Source: Lama guanicoe (taxonomy: Eukaryota). From it: a DNA stretch of 64,000 nucleotides. The stretch spans positions 14,562,373 to 14,626,372 of the forward strand of contig MU053881.1 in the NCBI GenBank assembly GCA_013239625.1, given 5' to 3'. The position numbers and the translations under genes are program-made. The notes under the pieces are model-generated. The model was not told where the DNA came from. It saw nothing but the letters and a program-made list of their open reading frames with translations, and did no database searches. Numbering within the stretch: the first letter of the stretch is position 1; each line of letters starts with the position of its first letter. This document shows positions 1 through 64,000 of this stretch, one piece after another.

Positions 1-99
1 TTGTGATCAGTTTCATGTGATGCTTCCCCCCCAACATTTTAAAGGAAAAGCTCCTCCCCCAGCCACATTACAAATCTTTAGAACTATGATAGTTTTTAA

Positions 100-490
100 C
101 TTTTACTTATTACTAAGATATAATGTGCTATAAAATTGATCTTTAAAACGACATAGTTTATGATTTCCAACATTTGCACAGCATTTGTGCAACTGTTTCC
201 ACTAATTCCAGAACATTTTATCACCCCAAAAAGAAACCTTATGCTCATGAGCAGTCACTCCCCATACCCACCTCCGCAGCCTCTGACAACCACTAAGCTA
301 TTTTCTCTCTGTGGATTTACCAATTCTGGATATTTTGTGTAACATGTGGCCTTTTGTGTCTAGCTTCTTTCACTGGACATAATGTTTTCAAGGTTCATTA
401 TAGTATGTGTCAGGACTTCCTTCCTTTTTGCGGCTGAATAATATTTCATTGTGTGGATGGACTGTGTTTTGTTTATCTGTTCATCAAGAG
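100..490 (-). mobile_element. Old L1 (L1M-type) 3' end fragment
   Basis: Typical L1M 3'UTR antisense text (ttccagaacatttttatcaccccaaaaagaaacc...ttttcaaggttcat). Confidence 0.75.
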
Positions 491-1804
491 CCATCCTTAA
501 CAGCTGTGTGATACCTCCTGCCGTTTGTTATGAGTGGTTTTCAAGTGGGATTCTTTTGCTGATGTGCTGTTGCCCTAGAGCGTTTTCTTGTCTTTGTCCC
601 TGCCTTCTTTCTGTCCCTCCTAAGGGAGGAGCACACAGCATGAGAACAGGGCCAGGGTCATTAGAAGGCCCTGCTTGTTTAATGCCAAGGCTGGTTATCA
701 GCCGGATCTTCTCATTTTATATAAAATAACTTTTACTACTTTTTTTAACTTTTTTTTAGCTTTAAAGATCATTTTTATGTGTGGTAGAAAATCTGGGAAA
801 TAGGGAAGAAAATGAGGAAAAACTAAACTCAGTTGTAACCCTGCAACCCACAGACAAGTGCTGGTTACATTTTTAATGGGTTTTTGTAATTTCAATCAGA
901 TATATCTTGACATAAGTAGGGCCATGCTGTAGATACTGTTTTATATCTTGCCTTTTTGTTTTTCATTTAATGTTGTGCTTGGTTGCTTTATTTATAAAAT
1001 TTTAACTTCTCAGGGCCCCTCCATCTGCCCTATGGATGTCCCATAATTTATTTAACCAATGCCCCTTGTTGACTACTTAGGTTTTTTTCCACTTTTACTT
1101 CATTAGAACAGATTTCTAGAAGGATGAAACTTAGTTTTAAAGGAAAAAGTTCAGACTCATGGGCTCGCTGAGCTTTTACCAATTACTGGGTGTGTCTATA
1201 TGATGGATGTGACCTTGAAAGCAGCACGTATGAGGAATTTCTGAGGTTGGAGCAGGATGGTACATTACAGCTGAAAATGGAAGAAGTAGGCTGTGTACTA
1301 TAATCACAGCCTTATTTCTAATCTAAGGGTCAAATCAAAAAAAATATACCAAAGTGTTAATAGTGACTCTTGTGAGGAGATTTTGGGGGCTGTTTTTTCT
1401 CCTTGCTTTCTATATTTGTTTTCCCACATTCCCACTTGCTCATAATGAGCCTCTACTACTTTTATGATAAGGAAAAATGAATTTGAATTAAACATAGGCA
1501 CTTGGGTTTGCTCTTTTGCTTTGTTAAAAATGAATTTTTCTATTTTCGAAATAAAACATACTCTGCAAAAAGAAAAGAGAGAAAAAGTAATAAAAAGATA
1601 AAATTTCCCTATAGTTCTCCCACAAAGAGATGGGTGTCGGTGTTTTCTTGTGCACATGTGATACCCACAGAAGCACTGGCTGACCCAGGCCCGAACTGCA
1701 GTCACACACAAGTGCAGACACTGCCTTTGAGAGCTCTAAAATTTAGTTGGAAAGACAGACTTGGAAACAGTGATAGCCCAGAAAATTAGTTAACAATAGG
1801 AGGA

Positions 1805-1924
1805 GGGGAGGGTGTAGCTCAGTGGTAGAGTATGTGCCTAGCATGCACAAGGTCCTGGGTTCAATCCCCAGTATCTAAATAAAATAAATAAATACCCACC
1901 CACCCACCCCCAGAAAAAAAAAAA
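1805..1924 (+). mobile_element. tRNA-Ala-derived SINE (camelid Vic-1-like)
   Basis: gggagggtgtagctcagtggtagag...tagcatgcacaaggtcctgggttcaatcccc with A/B boxes and an A-rich tail. Confidence 0.85.
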
Positions 1925-2237
1925 GTTACGACAGGTGCCGTGCAGAAGGTGAGCAGGTGCTTCTGAGCCTTTTGTTGGGGAGGCCCTTCGGACCTGGAGG
2001 TCAACATGCAGGCAGAGACGACATCAGTATAGGTAGTATTGCTTTGACTAGAACAAGATTGTTCCATCTTACAACTCTGAAGGCTGTTTTGTGCACTCAG
2101 TTTCCCGACATCTTTAGGGGCCTGTCTTGGGTCCCATTAGGTGAGAATACAGCGGAGGGGAGGGTGGCAAGATGGGCAAGGCGTGCTCCCTCCCCTCCTC
2201 TCAAAGTTTATCCTCTCTTCCTCTGTCTTGGGTCTAG

Positions 2238-2338
2238 AATTCAAAATGCACACAACTCTAATGTTTCCAACAAGTTTGCCAATGACGGCAGCTTCTTGCA
2301 GCAGTTTCTGAAGTTACAGAAGGCACAGACCAGTACAG
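2238..2338 (+). CDS. SUGP1: SUGP1 exon (~exon 3); the gene start lies upstream of the window
   Basis: tctag|AATT...ACAG|gtgag; encodes [33 protein letters not shown], matching recalled SUGP1. Confidence 0.93.
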
Positions 2339-2961
2339 GTGAGTGCAGTCACCCCTGTCCCATGTCACCTCCTCCTAGAGCTCAGCCTGCCGGCTCTCTT
2401 TCACCAGGGTCCCTCAGCACCTCAGAAGTGGCAGGTCCTGCCTCAGACTTGTTCCTCTCATCCCTCGTTCATTGGGTGCCCTCATTCTGCTTGTCCCCAC
2501 ATTAAATGCCCAGCAGGAGAGTGCAGACCCTGTCCTCTCGGTTCTTACCCCAAAGGAGTGGAGACAAATAAGCCAGGGTTTGATTCGGGGTAGTAGGGGC
2601 CGTGACTAAACATGCCCCAGGGTTATGAGATTGTGGTTTAACTTAAAGCCACAGTCAGATGCAAGGAACAGGATCCTGTTCTGGGGGTGGTAAGCTGGCC
2701 GACAGGAACCTCATGGGACATGCCAGCTGTGATAATCACCACCTGTGGGAAGCCCACCCATATCTTTGGTTATGCAATTACCAGTCTCATTTTTATTGTA
2801 AGAAAGTTGTTGGTGAAATAACTGACCTTCAACCTTTGTCAGGTTTCCCAGGTAACAGCTAAGAAAATTAACCCAAGGTCAAATTTGCCCACAGAGAGGG
2901 AAGAAGGGCTGTATGAGCTCTTCACTGCAGGGTCTCAGGCTGCTTGAAAAACCCCGGAAGC

Positions 2962-3120
2962 GGGGAGGTGGGTAATAGCAATGTGGTAGAGTACATGCCT
3001 AGCATGCACAAGGTCCTGGGTTCAATCCCCAGTATCTCCATTTAAAAAAAAAAATCAGTAAATAAATAAATAAACCTAATTATCTCTTCAAAAAATAAAT
3101 TAATTAATAATAAAATAAAT
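2962..3120 (+). mobile_element. tRNA-Ala-derived SINE
   Basis: Same family body; A/AAAT tail. Confidence 0.85.
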
Positions 3121-3546
3121 AGATTTTGCTTTAAAAAGAAAAGCAAAGCCCCGAATAGTCTGGCTCCAACCCACTACTGACAACCAGAGGGAATGGTTGT
3201 AAGCTGGATGTGGGCTTTGGGTCTTATCTGGAAGAGCTGCTGCATCCATAGGCTGTGGATGCAGGTGTCAGAGGCACCTACTGCCAGAGCTGCCACATAC
3301 AGAGCCCTAGGCTGGCTTCCCCAGGTTGGGTGACCACGACAGGTTGTTCTTTTCTGAGCTTCTCTCATGCTTATCTGTAAAATAGGGGTGGCATCCTCAG
3401 TGCTTCTGAGCACTCCCTGGCTGCCAGGTGCTGTGCTGCATGCTTAGGACCCAGCCCCGGGGGCTTAGGGCATTCAGGTTAGGCAGGAAGATGGGGAAAC
3501 CTGTGCCGCAGACTTTGAGTATGGGTATCCTTCCTTATATCCCCAG

Positions 3547-3747
3547 ATGCCCCCCCCAGTGCACCTAGTGCCCCACCTCGTGTGCTCCCCCGCACTGGGA
3601 AGAGGCCACCCCTCATCAGCAGCCCTCTGGGCCAGGTGAAGAACTATGTGCATGCCAAGCAGCTGCCTGTGGCCAGCCGCCCAAGTGTCTTCCAGTCTCC
3701 TGATGAGGACGAGGAGGAGGACTATGAGCAGTGGCTGGAGATCAAAG
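3547..3747 (+). CDS. SUGP1: SUGP1 exon 4
   Basis: cccag|ATG...AAAG|gtaag; DAPPSAPS...[23 protein letters not shown]; 201 nt, phase 1-1. Confidence 0.93.
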
Positions 3748-5728
3748 GTAAGGTGCAAGGGCTGCCACCCTCTGTCCACAGTCACTCCTCCAGCTCCACA
3801 GGCAGGATCCCTGGTCAGCAGGGGCGTAGCGTGTTTGGAGCTGTGGTCGGAGGTGCTGCCAGGCCTCCAGGCTGAGCCACAGGTCAGGGTGGAGCCCTTC
3901 AGGGTGAAGGTAAAGGATGGGGTGGAGAGGGGAGTGTGGAGGGGCTGCAGAATGTGGCTTCATTCTGGGAGCTGTGGGACCATTGTCCACTCATGGGGGC
4001 TGGTCTCCATCTGGTGGAGGGTGGGATCTCAGGGCAGTGTTCACTTGTGTCCTCATCCAGTGCTAGAGGAGGAGCTCCTCAATGTTAACCTGTCTCCAGC
4101 AGTTTGGGCCAGAGGTAACAAGCCTGCAGGTTGGAGCATGTGCTCTCCTGCCCAGGGAAGGATGGTCATTGGCTTTGGGTGAGCTAGTTCAGGCCCCATG
4201 GTGGTGGAGGGCAGAGGCGGGTGGCAGTGGAGGCACTCCTTGTGCATCCAGCCCTGTCCACATTCAGAACAAGACCTCAGTGCCATCTAAGCTATGTGGA
4301 GGACTGGGCCACCTCTGCTCCAGGATGGCTGGCACAGTCATATCTCTCTAACAGTGAGAACAGACTGAAGTGACCACATTGTTATGCCATGAAAGCCTCT
4401 AGACCCGTTGCTCTGGGTAAGGGTGCTGGCTTCAGGCCATATATCTGAGCAACTCTGTGGCCAACCTCAAACTTTGGAGCATTAGTTGAATGGAGCCAGT
4501 GAGGGTGGCATTCCCTCAGAGAGATGCTCAGGCAGTTCCAACAGTACCCTGCTGGGAACTGCCGCCTTACAAAGGGCAGTGGGTGTCTCTCAAGACCCTT
4601 GAGGCTTATTATGGATTGCGATTGATGTGACCTCAAAAAAGCACATGTGCTTGTAGAGTGACCAGGTCAGGGTCATTGCCAGGCATGTGGGAGGAAGTGA
4701 GGCTAAGGGGTAAGTTGGGCACAGAATGTCTCTAGGACCACTTAGGCCACACATCGTACCATCACCCCACCTCACCCCTGAGCTTTCTGGCAGCACAAGC
4801 AACAGGGGGAATAAAATTGGCCACAGGCTTAGTGTCTAGCCCCGTTGTCAAGAGGAACAAATGTTCCTAAGGACTGACTGACATCAAGAAACTTCTTCTG
4901 GGAGTTCTCATACAAGGGACATGAGCTGTATGGTGGCTGACAGATAGCCTCAGAAACAGGCCAGTAATAAATACAAAATCAAGTTCCGTGTGGCTCAAAA
5001 CGGAGGCTAATACAACTACAAAAATATATTTTTATAGCTTTGTTCACTGAAGATTTTGTAAAGTAGTGATTAAGCCTGTTGCAGTGAGCATCCCTGGTGC
5101 CCGGAAACCACGGAAACCAGGGCTTCTTGGAGAAATGGCTGGCTCTAGGTCTGGGCAGGAAGTGTCTGAGATGATCTTGAAGCACCCTGTCCCAGCAGAT
5201 AGTGAGGAGGCCATTAGAGACTCCTGGGGTCATGGCCAAAGGCCTCAGGAGCCAGCTTGAATAGGCCCCCTGGCCATAGAGGGGCTGACTGAGCTTTTGT
5301 GATGACATTGTGAAGCCCACTGATGGGCTTCTGACTTTGTAATGATATTTTTAAAAAAGAACTTGTCATTTTTGAAGGATAACAGTGGAGTGATTTATTA
5401 TACTGAACACTGGTTTAAAAAAAATTGACCATTCCAAAAAAGGAAGGGGAGGCTGGCTGTGTTTTTTGTCGTCTCTCTCCCAGCCTGGGGATTGACTTGG
5501 CCTTTGGGAGGCTTACACACTTTTCTCCCCTCAGCATGTCTCGCAGACTGTCTAGACCGACTCACCCCTCATCATGGTGCTTTGTGCATGGACCTGGGAC
5601 GCCCGACAACCTCCCGCATTTCACCCTCTTCTCCCCCCACCCCTCTGTCCTTGTGGTCCGTAGAGAGAGTGTGCCTGTTGACTGTGGGGTGTGTGAGTTG
5701 AACCCCAGTACTGACAGCCTCCTTAAAG

Positions 5729-5852
5729 TTTCACCCCCAGAGGGAGCCGAGACTCGGAAAGTGATAGAGAAATTGGCCCGCTTTGTGGCAGAAGGAGGCC
5801 CCGAGTTAGAAAAAGTAGCTATGGAGAACTACAAGGATAACCCGGCGTTTTC
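5729..5852 (+). CDS. SUGP1: SUGP1 exon 5 (SURP1 N-terminal half)
   Basis: ttaaag|TTTCACC...TTTTC|gtaag; [41 protein letters not shown]; alternative acceptor would start at 5741. Confidence 0.92.
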
Positions 5853-6180
5853 GTAAGTATTTCTGGGAGGGGAAGGCCACTGCTACTTCTTGTTCTTGTC
5901 ACACGTTAGTACATGCAGACGTTCTTGTAAAGCCGTAGTGGTGACAGGCTGGCCGGGGCTGGGTGCTTACTTGCACAAACCAGACACTGTTTGAGCGCTT
6001 TCTAACTCACACTGGAGGTTGCAAGGGGCTCCAGTATGGCGTGGAGACTTACTTTTGGGCCCCATCAAGGTGTCTGTGCTCGCCAGCTTGCTTTTGCACA
6101 ACGTGTCTTCAGAAGCTTCATGGGTCTGCCCATCCCCGTCGCTCATCTTCCACTCTCTGTTTTGCCCAATTCCTTTCCAG

Positions 6181-6281
6181 GTTTTTGCACGATAAGAATA
6201 GCAGGGAATTCCTCTACTACAGAAAGAAGGTGGCTGAGATAAGAAAGGAAGCACAGAAGTTGCAGACAGCCTCTCAGAAAG
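6181..6281 (+). CDS. SUGP1: SUGP1 exon 6 (SURP1 C-terminal half)
   Basis: ttccag|G...AAAG|gtagg; [26 protein letters not shown]. Confidence 0.95.
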
Positions 6282-7253
6282 GTAGGTGGTTGAAGGGGGT
6301 GGGAGGTTCTAGGGAGGCGTGTGGACAAACCACACCCCATGTGGAATGGGGGTTCCTTTCCTGGAGTCTGCTGTGGCATAGGGTGGCATCAACAGCACAG
6401 GTCTGTGCCCTCCCAGGCAGCTGGGGTCATGCTGGGGCTGGCTCTGTGCTCTCTGCTGGTACTCTGAGGGTAAGGAAATCTAAGGGTCAAGGTGAAGGTC
6501 AGAATCATGTCCAGGAGCTCAGCCCTGTGCATGTAAAGGGGGCATAGGGGAGGTACACTTGCCTCTTGTTGGTTCATGGTCACTTTCACAAGTGCTATTG
6601 AGCACCTGCTGCATGCTGAGCACTGAGGACACTTAGAGACAAGCAGTGCCTAACACTGTGAAGAGGGGCCAGGGGACAGAAACGGTCAGCTGGTGAGAGC
6701 CTGGTGGGATGTGTCAGGGGAGGGGGAGATGCCAGCTGGTTTCCAGGTGTAATGAAGTGAAATCACAGCCAGGTGCTGGTGGGCAGCAGGGGTATTGATG
6801 TTTAAGCTAAATGTGGGACACAGACGGTTCATTGTGTCTGTCACTTGCAGTCCCTTGCCCTGATCTTCTCCTCAAGAGAGGAGGGCCAGGCCCACCCCTA
6901 CCATGTGACCTGGGGCTGCAGCTCCCAGCAGAAAGACCGATGTTGGGGTTCCCATCCCCTCTCCAGCCTGGACCCAGACTTTCCCTCACATTCTGTTCCC
7001 ATGTCCTAGTGTGTGCCCAAAGCCTGCAGACCTGTGGGGTGGGAAGGGTCGGGATGTGGTGGGGCGGAGGCTTAAGATATATTATTATGTTAACTATGGT
7101 ATTTGGTTCCAGTACAGTAATCTGATTCCCATTTGCCTGTTTTTCTTTGTATTGTTCCTAAAATAAACCCCTCTTGTTGCCTGTGGGGTTCTTAGCAGAA
7201 ATTAGGCTGTTGGGTGTGGTGAGTTGAGCTCAGTACTGACAGCCTGCTTAAAG

Positions 7254-7377
7254 TTTCACCCCCAGAGGACGAAGAGGTCAAGAACCTCGCAGAAAAGTTG
7301 GCCAGGTTCATAGCAGATGGGGGTCCCGAGGTGGAAACCATTGCCCTCCAGAACAACCGCGAGAACCAGGCATTCAG
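7254..7377 (+). CDS. SUGP1: SUGP1 exon 7 (SURP2 N-terminal half)
   Basis: ttaaag|TTTCACC...TTCAG|gtaag; [41 protein letters not shown]; same length (124 nt) as exon 5; missing from the ORF track. Confidence 0.92.
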
Positions 7378-10284
7378 GTAAGGATGGGGGACCTGTTGGG
7401 GAGGTGATCCCTCACCCTAGTCAGAGCTTCCCTGCTGAGAGGTGTGGTGTTGAGATGTGCTAGGGTCCCATGGCAAGAAGTTGGCAGGGCCAGGACTCAG
7501 GTCCAAGAGGTTCTGACCACAGGGTTTTAGGCCTGCCACCCCGTAGCATTCCCTGAGTGCACATTGGTGCCCTGAATCGGCTCTTGAGATGGCTGTGTGG
7601 GGACCTTTGGGGCCTTGTGCCTCACAGAGAACATCTCTAGCACTTGCCTTGCTCCCTTTATACCAGAAACAGCAGCTCCAGGCTGGGGGCAGGCCAAGCT
7701 TTCAAACAGAAACTCACGGAATTGTTCACTGTGTACATTTTTGGGGTCTCATCTTTATGATAACGGGGAATGTGGTACCTCAGACTCTGGGGAGGGGCAA
7801 CCCCCAGCCTGTGTGTACTTTCCACAGAGGGGGTAGGACAAGCCACCTGGCATCCCTGCTGTTCCCAGCCATGGAGTCACACCCCAGCCCCTCAGACTGG
7901 GTCTGTGCTCACCCGCTCTTCCATTTATTGGGTGGGTTCAGAACCTGCTCTTTGCAGGGGAAGGCTGATGGGGACGGTGCGGAGGTGGGGGTGAGGCAAT
8001 CGCTGCTGCAGGGCAGGGACTCGAAGAGGTTTGTGAGGTGGACACTGAACCCGCTGTGAGGGTGATGCACCCATAAGGACACTTTTGGCCACAAGTAACA
8101 CAAGTCCCCAGTGAGTCAGTGAGGAGATGTGATGGTGCTTGTAACAAAAAGTGCCAGAGCAGCAGCCATCTGGGCTGGTTGATTCAGCAGCTCTAGACAC
8201 CATCAGGGACTCAGGAAGAAGGAAGCAGGAGTGGATGCTGGGCAGGCGGCCAGTCGCATCTACTACATGCGAGCTAGCATGAGCTAGACGTGGGACAAAG
8301 TGAAGGGCGTTTGGAGGGACTGCCTTGCAGAAGTGAGGCAACAGAGATGGGGGCGTTGTGCCACCATGGTGGGGATTCAGGGTGAGTGTTGGCATGGTGA
8401 AGACGGGCCATGAAGCCAGGCAGGGCTGAGTCCCAGAGGGCTCAAATGTTCACTGAGAACCTTTGGAGGGTCTGCATAGGGAGTGATGGGGTCAGCTGTG
8501 CTTCCAGGGTCATCTGGCCACAGCTGCGAAGGGTGGTCAGACACACCAGGTTGAGGCAGATGAGGGCATCATCAGGTGGGGGCTGAAGGGTTCAGGTGTA
8601 CCTGTGTATGGAACATGGCCAGCTAGGAGCTTTTGTGGGGGCTGTGGGGTTTGGGTCTAGAGTTCAGGAGACCTGGGATCTCCACAACATAGTGATACCA
8701 GCCACCACTCTGCTCTACCCAAACCAGTGTTTACTTAACATTCTACTTTAATTCACATCTTACTTTTTTTTTCATTTACATAAGTTTATTTAAATGGGGA
8801 ATGTAGTGTACTGTCACTCATCATGAGAAGAGCTGATTAAAAATCTATTATAGGCAGAGTGGGTGAGGTAATGGAATTCTGTACAAGGCCCAGAGCCCAG
8901 GTGGCTCTTCCTGGTCAGAGGGGCCCCAGGGCTGAGCAGCTCCAGCTGAGCCTTTCCCCTGGGGTCAAAGCGAAGAGATGTTACCACAAGTGGCTCTAGG
9001 CCCTCCATGGTACCTTTTGTGGGACATGGCTGGCAGGCATTGGCTTGTTGAGTGTGGCCTTGATGGATGCTGGGTGGTGACAGCCAGGAGTAAGGACAGA
9101 CCCTGAGGGTACCTGGCGGAGAAGCAGCTGAGGTTGACCAGCTTGCTTTGGGCGAGCTCATTTCCATGTCAGAGCTGAACCACAGTCAGTACTCTGCATT
9201 GGGGAAGAGTAAATGAGGTAAGATCAGGTGTCCAGCCCTGTGCAAGCCATGTAGGTTCATACCAAGCAGACTGTTACATCTTCACAAAGGGTCAGGTGCA
9301 AGGCAGCTCCTCTGGCACCCCCAGATCTAATAGCCACCTCAAGTTCCTGCCACTGTTGGTCCTTTCCTGCCCTCTTGATTCCCCAGCAGCTCTGTGTTTT
9401 GAAAAACAATGGTTAACAGCTATACGTGTCCGTAAAGAAGCTGGAAATACCTATTCCTTTGACCAGTCATCCCACTTCAGAGATGCCATCCCCAGAAATA
9501 ATGTTATACGTAGCACTGTCATAGTTACGAAAAATTAGTTAACACGTTCAATATCCAGCCCCAGTGGGCTAAACTCCTATAACTGCATCTCCCCAGTGGA
9601 ATTGTGGCCATCAGAAGGCAAGTTGGAGAAGGTGATAGCAGCCAGCACACCTCAAGTCACATGTGGCTCTAACATCACCCGGGTGAACCACGTTGTTCTG
9701 TACAACAGCCTGGCATGCTGGCCTCTTACAGGTGAGGAATCCGAGGCAAGGAGGCCAGTCAGTGGAGGTGCCTTCACTACCATGCTATGTTGCATTCTAA
9801 TGGGAAAGGAAAGCCTTATGTTGTCAAGTTAAGAAATTTTTTAAAAATCAGGGTGTGGAAAATAGAATCATGGCTCTGTTCATATAAATCCACACTGGAA
9901 AAAAGTCTGGAAGGAAAGGCACCAAAGTGTTAACTTTGGTTAACCCTGAGGGTGGGATCACTCCTACTAGAGGGGGTCTTTGCACCTGTGCCCGGGGCCC
10001 ACAGTGAGCTGTTACTCCCCTCACAGACAGGCATAGCTCTCAGGGCAGGTTGGAGGAGATTCAGTGTGAATAGGCAGCTGAGGCCAGGAAGAAGCCTGTG
10101 AGCTGAGAGGAGACCCACACCGTCAGGAGCTGCCCACCTGCCCCAGTGGGCGAATCCCCCAGTCTTCTTTGCTTGGAGGAACCGGATAGCTTTGAATCCA
10201 TGCTCTGGTTGCCATGAGTCTTTTTTAAATCCAGCCATCTGCTCGCTTCCCTGTTTGAATGATTTCTTGCTTTTGTCTCTTAAC

Positions 10285-12600
10285 TTTTTTTAAGATGTTA
10301 TTTTTCAGAGCAGTTTTAGCTTCACAGCAAAATTGAGTGGAAGGTGCAGAGACTTCGCGTGTGCCCCCTGCCCCAACACATGCACAGCCTCCCCCGTTAT
10401 CAACATCTCCCGCTAGAGTAGTATACTTGTTACAGTTGATGAACCTGTATTGACACATCATAATCACCCAAAGTCTATAGTTTATGTTAGGGTTCACTTT
10501 TCCTGCTGTATATTCTATGGATTTGGACAAATGTGTAGTGACATATATCCATCGTTGTGGTGTCATACGGAGTATTCTCAGTGCCCTAAAATTCCCCGTG
10601 TTCTGCCTATTCATCTCTTTTTCTTCCTTAACCCCAGGCAACCGCTGATTTTTTTTTCTGACTCCGTAGTTTTGCCTTTTCCAGAATGTCATATAATTGG
10701 AGTCATAGTATGTTGCCTTTTTGGATTGGCTTCTTTCACTTAGTAATATGCATTTAATTTAAGGTTGCTCCAAAGTTGTTGGGGTTTTTTTGGTTTTTTG
10801 TTTTGTTTTTTTTGTGTGTGTTTTTTGTTTGTTTGTTTGTTTTGCTTGATAGCTCATTTCTTTTTAGACTGAATGATTTTCCATTGTCTAGATGTACCAC
10901 AGTTTATTTATCCATTCATCTCCTGCATGGCATCTTGGTTGCTTCCAAGATTTGGCAATTATGAATAAAGTTGCTGTAAACATCTGTGTACAGGATTTTT
11001 GTGTGGACATAAATTTTCAACTCTTTTATACCAAGAAGTGTGATTGCTGGATCGTATGATACATTTAGTTTTGTAAGAAACTGGTTAACTGTCTTCCAGA
11101 GTGACTAGTATCAAGCAGAGAGAACATTTCTTAACCAGTAAGCCCTGAAGTGTGATAGTGTCAGTTCTCCAACTTTGTTCTTTTTCCATATTGTGTTGAC
11201 TGTTGTAGGGCTTTTGTCTCTCTGTATAAACTTTAGAATCAGATTGTCAATATTTGCAAAATAACTTGCTGGGATTTTGACTGGAATTGCACTGAATCTA
11301 GAAATCAAGTTGGAAATAACTGACATCTTGACAGTGGTGAGTCTTCCTATCCATGAACATGTAATCTCTTCATTTATTTAGTTCTTTGAATTCGTTCATC
11401 AGAGTTTTTTAGTTTTCCTCATATAGATCTTATACATATTTTGTTAGACTTATATCTAAGTAGTTCATTTTGGGAAATGCTAGTGTAAATGTTTTTAATT
11501 TCAAATTCTACGTGTTCATTGCTGGTGTGTAGGAATGTGATTGACTTCTGTATATTAATCTTGTATCCTGCAACCTTTCTATAATAGCTTGTTAATTCCA
11601 GGATGGGTTTTCTGGTCTTTGATCTGTTTTTTTTTCCTATGTAGATGATCATGTCATATTTCTTCCTTCTCAATCAGTACATCTTCTGTTTCCTTTTCTC
11701 ATCTTACTGCATTAGCTAGAACTTCCAGTATGATGATGAAAAGCATTGGAGGGGTGGGATATTCTTGCCTGGTTTCTGTTTTCAGTGGGAAAGCTTCAAG
11801 TTTCTTATGTAAGTATGATGTAAGATATAGGTTTTTTTATAGATATTCTTTATCAAGTGGAGGAAGTTCCCTTATGTTCCTAGTTTACTGAGAGTTTTCT
11901 TGTGAATGTATATTAGATTTTGTTAAATGCTTTTTCTGCAGCGATTGATATGATCATGTGATTTTTCTTCTTTAGCCTATTAATGTGATGGATTACACTA
12001 CTTTTTTTCCCCTTCTTTTGATGGGGGGAGGCCATTAGGATATTTATTTATTTTCTTAAATGGAGATATTGGGAACTGAACCCAGGACCTTGTGCATGCT
12101 AAGCATGCACTCCACCACCAGGCTGCACCCTCCCCCACCAGATTACATTACTTGATTTTCAAATGTTGAAGCAGCATTGTGTGCTTGAAATTAAGCCCAT
12201 TTGGTTGTGGTGTAGAACTCTTTTTATACATTGGTGGATTAAGTTTGCTAATGTTTCGTTGAGGATTTTTATATCTCTGTTCACGAGGGATGTTGGTCTG
12301 TAGTTTTCTTTCCTTGTAATGTTTCTGTCTGGTTTTAGTATTAGGGTAATTGAGTGAGTTAGGAAATGTTCTCTCTGCTTCTGTCCTCTGAAAGAGATTG
12401 TACAGAATTGGTGTGATCTTTTTCTTTAAATGTTGGGTAGAATTCACCAGTGAACTTTTGGAAGATTATTAATTATTGATTCAATTTCTTTAATAGAAAT
12501 AGGCCTGTTTAGATTGTCTGTTTCTTCTTGTGTGAGTTCTGGCAGATTGTATCTTTCAAAGAATTGGTTCATTTCATCTAGGTTATCAGATTTGTGGCAT
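10285..12600 (-). mobile_element. Old L1 fragments (3'UTR and ORF2 pieces) in SUGP1 intron 7
   Basis: Minus-strand ORFs with L1 ORF2-like peptides (LNRPISIKEIESIINNLP; INIQKSITFLHTSNE; FSAIPVKIP). Confidence 0.85.
12002..12138 (-). mobile_element. tRNA-derived SINE nested in L1
   Basis: gaacccaggaccttgtgcatgctaagcatgcac; flanking direct repeat gattacactac/gattacattac. Confidence 0.85.
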
Positions 12601-13644
12601 AGAGGCCAGTCTCCCCATCCCTCCATCCCACTCTAGGTATTGATGTTATTAACAGACCTAGGAGTTCTTCCATCCCTTTCCCAGCTCTCATGTAGAAATA
12701 GTCTGTGGGTTTTTTCTGCTAACTTTCTCTTATATAGAAGGAATTTACATCATCCTTGAGCCTGCATGTTACTTTTGTAGTACAGCATTGTACCATGACT
12801 GTCCCTCCAGGTTCACGAGTATAGGTGTAGCCTCTTCTTGTCAAGGGCTGTGTAATCTGTGCTGTGTATAGATTTTGCTGTATGGAACTGGGCTGTGACT
12901 CTTCTCTCTGGTGTGGACCCCAGAGTTGGGACAGTTGGCTCAGTATGTGCATAGTCTAAGAGATGCTGGGCAGGTGCAGAGGGAGCTACAGCCTCTGCCA
13001 GCTCTGAACCCAGCACCACTTGCTCTGCATTTGGGAACCCACAGCTTCCAGCGAGGCTGGCAGTGAGTTCCCTGTTCATTCCAGTGTTCAGTGTCTTTGT
13101 TTTGGCTCTGTTCACTCCTGATGCCTCTTAAGGATGCTTCAGAAAGGAGCACAAGTGTGCCCAGCTGTTAGGTTTGGGACAAATCCTGCCCTTCCTGGCA
13201 CCAGGTGTCTCTGGCAATTCAGGATTTCTTGGTTTGTGGGCACTGGTGCCCTCGTCTAGGGCAGCAGGGGAAAAATCCCTGCAGAGCCTTGGGAAGGTCT
13301 GAGAGAGCCCACACCATTTCCTTCAAAGCACAGGATCAGTGATAGTTTAACAGGCATACAGTAAAGATGGAATGGGGGTTTGGAGTGGCTCACAGCTCAC
13401 AGGAACAGCATCATGACAGTCTGTGGGCATGTCACACTGTTCGATAAGTTAGGGCCACCAGAGCCAGTACCCACTGAGGCTAGGCAGGGAAGGAGATCAT
13501 GATAGAGACCTCCATCTTGACATGATCCTGAAGTGACCCTGGCCGACCTGAGTGTGCCTATGCAAGGCCCACACTTCTCCTGCCCTAAATCAGGGGTAGG
13601 GGACTGAGGCTCAAAGATGGTGTTCCTCCCACTCTCCTTTGCAG

Positions 13645-14000
13645 CTTTCTGTATGAACCCAACAGCCAAGGGTACAAGTACTACCGCCAGAAGCTTGAGG
13701 AGTTCCGGAAAGCCAAGGCTGGTCCCACAGGCACCCCCACAGCACCTGACCTTTGCCTGAAGCGCAGATCTCCTCCTGAGACTCCATTGGGGTCCATGCC
13801 CACTGCCACTACATGCCCCACCTCATCTGCCCCCTTGCCCGCCATCAGCCCGTCTCCAGCTGCCCCAGGGAAGCTCGCCATCACAGCCACTATGAAGAGG
13901 AAACGAAAGAGCCGGTGGGGGCCTGAAGAAGACAAGGTGGAGCTTCCACCCGCCGAGCTGGTGCAGAGGGATGTGGATGCCTCTCCCTCGCCTCTGTCAG
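13645..14000 (+). CDS. SUGP1: SUGP1 exon 8 (SURP2 C-terminal half, Pro-rich region, KRKRKSRW motif)
   Basis: ttgcag|C...TCAG|gtggg; [20 protein letters not shown]...[19 protein letters not shown]. Confidence 0.95.
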
Positions 14001-16479
14001 GTGGGCCGACCCCCTCCCCCAGCCTATTGAAAGGGCCTAGCATCTTTCACTTCACGTAATGTTTTCAAGATTCATCTGTGTTGTAGCACACGTCAGAATT
14101 TCATTCATTTCTATGACCAAATAATATTCCAGTATATGGATAGACAACACTTTGTTTATCCTTTCATCAGTTGTTAAAGCTTGAGTTTTTACCATTTGGC
14201 GATTGCCAGTATTGCTGCTGTGAACATTGGCCTACAAGTACTATTTGGATCCCTAATTTTGATTCTTTTTTGTGTATACCTACGAGTGGCATTCCTGGGT
14301 CACGTGGTAAGTCTGAGGAATCACCAAACTGTTTTTTACAGCAGCTGCACCATTTACGTTCTGACCAGCAATGCACAAGGGTTCCAATTTTTCCACACTC
14401 TCGCCTTATTATTGTAGCTATCCTAGTAAGTGTAAAGTGAAATCACATTGTAGTTTTGATTTGCATTTCTCTAGTGACTAATGGTGTTGAGCATCCTTTC
14501 ATGTGTTTTTTGGTCATTTGTATATACTTTATTTGGAGAAATGTCTATTTTGCCCATTTTTCAATTGGGCTGTTTATCTTTTTGTTGTTGAATTGTAGTG
14601 GTTCTTTATATGTTCTGGACGTTAACCCCATTCAGATAAGTGATTTGCAAATATTTTCCCTAATTTTATCTGCTGTGTTTTCACCCTCTTAATGTCCTTT
14701 AATACACAAAAGTTTTCAATTTTAATGAAGTTCAATTTATTTTTTCTTTTGTTGCCTGTGGTTCTGGTATCATATTTAAGAAACCCCAGCCAAATACAGA
14801 GTCTTGAAGATTTCCCCCTATATTTTCTTCTAAGAGTTTTATAGTTTTAGGTCTTTCATCCATTTGGGGTTAATTGTTATATATGATAAAAGGTTAGAGT
14901 TTAACTTCATCCTTTTGCTTGTGGAGATCCAATTTTCCCAGCACCATTTGTTGAGAAGCTGTTGTTCTTTCCCCATTGAATGGCCTTGACGCCCTTGTCA
15001 AAAATCCCATAGATGTAAAGGTTTATTTCTGGGCTCTCTGTTCTATTACATTGGATTATATGTCTCTTCTTATGCCAATAGCACAGTTTTGATTACTGTA
15101 GCTTTCTGGTAAAATTTGAATTTGGGAGTGTCAGCCTTCCAAACTTGTTCTTCTTTTTCAGGCTTTGGCTCTTTCAGGTCCCTTGAATTTTCATATAAAT
15201 TTTCAGATGGGCTTTTCCATTTCTGCAGAAAACATTGTTGGGATTTTGATAGTGATTGCATTAAATCTGTAGGTTGTTTGGGTGGTATTGACATGTTAAC
15301 AATATTTGAGTTTTCCACTCTGAGAACATGGGCTGTTTTTCCATTTACTTAGGGTTTCTTTAATTTATTTCAACATGTTTTTGTATTTTCACCGTACAAG
15401 TCTTGTATTGCTATTTAAATTTATTCCTAAGTGATTTATTTTTGATGCTATTGCAAATGGAATTGTTTTTATTTCCTTTTTGGATTATTTGGTTTGGGTG
15501 TATGGAAATACAACTGATTTTTTTGTGTGTTAGTTATGTATCTTATACCTTTGTTGAATTTATTTATTAGCGTAACAGTCTTTAGGGTTTTCTACCTATA
15601 AGATCATGTCATCTGCAATAAGAATAGTTTTACTCTTTCCTTTCCAGTTCGGATGTCTCTCCTTTCTTTTTCTTTCCTAATTGCTCTGTAGTGCTATGTT
15701 GAATAGAAGTGGCAAAAGCAGGCATCTCTCCCTGCCTTGTTCCTGATCTTAAAGGGGAAGCTTTTGGTCTTTCACAATTAAGTATGACTTTTGCTGTGTT
15801 TTTAATACATGGCCTTTGTCTTATTGAAGAAGTTCGCTTCTGTGCCTAGTATATTGAGTGTTTTTATCATTAGACTGTTAGATTTTGTCAATGACTTTTT
15901 GTGCATCAACTGAAATGATCATGTGGTTTTTTCTTTCACTGTATTAATGTGGAGTATTACATTGATTTTTTGTATGATGAACCACCCTTGCATTCCTGGA
16001 ATAAATAATTATTTTAATATACTGATGGACTTGGTTTGCTGGTATTTTTGTACAGATTCCTGCGTCTATACTCATAAGGATTATGGGTCTGTAATTGTCT
16101 TATGTTGTCTTTGTCTGCCTTTGGTATCAGGGTAATGCTGACCTCATAAAATGAGTTAGGAAATGTTCCCTTTAATTTTTTTGGAAGAATTTGAGAATAA
16201 TTGGTGTTAATTCTTATTCTTTTAAATCTTGGGTAGAATTTACCAGTGATCCTATTTAGTTCTGGGCTTTTCTTTGTTGAGGGGAGGTTTTGATTATTGA
16301 TTCAGTTTCCTTACTTGTTATAAATCTATTCATATTTTTCTGTACTTCTTGAGTTAGTTTTGGTAGTTGTTCCATTCTAGGAATTTGTCCACTTTGTCTA
16401 GGTTATCCAGTTTGTTGGTGTACAGTTGCTTATTGTATTCTCTCATAAGCCTTTTATTTTTGTTGAGTCATTAGTAACA

Positions 16480-17354
16480 CACTAGTCCCCCTTTATCTGT
16501 GCTTCTGCTTTCTGTGGTTTCAGTTACCCACTGTCAACCATGGTCCAAAAATATTAAATGCAAAATTCCAGGAATAAATAATATAATAATATAGTTAAAA
16601 TGTAAATCGTTTTGAGAGCCATTCTGAGTAGCGTGATGAAATCTTGTGCCATCCGCTCCACCCCACCTGGGACATGAATCATCCCTTTGCCCAGGATATC
16701 CCACCTGTTAGTCATTCCTAGTCACTCAGATATCAGATTGACTGTCAGGGTATTGCAGTGCTTATCTTCACAAAACCATTATTTTACTTAATAATGGCCT
16801 CAAAGCACATGAATAGTGATGCTGGCAACTTGAACATGCCAAAGAGAAGCCATAAATTGCTTCCTTTAAGTAAAAAGGTGAAAATTCTTGAGTTAATTAG
16901 CTGAGGTGGCCAAGACCTAATAAGCTGAGGTTACCAAGATCTACAGTGAGAAGAAATCATCTATCCATGAAATTGTGAAGAAGGAAAAGGAAATTCATGC
17001 TAGTTTTGCTGTTATACCTCAAACTGCAAAAGTTACGGCCACAGTGTGTGCTAAGGGTTTAGTTAAGATGGAAAAGGCATTACATTTGTACAGTAAAATA
17101 TTGTTAGGGAGAAACTACATTCACATAATTTTTACTATAACTGTTACATTTTATTATTAGCTATTGTTGTTGATTTCTTGCTGTGCCTAATTTTTTTAAA
17201 CTTTTTTTTATTGAGTTTACTGTGTCTAATTTATAAATCAAATTTTATCATAGGTATGTATATATATAGTACACACAGGGTTCAGTATTTGTGGTTTCAG
17301 GCATCCATTAGGGGATCTTGGAATGTATCCCCTGTAGATAAAGTGGAACTACTG
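16480..17354. mobile_element. Tigger-family (MER44/Tigger7-like) DNA transposon
   Basis: Terminal inverted repeats cactagtccccctttatc / gataaagtggaactactg followed by TA; MER44-like internal sequence. Confidence 0.8.
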
Positions 17355-17604
17355 TATGCCCCATTTTTACTTTTTGTTTTAGTAGTTGAGTCTTCTTTTT
17401 TGCTTAGGCAGTCTATCTAAAGATTTGTCCATTTTGTTGATCTTTTTAAAAAGCTTTTGGTTTCATTGATTTTTCTCTCTTGTATTTCTATTTCCTGTTT
17501 CATTTTTCTCCGTCTAATCTTTATTCCTTCCTTTTGCTGGTTCTGGAATTAGTTTGCTCTACTTTTGCTGGTTTCTTAAGATGTACAGTTAGGTTATCTA
17601 TCTT

Positions 17605-17750
17605 CCTTTTTTGTTGTTTTGTTTTGGGGCGTAATTAGCTTTATTTATTTGTTTTTAATAGAAGTACTGGGGATTGAACCCAGGAGTTCACTCATTCTAA
17701 ACACACATTCTGCCACTGAGCTATACCCTCTTCCCACCTACCCCCGCCCC
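17605..17750 (-). mobile_element. tRNA-derived SINE
   Basis: gtactggggattgaacccagga...ccactgagctataccctc. Confidence 0.8.
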
Positions 17751-18399
17751 CAGGTCTATCTTTTTTTTTTTTTTAACATTTTTTTTTATCGAGTCAAATT
17801 TATCTTCTTTTTAATGTGAGCATCTACAGCTATAAATTTCCCACTTGACATTGCTTTTGCTGCATCCAATAAGTTTTGATGTGTGTTATGCTTTTGTGTT
17901 TATTCATCTCTAAGCATTTTCTGATCTCTTGTGATTTCCTCTTTGACCCATTGATTAAGAGTGTGTTATTTAATTTCTAGATTTTTGAGTTTTCCAGTTT
18001 TCCTTCTGTTACTGATTTCTAGTTTCATTCCATTGTGATCAGAAAAGAAATCATACTTGGTATGATTTCAGTCTTTTAAAATTTATTAAAACTTGTTTTA
18101 TAGCCAAACCTATGATCTGTTCTGGAGAATGTTCCGTGTGCACTTGAGGGGACTATATTCTGCTGTTGGATTTCTTGTTCAATAGGTGTCTGTTAGGTCT
18201 GGTTGGTTCATAGTGTTGTTCAGTCCTCTATATCCTTATTGATCTTCTGTTCATATGTTCTGTCCATTATTTAAAATGGGATATTGAAATTTCCAACAGT
18301 TACTATATTATTTCTTCCTTCAGTTTTGTCAATTTTTATCATGTATCTTGGGCCTGTGTTGTTAGGTGTGTGTGTGTATGTATGTATATATTTATTTAT

Positions 18400-20168
18400 A
18401 AATTTTTAAAAATTGAAGTATAGTCAGTTTACAGTGTTGTGTCAATTTCTGGTGTACAGCATAGTAGTTCAGTCATATATATCCATACATATATTCGTTT
18501 TTATATTCTTTTTCGTTATACATTACTACAAGCTATTGAATGTAGTTCCCTGTGCTATACAGTATAAATTTGTTATTTATCTATTTTTATATATACCAGT
18601 CAGTATCTGCAGATCTCGAACTCCCAGTTTATGTCTTCCTACCCACTTCTCCCCTGGTAACCATAAGTTTGTTTTCTGTGTCTTGAGTCTGTGTCTGTTT
18701 TGTAAATAACTTCATGTCTTTTTTTTTTTAGATTCCACATGTAAGTGATATATGGTATTTTCTTTCTCTTTCTGGCTTACTTCATTTAGAATGATAATCT
18801 CCAGGTCTGTCCATGTTGCTGCAAATGGCTGAGTAGTATCCCATTGTACAAATATACCACAACTCTTATCCACTCATCTGTCGATAGACATTTAGGTTGT
18901 TTCCATGTCTTGGCTATTGTAAATAGTGATGCTGTGAGCATTGGGGTGCATGTATCTTTTCAAATTAAAGTTCCCTCTGGATATTTGCCCAGGAGCGGGA
19001 TTGCTGGATCATATGGTAAGTCTGTCTTTAGTTTTTTGAGGAATCTCCATGCTGTTTTCCATAATGGCTACACCAAACTACATTCCCACCAACAGTGTAG
19101 GAAGGTGCCCTTTTCTCCACACCCTCTCCAGCATTTATTGTTTGTGGACTTTTGAATGATGGCCATTCTGACTGGTGTGAGGTGATACCTCACTGTAGTT
19201 TTGATTTGCGTTTCTCTGATAATTAGTGATATTGAGCATTTTTTTAAGTGCCTATTGGCCATTTGTATGTCTTCATTGGAGAATTGCTTATTTAGGTCTT
19301 CTGCCCATTTTTGGATTGGGTGGTTTGCTTTTTTTATTATTAAGTTGTATGAGCTGTTTATATATTCTGGAAATTAAGTCCTTGTCAGTCTCATCTTTTG
19401 CAAATATTTTTTCCCATTCCATAGGTTGTCTTTTTGTTTTGCTCTGGCTTCCTTTGCAGTGCAAAAGCTTATAAGGTTAATTAGGTCCCATTTGTTTATT
19501 TTTGCTTTTATTCCTATTCCTGGGTAGATTGCCCTGGGAGAACATTGCTGAAATTTATGTCAGAGAATGTTTTGCCTGTGTTTTCTTCTAACAGGTCTAT
19601 AGTGTCTTGTCTTAAGTTTAAATCTTTAAGCCATTTTGAGTTTATTTTTGTGTATGGTGTGAGAGATTGTTCTAACTTTATTGATGTGCAGCTGTCCAGT
19701 TCTCCCAACACCATTTGCTGAAGAGACTCTACTCCATTGTATATTTATATTCTTGCCTCCTTTGTTACAGATTAATTGACCAGAAGTCTGTGGATTTATT
19801 CCTAGGCTCTCTATTCTGTTCCATTGATCCATATGTCTGTTTTTTGTACCAATACCATGCTTTTTTTGATTACTGTAGTTCTGTAGTATTGTCTGAAGTC
19901 TGGGAGGGTTATTCCTCCAGCTTCATTCTTTTCCTTCAGTGTTGTTTTGGTAATTCTGGATCTTTTGTGATTCCATATAAATCTTAGGATTCTAGTTCTG
20001 TGAAAAATGTCCTGGGTAATTGGATAGAGATTGCATTAAATCTGTAGATTGCTTTGGGTAGTGTGGCCGTTTTAATAGTATTAATTCTTCCAATCCAAAA
20101 ACGTGGAATATCTTTCCATTTCTTTAAATCATCTTTCATTTCCTTAGTTAGTGTTTTGTAGTTCTCCT
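18400..20168 (-). mobile_element. Younger lineage-specific, 5'-truncated L1 (~1.8 kb)
   Basis: ORF2 C-terminal peptides ([18 protein letters not shown]...HCWWEC; DQWNRIE); flanking repeat tatatttattta on both sides. Confidence 0.88.
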
Positions 20169-22150
20169 GTGTATATTTATTTAATTGTTATGTCTTCTTT
20201 CTGTATCAAATCTTTTGTAAATACATAACATCTTTCTTTGTCTCTTATAACCTTTTTTGATTTAAAGTCTATTTTGTCTGATACTAGTATGGCCAGCCCA
20301 GCTCTATCTTGGTTACTATTTGCATGAAATAACCTTTTTTCATCCTTTCAATCTATTTGTGTCTTTGTGTCTAAAGTCTCTTATAGGCAACATATAGATA
20401 ATCCTGTTTTCTCTTAAGCTTTAAAGTACTTAGATTCATTCTTATCACAGAAAACTCACGAAATGAACAGTGACAAGCACAATAATTGCTACAGTCATTT
20501 TTGCAGTTATCTCCAACTTCTTACTCCTTGACAACAATTTCAGGCCCAGCCATTGTGTGGCTTCATTTCTCGTTTTCTGTCACAAACCCACAAGGGTGGG
20601 TGTCTGTTGTCATCACATTTTGCCGATGATATTGGTGACTAATAATTGGCCGTTTCATGCCATCTGTCTGACTACCCCACTGTGCAGCCTGCACCATGGG
20701 CAGAACCCTCTCAACCTCCCTCACCTGCAACTTGCCTGGAACTGGCCACAGAGGCACATAGAGGAGTCATGTGCACCCTGGTGCCAATGCCTACATCGGC
20801 TGTACAAGGGTAGGCTGAGAGAGAAGGCAGCTCACCCAGGTCACAGGGCTGGCCTGTTGGCCCTGCGTGCCCAGTTCTGAGAGCGGTCTCTTGCTCAGTG
20901 CCTCCCTGGCCCAAAGAGAAAAGCTACTGACAGAAGAGCTGAGTACTCACTGGGGCTCTAGGTAGCACCTCTCCCCAGGGTTGAGGGCACCTAGGGTCAG
21001 ATTGCCACTCAAGTGCCGAAGCTGGTACCCGCTGCAAAGGAGGGTGCTCTGGTGTGAGTGCTGCTCTGATGCATACACTCCCTAGCTCTGAGATCATGTC
21101 CCCGAGGTCCAGTCCCAGCTCCCCGCCAGTGAAGATGTGTTCTTCATCATGTGGGGGACAGGTACAGACTCAGTAGTCTCAGGTTCAGGTACCACTGGCC
21201 CACATCACCCCAGGGGGCATGGGCAGCCCCCGCCTGCCTGCTCGCTGGGGGAGTGGCCCGTGGAGGAAAGGCACTGTGGACATGCTCCAGGCACACAGCA
21301 AGCTGCTCAGACCTTGGCTCCCTTGTTCTGTCCATGGGGCTGCCCAACATCCTTCAGAGCCCCCACAGCCCGAGGAGGGGTTGGGGCACAATCATAGGGT
21401 TCCGGGAGCACCTGTGAGTGGTTCTCGCAGTTGAAGCCCAAGCCCTGGTGAGCTGGGAGGATCTGGCTCTTTCCATCCTCCCAGAGGGACCTCTGCACCC
21501 TGTTCTGCCTGGCTTCTTCCTCAGGAAGCCACCACCTGAGGGATGGTTGTTTCCACCACCCAGATGGGGCTATTGCAGCATCTTCATGTGAATTAGTTGT
21601 CTCCAACCAAGCTCAGAAGTTGATGCCAAATTAAACATCAGTTGCTTTAAAGATGGTTGGCTGCCTCCCCGGAAGGAGCTAACAGAGCCACACAGCTGAG
21701 TCTTGCCAAACCTGTGCCTACACCAGCTGTGCTCACCACAGGACTTAACTTCCAAGAGTCAGTGTGCGCGCGTGCACATGCACGCACACGCACACACAAA
21801 CCTCTTCTCTCATGTCTTGGACTTTCCAAATTCCCTACCATGTCACCCATCAGCCGTGTGACCTTTACTGAGGCTCCAGACCTCTCAAGTTCTGGTGTCA
21901 GCAACCCCAGCATGGAGTCTTAGAGCCTACCCGGAGAGGTTGTGTGGGGATGAAACTAAGTACACAAATAGAGCGGAGCAAGGGGCACCCCTAGGTCATC
22001 AAGTGACATGCATTACCACCTGTTCCAACTTAAAGGCCTTGCCTCATGCACCAGGTGCCTCAGGTGTCATCAACACGTGGACTCTGCCTCGCGTGCAGGT
22101 ACGAGGCTAGTCCAATGTCTGTTGTTGACCAGCCTATGTCTTGTTTCTAG

Positions 22151-22257
22151 TTCAGGACCTCAAGGGCCTCGGCTACGAGAAGGGGAAGCCTGTGGGTCTG
22201 GTGGGTGTCACAGAGCTGTCAGACGCTCAGAAGAAGCAGCTGAAGGAGCAGCAGGAG
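22151..22257 (+). CDS. SUGP1: SUGP1 exon 9
   Basis: ttctag|TTCAG...GAG|gtaag; [36 protein letters not shown]. Confidence 0.95.
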
Positions 22258-23114
22258 GTAAGGCCGTGGAGGGCAGGGTAGGCAGCCTCTGCAGGGGCCG
22301 GTGGGATATTGTCTCCCTCCCTGCCCTGTGGTGCAGTGATCCCAGTGTATTCTTTCTGAACCTCCCTGGCCAGTTGGATCCTATGATCAAGGGAGAGGCT
22401 CCTGGGCAGGCAGGTACCCTGACAATGGCATGCCACCTGTGAGCGCCCTCCCCAGCCCACAGCTGAGCCCAGAGCCCAGGTCTTGTCACGCTACCTGGTC
22501 AGCCTCTGCAGCCAGGGCTCCACAGCTAATCCCCACCACGCTTGTGGGCTGGTCCCAGCTGGACAGTCTCCATTTTGGTTTTCCTTCCAGTTCCCTACAG
22601 CATTCAGTACAGGATAGGCCTGTCTGGCACTGGGTACCCTGAACAATGGGACAACTGCTCAGTTGGTGTTGGGTAGTGTTGGAATGAGGGCTGGCTTAGC
22701 TGACAACTCTGTGGCCAGGACACAAGACAGCTAGAACAGCTGGGACAGCTTACCCGGGCCACCTCCTCCAGGCTGGCAGCCCCGTTACATCACCCTCAAC
22801 CCTCCCAGGGGTCAGGAGCCACCTCGCCCTCATTTGGTCCACAGTGATGATGCTCATGATGTTCCAGGTTCCAGGCCAGGCCCCAGGCTCTGGGCAAGGC
22901 AGAGAGGTGTCCTCCCTGCTCCAAACAGATTCGGGGAACCCAGGGCATGTCCTGACACAGGACTCAGTGTCTTTCTGAACACTTGCTCCAAGTCCTACTC
23001 ATGAGTTGGCCTCAGAGAGTTGGGAAGAGGGGTGCCCAGCATGCACGGGAGGTGGGGGCTAGCCTCCTGCATGTGTGGTGCACGGCCCTGCTCACTGGCA
23101 TGTGCCACCCACAG

Positions 23115-23292
23115 ATGCAGCAGATGTACGACATGATCATGCAGCACAAGCGCGCGATGCAGGACATGCAGCTGCTGTGGGAGAAGGCACTGCAGCAGCA
23201 CCAGCACGGCTACGACAGTGACGAGGAGGTGGACAGCGAGCTGGGCACCTGGGAGCACCAGCTGCGGCGCATGGAGATGGACAAGACTCGGG
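23115..23292 (+). CDS. SUGP1: SUGP1 exon 10
   Basis: cacag|ATG...CGGG|gtggg; [24 protein letters not shown]...MEMDKTR. Confidence 0.95.
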
Positions 23293-23689
23293 GTGGGCCA
23301 AGGCGCGAATCACAGGGATGGGGTGGGCTGGGGGGTGCGTGGCTGAGGCCTTGCCTTCAGGGCTCTGCAGGCTCAGGAAGCCCCATTCACCTGCCCAGGA
23401 AGTGCCTGGAGGCACCACATTGGGGTCTTAAGTCACCTGCCCAGCCTTAAGGCCTTGGGCAGGAGACTTGGCCTCTTTGTGCCTCAGTTTCTTCAGTGGT
23501 GAAAGGATAGTTAACTGGCATTTGAACGTGGTACACAGAAGGGCTGCGTGGGAGATCAGGGGCTCAGGTCGAGGTCTCAGCCAGCTGCCTCGTTCCCCAT
23601 GGCCCAAGACTCCCCTCGACACTCATACTTGTGCTGTGGGGCTGCCACACGCTCCATCCTCCTCTCACCTTTACCTCATCTCTGGGCAG

Positions 23690-23796
23690 AATGGGCAGAG
23701 CAGCTGACGAAGATGGGCCGGGGTAAGCACTTCATCGGGGACTTCCTGCCACCAGACGAGCTGGAGAAGTTCATGGAGACCTTCAAGGCACTGAAG
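23690..23796 (+). CDS. SUGP1: SUGP1 exon 11
   Basis: ggcag|AA...AAG|gtagg; [36 protein letters not shown]. Confidence 0.95.
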
Positions 23797-24600
23797 GTAG
23801 GCCGGGAGGGCTCTGGCACCAGCCCCTGCTGTAGGCCTGACTAGCAGGCGGCCTGCTCCTCCCGCAGCCTCCTCGCGCGGCAGGCGCCTGCAGTAGCCTC
23901 ACGGTCCCCCATGCGCACAGTAGGAGTTGGGCCCTCTTGCCACAGGAGGCATCTGTTTATGATAAATACCATCTGTGTAGGGAATTAGCAAATAGCAGCT
24001 CAGCTGCCGCTTCAGAAACATTTCCTGGGGCTTTAGGGAAATACTGCTTCCAGTGGAGCCAATTAAGTGCAGTTTACAGGCAAAGCGTTTCTCAGGCAGA
24101 CACCCCACGTACTGGGCTCTCCAGAATGAAAACTTAACAGTCCTCGCATACTGCCTTCGTGCTTAAGAGGAGAGGTCTCACATGGAGTGTCCCCTGTCAT
24201 CTTTTGGAGTTTTCTCTAAAACTGTTTTGTACTACATAATCTCATCACCTCCTTGACCACAGCTGCTTTTTAGCACTCTGTGTTAAATTGCTCTTAGAAC
24301 ATGGGATTTTATTCTTTATTGATGAACCATTTATCTTTCCCATGGCGGACAAAACCTGTGTCACCTATCACCTTGCACCCTTTGACTAGGCCACTAGGGA
24401 GCTCAGCACTACTTCTGGCCCTGGGGACCCTGAGGAGCAGCTTGATCTCTTCGCAAGGAGTTTGACCTGCTGGTGGGGAGGCAGATCGGCAGGTGGTCCC
24501 AGCGGCCATTGAGGCTATGTAAGGGTAGGGTTTCAGGCCAGAGCTGGGACTGGGCATGGCTGCAGTCCTGTTGGATGATCATCAATCTCCTCCCCCGCAG

Positions 24601-24746
24601 GAGGGCCGTGAACCTGACTATTCAGAGTACAAGGAGTTCAAGCTGACAATAGAGAACATTGGCTACCAGATGCTGATGAAGATGGGCTGGAAGGAGGGCG
24701 ATGGGCTGGGCTCAGAGGGCCAGGGCATCAAGAACCCAGTCAACAA
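24601..24746 (+). CDS. SUGP1: SUGP1 exon 12 (G-patch)
   Basis: ccgcag|GAG...AA|gtgag; [29 protein letters not shown] is a G-patch signature. Confidence 0.96.
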
Positions 24747-25082
24747 GTGAGTATGGCCTCCAGTGCCAGGGGGAGGGCAGGAAGAATGGACCTACATGGA
24801 CACATAGGCTCAGGGCCTGGGTCCAGTCCTATTGCTGGGCTGGCAGTCAGGGGTATGGATTCTGCTGGCTGGGCTATCTTAGGCTCTCCATCTTCCCACA
24901 ATGTTAGGAGTGTCCCGGATGGATGTTGCCAAGCCCAGTGTAGTACCCACATTGAACTGCATTGGGGTGCTCTGCTGAGCCCACCCAGTTCAGGTGAGGC
25001 CTCCCTGCCCCAAGCTCAGGTCCATCTCTCCTGCCGGTGCCAGCCTGCTCTCCTGCTCACACTGCCTCTTGCCCCCATGCAG

Positions 25083-25212
25083 GGGCACCACCACGGTAGA
25101 TGGTGCTGGCTTTGGCATTGACCGGCCAGCTGAACTCTCCAAGGAAGATGACGAGTATGAGGCCTTCCGCAAGAGGATGATGCTGGCTTACCGCTTCCGG
25201 CCCAACCCCCTG
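25083..25212 (+). CDS. SUGP1: SUGP1 exon 13
   Basis: tgcag|G...CTG|gtgcg; [43 protein letters not shown]. Confidence 0.95.
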
Positions 25213-25501
25213 GTGCGTGTGTCCCTATCCCCCTATATTGCATTTGGCTTTGCCGCCACAGTTCCTCACAGTCCACTGTAAATGGGTGGTGGTGCCAGTA
25301 ACGAGTGTCTGTCCTTCCTCAGTCCAGCTAGGCTCACCAGCAAACCCATACCCCAAGCTCACCACCTGTGTTCGAGCTTTCCTGCCCTCCCTTTTAGAGG
25401 ATTTGAGCTCAGCTGTCCCCAGTAGGTTCTAGATGGGAGGAACTGCTATCTTTCTTTAACATAGCAAAACCTCCCCTTTTTATCTACCTTGCTTCCCACA
25501 G

Positions 25502-25528
25502 AACAACCCAAGGCGGCCTTACTACTGA
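25502..25528 (+). CDS. SUGP1: SUGP1 last coding exon (NNPRRPYY-stop)
   Basis: cacag|AAC AAC CCA AGG CGG CCT TAC TAC TGA. Confidence 0.95.
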   Translation, partial: NNPRRPYY

Positions 25529-25639
25529 GTACTCTGGAGAAACGCACAAATGTACTTTCCAAAAGACCAACCGTCCCTGGACTGTGGAGTCTTCTGGCCT
25601 TCACTTCTGCCCGCCCTTGTGTCGAGTGTCGTGCTGTGT

Positions 25640-25645
25640 ATTAAA
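25640..25645 (+). terminator. Probable SUGP1 poly(A) signal ATTAAA
   Basis: ATTAAA ~110 nt after the stop codon. Confidence 0.7.
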
Positions 25646-28209
25646 ATTCCAGTGCTTGCCTGCCGTGGCAGCCTGGTCTTGCCATCACCAGAAATCCTTC
25701 CTGTTTCTTAGCAGCAGGACCGTACTGGGCAGGTGGGGACAGGCTGCTTCTGTGAAGGCTACCCAGCGGCAAGGACCCTGGAGAACCACCTTGACCTTTG
25801 TCTGCTCCTGGGGGCCTGGGTTGGAGTTGAGGGGAAGACCTGTGGAGAGGGTCAAGATTTGGCTGCTTCTGGGCCAGGGGCTTCAGGGACCTCCCAGCCT
25901 AGCAGTGCACTGCAGGAGGAGATTGGGGAAGGGTCTCCAGGCAAGGTCCAGTCCTCCCTTAGAGCCGCAAGGCAGGTGGACCCAGGGCACACTTGTGCCC
26001 CTGACCTCTGATAGATGGCACTGACAGGGCCCCCTACACACAGCAAACTTGGCTGGTGATGGCTGCTGCCGTAGCTGCCCAAGGTCCTACCAGCGTGGTG
26101 GACACATGAGTCCCCAGGGCTTGTGGCTTTGGGGGACAGCTTTGTGACGGATACACCACACCAAGACATGACATACCTCCTAGGGGAGGGGAGACTAATG
26201 GATAGCCCAGGCCAAGGTGTGTGCCAAGGGCTCACCACGCATCCAGAGCTGGTGCCTCACATTAGTGCAGAAACCACCTGGGGATCTTGTTCAGCTGCAG
26301 CTGCTGCATGAGCATCTTGGGCAGGGTCTCAGAAGTCTGCGAGCAACACTTGGAGTATCGGTGTGGGGAACTGAGGGGCCCCTATAACTCACCCATCTGC
26401 CCCCTTACATGCACCCAGTGGGTCCTGCTCAACTCCTTTGAGCTCATGGGGTCTGAGGACTCTAGCTGGCATCAGGCTTCTGAGCCAGCCTGCAGTTCAC
26501 ACGGTCATTCAGCAAACGCGAAACACTGATTGTGAACCAGATGGATGGGATCTGCCCCAGGCAGCCATAGTCTGCTGGGGACGTGGCCATAAACCCCTAG
26601 CACAAGCTGAGACTGATAGATGCTGTATGGAGAAATCAGGACCTGTGGTGGAGGTGGCCTGGGGAGTGTCTCAATGAGGGGGGCCCAGGGTCTGGGAATC
26701 TCAGTGGCAGATCCCAGGTTGGGGTGACACACAACGTTGTCTCCCCTCCATGGATACTGTATCCAGGTCAGGGCAAGGGGGTGACATGGAGCCTGCCCAG
26801 CAGTCTGGAGTCCTGAGTACAAGGGTGTAGCTCTGGGCAGCCAGAGGTTCTGTGATGGGGACCCTGGACATTGGTCCCAAACACCCCACTGTCCAGGTCA
26901 GAGTCAACCTTCAATTTAATTCTTAGTGACCAGGAAGCTTGCCAGATTCACTGTGGACTTTAGCCCCAGCCAGGAGGAGAGTTGGAAAAGGAGGCCTCCA
27001 AATGCCATGTGTGTGCAGGCATCTCCCAGATGTGGGGTACAAGTTCAGGCCCCTAGACAGAGCTGGGCCAGATACTCTTCCAGGGGGAGAAGTGGGGCTG
27101 GAGTGGCAGGGAGAGCTACCTGGAGGAGGACACACTGGGGCCTGCTTTAAGGGGTGAGGAAATACAAGATATCTCCATCTTGCAGACACGGGAGAGAAAG
27201 AAGTCTGTGGGGTATTGGCACCACTAGAATTGGGGAAGGTCAAGAAACAAGGTTGTAGACTTAGGTCGGCCCAGAGGAACCTGAACTTCACCCAACAGGC
27301 ACCTGGCACTTGGGGAGGGAGGCTCTCAGGTCAGTGACCAGATCATCTTGTCACCCAGGCTAAGAGATGGGACCCAACTGACCCATGGAGAAGGGGCCTT
27401 GGCTGGACTGGGGTTGGGGATGTGAGGGTTACAATTTTCCCCTAGTCATAGACTGGGTACTCATGGGGCAAGAATCAGGTGGGCATCACTCACCCTGTTT
27501 CCTGCAGCCACAAGTGCCACATAGGCAAGAATCCTAGGCTAGTTGGGTTGACAAAAAGCTGCCTCCTAATTCTCTCTCTACCCTGAGACACCTGTGTCCA
27601 TCCCTGCCCCCTTGCATTTGCCCCTGGATGGAGCCCAGCCTCCTCCAGGCTGTTCAGAACCCTCCCAAGCCCACCCTACCTTGCTCCATGACCCTCCATC
27701 ACCCCCTAGCCCTAAGTACCTCCTTTCTGCTGCTCAGCCCCAAGCCTGAGCTATTCTCCCTGCCAGGAACACCATTCCCAAACTCACCAAACTGGCTCCA
27801 TCCCCACTTTATAATCTCAGCCGCACTGTGGGCCCCATTTCTTAGATCCTATCCACGTGAGCAGACTACTTGGAAGGAGCACAGCATGGTCCTTTAAGGG
27901 ACCCCCAACCCAGGGCTGTGGCCCTCTGCCTTGAATTGCCTACCCCCGCCCAGTCAAAGCTTCACATCTGGGGAAAAAAAATTCAACTCGGACACGTGTT
28001 TAAATTTGTCTGTGACCACGGCATGAAAACTCAAACCCAAGGGCACTAAAAGGAACTCCATCCAAGCGGATGAGTTTCCTCTGTCAGTGCGCACAGACAA
28101 TGCTTGATTCTGGGCAGGAGGGAGTTCTAGGGAGTGTGATGAGTTAAAAAACGGTCCTCTTCGGGGTAGAAGATAGGATGCTGGTGCCTTAGAGGGAAGA
28201 AAGAAGTGC

Positions 28210-28800
28210 AGAACGAGGCCCGAAGAACGAATTCCCTTGGAGTAACGTTGCTGGCTGGGGCCTCTATGTCGCAGAAACGGAAGCATCCTGAGGAACGTGT
28301 TCTAGCTAGCATTCGTAGAGAGGGAAACGGGCTGGGCGACAGAGACTGCCAGTGGGGACCGCGCAGAGTCCGGCGAGGCTGTCGAGGGGGAGGGGCCTTG
28401 GAGGCTCCCCGGGAGCTCGCAGGGCAGTCACAGCGGCGGCGACCTGGCCAGGGTGCAGCGGGGGGCGACCTTTGCGCAAGGCGGGGCCGGGCGGGTCTGG
28501 GTCCCTGACAACTCCGCGCCCAGACGCACCGCCGAGCAGAAGCCAAGCCGGGGTCCGGGCGCCGCCGCTATGGACATCCCGCCGCTGGCGGGCAAGATCG
28601 CAGTTCTGTCGCTCGGTGCACTCCCGTTGTCCTACGCGCTCAACCACGTCTCGGCGCTCTCGTAGTGCGTGCGGGGAGGGGCCGGGGCGGCCTCCTCAGG
28701 GTGAGGGGCGGAGGGGCTCGGATACAGAGTACGAACCGGGAGGGAGAGAGGATGCGCGGGCCCCCGGGAGCCCTGCGCCCTGGCGCTGCTCCGGCCTAGG
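28210..28800. promoter_or_regulatory. CpG-island promoter of TM6SF2
   Basis: Dense CpG and GC boxes around the ATG at 28570, which has a gccgccgctATGG Kozak context. Confidence 0.85.
28570..28664 (+). CDS. TM6SF2: TM6SF2 exon 1
   Basis: MDIPPLAGKIAVLSLGALPLSYALNHVSALS, then TA|gtgcgt; the split codon TA+C encodes Tyr. Confidence 0.9.
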
Positions 28801-30101
28801 AGGATGGGGGCTGGGTCAGAGGAACCTCACCACCTCCAACCGGAAACCCCCTTCCAGCCACCCTGGAGCTGTGAGGTGGAGTTGGGGGCCCTCCTGGGAT
28901 GGTTAGGGCCTGGGGAGGAGGGACTTTGAGAAGCAGAGCCCCCAACAAAGCAGGATTTTGGAAGGTTTCTGGAGTTTTCCCAGGGATGTGCCCAGCACAG
29001 GCTCCAAAGTCACCAAGGGTCAAAGTATTGCCCCAGATAAGGCCCTAGTGACCTGGCTCTTGCCACACACACAGTCTGCAGCACCACCCCTACCATGTTG
29101 TCCCTCTGTCGCCTGTGTCAGGCCTGGGACTTTCTTCTCTTCAGGGCTGACCCACCCTGTCCCTAGCCTCAGTTTCCCCTGCATGCCTCAATTCCTCCTA
29201 CCCCCGTCCCTATCTCCTAACTCTAGACCTCACTCAGTCCTGGGTACTGGGCATCTACAAGCCCTTCACACTCCAAAACCCAGCACAACCCAAGACATGG
29301 GGCAGAGGGAGCCTTGATTCTGGAGTTGGCTCCTTGGATACAAATTCTTGGCTCCTTTCCCCCTGGATCCTGAGTGAGCCAGGTTGCCTCTGGGAGCCTC
29401 AGTTTCAGGGATTCAGGAGAAGGTAGGGGCCTGGAGAGAATATGGGGAAGAATGTGTGACCTTGGATAGATCTCCTGCCCTCTCTGGGCCTTGGTTTGCC
29501 AAGTGTTGGGGGCTGTCCAGAGTCCTGGCTTCTATTATCTCTACAACTGGTTGACCTGCCTTATCAGGTTGATGGGGACAGATCAGCACAGGATTGGGGT
29601 GGAGCTGATGGAAGCATTTGGACTTTACCTGGGAGGGGTCAGGAGCTTCAGACAATGAGGTGTACAGAGCTGAGCACTAGAGACCCTCTGGCAGATGTGG
29701 GCACTGACTCTGGCAACAGAGAGTCTTGGAGCTGTTGAATGAATGAGCAAGTGACTAGCTAAATTGTATAATCAGAAGAGGCTGACAGATGCTCACTCTG
29801 TACCTGACCCAAGTCAGGCAATGATCCTTTCTGAGGAGTCAGAGAAAGCTTTCCTGGAGGAGAAATGTAGATGGGCTATGAAGGATGAGTAGGAGTTTGC
29901 CAAGTGGAAAGGAGACTTTTGGAAGGCGTTTCCAGGAGAGGGAAACAGCTGCTGAGGAAGGGGGAGTTTCAGGCAAGGACTTACCTGGACAGAGAGATGC
30001 TCATCACCTGGAGCTTTCTGGGGTCTGCTTTTGCTGTTACCAAGATGGGTGGGGCCTCAGCAATGGGCCTGGCCTTCCTGACTTGGTTTTCCTCTCCACA
30101 G

Positions 30102-30205
30102 CCCCCTGGGGGTGGTGTTGATGAGCGCCTTGATCCTGGGACTGTTCTTCTTGGCTATATACAGCTTGTCCCGAGGTGATATCTACTATGACCCACTGTA
30201 TGCTG
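30102..30205 (+). CDS. TM6SF2: TM6SF2 exon 2
   Basis: ccacag|C...GCTG|gtgag; PLGVVLMSALILGLFFLAIYSLSRGDIYYDPLYA. Confidence 0.94.
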
Positions 30206-30610
30206 GTGAGCTAGTGGGATGGTCCTGGGGAAGAAAACTGTCTGGCCAAGGGCCCCCTCCATCAGATTGGCAGCTCTTGAAGGGCCTTCATCAGACTAGA
30301 GAACCTCAAATAGACTGGAGAACCCCCACTGAGTGGGGAACCTCAAGGGGCCTCCCCCTTCTGACTTGGGGCTCCTGAGGGCAGGGACAGTGCCTTTTCC
30401 ATCAGCCTGGGGACCCCCAAAGGCAGGGTCTGTGCCTCATCATGAAGCAGAGCTGTGTGGGTCATGTGACCTGTAGGGTGGGGCCTGGGAGCAGTTTTGT
30501 GCAGAGCGCTTGCCTGGAATCTGGGCCCCTAACCTGTAGTCTCAGGCCCACCCATACCTGGTCTGTGCCCTGCCCATACCCAGCCCATGCCCTGTCTACT
30601 CTCCCCATAG

Positions 30611-30708
30611 TCTTCTCAGTCTTCGCCTTCACCTCGGTGGTGGACCTCCTTATTGCTCTCCAGGAAGATGGCTATGTGAGGGGCTTCATGGAGTTCTACA
30701 CCAAGGAG
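30611..30708 (+). CDS. TM6SF2: TM6SF2 exon 3
   Basis: catag|TC...GAG|gtatg; VFSVFAFTSVVDLLIALQEDGYVRGFMEFYTKE. Confidence 0.95.
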
Positions 30709-30756
30709 GTATGTAGGGAGCAGCCTGGGATGCCCCCTGCCCTACTGCCTGCCTGA

Positions 30757-30960
<204 letters not shown>

Positions 30961-31288
30961 TGAAGCTAGAAGTGTCTGTATGGGAAACCTGGAGGCCTCT
31001 CTAGGGCTCTAGTCAGGGGTGGCCAGAAGAAGGATCCAGGGAATGTCACAGGTGTCAGAGGTGGTTGGTTTCTTCTCTTGTACCACCTTGTGCCTGGGCA
31101 GCCGCTATTGTCCTTGGATGGAGAATCTGATTGTTCATTCCCTTATTCAACTCCCTGTTGTCCCATCTGTCCTAAGTGAAACTGGGAGGGACCCAGAGCT
31201 GGGAAGCCCAGATTGGTCTCTGGGCCCTGGCTGGGGCTCTGAGACTGGGAGACAGGTATCTACTGGTCACCCCTCATCCCCTGCCCAG

Positions 31289-31371
31289 GAAGAGGTACCG
31301 GAACCTTGGACTGTACTGGCTGGGATCCTTCATCATGAGCATCCTGGTGTTCCTCCCAGGAAACATCCTTG
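31289..31371 (+). CDS. TM6SF2: TM6SF2 exon 5
   Basis: cccag|G...CTTG|gtatg; RKRYRNLGLYWLGSFIMSILVFLPGNIL. Confidence 0.95.
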
Positions 31372-31967
31372 GTATGGACTTGGCTCTGAGGAACTCTGTC
31401 TCCCTGGGATGGGTCGCTTCCCTGTGCCTGGAAGTCCCCACCAGATCCTCCATATCCTCCCCAGTGTTTGTGGAGGGCCCCCCAAGCCTCTGCATTCACA
31501 GCCTAAGCCAGCAGCCTTTTGCAACCTCTCCCTCTCTTGGAGGAGTGGAAGCACATTCTACTTCCTTCCTGGGCTGCTGGTCCCTGACCCCAGTGACTTG
31601 GTCCAGAATGCTCTTGACACAAGAAGGAATTTTTAAGGGGGATCCAGAAGGCAGAATGAATGCTTCATAGGTAAGTCTTGGAAGGTAGAGCAGAGAAGGC
31701 AGCTAGGGATGTGGGGATGGCTTGCAAGAGGAATACCAAAGAATAGCTGAAGTATGGGAGCCATGTTGAAGGTAAATTGAGGCAGGCCAGGCTGAGGATC
31801 ATGGACATCATCTTATGGGCACCAGGGAGTTGGAGGTGTTAGAGCTTGAACAAGGATAGCATTTGTGAATCACAGCTTCCAGCCAGGGGCTCTGATCCAG
31901 CTAAAAGTGTCCAACCAGGCCTGGGAGATCCTCACTGAGTGTCACCCTATCTCTCCTACCATGGAAG

Positions 31968-32092
31968 GCAAATACAGCTCAGAGACCAGGCCTGCCTTTT
32001 TCCTCACCATCCCCTACGTGTTGGTTCCATGCTGGGCTGGCTTGAGGGTCTTCAGCCAGACTCAGGCGCCAACCTGCTGCACCTTCAACGTG
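31968..32092 (+). CDS. TM6SF2: TM6SF2 exon 6 (contains the E167 codon at 31982-31984)
   Basis: gaag|GC...GTG|gtgag; GKYSSETRPAFFLTIPYVLVPCWAG; cumulative exon lengths place GAG at codon 167. Confidence 0.94.
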
Positions 32093-32271
32093 GTGAGTGC
32101 CTTGCCCCCAGGTAGGCCTTGTGCCGAGTGCTTGAATGTCCCCCATTTGAGTTGCTTCTGGTCAAAGACATTGTCTTCTTGAAAAGGTCTTGGTCATTAG
32201 GGAAGAAGGGATGAGTCTTCACTGAGTGCCTGTTGAATCCCAGACTTCTCACACTGTCTCTCATGGGGCAG

Positions 32272-32373
32272 GTGCAAGAGGAGCAAAGGAAAGGGCTTCT
32301 GCAGCGCCCAGTTGACCTGGGCCTCATCGTTTACCTCATCTTTGCTGCGTTCTTCACCCTCTTCCGGGGCCTG
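32272..32373 (+). CDS. TM6SF2: TM6SF2 exon 7
   Basis: ggcag|GTG...CTG|gtgag; VQEEQRKGLLQRPVDLGLIVYLIFAAFFTLFRGL. Confidence 0.95.
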
Positions 32374-32706
32374 GTGAGTCTGCGCTGGCCAGCCTACCTA
32401 CCTTCAGCCCCAAGCCCTAGTCCATCCCTCCCTCCTTTGTGTTCCTTTATCCAGTGCCAAAAGGTCACTGCTCTCCCATCTGATCATCCAGGGACGTTCA
32501 TCAAGTCTACCTGAACGTTCTGTCACAAAGCCCTATTCCGTATAGCCTTCTCCCCAGTTCAAATATCTGTGGATTCTCAGCCAGAGGAGGGAGCCAAGGC
32601 TGGAGCAGGCCAGAGCGAAGGATGTGGGCCCCTCCTGGGAGGGTGGGGAAGGCTTCCTGTGGGAGGGATGTTTGAGGTAGGTTGTTGGTTTGTCTGTGGG
32701 CCCCAG

Positions 32707-32799
32707 GTGGTGCTTGACTGCCCCATGGATGCCTGCTTTGTCTACATCTATCAGTATGAGCCATACCTGCGGGACCCCGTGGCCTATCCAAAGGTGCAG
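32707..32799 (+). CDS. TM6SF2: TM6SF2 exon 8
   Basis: cccag|GTG...CAG|gtgag; VVLDCPMDACFVYIYQYEPYLRDPVAYPKVQ. Confidence 0.95.
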
Positions 32800-32889
32800 G
32801 TGAGAGAGCAGGTGGGAGGAGAGGGCCACAGTCTTGCCATGGTTAGGGGTCCACTGGGCCCCTTTGAAGCAGGTGCCAGAAACACAGAT

Positions 32890-33310
32890 CAAACTGGCAG
32901 AAGCACAAATGGAATCTATTGTCCTACCAAAGAAGTACAATATGGTCTTCAGGTATGGCTGGATCCAGGAGCTCAGGGATAGCTCTGTCTCTAGTCTCTG
33001 CTTTCTTTGCATGGGCTCCACTCCCAGGTGGTACCTTTGTAGTATGGCAGAGACAGCCTAGGGTAGCTCCAGGCTTCTATTCTCCCTGCTCAGCCACTAC
33101 AGAGGAGTGAGACCTTAATTCCTCAGAGCTTAAGTACAAGTCTTAGGCAGGCTCTGACTGGCCAAGTTTAAATCACATGCCCATAGCTGATTATTCTGGC
33201 CAGGGGGTGGGGGTATTCTGATTGGCCAGGTCAGGGTCACATGCTACTTCTGGAGTAAAGTTGGTGGGCTCAGTGTGTGGGAGTGAGGAGGGGGAACCCA
33301 AGGGAAACAA
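32890..33310. mobile_element. MLT1-like (MaLR) LTR remnant
   Basis: cttcaggtatggctggatccaggagctca...tctgattggccaggtcagggtcacatgc pattern. Confidence 0.6.
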
Positions 33311-33456
33311 AGGAGCAGTTTTCACAGGGGTGGGATGTGCAGAGCCCCCTGGGTGGGGTCTGAGGCTGGCCAGATCCTCCCTGGGGCCACCACCTGAAGG
33401 GTATCAGGAGACCCAACTAGGGTAGCTACTCATTCCATCAGCTCTGTGTCCCCCAG

Positions 33457-33576
33457 ATGCTGGTGAATATGTTCTATGTTCTGCCCTTCTATGGCCTGGC
33501 TGCCTATGCCCTCATCTTTCCCGGCTGCTCCTGGCTGCCAGACTGGACCTTGGTGTTTGCTGGAGCCATCGGCCAG
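33457..33576 (+). CDS. TM6SF2: TM6SF2 exon 9
   Basis: cccag|ATG...CAG|gtgag; MLVNMFYVLPFYGLAAYALIFPGCSWLPDWTLVFAGAIGQ. Confidence 0.95.
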
Positions 33577-34518
33577 GTGAGGTGGGGTGGGATGCGGTGT
33601 AGTAAATAGGTGCATAGGGAAGCAAGTTTCTGCATACTCATCAATTGCTTTTGTGCTCACCCTGGGCAGGATGATGCTAGGTCCCTGACAGGTCCCAGAC
33701 CCAGCTTGGTACCCCAGGATTCGCAAGTGTGGTGGAGAAAGAGCCACAGACACCCTCAACCCTATGGGGTCAGAACTGAAAAGGGAAGAACAGAGGTTGA
33801 GAAGGATTTCAGAGGGGGCAGATCTCTCAGAAGAGGGAGCATAGGAACTGGGCTTTGATATATGGGTACAAGTTCTTCAGGCAAGGAAGGACATTCCAGG
33901 AGTGGGAACAGCATAAAGAAATGCACAGAGGGGAACAGGGATTTAGCAGAGCCATAATGTGGGTAAAGGCAGAGGCAAGATAAATTGGCAGCTAGATGCT
34001 AAGGGCTTTGAATTCCGGGCTTGAGGGCTTGTGCTAAGAATGATGGGGAACATGGAAGGTGTTTGAGCAGTGGAGGGCCCCGCTGGAGTTGGGGGCTTGT
34101 TTCCAAGTTCCTGGTGGGAAGCGATAAAGGCTGGGCCCAGGTCAGATCAATGGGGACCAGTAGGACCTCTGTTAGGGGTAGAATCGACAGGATTTGTCAA
34201 GGGCAGCTGCCCCGGGGTGGGGAGGACCAGGAGGAGGAGCTGGACATAGGTCAGAGAGCTAGGGAGGAAGGTCCAGCAGACAGAGTGAAGATGGTTCTGG
34301 TTAGGCAGCTGGGGAGAGGCTCACGGCTAGATGGATAAGGATAGACAGGACATGTGGGGACAGTAATATTTAGAGACAGATGGACTGAAGAGGGGAGACA
34401 GGTCAGCCAAGCTAGCAAGATAGTGATGGGGATCTTCTGGGCCCCCCAGGATGACATGTTGGTGATGCTGGGACTTGTTCTCTCCTGACCTGTGACATTC
34501 ATCTTCTGTGGCCACCAG

Positions 34519-34725
34519 GCACAGTTTTCGCACATGGGTGCCTCCATGCACCTGCGCACGCCCTTCACCTACCGTGTGCCTGAGGATGCCTGGACCTGCT
34601 TCTTTGTGAGCAACCTACTGTATGCGCTGGGTCCCCACTTGCTGGCCTGCCGCTGCCTATGGCGGCCTGCCTTCTTCCTACACCCACCTCCTGGCTCCCC
34701 AGCCCACCACAAGAAGCAGCACTGA
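34519..34725 (+). CDS. TM6SF2: TM6SF2 exon 10, ending in a KKQH ER-retrieval motif
   Basis: accag|GCA...CAC TGA; AQFSHMGASMHLRTPFTYRVPED...HHKKQH*; total CDS 1131 nt. Confidence 0.95.
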   Translation, partial: AQFSHMGASMHLRTPFTYRVPEDAWTCFFVSNLLYALGPHLLACRCLWRPAFFLHPPPGSPAHHKKQH

Positions 34726-34990
34726 GGGGGCTGTGGGACACCCCAAGACTCTGTTTACATGCCCAGCGAGCCCTGCCCCTGGAAGGGTGGGCTGTGTTTT
34801 TTAGAGGCAGAAGATCCATCTCTGGGTGCCTTCAGTTCTGGCTATGGTGATTCCAGGCCAGCGGGTGGAAAGGGGGATCCAAAGTCCAGGTGTTCCAGCA
34901 GAGAGGGTCACAGCCACACTCAGCTGTCACCTCCTCTAAACCCCACAAGAACACCCAGGATTTACCCATCATCCTCCCATGGATCAGTTT

Positions 34991-34996
34991 AGTAAA
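34991..34996 (+). terminator. Probable TM6SF2 poly(A) signal (variant AGTAAA)
   Basis: AGTAAA followed by a U/GU-rich tract (ttttgttctgagtgttttggtggg); the next AATAAA is at 35260-35265 among MIR-like sequence. Confidence 0.5.
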
Positions 34997-36294
34997 AGCC
35001 CTTTTGATGCACAAAATTTTGTTCTGAGTGTTTTGGTGGGCAGGGGCAAGGGATCCTCTTCTCAGACCCCACAAGGACCCGCTTATCACTGCCAGCTTAA
35101 CCATCAGGGGCTGGAGGTGCCAGACAGCAGAAGTCTGCCTCTGGTTTGTGTGCACAGCCCCATCTTCCAGATAGGGAAAACTGAGGCTCAGAGACTGAAG
35201 ATCAGAGACTGGCCTGAGGTCACAATCAGGAGAGAAGTGTCCAAAGTCTAAGCTCCACCAATAAATCATAATAACTAACAATGTGGCAGAATTATTAAGC
35301 ACCTACTGTATACCATGCCAATGCCTAACCTCACATGCTACAATGCTGGATCTCACCCCATATTCTGTATGGGGAAACTAAGCCTGCAGGAGGTAAAGGT
35401 CCCGGTCTGTGGTCATGCCTCCTGGATGCAGCTGAGCTAGTGACCAAACCCCAGCCCCTTCAACCACAGAGCCCATAACCCTGCCTCTGCTGTCTGGCAG
35501 GCCCCTATTTTGAGGAAACTGAAGTTGGGGAGGCAGCCAAAATGTTGGGGGAAGGGCTCATTGTTTCCTGGTTTGATTTTTGAACTTGAGTGAAGGTCCA
35601 GTTTCAGGGGTGACTCTGGCCCAGAGTGGGTCAGGGACTTGATCAGATGTCCCTGCTCTCAGTTCCTTCCAACACTTATTAGGCACCTATTGTATCCATT
35701 GGATCTTCTCCCAAAGACCCAGCAATCCATATCCCAGATGTGGAAACTGAGGCATAGAGTGAGGGGCAGAGTCAGATTTGGACCTGTTGCTACAGGTCCC
35801 CTCTGCCAAATGTGTGACTTTTGTAAGCCCCCCATTCCACAGAGTGAGAACCTTTTGGCTGCCAGAGCCCAGGGCCCCTTGATGGTCACCCAGTGACAGA
35901 TGGAAAAACAAGCCCCTTTCCCAGGTTACTCAGCCCTCCTGCCCATGAGGGCATCATCAGGCCCCCTCCTCCATTTTAAAGATAGTTAAACTGAGGCCCA
36001 GAGACATTCCTCTGCTGGTCCAAGGTCAGCCAGCTGGGGCTGGGACCTGGCTCTGCACTCACTGTCCAGGGTGGTTCTTCCTCCGTTTATGCCCACAGTC
36101 ACCTCTCTCCAGAGCAAGTGACACCACGTCTCCTTTAACGCACCCCCCTCCCAGGTCCGCCTCCCTCCTCCCCTTGCAGGCAGACGCCAGGATTGCGCTG
36201 CTGCCTGCAGGGACCTGCCCAGTCCTTCCCGGGTGTGCGGGGGAGCGCAGTCCCCGCACATTGGGACCCACTGGCGGGGGGCCGCACCAGCAGG

Positions 36295-36297
36295 ATG
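36295..36297 (+). CDS. HAPLN4: HAPLN4 exon 1 coding part (ATG only)
   Basis: caggATG|gtgagt in a GC-rich promoter with a TATA-like TTTAA near 36134; joins in frame to VCARAALG. Confidence 0.8.
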
Positions 36298-36329
36298 GTG
36301 AGTGGGGCCAAGGGCACAGTAGATCCTTC

Positions 36330-36850
36330 TCTGGGATTTCTGTCTCTGTGTCTCTGAGTCTACATCCCTCAGTGTTTCTCTCCTCACTCTCCCCTTCCCA
36401 TCTCTCCCATCTCTCTCCCTCTCACCTTCTTGTATCTCTTTTCCTCCCACTCTCTCTCTGCCTCTCCTTCTCTTATTCCTCTATGTCTCTCTCTACTTTT
36501 CTCTCTCTCTCTCCCTCTCTCTCTTTTTTCTGATCCTTTTCTCTCCTCTCTGAGTCTCTCTGTCTCTCCCAACCCCTATGTCTCCCTATTCTCTCTTTCC
36601 CTCTTGCTCTCTCCTTTCTCCCTTTCAGTTTCTCTGTCTCTGTCTCTCTCCATCTTTCCTAACCCTTCTCTGTGTTTCTCTCCCTCCCACACTCTTCTCT
36701 GTCTCTCCCTTTGTCTCTCTCCGTCTTTCCTTCCTCTTGTCTGTGTCTCCTTCCTTCTCTGTCTCCACCTCTCCCTGCCTTTCTCTCTGTCTCTGTCTCT
36801 TTCCCTGTTCTTGCCCTCTCTCTGTGTCTCTCTCTCTCTGCCTCTACCAC
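36330..36850 (+). repeat. ~520 bp CT-rich polypyrimidine low-complexity tract in HAPLN4 intron 1
   Basis: Almost exclusively C/T with (CT)n and CTGT units. Confidence 0.9.
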
Positions 36851-37185
36851 CCCCTCGCCCCCCACCCCCACCTGCACGGGTTTGCTGCAGTCTCCTGGCG
36901 CAGGGATAACCTTGCCGCTGCCGCTGCTCCAGCTCCTCCTCCCTCCTCCCGAATCCCGGCCCCGGCCAGAGACTGAGAGAAGGGGCGGGGCTCCGAGCCT
37001 CCAGTGTTGGGGTTAGGGGGTCAGGCGGGTGCAGAACTAGGGGAGAGTGAGGCCAGGGCGTGGGCTTTGCTCAAGGGCGAGGTGTGAGGTCCCGGGAGAG
37101 TTGGGGGTGTGTGGGAGAGTCTGCTAATTTTCTGCTTGAGGGAGTCCTCTGGGACCCTGGCGGGAGTGGGGACCTGGGCGCATAA

Positions 37186-37440
<255 letters not shown>

Positions 37441-37538
37441 TAAGTAGGATCGCCGGAATGCATGGAGAGGGGAGGAGGGAGGGTCCCCGGCGTTCCTGAT
37501 GGCCACAATCCCCTCCCTCTCCGTTCCTCCCACTCTGA

Positions 37539-38141
<603 letters not shown>

Positions 38142-38149
38142 TAGAGGCT

Positions 38150-38350
38150 TGGTAGGGCAGGATAATTGTTCTGATTTGGGGTGATTTTGCTACCCAGGGA
38201 TATTGGCAATGTCTAGAAGCAGGATGTGGTGGTATATAGTGGGTAGATATCAGGGACGCTGTGAAATATCCCACAACATACAGAACACTCCCCCCACAAC
38301 AAAGAATAATCCAATCCAAAATGTCAATAGTGAAGACATTGGGAAACTCT
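38150..38350. mobile_element. MER20-like hAT element
   Basis: ggggtgattttgc...cccccacaacaaagaataatccaatccaaaatgtcaatagtg. Confidence 0.75.
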
Positions 38351-38354
38351 GAGG

Positions 38355-38640
38355 TAAGATCCAGGCACAGTGAGAGCCAGCCACCCGCACCATGTCAGGA
38401 GAAACTCCCTCAGCTCTGCTTCCCTGGGTGGGCTCTTCCTGCACAAGTTTCCGCTGATGGAACCAAAAAGTAGTGCCAGGCTTCCACTCTCCCAGCTTGG
38501 CAACTGATTTCCTAGAAGTGCTAGGTAGAGTCCCAGAGTTGTCCCTCATGGGTCCAGCTTGAGTCATGTGCCTATCCATGAGCCAATCACTGTTCCTGGG
38601 AGATGGGATGCTCTGATTGGCTGACTGTGGAGCTGGGAGG
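38355..38640. mobile_element. MLT1-like LTR remnant
   Basis: gagtcatgtgcctatccatgagccaatcactg...tgctctgattggc. Confidence 0.55.
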
Positions 38641-38739
38641 TTTCTATCTGAAGAATTCCCTCCCATCTGGTTTCTTTCCTCAGTCCACCTTAGAAGATGC
38701 TAGGAGAGATTTCAGAACCCTCACCTGCTGAACAATAGC

Positions 38740-38975
38740 AAATAACAACAGCAATAATAGAAGCAGCTCTCCTTTATTGGGTGTGTTCTATGTGCCAGGC
38801 ACTTGGTTAAAGTGCTCTCTGGAGTCTCTCATTTAATTTTCCCCAAACCCTGAGGGAGACACTTTTACTAGCAGATGGGCAACTGGTTCAGAGAGGTTAG
38901 CGCCTTGATCACGGCACATGCCAATGAGAGTCAGAGTTGGGACTTGAGCTCTGGTCTGTCAGGCTCCAGCTCTTC
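38740..38975 (-). mobile_element. MIR SINE
   Basis: tatgtgccaggcac...tctcatttaat...gagaggttag MIR core; similar fragments at ~35130-35470, 44970-45160, 57150-57380 and 63180-63450. Confidence 0.65.
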
Positions 38976-39573
38976 TCTCTGGCCCCTGTTTGATCCTTCC
39001 TGCATCTGCTGAGAGATGTATCTGCATCTGCACCCTCAAAGTCCGCCCCTCAAACACAGACAAACAACACTTGTGACCTGAGTTGACTGTGATTCTAATG
39101 AGGGACAAGTTGTAAGAACTGAAGGTGTAAGTGAAGCCGATGGGAACTCTTCTGGAAAATGGTGGAGATCAGAGGTCTTTGCCCAGGGTCAAACTTTCAG
39201 GAGCTTCCTGTGTGGGGGAGTCAGCTCTGTGGGCTCAGGACTTAACTAGAAAGAAGGTCCCAATGCTGGGAGGATGTCAGAAGCTCATAGAACTGAATGG
39301 AAGAGGGTTGTGGGAGCTGGATTTTGAAGGATGAATAGTAGTTCATCAGGTGGAAAGGTGGAGAGAACATGAACAAAGGTCTCCAGTGGTGGAAAGGGGG
39401 AGGGTCAAGTGAATCCCAAACTTAAGGCAAAGAGCCATGAGGCATGTGAACTGGGGAAAGGCATGGTCAGGTCTGAGGCCACAGTGAGGAATGGACTGGA
39501 AGGCCTGGGTTGAAGAGTCACACAGTACCCCAGATGTCAGGTGGGTGGGAGCGAGCTGAGGGGCCCCAGCTGA

Positions 39574-39990
<417 letters not shown>

Positions 39991-40271
39991 TGAAGGACTC
40001 CCCAAAAGTCCTCTCCCGGGTACCCCTCCCTCTAGTACTATTTCCCACTCTGCCCAGTTCTCTCTCCCCGCCCTTCCTCTCCACATCCGCCTTCGGTGGT
40101 CCAGACCAGGAGGTCCCTTCTCCTGTACTGCCAGGGCGCAGCAATCAAGCATCGCCCGGCACCAACACCGCTCTAACCGAGGCTGGGGTCCCGGGCTGCG
40201 GGGGAGGGAGTGTTTCCGAATCCTGAGGCTGAGACCGTGGGCTGCAGGCGGGAGGGCGTCCTGAATCCTGA

Positions 40272-40715
<444 letters not shown>

Positions 40716-42845
40716 GTCCAGGACGTGGGCTGCTGGGGCACTTGGCGGCTGGCCGAGTGCCCTACAGTCCCTTGGAGATGGACCACACCCCTGGAGATTG
40801 GCCATGCTCCCTGTGGTGCCCTGCAAGCTGACCAGACCTCCTGCGGTCCTTGAACCCTGGCCACGCCCTCTGAGGGCCCCCAGAAACTGGCCAGTCCCAG
40901 GAGCCAAGTCCCCTGGAGTCCCCTGGAGATCGACCAAGCCTCACCTCTCCCGGACAGTGGATTTCCCCTCCTCTCCCAACTTTCTTCAGGAGGTGGGGGA
41001 CACCTTCTGAGAATCCCTGGAGACCAACAGACCCCGAGGTCTTCTGGAACTACCCCCATGGTCACCTGGAGGCTGGACCCCCGGGATTACCTGGAGACTG
41101 ACCACACATCCTCTATATCTCTGTGAAGACTGAAGACTGGTCCTCTAAGGTCATCTGGACACTGACCCTTCCTCCCCATCACCTGAAGAGGAACCAAAAA
41201 CCTCAGAGTTCGTCAATTGACCATGCCCCTGTGGTCACATGAAGACTGTGGGCTCCTGTCCTCTTCCCTAGGGTGACCTGGAGATTGGTTACTCCCATTC
41301 TCCCCCCTTCTCCCATGAGTCCCCCAGAGTTCCCAGAGCAACAGACTATGTCCCCAGGTCTCTGTGGAGAATAGACCCACCCCTCCAGTTTCAGGGGAAA
41401 CCACCGTTGTCTGTCACTGTTAAGACAAATTGACACGCCCCAGCTGGCTGTCATGACTGGCGGCCATGCCACATCCCTCAGGTATCTCTCTGGAGGGAGC
41501 AAATCCGCCTTGACAGCCCCTTTCCTGGCTGTCACCAAAGAGACCATCTCCTGGGCCCAGGGACCCATAAAATCCATGTCATTCACTATGGAGACAAGCT
41601 GCCCCACTTCCCATTGCTAGCAAGGCAACCATCCCAGCTTCTACCTGTCACCTAGAGTCACACAGCCCTTCCTTCATCAGTCACACCCATGGAGATAGTG
41701 CCTCCCCCTCCAGCTGTAACCATGGATACTACACGTTTCCCATCTCACAGGCCTCCACCCCAGAGACCCTTTCAACTCCACTTCCACTGTCCTCACCCTG
41801 ACCAACAGTCAGAGACCACTCTCTCCCCCGTTGTGCCGAGAGTGACCCAACATTTGGATCTTCGCCTCAGCGTGAAACAGTCTGCTCCTTTCCCCAGGGC
41901 GCCCCAGCTCCTTGCCACCCTCCAAGCTCTGCCCCCAAGCGGCTTGTACCAGCGTTGCCATGGAGACCAAATCCCGGTGTCTGAGGTAATAGAACACATG
42001 TCCCCCCTAGGCTTTCCCTTGTCTGCAGAGCCTGCCCCACCAAACTGTCACCATAGAGACTGTCAACGTTGTCCTCATGACAACTGACTTCCCAGTTCTC
42101 AGGAACTTCTAGCCATGGGCTGAAACTGTGCACAATAGGGCTTAATGGCTTCCCCTTCACCAGATGGGCCCAGCCCTAGGCAGCACCCCAGACTCGGCTG
42201 GACTTCTGGAGCAGCTGGACACCCTCCTTTTGCACGCTAACTATACCAGATAACAGCTGTGCATGAGACACCCTTGCAACAACCAGGTGTTTTCACTGCC
42301 ACTATATAGATGAGCAAACTGAAGCTCTGGTGTGCCCCTACCCTTTGTGTGTGCAAGCACTAAGCTCCCCTTTTCTCCTCTGAGACCACATCCCCATACT
42401 CACTGAACTCCTCTCTCTTTCCCTAATCTCTCACCCCCCACATTTCCCTCCTTAGATATCCAGGAGAGATGGAATTGTCTTTAAACCTCAAAACCCACCC
42501 TGAGCTCCAGGTTCTAAGGGGTGATTTGTGCTAAGAAGTCAAGACCCTGTCAAACTCCCCAGTGTTAAGAGCCAGCTCAGGGAGATGGTTCATGAACAAG
42601 GCCACCCAGCTGTTGGAGACCTCAGCTTTGAGATCTTGCCTGGAGTAGCACTGGGGTCCCTCCTGGAGCTCTCCTTATTGTTACATCCATTTCCAGGAAA
42701 CCCATCTGTGGGTTTTGGAACCAGGTATGCCTGGGTTCGAATCCTGCCTCTGTGACCAAATGACAAAATCCCTGACCCTGTTTCCTCCTCTGTACCCAGG
42801 GCTGTTCTAAGGTCCCAGTGAGTGCAAAATGTACAGCAGGGGCTC

Positions 42846-42851
42846 AATAAA
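42846..42851 (+). terminator. Probable HAPLN4 poly(A) signal
   Basis: First AATAAA I found after the stop (~2.1 kb 3'UTR), followed by a U-rich tract. Confidence 0.6.
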
Positions 42852-44388
42852 TCTTTCTTTCTTTTTCTTTTTTTTTAAATGAATGAGGCAGCTGGTGGGT
42901 TATGAAGCTAATTACTTCATAAATGCACTTCCGTGGACACAGTGTTTCCCAGCTGGGGATGCTTGGGAATGACTTGGTTGGGAAGCATCTCTCTTCATTT
43001 TTCAGAACCATCCCCTCTCCTCAGTCTTTCTCTCTTCTCCCTTCCCCTTATTCTGCCCTCACTCTCTCCCTTGAATCACCTCCCATGAGCCTGGTCCTTC
43101 TCAGCCCTGTCCTAATTGGGTCACTAACAAATCCAGTAGTTCCTCTCAGTCCCCTGGGAACGAAGTATGTGAAACTGGATGAGTTCCTGCACCAGGAAAG
43201 CAGAGAAGTTGCAAATTTTCCCTGGTTTGGGGCTGAGGGTGGTGTTGGGGGGAGGGTGGGCTGAGGACTTTGGAACTTTCTGGGATGCAAAGAAAGGGAC
43301 AAGAGAAAAGAAGTGTAAAAGTCTTACTTGGTTATAGAAGTGGGATGGTCGATTTAATTGCTCATGCTTCAGTATCAGATGGGACAGAGCTCCTAGAGAC
43401 TCAAACCACTTGTCTGAAGCCACAGTCTAGCCCCCTGGTTAAACTGCCTTGGGCTCGAGCTGGCCTCTAGTTTCCTTGAATAAGGGAATGATAATGGGTA
43501 TTCTTCTGGAGATGAATGCACGAGATTTCTTTCATCCCACTTTTTCCCCACTGAAATCCTTTCTCCCTTCCACGGGTTCCAGCATCCTGGTTTTGCCTCG
43601 AGTATGTAAGTTTCCCTCCTCTTATTCCGTGAGAGTCAGAGGGGCTGACTCCCTGGACAGTGAATGCTGTGGCTCATCTTCCTGGGCAACCCTCACTGGC
43701 CCAGGGGTGAACATGGACCCAGGAAGACCAATGAGATGCAGTCCCTGGGATTTTGACGGACCAATAGGCAAGGGAACCTTCTTTCTGCTGGGGTCTGCAC
43801 TGTTGGAGTGGAGATCTCGCAGGCCCACCTGGAGATGTACTTACCTGTTTTCCACACATCCTCACCAGCATCATGTGTTATCACTTTTTACCTTAGTTGA
43901 CCTGATAGGTGACACATAATATCTCCTTGTGGTTGCCACTTGCAATTCACTTGTTATATGAAGCTGACCATCCTTCATTTCGACCTGAGGTGCAGGCAGT
44001 TGAATAAATCATAAATCCTTCTCAGTTCAAGTACATTGTCATTGATCAATGCAAGGCCCCGCTCTTGTGAGATTTATTTACTCTTTGCTGTTTCTCAAAT
44101 GAAGCATGTTCCCCTCTGCAAGAGGATTTTTGCCTTTGCTCTTCTCTCTGCCTGAAACTCTTCTTTTCTTCCCTTCCTCATCTAGTTAATGCTATTCTTC
44201 CTTTAGAGTCCATTCACCTCCTCTAGGAAGCCTTCCCTGACCACCTCCCAGGGGCCATATCTGTTCTGTTCACCACTATCTCCTCCGCATCCAGCACAGT
44301 ACATGGCTCATAATAGCAGTTCAGTAAGTCCTTGCTGAGTGAATGAATGAATGAAGGTGTCAGGAGGCAGGCTGAACTGTTAAAAATT

Positions 44389-44394
44389 TTTATT
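44389..44394 (-). terminator. Probable NCAN poly(A) signal
   Basis: TTTATT on + (AATAAA on -), ~2.2 kb beyond the NCAN stop. Confidence 0.7.
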
Positions 44395-45799
44395 AAAATG
44401 TTCAAGAAGTACATTAATGTCCACAGTGTCAGATACCACAGACCCACAGAACACTGCAGCTGACAGCAAAACCAACAGAACCCAAAGCTGTTCACACGCA
44501 CACACACTCAGACGCATGCCTCACACGTGGCACACGCAAACACACGCACATCTCAAAGGGAAAGACCAAAAGACAAACCACACACTTTAGAAAAGATCAG
44601 AGCCCCCTCCCACCATGGAGCTGGGGTAGGGGTAGGGGCAGGTTGAGGGGGCCGGGGCAAGGAGCATAAACCAAGACCCTCCCCAAAAAAGTTGCACCCC
44701 CAGAGGCCCCCCACTCCAAAAGGAAATTCTTTTGTGACATGGATGTCTGAAGATGTGTTACTATTTTTACACTTTTTAAACCAAGAGGAATTATCAAAGC
44801 TAGAAGACAAACCAATATCCCTGGATAATGGATGGATAAGTGGATAATGTCTTAGGGATGACTAAAGACCACAGTCAAGGATGAGGGTCTCGTTTGCACT
44901 TCTCAATCTTTTCCTGAATTTTCCTGTGTGTTAGAGTGTGGTTATGTTTCAGTTCCTTTCCCCAAAGAGAGTGGGTTTGGAGTCAGACAGAGGCAGGACC
45001 AAATCCTTATTCCTGTCTTGCAAGCCAGTGCCTTTCTCTAATCTGAGCCTCAGTTTTGTGTTATGTAAAGTGGGAAAATATTGGTTCCTAGGTCACTGGG
45101 CTGTTGCGAAGATTCAAGGAGACAGTGTGTAAGTCCTTAGCATGGTACCTACTCCATAGTTACTACTTCCTGGGAGGGATATAGGCTCAGGCAACACATT
45201 TCTTTCTTTACCGAACTCTTAGCTGGACCATACATTTGCTTCTTTTCTTTCCTACAGAGGGCCATTTTCTACTGTGGTTCTTAACACTAATCCACAGATG
45301 CTACCCAGACTAGGTAACCCAACTCCTCTAGGAGTTGAGAGTGGACAAAGGACATGGAGGAAAAGCTGTAGCTCTTTCCTGCCAGAGATCAGGAAGCTAC
45401 ATGCTGACTTCTGGCTTCGGAAGACCTTTTACAGGTCACAGATTTGGGGGAGGAAGGCAAAGTGAGTTTTTTACCACTTAAAAAATTTAAAAAACTGAGA
45501 GAAATATGTGTGTGTGTGTTTAGTTTTTAACCCTGCACATCCCTCTACATGACGGCAGGTAGATGTCACTACTTCAAGTGTTAAGCATTTCTAGTCCACC
45601 AGGCAATGGATGGAGGCAGGGATGGGGTGAGTAGGGGTGGAACCCGGGCAGGGGTGCTACCAATGTCTGCTTGAGGGATGGATATGGGCACTGAGCTAGA
45701 AAACTTGGCACCTCCTTGGTCCAGGAAGGAGGTTCTTTGTCTCCCTGAGAGATGGAGGGGGAAGAAATCTGGACTCATCGAGCCCTAAACATCCTCTCA

Positions 45800-45801
<2 letters not shown>

Positions 45802-45840
<39 letters not shown>
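45802..45840. repeat. (TG)n microsatellite in the NCAN 3'UTR
   Basis: About 19 perfect TG units. Confidence 0.95.
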
Positions 45841-45845
<5 letters not shown>

Positions 45846-46604
45846 TCACCATACATGCAGAACCACCAAATTTTAGTATTGGACTAGACCTGGGAGGGCA
45901 AGCAATACATCTTCCCATCCCATCATTGCCCAGAAATTGCTCTGACCATTCTGACCTCTAATTCTGAGGGCATGGAGGGAGGTTGTTCTAAAAACATTCC
46001 TAAAATTCAGTACTTAGGAGTTCCACACTCAGTTTATCCAGCCAGACTAAAGACCAAACTTGGGCTGAAGTCCAAGGTAAAAGGAGAGCAGTCATCAAGT
46101 TCAGTGTACTTCCATGTAGTTCCTACTCCCAAAGCCAATGACCTTCACTAAAGGCTTTAGCCTGCATTTAGGACATCTGACAGTTTACCGAATCTGAATC
46201 TCTGGTGGTAAAAGCAGTTCCTTAGTGTGAATCCAAACACATGTTCTTGCACCCTCATCAAAGCCTTATTTCAACAACTGGCAGTCAGCCTTGCCGACAA
46301 AAGTCTAAACAAGTGCAAAGAATGGTCTTTGCCGATTGTGCTTCCCTCCACTGGAAAATGCTCCCAGAGTTCAGCCCGATTAGAACTGATTTTTCAGACA
46401 CATGGCTACACCTGCCAAGAGGACCTTGTGTATGTAAGAAAGAGGAAAGAGGAGCTTTTTACAAATGGTTATGTAAGGGGAGGGGATGTGGTTTGGGGCT
46501 CAGGGGCTTTCGGACCCTCTTGTTTCTCTCTGGGCTCTGTCTCCCCAGGTGAAGGCTCCAGGGGAAGTGTGGGAAGGGGGTTGTGCTTTCTTTTGCCTGG
46601 TTCT

Positions 46605-46744
46605 TCAGCAGAAATTCCCTTCTTCGTTCTCCCAGTCCTCTGCTGGGTGTTTCTTGTGTTTTCTGCGCTCCTTGCGCGATTTGTGGTGGCGATGCTGGTG
46701 ATGGTGATGGTGATGGTGTCGCCGCATCCGATGGGACCGTCTGG
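46605..46744 (-). CDS. NCAN: NCAN last exon (basic, His-rich tail)
   Basis: ctgcag|CC AGA...; [46 protein letters not shown]. Confidence 0.94.
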
Positions 46745-46979
46745 CTGCAGGGAAGTGAGGGAAGGTAGGAAAGTGGCAAAAGCTGATTAGAGGTGGGTTC
46801 GCTGATGGATCAGGCCTCCGCAGGGGAGGGGAAATGAAGGAAACAGCAAACAGGCTGGTAAGTTCTCACTTATCTGCAAGGCAGATATTCAGCCAGATCA
46901 ATGTGTGCAGGGATGAGATGTTTTGGAGACTACAGATAGGTGGAAACTTGTGCTGGGATGTCTGGGGGAAGCCACTCAC

Positions 46980-47162
46980 GTTTGGTGCAGACAATTTGGG
47001 GCCGGTCCCATTTGCCATTGCTCCGGCACCGGATGGTGGCCACATGGTGCTGGGCAAATCCTTCATCGCACTGGTAGCGTACAGTGGCATGGACATTATA
47101 CTTGGCCTTGCGGGCACCGATGGGCGAGGCATTCTCCACTGCCGGAGGGGGACCACACAGCA
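46980..47162 (-). CDS. NCAN: NCAN exon 14 (Sushi/CCP domain)
   Basis: [36 protein letters not shown]...[14 protein letters not shown] flanks. Confidence 0.96.
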
Positions 47163-47915
47163 CTGGGGATGGAGGAACCTCCAGTTAGAGAAATGGACAG
47201 GACTGAGGCTGAACTGGTTTCATCTCTTGTGATGAACCCTTAACATGTCCCCTCTTTGCCAGGCTGTGACCTCAAAGGGCTGGAAGTAAATGTGTCCATC
47301 TCCTCTACCCAAACCAGGAGCCTCTCAGGCACAGGAATCTCCTAGACACATCCTGCCTCCTAATTCTTGTGCATGATGGGAATGTAGGAGATGGGAGGCA
47401 AGAATAATCTGAGCAAATGAAAGGAAGAAAGGACATGAAAATTGGCAAAGAAACAGAAGCAAGAATGAAGAAAAATATAAGAGAAAGGCAGACATGAGAA
47501 GGCATCTGAGTGTTTCCTTCATATGTAAAGAGCTCTTACAAGTCAATAAGACTAATGAGCCCATAGAAAACTAGGCAAAGAAGATAAACTGGCAGGTCAC
47601 AGGAAATTGACTACATACCAACGGCTTATCAACATATAAACGGTTGGTTATTCTCATCCTCAAAGATGTGCAAACTATGGTAACAACAAGATACTGTTTT
47701 TTCACCACTTCAATGAACAAAAAACAAAAAGTTGAGAGCACACAGAGTTGGCAACGGTGGGGAAAAAATGGGCACTCTCACATAGGGCTAAAGAGTGAGA
47801 ACTGGCCTGAACTGACTATTAACATTTCCAAACTTAAATAAAACAATGAACCAGTGAGTCTGAAAGGCAGGAGGAAAGGTAGGGGGAAGGGGTGGAAGGG
47901 AGAGTGGCAGCATAC

Positions 47916-48060
47916 CTGTGCCCTTCTTACAGACATAGGGGAGGTTGTAGTTGCAGGGAACATCATTCCAGCGGCCACTCTCATGCGCAACCATCACCAC
48001 GCAGTCCTCTCCTCCAGCGAAGAAATTGTCGGGCTGGTTCTCCCGCCAGTTCTCATATTG
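47916..48060 (-). CDS. NCAN: NCAN exon 13 (C-type lectin, part 3)
   Basis: [48 protein letters not shown]. Confidence 0.96.
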
Positions 48061-48619
48061 CTGTAAGAATAGGGAGCAGCAGGTGCTCAGGGGACCTGCA
48101 TCTTGACCCAGGCTCTGGCACTGGCACTGCGGGACTCTTCTGGCCAGACCATTCAAAGTCGGAAGGACTCAGTGTTCCCATCTCTACAATGGGCATTGTT
48201 CTACCTGAGGAGCCCTGGCCACCACTGCAGCCTGAGTCAACCCTCCTCTCGTTGTGTGGCTGCAGTGCCCTCTTCTCTGGTCTTCTTGCCTCCTGTCTCA
48301 CTCCCTGATAGTCTGTTTTCCACATAGGTCACTTGCTGTTAGGTAAATAGTTGAATAAATGGTGACCTCATGCTGGAAGTCCAGGAGGACTTCCCTGAGG
48401 AGAAAACAGGAGAGCTGAAGACTCAAGGATAGAAATGGTGCAGGCAGGGGACAGAGTTCCAAGCAGAGGGAACAGCTAGTGCAAAGGCCCAGAGGCAGGA
48501 CTGAGCTGGTCATGTCTAAGGAACAGAACAGAGGATAGGAGGGCTGGAGCTGCTGGATCCAGTTTGGGTGTGGTCAGAGAATGGGTAGGGACCAGTTCTC
48601 ACGGTAGAGGAGAGGAGGT

Positions 48620-49230
48620 GGATTTTTTTTTCTTATTGTGGTGAAGTATATATAATATAAAATTTACTACTTTAACCATTTTTAAGTGTCCAATTCTTTG
48701 GCATTAATTAGATTCACAATGTTGTGCAAACATCACCACTGTCTATTCTCAGAATTTTTCATCACACTGAACAGAAACTCTGTACCCATTAATCTATCAC
48801 TCCCCATCCGCCTTCCCTTCAGCTTCTGGCAGCCACTGATCTACTTTCTGTCTCTATGGATTTGCCTATTCTAGATATTTCATGTAAGTGGAATCATACA
48901 AAATAGCCTTTAATGTCTGGATTTTTCCCTGAGCAAAATGTTTTCAAGTTTTATCCACATTGTAGCTTTTTAATTCCTTTTTAATGACTGAATAGTATTC
49001 ACTGTGTGGATGGACCACATTTTGTTCATCTATTCATCCATGGATGATCATTTGGATTGTTTCCACCATTTGGCTACTGTGAGTAGTGCTGCTCTGAACA
49101 TGGGTGTACAAGTATCTGAGTTTCTGCTTTCACTTCTTCTGGGTATCTACCTAGGTGCAGGATTACTGGGTCACCTGGTAATTCTAGGCTTAACTTTTTG
49201 AGGAAGAGCCAGACTGTTTTCCACAGCAGG
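48620..49230 (-). mobile_element. L1M 3' end fragment
   Basis: tttaaccatttttaagtgt...aaactctgtacccatta...actttctgtctctatggatttgcctattcta. Confidence 0.8.
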
Positions 49231-49895
49231 AGGAGGTAGGTTTTTTATCTTGGGAGGGCTTGAAGCCAGGAGAATCCTGATCTGATGTATAATTTCTAAA
49301 TGGTTCCTATGGACAAGGGTTTCCTTTTGTGGTGCTGAAAATATTCTGGAACTAGATCATTACACAGTATTGTGAAAGTACTAAAAGTCACTGAATTACA
49401 TGCTTTAAAATGATTAATTTTATGTTAGGTGAATTTCATCATAAATTTTTAAAAAGTCCCCAGAGCCACCAGGTAAAGGGACAGGAGTGCAGGTGAGCTG
49501 CTGCAGCATCCAAGTAAGTGCTGAGGGAAGCCACATAGTGAGGGGATGTAGGGAAATGGACACACTTGAGAGTCTGGCTGGAGGACCAGGTGGAGTGAGC
49601 AAGAGGGAGGCGTCAAACCCCTTCCTAGGTTTGTAGCCTCAGTCACTGGGTGACTGGCCATTTACAGAGCTGGGAAGTCGGAGTGATGTGGGGCTTTGCT
49701 GAAGCTTCTTTGCCAACCCTGGCATCTCAGAGCCACTGGGGGCCTTTGATGGCCACCTGTGGTGGTTTTGCACAAGTGGATAAAGTGAAGCCAGAGGGCA
49801 GGCGTTGCAGCTTACCTGAAACTTTCCACTCTAGGCAGGGCCCTGGTCTGCAGTCTGACTGCAGGGACCCAGGCCCCCAGGCTACCGCCACTCAC

Positions 49896-49978
49896 CAGCC
49901 CTGTGTTGTCTGTCCACTGGAAATCTCGCTCCACAATCCTGTCGTTCAGGCCAATCCATGTGTTTTCACGCCCAAAAC
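49896..49978 (-). CDS. NCAN: NCAN exon 12 (C-type lectin, part 2)
   Basis: [31 protein letters not shown] flanks. Confidence 0.95.
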
Positions 49979-50989
49979 CTGCAGGGTAGGGGGTCATGGG
50001 AGCTGGGTACCTGCTCCTCCTCCAGCCTAGGTTGCTGGCTGGAGGCCAGGCAGGGAGCATGGGAGGGGTGACCTAGCCCCATCCCTGACCTGGAGGTGGG
50101 CTGGAAGGGGATGGAGGTGAGAGTGAGAGGGGGTACCCAGAACCCTTCCCCCAGTTCCAAGTATGAGATGGGGGGAGAGGACCCCAGCCTGGGGGCCGTG
50201 GGCTGGAGGCCATATACCCCTATTCCCTAGCAGGCTGGGACTCTGGCTGCCCTCAAACCCGGGGAGTGGAGGAGGGGCACAGTAAGGGCTAGAGTTAAGC
50301 TCCCAGACTTGCCACTATTTGTGGCTTAAACAAAATGCCCGAGGTAAAAATAAACAGTCATATCTTTGCAGAAATAACACAGTAAGGGATAGGAGAGCCA
50401 GTGGATGGGGCCAGACAGGGCAGACAGGTGAGTCTGAATGACCCAGTCAGTCACTGAGGAAGGAGGAAGAAGCTGGATGAGTGTGTGTTTGATCACACTG
50501 AGGAAAAAAACCAGCGGACCAGGGAATGAACAAATGGAAGAATTAACAGAGGACCAGAGGAGGACAATGAATAAATAAACAGATGAAAAAGGGCAGAAGG
50601 GGTAAGGAGTAAATCAATAAATGCTGGATTTAATTAATTAATGGGACACTCTTCTCTTTCTCTAAGTCTCTACACAGCTCCTTCCTCATTTCATCCCTCA
50701 AATTACAGATGCTTCTCCATTGCTCTCTATCCCCTGGACCCATTTTAATTGTCATCGGTGCACTTAGGAGCAGCTAAATTATAGTATAGACTTATTTAGT
50801 TAGATATTTACGTGTTTGCCTATATCCCTTAAAAGAACATCACTCCCTAAGGATAGGACAATGTGTCTCTGTGTCTGGAATGGTGCCTGGCACATAGCAG
50901 GTGCTTAGTAAATATTTTGGTGAATGAATGAATGAAACGAATGAATGAACTGACAAGTGAAAAAATAGACAAAATTAATAAGTGGTCAG

Positions 50990-51200
50990 GGAGTTCGAGA
51001 TTTGCAGGTATTAAGTACCATGTATAAAATAAACAAGTTTATACTGTATAGCACAGGCCACTATAGTCAATATCTTGTAGTAATCTATAAAGAAAAAGAA
51101 AATGAAAAGGAATATATATAGATATGCGTATGACCGAAACATTATGCTGTACACCAGAAACTGACACATTGTAAAGTGACTATACTTCAAAAAGTAAAAA
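50990..51200 (+). mobile_element. Short L1 3' end of the same family as 18400-20168
   Basis: Reverse complement of the 18410-18620 sequence (tatactgtatagcacagg...gctgtacaccagaaactgacaca). Confidence 0.8.
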
Positions 51201-51317
51201 TTGGTCAGAGCTTGCATTAACGAACACAGCTTCAGAAAGGTGGTGTCTTCAGGACCCTGGGGGGTGCCCTAACAAAGGGACTGCAAAGGCCACCCTTGTG
51301 CACCCCAGAGTTCTTAC

Positions 51318-51476
51318 TGTTAATGAAGCCATGTTCTTCCGGAGAGTGGATGCTGGTCAGGTGGCCAGCTCGACGGCGGCAGTCCCTCTCTGCGTCCTCC
51401 CATGCCCGCCGATGGGCGAAGTAGCGGTAGCAGTGGCCCTGGAACTTGTGCCAGCCATGGTCACAGCCCTCTGTGT
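51318..51476 (-). CDS. NCAN: NCAN exon 11 (C-type lectin, part 1)
   Basis: [53 protein letters not shown]. Confidence 0.95.
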
Positions 51477-51819
51477 CTGAGAGGTGGGAAGGGAGTATGA
51501 GGGGGGCTGGCCTCGGGCAGAGCCAGCCGTGAGCACAGCCAGCCCACCAGGGAGAGAGCCCAATCCAAGGTCACTGCAGGGCTAGATGACCCCTTGCCCT
51601 GGGCCTGTCCCCACCCCCTGCTTTGTCCTCCGAGCCTTTCACCTCTCTCCTCCCATTTTCACTTCTTTCTGTTGCAGGAAGAGATTCAACTGAAAGATCA
51701 TTAACACCCATCCCCTCTTGTCCCAACTCTGATGTCTCCTCTGATCTGGCCACACTCTCTGTGTGGACCTGGGAACTCAAGAAATGGTCTCCGGAAGGCC
51801 TAAAATTTTCCTCCTGGGA

Positions 51820-52640
51820 AAAAGCTCGAATAGACATTTCTCCGCAGAAGATATACAAACAGCCAAGAAGCACATGAAAAGATGCTTACCGCTGTGAATC
51901 ATTAGGAAACATGTAAGGACCACAGTGGAACACCACCTCACACTCATTAGGATGGCTATAATTTTTTTTAAAGGGAAATAATGAGTAATGGCAAGGATGT
52001 GGAGAAATTGGAACCCTCATGCACTGCTGGTGGGAATGTAAAATGGTGTAGCCGCTGTGAAAAACAGTCTGGTAGCTCCTCAAAAAGTTAAACACAGAAT
52101 TACTATGTGACCCAGCCATTCCACTCCTGGGTAGACACCAAAAAGGATGTGGTAAAAAAAAGAATGGAAAACAGGTGTTGAAATAAAAACCTGTACCTTC
52201 ATAGCAGCACTATTTACATTATCCACAAGGGGCAGACAACCCAAGTTTCCACTAAGTGAAGAATGGATAAACAAAATGTGACCCATCCATTCAATGGAAT
52301 ATTATTCGGCCATAAAGGAGTGAATGGAGCACTGACATGTGCTACAATGTGGATGAACCTGGAAAACGTTATGCTGAGTGAAAGAAGCCAGACACAAAAA
52401 GACATATAGTGTATAACCGCATTTATATGAAACATCTAAAATAAGCAAATCCACAGAGACAGAAAGTAGATTAGTGGTTGCCAGGGGCTGGAGAGGAGGA
52501 ATGGGGAGTGACTGCTAATGGGGACAGAATTTCCTTTGGGGATGATGAAAACGTTTTAAAACTAGCTAGAGATGGTGGCTGCACAACATTGTGAATGTAC
52601 TGAAAGCCACTGAATTGCACGCTCTGAAAAATTACCCCTA
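51820..52640 (+). mobile_element. L1M 3' fragment
   Basis: gaatagacatttctcc...ggcaaggatgtggagaaattggaaccctc...agattagtggttgccagggg. Confidence 0.85.
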
Positions 52641-52798
52641 CGTTATAGGAATTTTATCTCAAGAAAATAATTTGCCTCCTGTCTCACTTATGGCCATGGA
52701 ACCAGAAGCAGAGACCTGGAGCATCATGTGTGGGAAGCTGGCAGCCCAGCACCCAACCCCACTTCTGGTACTGTTTCTGGGGCCTCACAGAGACTCAC

Positions 52799-52912
52799 CT
52801 TTCTCGCAGAGGCTGCCTGCGTAGCTGGGGAGGCAAAGGCAGACAAAGGCGTTGACCTCATCGATGCAGGTACCTCCGTTCTCACAGGGGCTCGAGATAC
52901 AGTCGTCTATAT
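52799..52912 (-). CDS. NCAN: NCAN exon 10 (calcium-binding EGF2)
   Basis: [38 protein letters not shown]. Confidence 0.95.
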
Positions 52913-53439
52913 CTGGAGGGGAAGGTGGGGCCGAGTCAGAGGTCAGCCTCCCCTTGGCTCCCAGGCCCCATGGGGAATCAGGCAGAAGATGTGGTCACGA
53001 TTCTGCCATCTATCCCAGAAACTGAGTGCAACGGCAGTGGTCTGCACAGATGGCCCAGTGACTCTGGAGGTCAAGAGGGTGGAATCTCACACCATTAACA
53101 TGAAGTAGCACCAATGGTAGCAGATGCCACTGGGTGGGCTGAAAGCCAGAGTGTGCACTATGTTCCACCTGACTCCGGAACAGTGAAGGCGGGTTTGGCA
53201 AATAGACCCATAGAATGTCAAAGCTGGAGTCTTTTCAGAATGTGGAACCTAGAGCAACTGGGCTCCAGAGCATTTGCAAGGACTCACAGAGTCACAAAGC
53301 TGTTCGTAAGTAGAGGGAGCTATCAGTTGAACACCCCTTCTACCAATCCCTGGGTAGTTATTGCCTAAGGCATGTATGATGCCAAGCAAGTCACTTCCTG
53401 TCTGTGAGACCTTTTCTTCTTTCTTTTGGCAAAATCAAT

Positions 53440-53497
53440 TTTTCTTTCTTTCTTTCTTTCTCTTTCTTTCTCTTTCTTTCCTTTCTTTCTTTCTTTC

Positions 53498-53552
<55 letters not shown>

Positions 53553-53659
53553 TTTTTCTTTCTTTTTTTTTTTTTTCTCTCTTTCTTTCTTTTTTATCTT
53601 TCTTTCTTTCTTTTTTCTTTCTTTCTCCCTTTCTTTCTCCCTTTCTCTCTTTCTTTCTC
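53440..53659. repeat. (TTTC)n microsatellite
   Basis: Long TTTC array with degenerate flanks. Confidence 0.95.
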
Positions 53660-53689
53660 AAAGTGGTAATAATAATGGCACCTTCTCAA

Positions 53690-53856
53690 GGCGGGTGGGA
53701 ATAGCTCAGTGGTAGGGCATGTGCTTAGCATGCACAAGGTCCTGGGTTCAATCCCCAACAACCACATTAGAAAAATAAAAACAAGCAAAAAACTGTATTA
53801 AAAAAACTTGGGCACTTTGCTGTCTGTATGTTACACTTAATTAACAATATTAAAAA
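53690..53856 (+). mobile_element. tRNA-derived SINE with 19-bp TSD and extra 3' sequence
   Basis: TSD aataatggcaccttctcaa (53671-53689) / aataatgacaccttctcaa (53857-53875). Confidence 0.85.
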
Positions 53857-54321
53857 AATAATGACACCTTCTCAATGGTAATTGAGTGGAGAGTCAATGG
53901 AAGAGCTCGAGAAATTATATTGCTTATAATTTTGTTATACTTTCATAATTTGTTGTAATTCTTGTGTTACGCTTTGGGGCTAGTATCCAACAGTTCTGAT
54001 GGTGGTGCCTATACCCCTGCCCACCCAGGATAGAGTGGGAGATCCCTTGGGGCCCTTTGCTCATAGGAATCTAAACCTTACCATCCTTTTGTCGTCCCCT
54101 CCCCAACACCTGCCTGGTACTACTGGGAGGTAGCACACCAGAGCATTCCCTCAGGATGAAAGCTCAGCTGGTTGGTGCTGGGGCTGATTTACTGGAGCCA
54201 AAGAGCGAGGGAGGGGAAGGGAGCATCTGAAGCCAGTATTCTGTGATCACTGAGTCCTCATGGGGATGGCGGCTCTGGGTCAAACAAGTTTACATTCAGA
54301 TCCTGAGTCCAGGGTACTCAC

Positions 54322-54438
54322 CAATCTCGCAGTTCTCTCCGGTGAAGCCCTGGTCACAGCTGCAGCCATACATGGTACCATTGGCTTCACAGGTGCCCCC
54401 ATGCAGGCAAGGGTTGTTCTCACACGGATCCAAGGGAA
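54322..54438 (-). CDS. NCAN: NCAN exon 9 (EGF1)
   Basis: [39 protein letters not shown]. Confidence 0.94.
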
Positions 54439-55559
54439 CTGAAGGATGGACAGACATTGCAGGAAGGAATCGGACCACCAGGTCTGCCTTCTGGGAATCC
54501 AAACCTCCGACCCCTAAGGGCATTCTCCCTCTCTGTGGAGTCCCCTCTATAACGTCCCAATAAGTGATTGTGAACTTCCTCTAGCATGCCCCTGTGATGA
54601 GCTTACTCTTTCTAGGAACTGCCCCAAAGCATCTGCATGTGGCATAGGCCTTCCTTGGACTGAACTAGAATGGGCTTCCTGCAGCTTCTCTAAGGAAGTC
54701 TCCTAGAACATGGTTTAAGTGCCCCCCTGACTTGTCTTTCTCATCTAGACATGCCCTACTGGTCACTGTGCTTCTCATTCTTTGGGGCAAAAAAGGGGAC
54801 ATAGGTTCCTGATGGGTATGAACAGTACTGGAACCAGAGGGAACCATCACCTCCCTCATCCTTGTGGTTCAACCTCTGCTGATGCAACCTCAGTGGTTAT
54901 AGTGTGGAGAAGTGGTGGATTATAGCAGTTATAACCATAGGCTGAGCAGTCAGAGAGGCTGGTTCAATCCCTACCTCTGCCACTCACTAGGGGACCCTGG
55001 GCAAATCACTTCTGTGAATCTCAGTTGCCTCATTTACAAAATGGAAATAAAAATAGCTTCTCCCTGTCTCCCAGTTCTGACTATAATGCCGTATCTGGCT
55101 CTGTGTATATCAGCCTGGGGCCTCTTGAGGGGACTCAGTGTTGCTTACTATGGACAGGGCACCCAGGGGACATTGAGGAATGTGAGGCCCTGTCCCCTTC
55201 TCTCATCATTTTGCAGCTGGGCTTCCCTGGAGGCAGAAGGGTCTCCCCTCCCCATCTCAGGGGCCCAGATGCCTTGGTGGGTGGTCTCTATTCTGAAGCT
55301 TTGGAGGAGCAGAGCAAGATCCCTCCATGTACCCCAGATGACATCCACCCCTTGTCAGGGCACAGGGCACCACAAAATACTAGAACCGAGACCCATAGAA
55401 GGGCAGGGCCTAGCTCAAAGCCACATAGCAGGACAGTACAAGAGCCAAGACTACAAAAGTCTAAGGACTCTGGAAGCCCAGCTGAAGGCCATCTCTTCAG
55501 CCCCTATAACCTAGAATTTGTTTCTGTTTTGTCCTGGTCTGGGGCGTCACAAGAAACTG

Positions 55560-56410
55560 AGATGATCACAAGCAGTCACCTCTTCTCTGGTCTTCTGGCC
55601 TCTACTTTCACCTTCCACAGGTTGTTTTCCCCACAGTTGCCAGAGGGAGCCTATGTAAACCTGAGTCAGGTCATGTCCTTCTTCTGCCTAGACTCCTCCA
55701 TGGCTCCCCATTGCCCTCACAGGAGAAGCTAAAGTCCTTATCACAGCCTATAGGGCCCTGTGCAGTCTTCCCCGATATCTCCCTGCCCTACTTTCTCTTC
55801 TCCCCCTCTACTCGCTTCACTTACTCCGTTCCAGCCACACTGGCTTTGCTGTTTCTCCTACACACCAGGCACAGACCTACCTCAGGGCCTTTGTACAAGC
55901 TGTTCCTCTGTCTGAACTGCTCTTCCCCCAGATCTCTCCATGGCTCCTCCCTCACCTCCTTCAGGCTTGCTCAAATTTCAGCCTAATCCCTCTTCCAAAA
56001 CTAAAACCCACCCACTAGCATCCCCTACTCCTTGCTTTACCTTTCTCTTTTGTCTTTATTACTTTCTAACCTCCAATATAATTTATTAGGGTCATTGTTT
56101 CTTATCCATGTCTCTGCCCAGAGCAATGATGTTCCACATGGCAGTCACATATGGCTATTTAAGTTTAAATTAATTAAAATGGAATAAAAGTTAAAAAGCA
56201 GTTCCTCAGTCTCACTAGCCACATTTCAAGTGCTCAGTAGCCATGGGTGGCTGGTTGCTATCATATTAGACAGTGTAGTTCGAGAACATTTCCATCATTG
56301 GGAAAGTTCTAGAGTGTTGCTCTAGAATGTCAGCTCCCAGAGGACAAGGGACTTGGTCTCAACGTGGTGCCTGGAATACAGCAGGCACTCAATAGTTGCT
56401 TGCTAATTGA
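55560..56410. mobile_element. L2 fragment interrupted by a MER3-like element (~56125-56320)
   Basis: L2-like ccagccacactggc...cctcagggcctttg; MER3-like tagccacatttcaagtgctcagtagcca. Confidence 0.65.
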
Positions 56411-57028
56411 ATGAAGGTAGACGCTGTCCCTCCTGCAGTGGCTGAAGCCTGTCCTTGGGGCAGTGGCATGTACCCACCGGGGGATGGCCAGAGAGGGCTG
56501 TAGCTATGTCTGTGCCTGGTGCCACCCTAGCACGTGCATGCACACGCGTGGGACTGCCAGGCGCGGGGATGTGTAAGCCCCGCCAGGTGCCCTGAGCTGC
56601 TGACACCTGCCCACGGACTGGCGGTGACTCAGTCGCTTGCTGGTGCTGCATTTATTTTTGGCTTCATTAGCATTTCTGCTGCAAGCAGTAGGTGGGTAGG
56701 CACCCGGGTCTCCCCCAGCACTGGCAGCCTCTCTCCACCCTGGCTGCCAGTGGCTTGAATCTGGAGCCAAAAAACCAGCAATGTCCAAGACAGATTCAGC
56801 CGTGGCCCTGGGGGCTCCTCCCAACGCACCTTCCTTAGCATCCCTCTACATGGCTTCCCTCCCGCCTTTCTGATCATCCCTTCTCTAGTTCCTTTAGCAA
56901 GGAGCCTCCTTCCCTCTGCCCATCCCCCACAACCAGTCTCTTCTCTAGCTACCCCGGTAAGCTTACCCCCTCCCCAAGGCTCAAGGGTTTTGTTTTGCTT
57001 TGTTTTTAATGACAATGAAATAAGCATC

Positions 57029-57124
57029 CTTTCCCCCCCTTAACGGAGGCACTGAGGATCGAACCCAGGACCTCGTGCACCACGCCAAGCATGCGCTCTA
57101 CCACTGAGCTATACCCTCCACTCT
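57029..57124 (-). mobile_element. tRNA-derived SINE, nearly tail-less, with 13-bp TSD
   Basis: tgaaataagcatc at 57016-57028 and 57125-57137. Confidence 0.85.
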
Positions 57125-57454
57125 TGAAATAAGCATCTTATTTCTGTGATTGAGACCGAGACTGCTATCAGACAGCCTGGTTTCAAACCTTATCCTTGAC
57201 ACTCCCCAGCTGCACGACTTTGCACAAGTCACTTGACCTCCCTGTGCCTCAGTCTCCCCATCTGTAAAGTGAGGATCATACTAGAACTTGTTCCATGGGG
57301 CCATTAAAACGATTAACCAAGGTGATTCCAGTAAAGTGCTCAGAACAAGGCACTTGAACAGGCAGTCACTGATAAGCATCAGACTTTATTGATGCCTGTG
57401 CCCCTGCCCATGGTCTGCCTGCCTCCTGGGCATCTTAAAAAAAAGAATATTTGA

Positions 57455-57590
57455 GGGGGAAGGTATAGCTCAGTGGTAGGGTGAGTGCTTAGCATGCTCA
57501 AGGTCCTGAGTTCAATCCCCAATACCTCTATTAAAATAAATAAATAAACCTAATTACCTCCCCTCCAACAAAACAGAACAAAAAAATTAT
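57455..57590 (+). mobile_element. tRNA-derived SINE
   Basis: ggggaaggtatagctcagtggtag...cttagcatgctcaaggtcctgagttcaatcccc plus tail. Confidence 0.85.
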
Positions 57591-58592
57591 ATGAAGGATG
57601 TGAAAAAGAATTTTTAAAAAAGAGATGCGGCCCCAGACACAGCCCAGAGATGACAGGGTGGGCGATGAAACCTTGTATCCGCTATTTCCATCACCACGAC
57701 ACTTTGCCTTCAAAAAAAGGAGCAAGTGTAAAACCAATTGTGTTAATAAGAGTGTTCTCCAACTCAGAAAAAGTGCCTTTTAATTAGCTGCTTCTTCTTC
57801 TTTTTTTTTTTAAAGCTCACTTGACCAGAAAAATAGCTCAATATGGCAGGCCCTTAAAAATAAAGGGCTGGAATTTTCAGGCTGAGCTGTGGGCAGACCT
57901 AGCCCTAGGAGAATAGGCTTTCTCTGGACTCCGCTGGGCACATGTGGACTTAGTTGCCAACTGAAGTTCAGTCACGACTAGCTGGTAGTGATGTATCTCC
58001 CAGAGCCTCAATTTGCTGTCTACAAAATGGGGCTGATGCCCACCACTCCCACTCCTTCCCAGCACCCACTTTCCCTGTGGCTTGAGGTTATCTGCACCAT
58101 TGAATTCCAGTTGCAATTCTCACTTGTCCAGGAAGCCCTTCCTGCCATGCCTCCTTCCCTCCAGCCCCACCCTGGGGGGTGTGTCTGTGTCCAGCTATGT
58201 CTTCCCCAGACTGAGGCATCACTGAAGGTAGAACTCGAGCATACACAGCACTGTTGGCTCAGAGTGGACATGAACGTGATTTGTTGATCATACTCATCCC
58301 CAAAACCAAACTCCACCCAACGCCTCATCATTCCCTCATTACTCGCTGTGCATGAAACACACCAAACACAACTTCACTTCCTGGCCTTTGCCCAGGCTAG
58401 TGCCTCTGCCAGGAACACCCTTTTCGCAATTCAAACTCTGCCTGATAAACTCCCACCTTCAACATCATCCCTTGCTAGAAACATTTCCAGACACCCAAGA
58501 ACAACCCTTCCTCCCAGCTCTGGGCTACCCCAGCCTCTGGTCCCCAAGCACCGCCACAGTGGCCTGGATGAGACCGCAAGCTTTGAACTCAC

Positions 58593-60065
58593 CCTCCTCT
58601 GCACTCTCATTTGCAGGGGTCCCTGGCAGGGCTGGCTCCTCTCCACTTGCTGTCTCCTCCCAGAAGCCCTCCACACCTGGACTCCCTGCCAGGACCTCCA
58701 GCTCAAATTCCGCTGGGCCCAGGGAGGAAGGCAGCTGGGTGCTGGAGGAGTCCCATGGCATGGTAGACTCCCCCGAGGAAACTGAGATGGGCTCGTCCAG
58801 GCTGGCTGCTGTCGGTGTCCAAAGAGGAAGAGCGGGCTCCCCTGGGGGGCTGCCGTCAGCCAGAGGTGCCAAGGCTCCTGGGGTTTCCTGAGTCACCACC
58901 TGGCCCTCCGGCTCTGGGTGGGGTTGGGAGCTTGAGGAGGCCATTGTGGCCATGGCCAGGACCCCAACCTTGCCCCCCAGGTCCTGGGACATGCGGGATG
59001 TCACCACACTTGTATCCACAGCCACTTGAGGGCTCACAGTGAGGCTTTCAGCTCCCTCAACCACATAGGATCCAGGTTCCCAAATCCCACCAGCATCACT
59101 GGCATCCAGTGTGGCCGTGGTATCCATGGAACCCACCGGGGCTCTTCCATCTACAGCAGCCCAAGGCTCCAAACTTGAGGTGACCTTGGGCATCAGGGAG
59201 ACTCCAGGACCCCCTGAGGGTGCAGATGAGGGGTGGGGGTCTAGCCCTTCACTGTGTAGTGAGGACAATGTGTCCTGCACCTCATCCATGGTGGCCTGAA
59301 AGCTGGAAGTGGGGTTCTCTGCTGTGCTGAAGACCCCAGACTCAGACCCTGAGATGCCTCTGGCTCCCACAGGCTCACTGGCAGGCTCAGTGGGAGTGGA
59401 ATCTGGCACCACATTCCCGTCCACAGAAGTCTGTGGGCTGGTTCTGGGGCATTCAGCTTTGCTGAGCCCAGTAGGGCTGGTTCCCTCAGTTTTCCTGAAG
59501 TCTGTCTCGGGGGAGTTAGGACTGGGTCCAGCTCGTGTGTCTGTGGCTGCCTGCAAAGGGGCTGTAGTACTCCCTGTTCTGTGGCTGCTGAACGTCGGGG
59601 ATGTGGCCTCTCCACCTTGTCCTGTCAGGCCTGAGGAGGGTAGGGAATACATTTCTGGATGAATGGGGTCCTGGAGGCTGGTCTCTGAGTCAGAGTCAGG
59701 GGAAGGTGGGGCAGCGACCATGGCCTCACTATACTCCTTGACCCCAGTGGTGGTGGGGAGAGACGTAGGGTGTGATAGAAGCCACAGTTTGGGGGCACGA
59801 AGCATGGCCATGACAGGGAGATCAGGAGAAATGACCATGGGGGATGCTTCCCATGGGGCAGTGCTGGGGCCCTTCAAGGGGCTGGGAGCAGAGCCAGTGG
59901 CCTCTGAGGCGGACCAGGGTAGGTCGAGGATGGCTGGCCTCACACTGGGGCCCTTGGCTTCCTCTAGCTCCAGGTCAAGGGCTCTGCTGGGGTCAGGGAT
60001 GATGGGTGGGACCATGGTTGGGGGCCACAGCCAGGACTCTGTGGGGGTCCTGCCACCAGGGGAAC
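58593..60065 (-). CDS. NCAN: NCAN exon 8 (large GAG-attachment exon)
   Basis: ttgcag|GT TCC...GAG G|gtgag; 1473 nt S/T/P/E-rich open frame containing AMLRAPKLW and SG dipeptides. Confidence 0.92.
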
Positions 60066-60263
60066 CTGCAAAAATATCAACAGTAATCATAATTATCTCT
60101 CTGCAGCTTCTTCTGCTGAGTGCCTCCTTGGCTCCAGGCCTGAGGAAGAGGGGTCTTCTGGAGGCTTGGTGAGGCCAGGGGACCCAGGTGTGATTCAAAG
60201 CCTCCTCCCCTGTCCCCCTTGGATTCCCAGGCAGGTCCCATCTCCCCCTTGGACCCCACTCAC

Positions 60264-60860
60264 CATCTCCAGGCACATCCACCTCATTGGTCAACACAGC
60301 CCAGGGGCTTTGGCTCCGGCCACTCCCCAAGGCATCTGTGGCTCCTGTGGCCAAGGGAGGCTCCACGTAATTCCCAGCAACCTCTGGAGTAGGGGTCTGG
60401 ATGCTGGCCTCGAGCCCCCCCTTCAGCCCTCGCTGGGGTTCCTGTTGCTGGAAGTGGCGCCCGTTCAACCCTTTAAAGCGCCCCCTCCTCCTGGGCATGA
60501 TGCTGGCTGGGGTTGCCTCTGTGTGCATGCCCACTGCAGTGCCTGCCTCCACGGTGCTGGGGCTGGGGGCCACAGTGCTCAGCCACTCCTCCTCAGCCTC
60601 CAGGGCAGGCACTGAGGCTAGCGTGGGTCTCCCAGGGGCAAGGCTCGGGGTCTCTTGAGACTCCTGCTTCTCTGCCAAGATCAGAGGCTCTTCCTCCCCA
60701 CTGGACATCAGAGGCTCCTGGAAGTCGGGAGTGACTACCTCCTCCTCCCCCAGGCTAGGCTCCAGCTCTTGGGCAGGGGGCCCTTCTGCCGACAGAATTT
60801 CCCCCTCATCCCCAGACGAGGGGGTCTCTGGGTCTCCATGTTGTGATGTAGGGTGATGAG
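60264..60860 (-). CDS. NCAN: NCAN exon 7
   Basis: cacag|CT CAT CAC...GAT G|gtgag; contains [17 protein letters not shown]. Confidence 0.92.
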
Positions 60861-61603
60861 CTGTGGGAGAAAGCAGAAGAGGGTGTGTTAGGCCCAGGAG
60901 CTGTTGGTACGTTCTGCCTGAAGTCTACCCACATTCTAGCATGCTGCAGCACAGATCTTCTATATCTCTGTCTCTACATGCCCCTTCTGTCTCTATGGCT
61001 TGTTCCTGGGATCCCCTGGACTGAAAGATGGAGGTATAAAGTTATCATCCCCACTGTTCAGGCTAGGGCCCACTGTCAAGATCTGTTAACTGGTCATGGA
61101 AAAGGATCAAGAGACAGCTTGGCTGGTGGGTAAAGCTCAGGCAGTGGGCAACTCTCAGGGGGGCCGGTCAGACCAGGGCCATGGCTCCTCCCCTGGGAGA
61201 GGAAGAGCCTAACGGGCATGGCCTTCCGACGAAGAGATTTTTTCCCCCTCTTACACGTAAGACAGCTTCTTGGAGTTGAGATTTGCAGCTTCTGAGGGTG
61301 TGGCTCGACCCGAAGGGTCATCCCCGGTCCTGTCTCTCGGGGTGGGGCCTCGTTCAGGGGGCGTGGCTAGCCAAGGCATCACTTCCTCCTAAGGGGTACT
61401 CATGGGCGTGGCTCCAGTAAGAAACGGTCCATCCAGGGGTGTTTCTCAGGGACCTCAGCCGCTAAACAGGACTTCCCCCACCAGAGCTTGGCTTTCTCTG
61501 GGGTCGTCCTCTCGCAGGGCGGGGCTCCTACAGAAAGACTGTCTCAGGGGCGTGACCTTCCCCAGGGGGCGGAGCAAGTTTTCACGTGTGTCTCCCCTGC
61601 CTA

Positions 61604-62155
<552 letters not shown>

Positions 62156-62583
62156 TCACCACAGCATCACGATGCCCTTACCTCTCACTCAGTGCTAAGA
62201 GGGGGGACTTCAGTTTCTTTTTTACAAGTGAGGTAACTCAGGCCCTTCAACGGGTTGCACATCAGAGAGAGGGAAAGGCTTGGTGAGGAGGGGCTCAGTG
62301 AGTAGGAAGGGGAAAGTGAGGCAGGGATGAGGGGAGGATAGACTCAGAGAAGGGGAAAAGGCCTCAGAGAGGAAAGGGGCTCAGAAAGATGGAAGGGGCA
62401 CAGAGAAAGAGAGGGGCTCAGAGCGGGGAGGAAAGCTCAGGAAACCGGTGGGCCCAGGTGCTGGCTGCAGGTTTAGAGAGGGATGAGACTTGGGAGAGCT
62501 GGGCAAGGACTTAGGGAAGGATGGGGGTTAGGGAGGGTAAAAGAGCTCAGGGAAGGTGGGGGTTCTGCCAGCCCCAGACTTAC

Positions 62584-62711
62584 CCCCCAGCTCACGGGCA
62601 AAGCAATACACATCGTAGAGTTCCCGTGGGTCTCGCCTCCCATAGTTCCTCACCCCTGGAAGGCTGCTACGGTCACCATAGCAACCAGGACGGGACTGGG
62701 TGATAGGATAC
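62584..62711 (-). CDS. NCAN: NCAN exon 5 (Link module 1, C-terminal part)
   Basis: [42 protein letters not shown]. Confidence 0.95.
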
Positions 62712-62821
62712 CTGACAAGACAAGGTGGGGGTCCCTCTCAGATGTGTGCTCCTGGGGCCCCCAAGGACCATCTTTCTCCAGGGGCTAGCTCTCCATCTCC
62801 CTACCCTGTGTACCCCCTCAC

Positions 62822-62996
62822 CGAACAGTGCGGTCAGAGAGCCACCCGGCATCACAGTTGTCAAAGCCATCCTCAAAGGCAGCTTGCAGGTGCCGCGGGG
62901 CTGCAATGGTGGCAGAGCTGAGACTGCAGGCCTCCTGGGCCTCAGTGAAAGACAGCGCGTAGCGATCCCGGGCTGCTCGGTAGTGGAACACAACAC
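62822..62996 (-). CDS. NCAN: NCAN exon 4 (Link module 1, N-terminal part); upstream exons lie beyond the window
   Basis: [59 protein letters not shown]. Confidence 0.95.
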
Positions 62997-64000
62997 CTGT
63001 TGGGGAACATCCAGGATAGAGGGTTGATTTGTGCTGGAAACTTCAAGAACAGACCTCCCTCTTGCAGAATGCCCCGCCACTACCCAGTCTGATAATAAGA
63101 GATCTACTGCCCTACACTGCCCTGTACCACATCTGTTCACTCAGCACCAGAGACAGTGCTATGGGGAATGATGGGAAGTGAGACTGCTATGCCCCCATTT
63201 AGCAGATGAGGAAACTGATTAACAATGGCCATAAACGGCTAGAATTTGTCAAATATTTGCTATGTAAAAGGCATTTATAAACATTATCTCACTGAAGTCT
63301 TACAACAACCCTGTGATTATCCCCATATGCAGAGGAAGAAACTAAGGTCAGAAAGGGTGAGGGATAGGTCTAGGGTCACACTAGTATTATAAGGGGAAGC
63401 CAGAATTTATATCCTGGAAGATCTGACTCCAAAGATAGTATTCTTCATGCCCAGGGTTAGGCCCTGGAGGTGACAGGAGGCATGGAGAAGAGTGAGAGAG
63501 AGAGAGATTCTGCCTTTTTGGAATTAAGTACATGCACTGATAGGGGAAGCACAGCCAGCAATGGGCGATCACATGTGGTTCTTGCCCAACTTAGAAATGG
63601 AGTCACAGAAGGCTTCCTGGAGGAGGTGATGTGTATGCCAGGGTTCACTGTGACTCAAATTCTGACTTAAGGTTGAGAAAAATGGCCAAGCAAGATGATG
63701 GAATTAAACATTTTGCTCCATCTTATCAAACTGAGAGCTCCTGGAAGGCAGCACCTCCATTTCAGTCATGGCCATGTCCTCAGCACAAGGCTAGCATCTG
63801 GTAGCGGCTCAATAAATGTTTGGCTGAATGAATGAACTGAACAAATCTGGAGGTAGCAGTCCCTTCTTTCACCATTTAGTTTTCTTTGAAGTTTATCAGT
63901 TATGAGAACCAGGGTCTTGGAAAGGGTATGACTGACCCCCCAAATATGTAGTGAGACACTGTTTGATGGGGAAACACTGTGCACCAGAACAAGGGGTGCA

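Follow-up and report, generated by a model that had tools for sequence, protein, structure and literature searches.

Twin weak acceptors before the SURP-opening exons of SUGP1 form a duplicated, conserved module that may influence productive splicing

The two exons of SUGP1 (SF4) that open SURP1 and SURP2 are preceded by copies of the same weak 3' splice-site module; the module is duplicated within the gene and conserved, and the alternative acceptors accompanying it occur in gene models as well as in a single human data set. We propose, with slightly less than even confidence, that these twin and deliberately weak acceptors set the balance between productive and unproductive SUGP1 splicing. 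The analysis covered a stretch of 64,000 nucleotides from Lama guanicoe (the window), and all positions are counted from its first nucleotide. A slash within a sequence marks a splice junction.

The initial annotation of this DNA had identified the gene as SUGP1 and placed a near-identical cassette before each of the two SURP-opening exons, and both assignments were supported. The 3' ends of two exons were corrected by in-silico splicing to 5852 for SURP1a (donor GT at 5853-54) and 6281 for SURP1b. The exons concerned are as follows.

5729..5852, + strand: exon SURP1a, 124 nt
6181..6281, + strand: exon SURP1b, 101 nt, with an ordinary pyrimidine-tract acceptor
7254..7377, + strand: exon SURP2a, 124 nt

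Direct reading and a script both reproduced the 37/38 identity between positions 5706-5743 and 7231-7268 that had been noticed first, the lone mismatch being C5721 versus G7246. The initial annotation had described 23 intronic nucleotides as alike, and 22/23 are indeed identical from -23 to -1, but the likeness reaches about 50 nt into each intron: from approximately -50 to -1, 43 to 44 bases are identical over 51 to 52 aligned columns with one gap. The first 15 nucleotides of SURP1a and SURP2a (+1 to +15) are the same (15/15), and 68 of 111 columns match in the remainder of the two exons. As controls, 54 pairs of -50 to -1 flanks from acceptors elsewhere in SUGP1 had a mean of 28 and a maximum of 35 identical bases, and the same flanks of the paralogous SURP-b exons had 27. 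The tract of high identity is short (approximately 65 nt), and its edges are sharp.

A script located exactly two occurrences of each of three core cassette motifs in the window, all of them on the + strand. The cassette is not a dispersed repeat, because a 35-nt cassette pattern searched with up to 3 mismatches matched just two places in the whole 2.05-Gb assembly; the reversed control of this pattern had 0 matches. A general repeat scan of the window did not have the cassette pair among the repeats listed, despite its near identity. The exact 22-nt cassette pattern had 0 matches in a search for related DNA outside the genome, and a two-exon alignment search for related loci in metagenome contigs matched 268 pattern stretches, with 0 confirmed. 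The SURP exons of two other genes in the same genome (SUGP2-like, L012, and U2SURP-like, L008) have ordinary pyrimidine-tract acceptors (2/2), which rules out, for the two genes examined, that the cassette is common to other SURP genes.

The elements that make up the acceptor are arranged identically in the two copies.

5709..5715, + strand: branch-site motif TACTGAC of SURP1a, branch A at 5714; the yUnAy nearest the used AG
5727..5728, + strand: acceptor AG used for full-length SURP1a, in the context cttaAAG, with A at -3
5729..5740, + strand: start of exon SURP1a, TTTCACCCCC (V-S-P-P), then a second AG at 5739-5740 with C at -3
7234..7240, + strand: branch-site motif TACTGAC of SURP2a, branch A at 7239; the sole yUnAy in the last 110 nt of the intron
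7252..7253, + strand: acceptor AG used for SURP2a, in the context cttaAAG, with A at -3
7254..7265, + strand: start of exon SURP2a, TTTCACCCCC, then a second AG at 7264-7265, a copy of the SURP1a layout

In agreement with the geometry described initially, the distance from the branch A to the G of the used AG is 14 nt in both copies, with no real pyrimidine tract between them, and the second AG lies 26 nt past the branch A. Use of the second AGs would therefore give alternative exon starts at 5741 and 7266. The 20 nt that precede the used AG contain 11 to 12 pyrimidines, versus 14 to 15 for the +12 AG (15/20 before the second AG at 5739-5740). Over positions -23 to -4, both cassette acceptors have 11 to 12 pyrimidines and a longest pyrimidine run of 3 to 7; among the remaining SUGP1 acceptors, the nine with a correct score carry C or T at -3 and 12 to 17 pyrimidines. 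In-silico splicing bore out the expected reading frames, in that use of the +12 AG removes VSPP in frame and use of the AGs at -20 and -11 shifts the frame. VSPP had been taken as the start of each SURP domain, but it lies approximately 7 residues N-terminal to the Pfam SURP module, which scored 110.8 bits in both Equus quagga isoforms, with VSPP and without it. Thus, a loss of function in the delta-VSPP form is not indicated.

The spacer after the branch site in the first copy, TCCTTAA, recalls a U12 branch site, but the donors of the two cassette introns are AAG/GTAAGG and AAG/GTAGGT rather than /RTATCCTT, and a U12-type intron was rejected. The corresponding spacer in the second copy reads TGCTTAA. 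RNA structure was dropped as an explanation, as the z-scores of four folds lay between +0.40 and -0.68, no better than for shuffles, with nothing stable or common to both copies. The minimum free energy structures of the two copies differ. A search of positions 3500-8000 against Rfam, on both strands at E ≤ 1, gave 0 matches.

Each module also has a conventional acceptor upstream, followed by a sequence that resembles a 5' splice site.

5533..5534, + strand: candidate far-upstream acceptor AG (approximately -194) behind a pyrimidine tract, at its probable position here
5628..5663, + strand: pyrimidine tract and TAG of the -65 acceptor before SURP1a (AG at 5662-5663; 15/20 pyrimidines, T at -3)
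5664..5728, + strand: 65-nt extension if the -65 acceptor is used, frameshifting to the stop TGA at 5699-5701 (in-silico splicing)
5693..5698, + strand: GTGAGT, 5'-splice-site-like, 36 nt before the used SURP1a acceptor
7160..7195, + strand: pyrimidine tract and TAG of the -58 acceptor before SURP2a (AG at 7194-7195)
7196..7253, + strand: 58-nt extension if the -58 acceptor is used, frameshifting to the stop TGA at 7225-7227 (in-silico splicing)
7219..7224, + strand: GTGAGT, 5'-splice-site-like, 35 nt before the used SURP2a acceptor

GTGAGT follows the strong upstream acceptor after 23 to 29 nt, and of the 11 SUGP1 introns only the two cassette introns have GTRAGT within their last 110 nt. It is translated as ..CEL.. 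in intron-reading gene models of mammals and birds. A camel model (P0005) uses the AG at 7222-7223, within the second GTGAGT, as an in-frame acceptor at -30, and an elephant model, isoform X2 (P0039), fits exon 3 joined to the -65 acceptor. Models that start in, or retain, a cassette intron were found for pig, sheep and oryx. In whale, macaque and human models an intron-derived stretch starts at about the -194 acceptor; the models that bear on this site are P0004 (exon 3, shifted frame) and P0041, P0167 and P0172 (EIK/VCLTKTV..).

The upstream acceptors before SURP1a and SURP2a appear to have been observed in a human data set. For two human SUGP1 junctions, table S7 of PMC12434867 gives an alternative acceptor upstream, at 65 nt in one case ('annotated') and at 58 nt in the other ('cryptic'). 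On AQR knockdown, the PSI increased from 0.084 to 0.368 for the 65-nt event and from 0.017 to 0.158 for the 58-nt event. The human events span 2000 and 958 with a spacing of 501, and the two cassette introns of the window are 1981 and 972 long with a spacing of 553; judged by intron lengths and exact offsets, the human events match the -65 and -58 acceptors. The SUGP1 events listed in PMC12434867 are thus frameshifting, AQR-responsive and 65 or 58 nt upstream, and are not the +12 choice. According to the legend to Fig. S2 in the same source, a screen found that AQR loss mimics approximately 40% of SF3B1-type missplicing, 'reflecting SUGP1 missplicing'. By titles and abstract openings, PMC12434867 and its preprint were the only literature found on the splicing of SUGP1 itself.

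Conservation was judged from translated gene models that read into the introns, not from nucleotide alignments. The intron translation ..STDSLLK/V.. is common to many mammals, several birds and a cobra. Before SURP1, the same translation was found in pig, sheep, oryx, whale, macaque, Chlorocebus and marmot, as ..CELSPRTDSLLK in elephant, and in quail and another bird, with PSTDSLLK in Manacus. Before SURP2, it is common to camel, duck and quail, and the king cobra has ..RTDSLLK. The model of a passerine, Serilophus (P0444), has ..WNLHLLK/ in place of ..STDSLLK/. Because the intron translation has been kept in mammals, birds and a cobra, each copy has been held independently for approximately 300 million years, and the possibility raised initially, that intronic identity might be restricted to one lineage, was not borne out. 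At the level of translation, the intron module appears to be conserved far beyond neutral expectation, with P0444 divergent. At the exon start, V/I and S/L are the sole variation and PP is invariant; the S/L change would fit TCA to TTA, in which a pyrimidine is kept. A representative orthologue search of 150 proteins located the SURP start by motif in 13/149 new ones, too few for the module to be dated beyond amniotes.

In the explanation that we favor, the same weak 3' splice-site module before both SURP-opening exons has remained nearly unchanged since before the split of mammals, birds and snakes. The near-consensus branch site lies so close to the used AAG that a pyrimidine tract is almost absent, and the tract and AG seen by U2AF would be inside the exon, in the TTTCACCCCC-AG that codes for VSPP-E. 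The first AG past the branch point would be chosen at the second catalytic step, and the +12 AG would be a minor in-frame alternative. Use of the strong conventional acceptor upstream (-65 or -58) would shift the frame into a TGA within the conserved block, and the GTGAGT beside it could hold U1; the extended forms would probably be subject to nonsense-mediated decay (NMD). The share of productive SUGP1 mRNA would depend doubly on how well the branch-site/3'-splice-site machinery copes with a sub-optimal site, and the module may control dosage or quality through unproductive splicing, as is common among genes for splicing factors. Its sequence features suggest a point of control, built into the gene, over the splicing of SUGP1 itself.

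The intron lengths and exact offsets give the two published SUGP1 missplicing events (PMC12434867) a defined cis-element, namely a single duplicated module that has been kept in mammals, birds and snakes. It becomes a testable question whether SUGP1 dosage is wired to the quality of branch-site/3'-splice-site recognition. As a natural acceptor present in two replicates, with its pyrimidine tract apparently in the exon, the module is also useful for studying AG choice after the first catalytic step.

It is somewhat unlikely that the module reflects a purely constitutive constraint, in which loss of the pyrimidine tract makes each acceptor dependent on a flawless branch site, exact spacing and exonic pyrimidines, and the alternative products are noise. 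Most fetched models use the AAG, the control PSI values of the upstream human events are low (0.084 and 0.017; PMC12434867), and a weak site may be conserved merely because constitutive splicing needs every remaining signal. However, this account leaves unexplained why no pyrimidine tract re-evolved in approximately 300 million years in either intron, though free to change, and why approximately 25 to 40 more intron bases 5' of the branch site, including GTGAGT, were kept from copy to copy and from mammal to bird. The strong frameshifting acceptor just upstream of both exons is likewise unexplained.

Balancing of productive and unproductive forms might also extend to sensing. Loss of SUGP1 from mutant SF3B1 has been reported to explain cancer-type missplicing (PMC12434867, PMC7790757, PMC9894173). 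The twin modules could let the machinery for branch-site fidelity (SF3B1-SUGP1-DHX15, AQR) sense how well it is performing, with a decoy (GTGAGT and the upstream acceptor) that captures rejected transcripts. Full-length SUGP1 mRNA would then arise only via two sites that SUGP1 polices, so that its dosage would be under a double, self-referential checkpoint. We regard this sensor as distinctly unlikely.

Quite improbable is a variant of the favored explanation, autoregulation by quality control, in which SUGP1-DHX15 would reject spliceosomes at these sites and excess SUGP1 would lead to use of the -65/-58 acceptors or to intron retention, with less SUGP1 mRNA as the result. The sub-optimal cassette acceptors and the premature stops in the extended forms are consistent with such a loop, as is the report that DHX15 carries out widespread splicing quality control with SUGP1 as a G-patch activator (bioRxiv 10.1101/2022.11.14.516533). 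However, AQR knockdown raises the unproductive forms, which is not the direction that homeostasis would require, though AQR is a different factor (PMC12434867).

In the initial annotation, SUGP1/SF3B1 activity was proposed to be sensed through selection of either the AAG or the +12 CAG: the delta-VSPP form would be favored when SUGP1 is high and the intact form when it is low, as a negative feedback loop installed twice. This appears very doubtful. The cassette is deeply conserved, and its geometry, in which a strong branch site lies nearby and a stronger-looking AG follows 12 nt after the first, is like that of cryptic sites used in SF3B1 mutants or on SUGP1 loss. The alternative AG use that it requires was upheld at annotation level, with VSPP-less models in 12/257 cases for SURP1 and 6/257 for SURP2, which are not usage frequencies because many models are ab initio and may choose an AG by rule. 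VSPP-less models at both exons were found in mammals, a turtle and birds, and for Equus quagga both forms (X1 and X2, with and without VSPP) were modeled in one annotation. Against this, the intact form accounts for 220 + 15 of 247 SURP1 contexts among the fetched models (models, not read counts), and the regulatory range of the +12 choice is therefore probably small. VSPP is also outside the Pfam SURP module, whose score is the same in both forms. The claimed sensitivity of AG choice to SF3B1 was not supported by the one data set available, table S9 of PMC12434867, in whose available text the SUGP1 gene is absent from 295 SF3B1-mutant-specific cryptic 3' splice-site events and 'SUGP1' occurs in the title and column heads alone.

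Recent, functionless gene conversion between the paralogous exons, for which the short and sharply bounded tract might speak, has a close to negligible probability and was excluded because the same intron translation, at one or both copies, is present in many mammals, birds and a cobra, so that copy identity is not confined to one lineage.

The control point that we propose resembles several known systems in part. Tandem alternative acceptors are chosen after step 1 by C* proteins (PMC9984181), and in SUGP1, too, a single branch point is followed by two AGs that are in frame and separated by 12 nt; unlike NAGNAG acceptors, the spacing is larger and the context is conserved far past both AGs. 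The cryptic sites used in SF3B1 mutants or on SUGP1 loss (PMC12434867, PMC7790757, PMC9894173) also have a weak tract, a strong branch site nearby and an AG a little way (10 to 30 nt) before a stronger-looking one, the distance in SUGP1 being 12 nt. In contrast, most SUGP1 gene models use the upstream AG, and the SUGP1 events listed in PMC12434867 are outside its table S9, lie 65 and 58 nt upstream and were seen on AQR knockdown.

The SURP protein su(w[a])/SFSWAP autoregulates its own splicing. Alternative splicing coupled to NMD (AS-NMD) involves ultraconserved elements in splicing-factor genes, e.g., SR-protein poison exons (PMC12632421, PMC13228269, PMC11357089). The SUGP1 module is similarly a deeply conserved non-coding element whose alternative use brings a premature stop, as the -65 and -58 forms run in silico into the TGA codons at 5699-5701 and 7225-7227. 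It differs from poison exons in having alternative acceptors, not a cassette exon, and two paralogous copies. Decoy exons and detained introns have been described (Boutz 2015, PMC4281565), including in OGT (PMC7261177) and SFSWAP (PMC11507684). As in those cases, a strong acceptor in an intron of a splicing-related gene is soon followed by GTGAGT, and SUGP1 models start in or retain the intron; unlike them, the would-be decoy is only 35 to 36 nt from the real acceptor.

In the dual-AG 3' splice site of Drosophila Sxl, a distal pyrimidine tract and AG recruit U2AF, and exon ligation takes place at the proximal AG. This site, which precedes the male exon, is reportedly used through SPF45 (Lallena et al. 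2002). The Sxl/SPF45 system is covered in reviews (e.g., PMC5488161). SUGP1 has a branch point, proximal AG, pyrimidine tract and distal AG in the same order (A5714, AG 5727-28, TTTCACCCCC and AG 5739-40; likewise 7239, 7252-53 and 7264-65), and SPF45 and SUGP1 are both G-patch proteins that belong to the U2/SF3B1 circle. Unlike in Sxl, the division of labor between the two AGs of SUGP1 is one that we infer, both AGs are in frame, the tract is coding, and the module is duplicated within one gene.

Most of the vertebrate SUGP1 (splicing factor 4) gene is present on the + strand of the window, and translation of 5731-5853 and 7256-7375 gave exon sequences matching the solved structures of SURP1 and SURP2 of splicing factor 4 (1UG0, E 4.7e-21, and 1X4O, E 4.5e-21, respectively). 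The exon layout was determined by tblastn with an orthologous protein (P0010), and splice sites were set by in-frame in silico splicing. The split point and its phase are identical in the SURP1 and SURP2 domains, and the two halves of the gene therefore derive from ancient duplication of a unit of two exons. The long introns at 10000-20000 are AT rich (GC, 0.34-0.38), show a strongly negative AT skew, and probably consist of interspersed repeats.

SUGP1 exons (tblastn and in silico splicing) and conventional upstream acceptors (offsets are nucleotides from the used acceptor AG)
End at 3747, + strand, SUGP1 exon 3
5729-5852, + strand, SURP1a exon
6181-6281, + strand, SURP1b exon
7254-7377, + strand, SURP2a exon
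Start at 13645, + strand, exon after SURP2a
AG at 5662-63, + strand, conventional acceptor at -65 with a real pyrimidine tract, before SURP1a
AG at 7194-95, + strand, conventional acceptor at -58 with a real pyrimidine tract, before SURP2a

The initial annotation described a twin cassette at the SURP1a and SURP2a acceptors, and a script found 5706-5743 and 7231-7268 to be identical at 37/38 positions. The geometry was also as claimed, with the branch-point A at 5714 or 7239, the used AG 14 nt further on, and a second AG 26 nt past the branch A; in silico splicing reproduced the frames assigned to the AGs at +12, -11, and -20. The likeness is wider than described: it runs about 50 nt into the introns with one gap (43 to 44 identities in 51 to 52 columns), and the first 15 bases of the two exons are identical compared to 68/111 in the remainder, so that the two copies indeed resemble each other far more across the intron end and exon start than in the coding sequence downstream. 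Flanks of the other SUGP1 acceptors shared a mean of 28 of about 50 positions (maximum, 35; 54 pairs), and those of the paralogous SURP-b exons shared 27. In the 2.05-Gb assembly, the cassette pattern (≤3 mismatches) matched only these two sites, and a reversed control pattern matched none.

The only difference between the cassettes lies in the spacer, which reads TCCTTAA, resembling a U12 branch site, at 5720-5726 and TGCTTAA at 7245-7251. The donors of both SURP introns are U2 type, and a U12-type intron was rejected. Folding revealed no shared RNA structure, and the modules had no Rfam family match. A repeat search of 4500-8500 (seed, 9; minimum, 14), which returned 12 weak families, missed the script-confirmed 38-nt pair (spacing, 1525).

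Both used acceptors have A at -3 and are without a pyrimidine tract, whereas at the nine other SUGP1 acceptors scored, the tracts are ordinary and position -3 is C or T. Acceptors at the SURP exons of SUGP2-like and U2SURP-like genes in the same genome are ordinary. Each copy also contains GTGAGT 35 to 36 nt upstream of the used AG; among the 11 SUGP1 introns, only these two have GTRAGT within the last 110 nt. In silico splicing to the -65 or -58 acceptor produced a frameshift, and both frames terminated at the TGA within a conserved GAGTTGA. A candidate third acceptor lies near -194 (approximately 5533-5535) behind a strong pyrimidine tract, and joining there in this window would shift the frame, with a stop at the same TGA as for -65.

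Intron conservation was judged from SUGP1 protein models that read into introns, that is, from accidental intron translations. On the SURP1 side, the 28-residue translation from the window recurred unchanged or with few changes in pig, sheep, oryx, blue whale, macaque, Chlorocebus, and marmot, and in mammals the likeness continued for about 58 codons without a frame break. The elephant model reads CELSPRTDSLLK before SURP1. Quail and another bird share an 18-residue string there, Manacus has PSTDSLLK, and Leptosomus has TDSLLK. Before SURP2, camel, duck, and quail yielded one 12-residue intron string, and king cobra yielded a 21-residue one. About three-quarters of changes in noncoding DNA would alter a translation, and we therefore infer that these segments are near-identical in nucleotides across these species. 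Thus, the cassette is not restricted to one lineage.

Several further observations concern the same region. A Serilophus lunatus model (P0444) reads WNLHLLK/VLPPE rather than STDSLLK before SURP1; either this bird has a different branch motif, or its model or assembly is in error. The final ∼190 nt of the intron preceding SURP1a (5533-5728, within an open reading frame at 5419-5856) are open in the SURP frame, and their translations are similar and free of frame breaks in pig, whale, oryx, sheep, and macaque (∼58 codons); the residue changes look like those of conserved noncoding DNA rather than of a selected peptide. A genomic open reading frame for this stretch is recorded on 136 contigs (P0441). 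Two scans of metagenome contigs for related DNA gave no confirmed match.

Published human data probably include use of the upstream acceptors. Table S7 of PMC12434867 (Xing et al., Cell Rep 2025), which lists alternative 3' splice sites on AQR knockdown, includes two events in SUGP1. One, classed as "annotated," lies 65 nt upstream of junction chr19:19414657-19416657 (PSI, 0.084 to 0.368), and the other, classed as "cryptic," lies 58 nt upstream of junction 19413198-19414156 (PSI, 0.017 to 0.158). The human junctions span 2000 and 958 nt at a distance of 501, compared to 1981 and 972 nt at a distance of 553 for the SURP1a and SURP2a introns of the window. Because spans and distance match and AGs lie at exactly -65 and -58 in the window, we infer, from numbers rather than aligned sequence, that the two human events map to these modules. 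The Fig. S2 legend of PMC12434867 states that AQR loss recapitulates ∼40% of SF3B1-mutant events "reflecting SUGP1 missplicing." In table S9 of that paper, SUGP1 appears in the title and column heads only and not among the 295 SF3B1-mutant-specific events. Among the titles and abstract openings searched, only PMC12434867 and its preprint treat SUGP1's own splicing, and the two events may already be covered there in greater depth.

Protein models from other species are consistent with splicing to upstream acceptors. An elephant X2 model opens with shifted-frame residues of exon 3 spliced to the -65 acceptor. Exon 3 is joined to the acceptor near -194 in a whale model (P0004), macaque models, and the human cDNA-derived "splice variant b" (P0172); P0163, P0041, and P0167 are also tied to this join. 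That human record, an "RNA-binding protein splice variant b" of 218 aa, terminates soon past EIK/VCLTKTV, as does "SUGP1 isoform 8," and the macaque join is in frame in a 706-aa model. A camel model (P0005) uses the -30 AG inside the GTGAGT of the SURP2 module (7222-7224), adding 10 residues in frame, and another (P0002) reads through 14 codons of intron after SURP1b. Duck and quail models (P0063 and P0092), probably ab initio, join the SURP1a donor (5852) to the -20 AG of the SURP2 module (7234), skipping SURP1b in frame.

The gene thus carries two conserved copies of an atypical acceptor, with competing AGs whose use would either remove four residues in frame (+12) or bring in a premature stop (-65/-58). 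U2AF would be recruited by the exon's own TTTCACCCCC-AG acting as pyrimidine tract and AG, the AAG would be picked at the second step as the first one met at a usable distance past the branch point, and the extended -65/-58 forms would be removed by NMD. Our tentative reading, held at somewhat below even confidence, is that each module is purposely suboptimal, so that the yield of productive SUGP1 mRNA depends on how the machinery acting at branch sites and 3' splice sites is faring. It is possible, if rather doubtful, that the sites are frozen merely because an acceptor without a tract requires every remaining signal. That SUGP1-DHX15 quality control acts on both sites and closes a feedback loop seems unlikely.

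The initial annotation proposed a loop through a protein lacking VSPP, the four residues removed by the +12 AG. Such forms do exist as gene models: VSPP is absent at SURP1 in 12/257 SUGP1 models, 11 of which have the exact join EIK/EG, and at SURP2 in 6/257, although the models are nonindependent, some are ab initio, and the counts do not measure transcript amounts. The SURP1 set includes Equus quagga X2 (alongside a full-length X1), Pan troglodytes "isoform 12," Mus musculus "isoform CRA_b," Mus pahari X2, Kogia X2, Budorcas X2, Herpailurus X2, and Balaenoptera X3; the SURP2 set comprises Propithecus X2, Macaca X9 and X4, Microtus, the turtle Carettochelys X2, and the bird Leptosomus. Further protein searches added a few more. 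Across 291 models, VSPP varied only by V/I and S/L, with PP invariant; the S/L change fits a TCA-to-TTA change that would keep a pyrimidine. VSPP lies about 7 residues ahead of the Pfam SURP module, which scores equally with and without it; the loop is quite improbable. The geometry, conservation, and alternative forms in the original interpretation stand, whereas neither sensing of SUGP1 activity nor a functional delta-VSPP switch is supported. Recent gene conversion as the origin of the likeness between the two copies is contradicted by the same intron translations in mammals, birds, and cobra and can be practically dismissed.

The Sxl male exon has a dual-AG acceptor that is used through the G-patch protein SPF45, and it is the known system closest in layout to the SUGP1 modules. 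SF3B1-mutant cryptic sites are close in geometry, but their defining response to SF3B1 mutation was not seen for SUGP1 in the one table compared (PMC12434867). The modules are best grouped with unproductive-splicing control because they are a conserved, stop-yielding element in a splicing-factor gene; they depart from its usual form in that SUGP1 relies on alternative acceptors instead of a poison cassette exon and carries the module twice.

Follow-up and report, generated by a model that had tools for sequence, protein, structure and literature searches.

How can a sequence that resembles a 5′ splice site influence the choice of a 3′ splice site without being spliced itself? In SNRNP70, the gene of U1-70K, use of an alternative acceptor in intron 7 needs regulatory donors located downstream of it (PMC3798272). 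We analyzed a stretch of 64,000 nucleotides from Lama guanicoe (contig MU053881.1, hereafter the window), where introns 4 and 6 of SUGP1 end in a manner like that of SNRNP70: a splicing-factor gene has a conserved alternative acceptor that brings a stop codon and decay, and donor-like sites lie just downstream (PMC3798272). In SNRNP70 these sites, hardly used in splicing, are clustered far inside the intron and may give rise to an exon, 7a (PMC3798272), whereas SUGP1 has a single site per unit. Unlike the sites of SNRNP70, that of SUGP1 is wedged 20 nt before the productive branch point and is unjoinable to the next exon, and the whole unit occurs twice. The alternative acceptors of SUGP1 carry an in-frame stop and are used in human, with decay shown by emetine for intron 6, and they are followed 29 and 20/23 nt downstream by a donor-like motif that is conserved among vertebrates according to protein records. 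U1 dependence has been shown for SNRNP70 (PMC3798272) and is represented for SUGP1 by computed duplex energies; the SUGP1 unit would work like the SNRNP70 switch and is a candidate member of that class.

Deeply conserved pseudo-exons of 29 nt and more, with motifs of both splice sites, are known as decoys in SF3B1 intron 4, OGT, and ARGLU1 (PMC6097662), and the candidate pseudo-exons of SUGP1 resemble them in being short and in having both motifs. Decoys lie inside an intron and promote its retention (PMC6097662), while the SUGP1 pseudo-exon abuts the terminal acceptor and its documented product is an extended exon. SUGP1 is not named in the main text of the decoy-exon paper (PMC6097662). Decoy exons belong to introns over 1 kb; introns 4 and 6 measure 1981 and 972 nt here, and 2000 and 958 nt in human. 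The acceptor of Sex-lethal exon 3 reportedly consists of a branch point, a proximal AG, a pyrimidine run, and a distal AG, and SUGP1 has its AAG and then a CAG at +12 as proximal and distal AGs, both of which, unlike those of Sex-lethal, are in frame and productive. The dual AG of Sex-lethal is regulated by SPF45/RBM17 (PMC9984181).

Part of the output of the SUGP1 unit has been described in human. Knockdown of AQR activates a site 58 nt upstream in SUGP1 intron 6, the resulting form brings a stop codon and is degraded as shown with emetine, and SUGP1 protein becomes 50-60% lower; SF3B1 mutation does not induce the event (PMC12434867). The −58 acceptor of the window is the orthologue of this site, with the same distance, stop, and decay, and in that study the human site is called novel, cryptic, and a case of mis-splicing (PMC12434867). 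The text passages of PMC12434867 on SUGP1 do not discuss a 65-nt event in intron 4 (the words 'intron 4' have no match there), nor duplication, conservation, or a donor-like motif. Cryptic acceptors of SF3B1 mutants lie 10-30 nt upstream (PMC7790757). We rejected the SF3B1-mutant/SUGP1-loss class of acceptors for the present sites, which lie 55-65 nt upstream, the intron-6 event not being induced by SF3B1 mutation; a search of 12 of the 15 files of PMC12434867 gave no row for the SUGP1 gene in the SF3B1 event tables.

Anatomy of the two intron ends

The first-pass annotation of this DNA had named the gene correctly: a protein search with the exon-5 peptide returned SUGP1 from mammals, birds, and reptiles, and an open frame runs through exons 4, 5, 6, and 7 after in-silico splicing. 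Exons 5 and 7 have 124 nt each. Introns 4 and 6 both begin with a GT donor of the ordinary major class, and a minor (U12-type) reading of TCCTTAAAG was rejected, as these donors are U2-type and do not agree with RTATCCT. Two tandem motifs resembling U11 donors, GTATCCT and ATATCCC, lie in the acceptor tract of exon 4 (3525-3546) and recall the U11 enhancer of SNRNP48/RNPC3; they may occur by chance, because there are seven such motifs in the first 26 kb. Translated peptides revealed coding stretches on both strands 3′ of SUGP1 (28500-50100), which look like TM6SF2 and HAPLN4 on the + strand and NCAN on the − strand. Intron 4 also has a 54-nt in-frame candidate cassette exon with good splice sites (4061-4114); it is used in dromedary gene models with an identical 18-residue peptide, and in porpoise models with a different end. 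By eye, the human forward RT primer of PMC12434867 resembles exon 6.

Both intron ends (Table 1) share one order of elements: an upstream AG, a GU-rich run with GTGAGT, TGA, CAG, TACTGAC, CAG, a linker, and AAG. Past the AAG, inside exons 5 and 7, a pyrimidine run is followed by CAG at +12 in both cassettes. The earlier placement of GTGAGT at 5693-5698 and 7219-7224, about 20 nt before the branch A and 35-36 nt before the AAG, agrees with the sequence: the motifs lie 36 and 35 nt from the acceptors of exons 5 and 7, and 21 and 20 nt from the predicted branch A, at 5714 and 7239, which is −15 in both introns. The five supplements of PMC12002318 with branch-site data contain no SUGP1 row.

Table 1. 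Features of the SUGP1 region in the window (positions counted from its first nucleotide)
Feature	Position	Strand	Remark
Far-upstream acceptor, intron 4	5512..5534	+	pyrimidine tract and CAG, −194; out of frame here
Upstream poison acceptor, intron 4	5613..5663	+	TAG at −65 after a long pyrimidine tract; branch candidate weak (A near 5623)
65-nt extension of exon 5	5664..5728	+	12 residues, then stop; the same 12 residues end record P0303
CTGTTG	5675..5680	+	possible 5′ arm pairing with TGACAG over branch A
GTGAGT donor-like motif, cassette 1 (tgt/GTGAGT)	5690..5701	+	GT at 5693; premature stop TGA 5699-5701
Productive exon-5 acceptor	5709..5728	+	TACTGAC, CAG 4 nt later, short mixed linker, AAG
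Exonic pyrimidine run and downstream CAG	5729..5740	+	+12, in frame; four residues removed
SUGP1 exon 5	5729..5852	+	start of SURP repeat 1
SUGP1 exon 6	6181..6281	+	in-silico splicing
Upstream poison acceptor, intron 6	7165..7198	+	tandem TAG (−58, ends 7195) and CAG (−55, ends 7198)
58/55-nt extension of exon 7	7196..7253	+	10 or 9 residues, then stop
Predicted hairpin over GTGAGT and branch heptamer, cassette 2	7203..7246	+	folding
GTGAGT donor-like motif, cassette 2 (gtg/GTGAGT)	7216..7227	+	GT at 7219; premature stop TGA 7225-7227
Productive exon-7 acceptor	7234..7253	+	TACTGAC, CAG, linker, AAG
SUGP1 exon 7	7254..7377	+	start of SURP repeat 2; +12 CAG at 7263-7265

The pseudo-exons drawn between the upstream acceptors and the motif were also right as to the TAG at 5663 (29 nt) and the CAG at 7198 (20 nt), with one omission: the TAG ending at 7195 gives a 23-nt pseudo-exon and is the very site reported in human. 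Within the gene region, the branch sequence is matched best at the productive acceptors, which however have just 10-11 pyrimidines of 17, versus 14-15 for exons 4, 6, and 8. The upstream acceptors have weak branch candidates and 12, 10, and 9 pyrimidines of 17 at −20..−4, not above the productive ones; the tract of the −65 acceptor reaches much further than this stretch. Intron 4 has at least three non-productive or variant acceptors, and blue whale and porpoise models continue with the peptide encoded after the CAG at 5534 (about −194).

How similar are the two cassettes? The last 23 bases of introns 4 and 6 are identical at 22 positions, a score reached in 0 of 500 shuffles, and the part from −65 to −24 is alignable as well (0/500), that from −200 to −111 not (358/500), so that the likeness extends to about −110 and is then gone. 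Exons 5 and 7 share 80 of 124 bases, 22 of 40 residues, and, outside the first codons, three of seven four-fold sites. Far less alike are the matching donor flanks (55/500 shuffles) and the acceptors of exons 6 and 8 (11/500). GTGAGT occurs 24 times on the + strand of the 64 kb, or by chance in about 0.8% of 21-nt windows; the two cassettes are paralogues and not independent, and therefore the real test is retention during evolution rather than the double occurrence. The pattern GTGAGTTGA-N2..6-CAGTACTGACAG has exactly two matches in the 2.05-Gb assembly, and its reversed control has none.

The stop codon following GTGAGT was considered as a reason for the motif and rejected: later in-frame stops are present in both cassettes, so that conservation of GTGAGT is not explained by its stop. 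A coding reason for the conserved read-through peptide is unlikely in cassette 2, because its frames are closed and yet the intron end is nearly identical to that of cassette 1. The last 310 nt of intron 4 (within 5419-5853) are stop-free in the frame of exon 5 and well kept among mammals, and this stretch of cassette 1, open from 5419, may have a minor coding use. An intronic small RNA (snoRNA, mirtron, or another Rfam family) was also rejected, as an Rfam scan of 5300-7600 to an E-value of 5 gave nothing over the element and one chance match elsewhere.

Use and conservation of the upstream acceptors

The claim that the flanking upstream acceptors are plausible splice sites has turned out well. 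The 65-nt and 58-nt distances of the human events equal those of the TAGs at 5663 and 7195. On AQR knockdown, PSI of the 58-nt event in intron 6 rises from 0.017 to 0.158, and that of the 65-nt site in intron 4, marked 'annotated', from 0.084 to 0.368 (PMC12434867, Table S7). From its stop codon, the 65-nt form would be degraded as well. AQR loss activates about 2,400 cryptic acceptors (PMC12434867), and for this reason the AQR-sensitivity of SUGP1 is not special and is no proof of design. Among 55 upstream rows examined in Table S7, which as searched has 2,182 rows against 2,407 events stated in PMC12434867, 38 lie within 30 nt and eight at 50 nt or more. Upstream acceptors activated by AQR loss are listed in this table for DHX15 (50 nt) and TFIP11 (18 nt) as well; RBM17, CHERP, U2SURP, and SUGP2 have no row in it as searched.

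Protein records tell the same. The 12 residues of the window's exon-5 extension are also the last 12 encoded by the human cDNA BAG57801.1, isoform 14 of chimpanzee and orangutan ends in the nine residues of the −55 form, and two further records show the −58 and −55 forms together with the end of intron 4 (the −58/−55 records are P0246, P0249, and P0250). The same stop-ending extensions are encoded by a human cDNA and by bird and ape/carnivore-like records; two records of the bird cluster have a 12-residue exon-5 extension, the same length as here, and an elephant RefSeq model starts across the junction of exon 4 and −65 in another frame. Among 340 records reaching the end of exon 4, 253 have the canonical junction, 16 enter at +12, three at −65, and eight at a farther primate acceptor; 48 go on with glycine or serine, mostly as intron read-through, and 12 are others or end there. 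Among 293 reaching the end of exon 6, 269 are canonical, eight use +12, three use −58/−55, five read into the intron, and eight are others. These tallies count protein records and not transcript levels, with decayed forms under-represented. Three rodent-like records, in which exon 6 is followed by another 10-residue tail, were taken neither for nor against the −58 form: the tail scores 2 against the −58 extension and matches best inside exon 8 (score 19, next 17), and such records may enter exon 8 internally (about 13707) from exon 6. Roughly half of the sequence words in the 4-kb stretch recur in RNA runs of a near relative, an unaligned word share that is not evidence.

Other variants are found around these exons. 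The in-frame +12 CAG (5738-5740 and 7263-7265) is used in mammal, bird, and turtle models, taking four residues off the start of each SURP repeat. The far primate acceptor of intron 4 leads to a 218-222-residue human 'splice variant b', and is in frame in macaque and meets stops in apes. Isoform 7 of human and apes appears to skip exon 5 and to enter exon 6 internally (6222). Another decay-linked event of SUGP1 is skipping of exon 8 (PMC5181593).

Is the element old? A metagenome scan for orthologous DNA with the exon 5/7 alignment gave 268 pattern matches and 0 confirmed, and therefore conservation was deduced from protein records reading through the intron end, many of which are predictions. 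The 19 residues before exon 5 agree with the window at 19 positions in whale, 18 in macaque, 16 in elephant, and 17 in bobwhite quail, and a lizard model keeps the last nine. In mudskipper, a single fish gene model, the end of intron 6 is in the same 13-residue register with nine of 13 identical. In two bird models and one cichlid model only the last few residues match, probably because they splice in nearby. The residues C-E-L spanning the motif are kept in 65 of 74 read-through stretches, these records being redundant and not independent. When two reading frames, taken from different bird records, are combined, 44-46 of 65 positions of the bird intron end become fixed, 37-40 of them equal to the window, and −39..−28 reads TGT/GTGAG[C/T]T[A/G]A, with C or T at position +6. 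Mammals separated from birds and teleosts roughly 320-430 million years ago. The protein records thus suggest that the element is old, kept in mammals, birds, and one teleost, and non-conservation, proposed beforehand as the observation that would speak against a function of the motif, is not what they reveal. Very probably, the element is a genuine and conserved splice switch, whatever its exact mode of action.

A donor-like motif before the predicted branch point

The upstream acceptors are real, and the motif is conserved and, with only 35-36 nt left, cannot join the following exon as had been pointed out; a decoy role of GTGAGT against the branch point is therefore plausible. Conservation of GTGAGT goes beyond the needs of its stop, and therefore something reads the motif. 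What is the reader? Our first choice, held tentatively, is that GTGAGT acts as an unspliced regulatory donor favoring the upstream nonsense-decay acceptor over the one defined by the branch point. A conserved choice between two 3′ splice sites ahead of each SURP exon would then link the amount of SUGP1 produced to nonsense-mediated decay. In this choice, the productive acceptor combines a near-ideal predicted branch sequence 15 nt before the AAG with a poor tract, a second tract and CAG lying just inside the exon, and the poison acceptor 65 (or 58/55) nt upstream has a weaker branch candidate. U1 on GTGAGT would assist recognition of the upstream acceptor over 20-29 nt and, at the same time, crowd U2 assembly at the branch point 20 nt downstream. 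SF3a/b anchor on the stretch upstream of a branch point, and U1 on the motif would overlap it. Because the 35-36-nt gap cannot be excised, the message would be extended, meet a stop, and be degraded.

The duplex energies, calculated with the generally known U1 sequence, qualify this reading. GTGAGT had been called a perfect donor motif, which is true for +1..+6 only: the duplex with tgt/GTGAGT of cassette 1 is weak (−5.5 kcal/mol, rank 95 of 676 GT sites in 3751-13600), and that with gtg/GTGAGT of cassette 2 is moderate (−9.2 kcal/mol, rank 16 of 676), against −7.6 to −13.3 kcal/mol for five true donors. Weak pairing of the cassette-1 motif speaks against the regulatory donor, as does its conserved UG-repeat context, which could be read by a protein.

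Close behind, and possible in our estimation, is the same poison-acceptor switch with another reader: the GU-rich run would be a protein site and/or contribute the 5′ arm to a hairpin masking the branch point, its likeness to a donor being incidental. Binders of UG repeats, such as TDP-43 or CELF, are candidates. The conserved context, TGTGTGAG, with non-consensus exonic positions, is in line with this, and the productive site is relieved by an RNA helicase, AQR. The hairpin predicted in cassette 2 (−20.8 kcal/mol, z −3.24, 0/200 shuffles) leaves the branch heptamer an unpaired probability of 0.07, whereas for cassette 1, which is the switch in greater use, the fold does not stand out from shuffles (z −0.94, 28/200). 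CTGTT is kept in both cassettes and in the two-frame solution of birds, but the sixth base of the arm is G or A in birds, and the arm is out of register in the fish model. In cassette 1, GTGAGT is in a predicted loop of the shortest fold (unpaired 0.97), and its place in that loop favors a reader of sequence, in line with our first choice; its predicted accessibility of 0.01 in the longest fold speaks against that choice.

The 29-nt and 20/23-nt segments are unlikely to serve as poison micro-exons, or as decoys whose main effect is intron detention, the outcome that the first-pass annotation had expected. Acceptor and donor motifs are indeed both present and conserved, the segments are non-triplet, and the SF3B1 decoy exons measure 29-56 nt (PMC6097662). 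The 48 of 340 records that pass the end of exon 4 with glycine or serine would also fit detention, though many of these records may derive from genomic contigs. Against this, the upstream acceptors are spliced straight through the SURP exon as 65-, 58-, and 55-nt extensions with an in-frame stop, and Table S7 lists both human events as plain alternative 3′ splice sites (PMC12434867). Junctions predicted from donors at 5692 and 7218 appear in none of three upstream-acceptor records on the exon-4 side and none of three on the exon-6 side, which is a weak test with records so few and biased against decayed forms; neither a micro-exon product nor a donor junction was found among 442 protein records, a search of low power.

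Much less probable is that the upstream acceptors are a non-regulatory leak and that conservation reflects the needs of a tract-poor acceptor, with the GU run as a constitutive enhancer: the productive acceptors do combine the best branch match with a weak tract and the intron-6 event is just 1.7% at baseline, but the −65 acceptor is spliced at the exact same position in human and bird records and reaches 8.4% even with decay active. Recent functionless gene conversion, to which the near-identical block from −23 into the exon, three four-fold sites included, might point, is already largely refuted and hardly credible, as the same intron end is found in mammals, birds, lizard, and teleost, and as the first exon-5 codons of birds and turtles differ from those of exon 7 while their intron end stays.

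The switch and the dose of SUGP1

Loss of SUGP1 reproduces most of the cryptic acceptor use of cancer SF3B1 mutations, and a drop of 50-60% already gives part of it (PMC12434867). Therefore, whatever sets the dose of SUGP1 matters, and the switch probably sets how much SUGP1 protein a cell makes. The protein loss on AQR knockdown has been credited to a single 'cryptic' site in intron 6, whereas Table S7 of the same paper holds a larger event in intron 4 (PMC12434867). If both events are taken as independent, 59% of the control productive fraction is left, versus 86% for intron 6 alone, and the former is nearer to the reported loss of protein.

Does SUGP1 also regulate itself? No report of autoregulation was found in a full-text literature with few subscription papers, including term look-ups in PMC12434867, PMC7790757, PMC10760632, PMC5181593, and preprints, and a look-up of terms in 10.1101/2022.11.13.516350 gave no passage. 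Endogenous SUGP1 was unchanged when mutants defective in SF3B1 binding were expressed (PMC10760632), which is neutral to mildly negative for autoregulation. A more far-reaching view, rather improbable in our opinion, is that SUGP1, the activator of DHX15-driven spliceosome discard, would meter itself through a built-in proofreading substrate, present in two copies in series and retained from early bony vertebrates onward, and would form a homeostat of the ratio of proofreading to activation. In each copy, a U1 site that cannot be spliced would put a tract-poor branch point at a disadvantage. Once discard runs ahead of activation by AQR, splicing would shift to the upstream acceptors and SUGP1 would fall, and the two switches would multiply.

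Of the two events, that at −58 is already in print, where it counts as mis-splicing, and that at −65 is an annotated one. Full-text searches of a literature with few subscription papers gave no description of the pair as a duplicated, vertebrate-conserved unit enclosing a donor-like motif; we regard the element as real and old, its outputs as partly known, and its architecture as new. If the two events, instead of being errors, make up the halves of one duplicated and conserved switch, SUGP1 would offer a compact and testable model of how a donor-like site steers acceptor choice within a branch region, and the poison acceptors would be suggested targets for antisense molecules, to be blocked so as to raise SUGP1.
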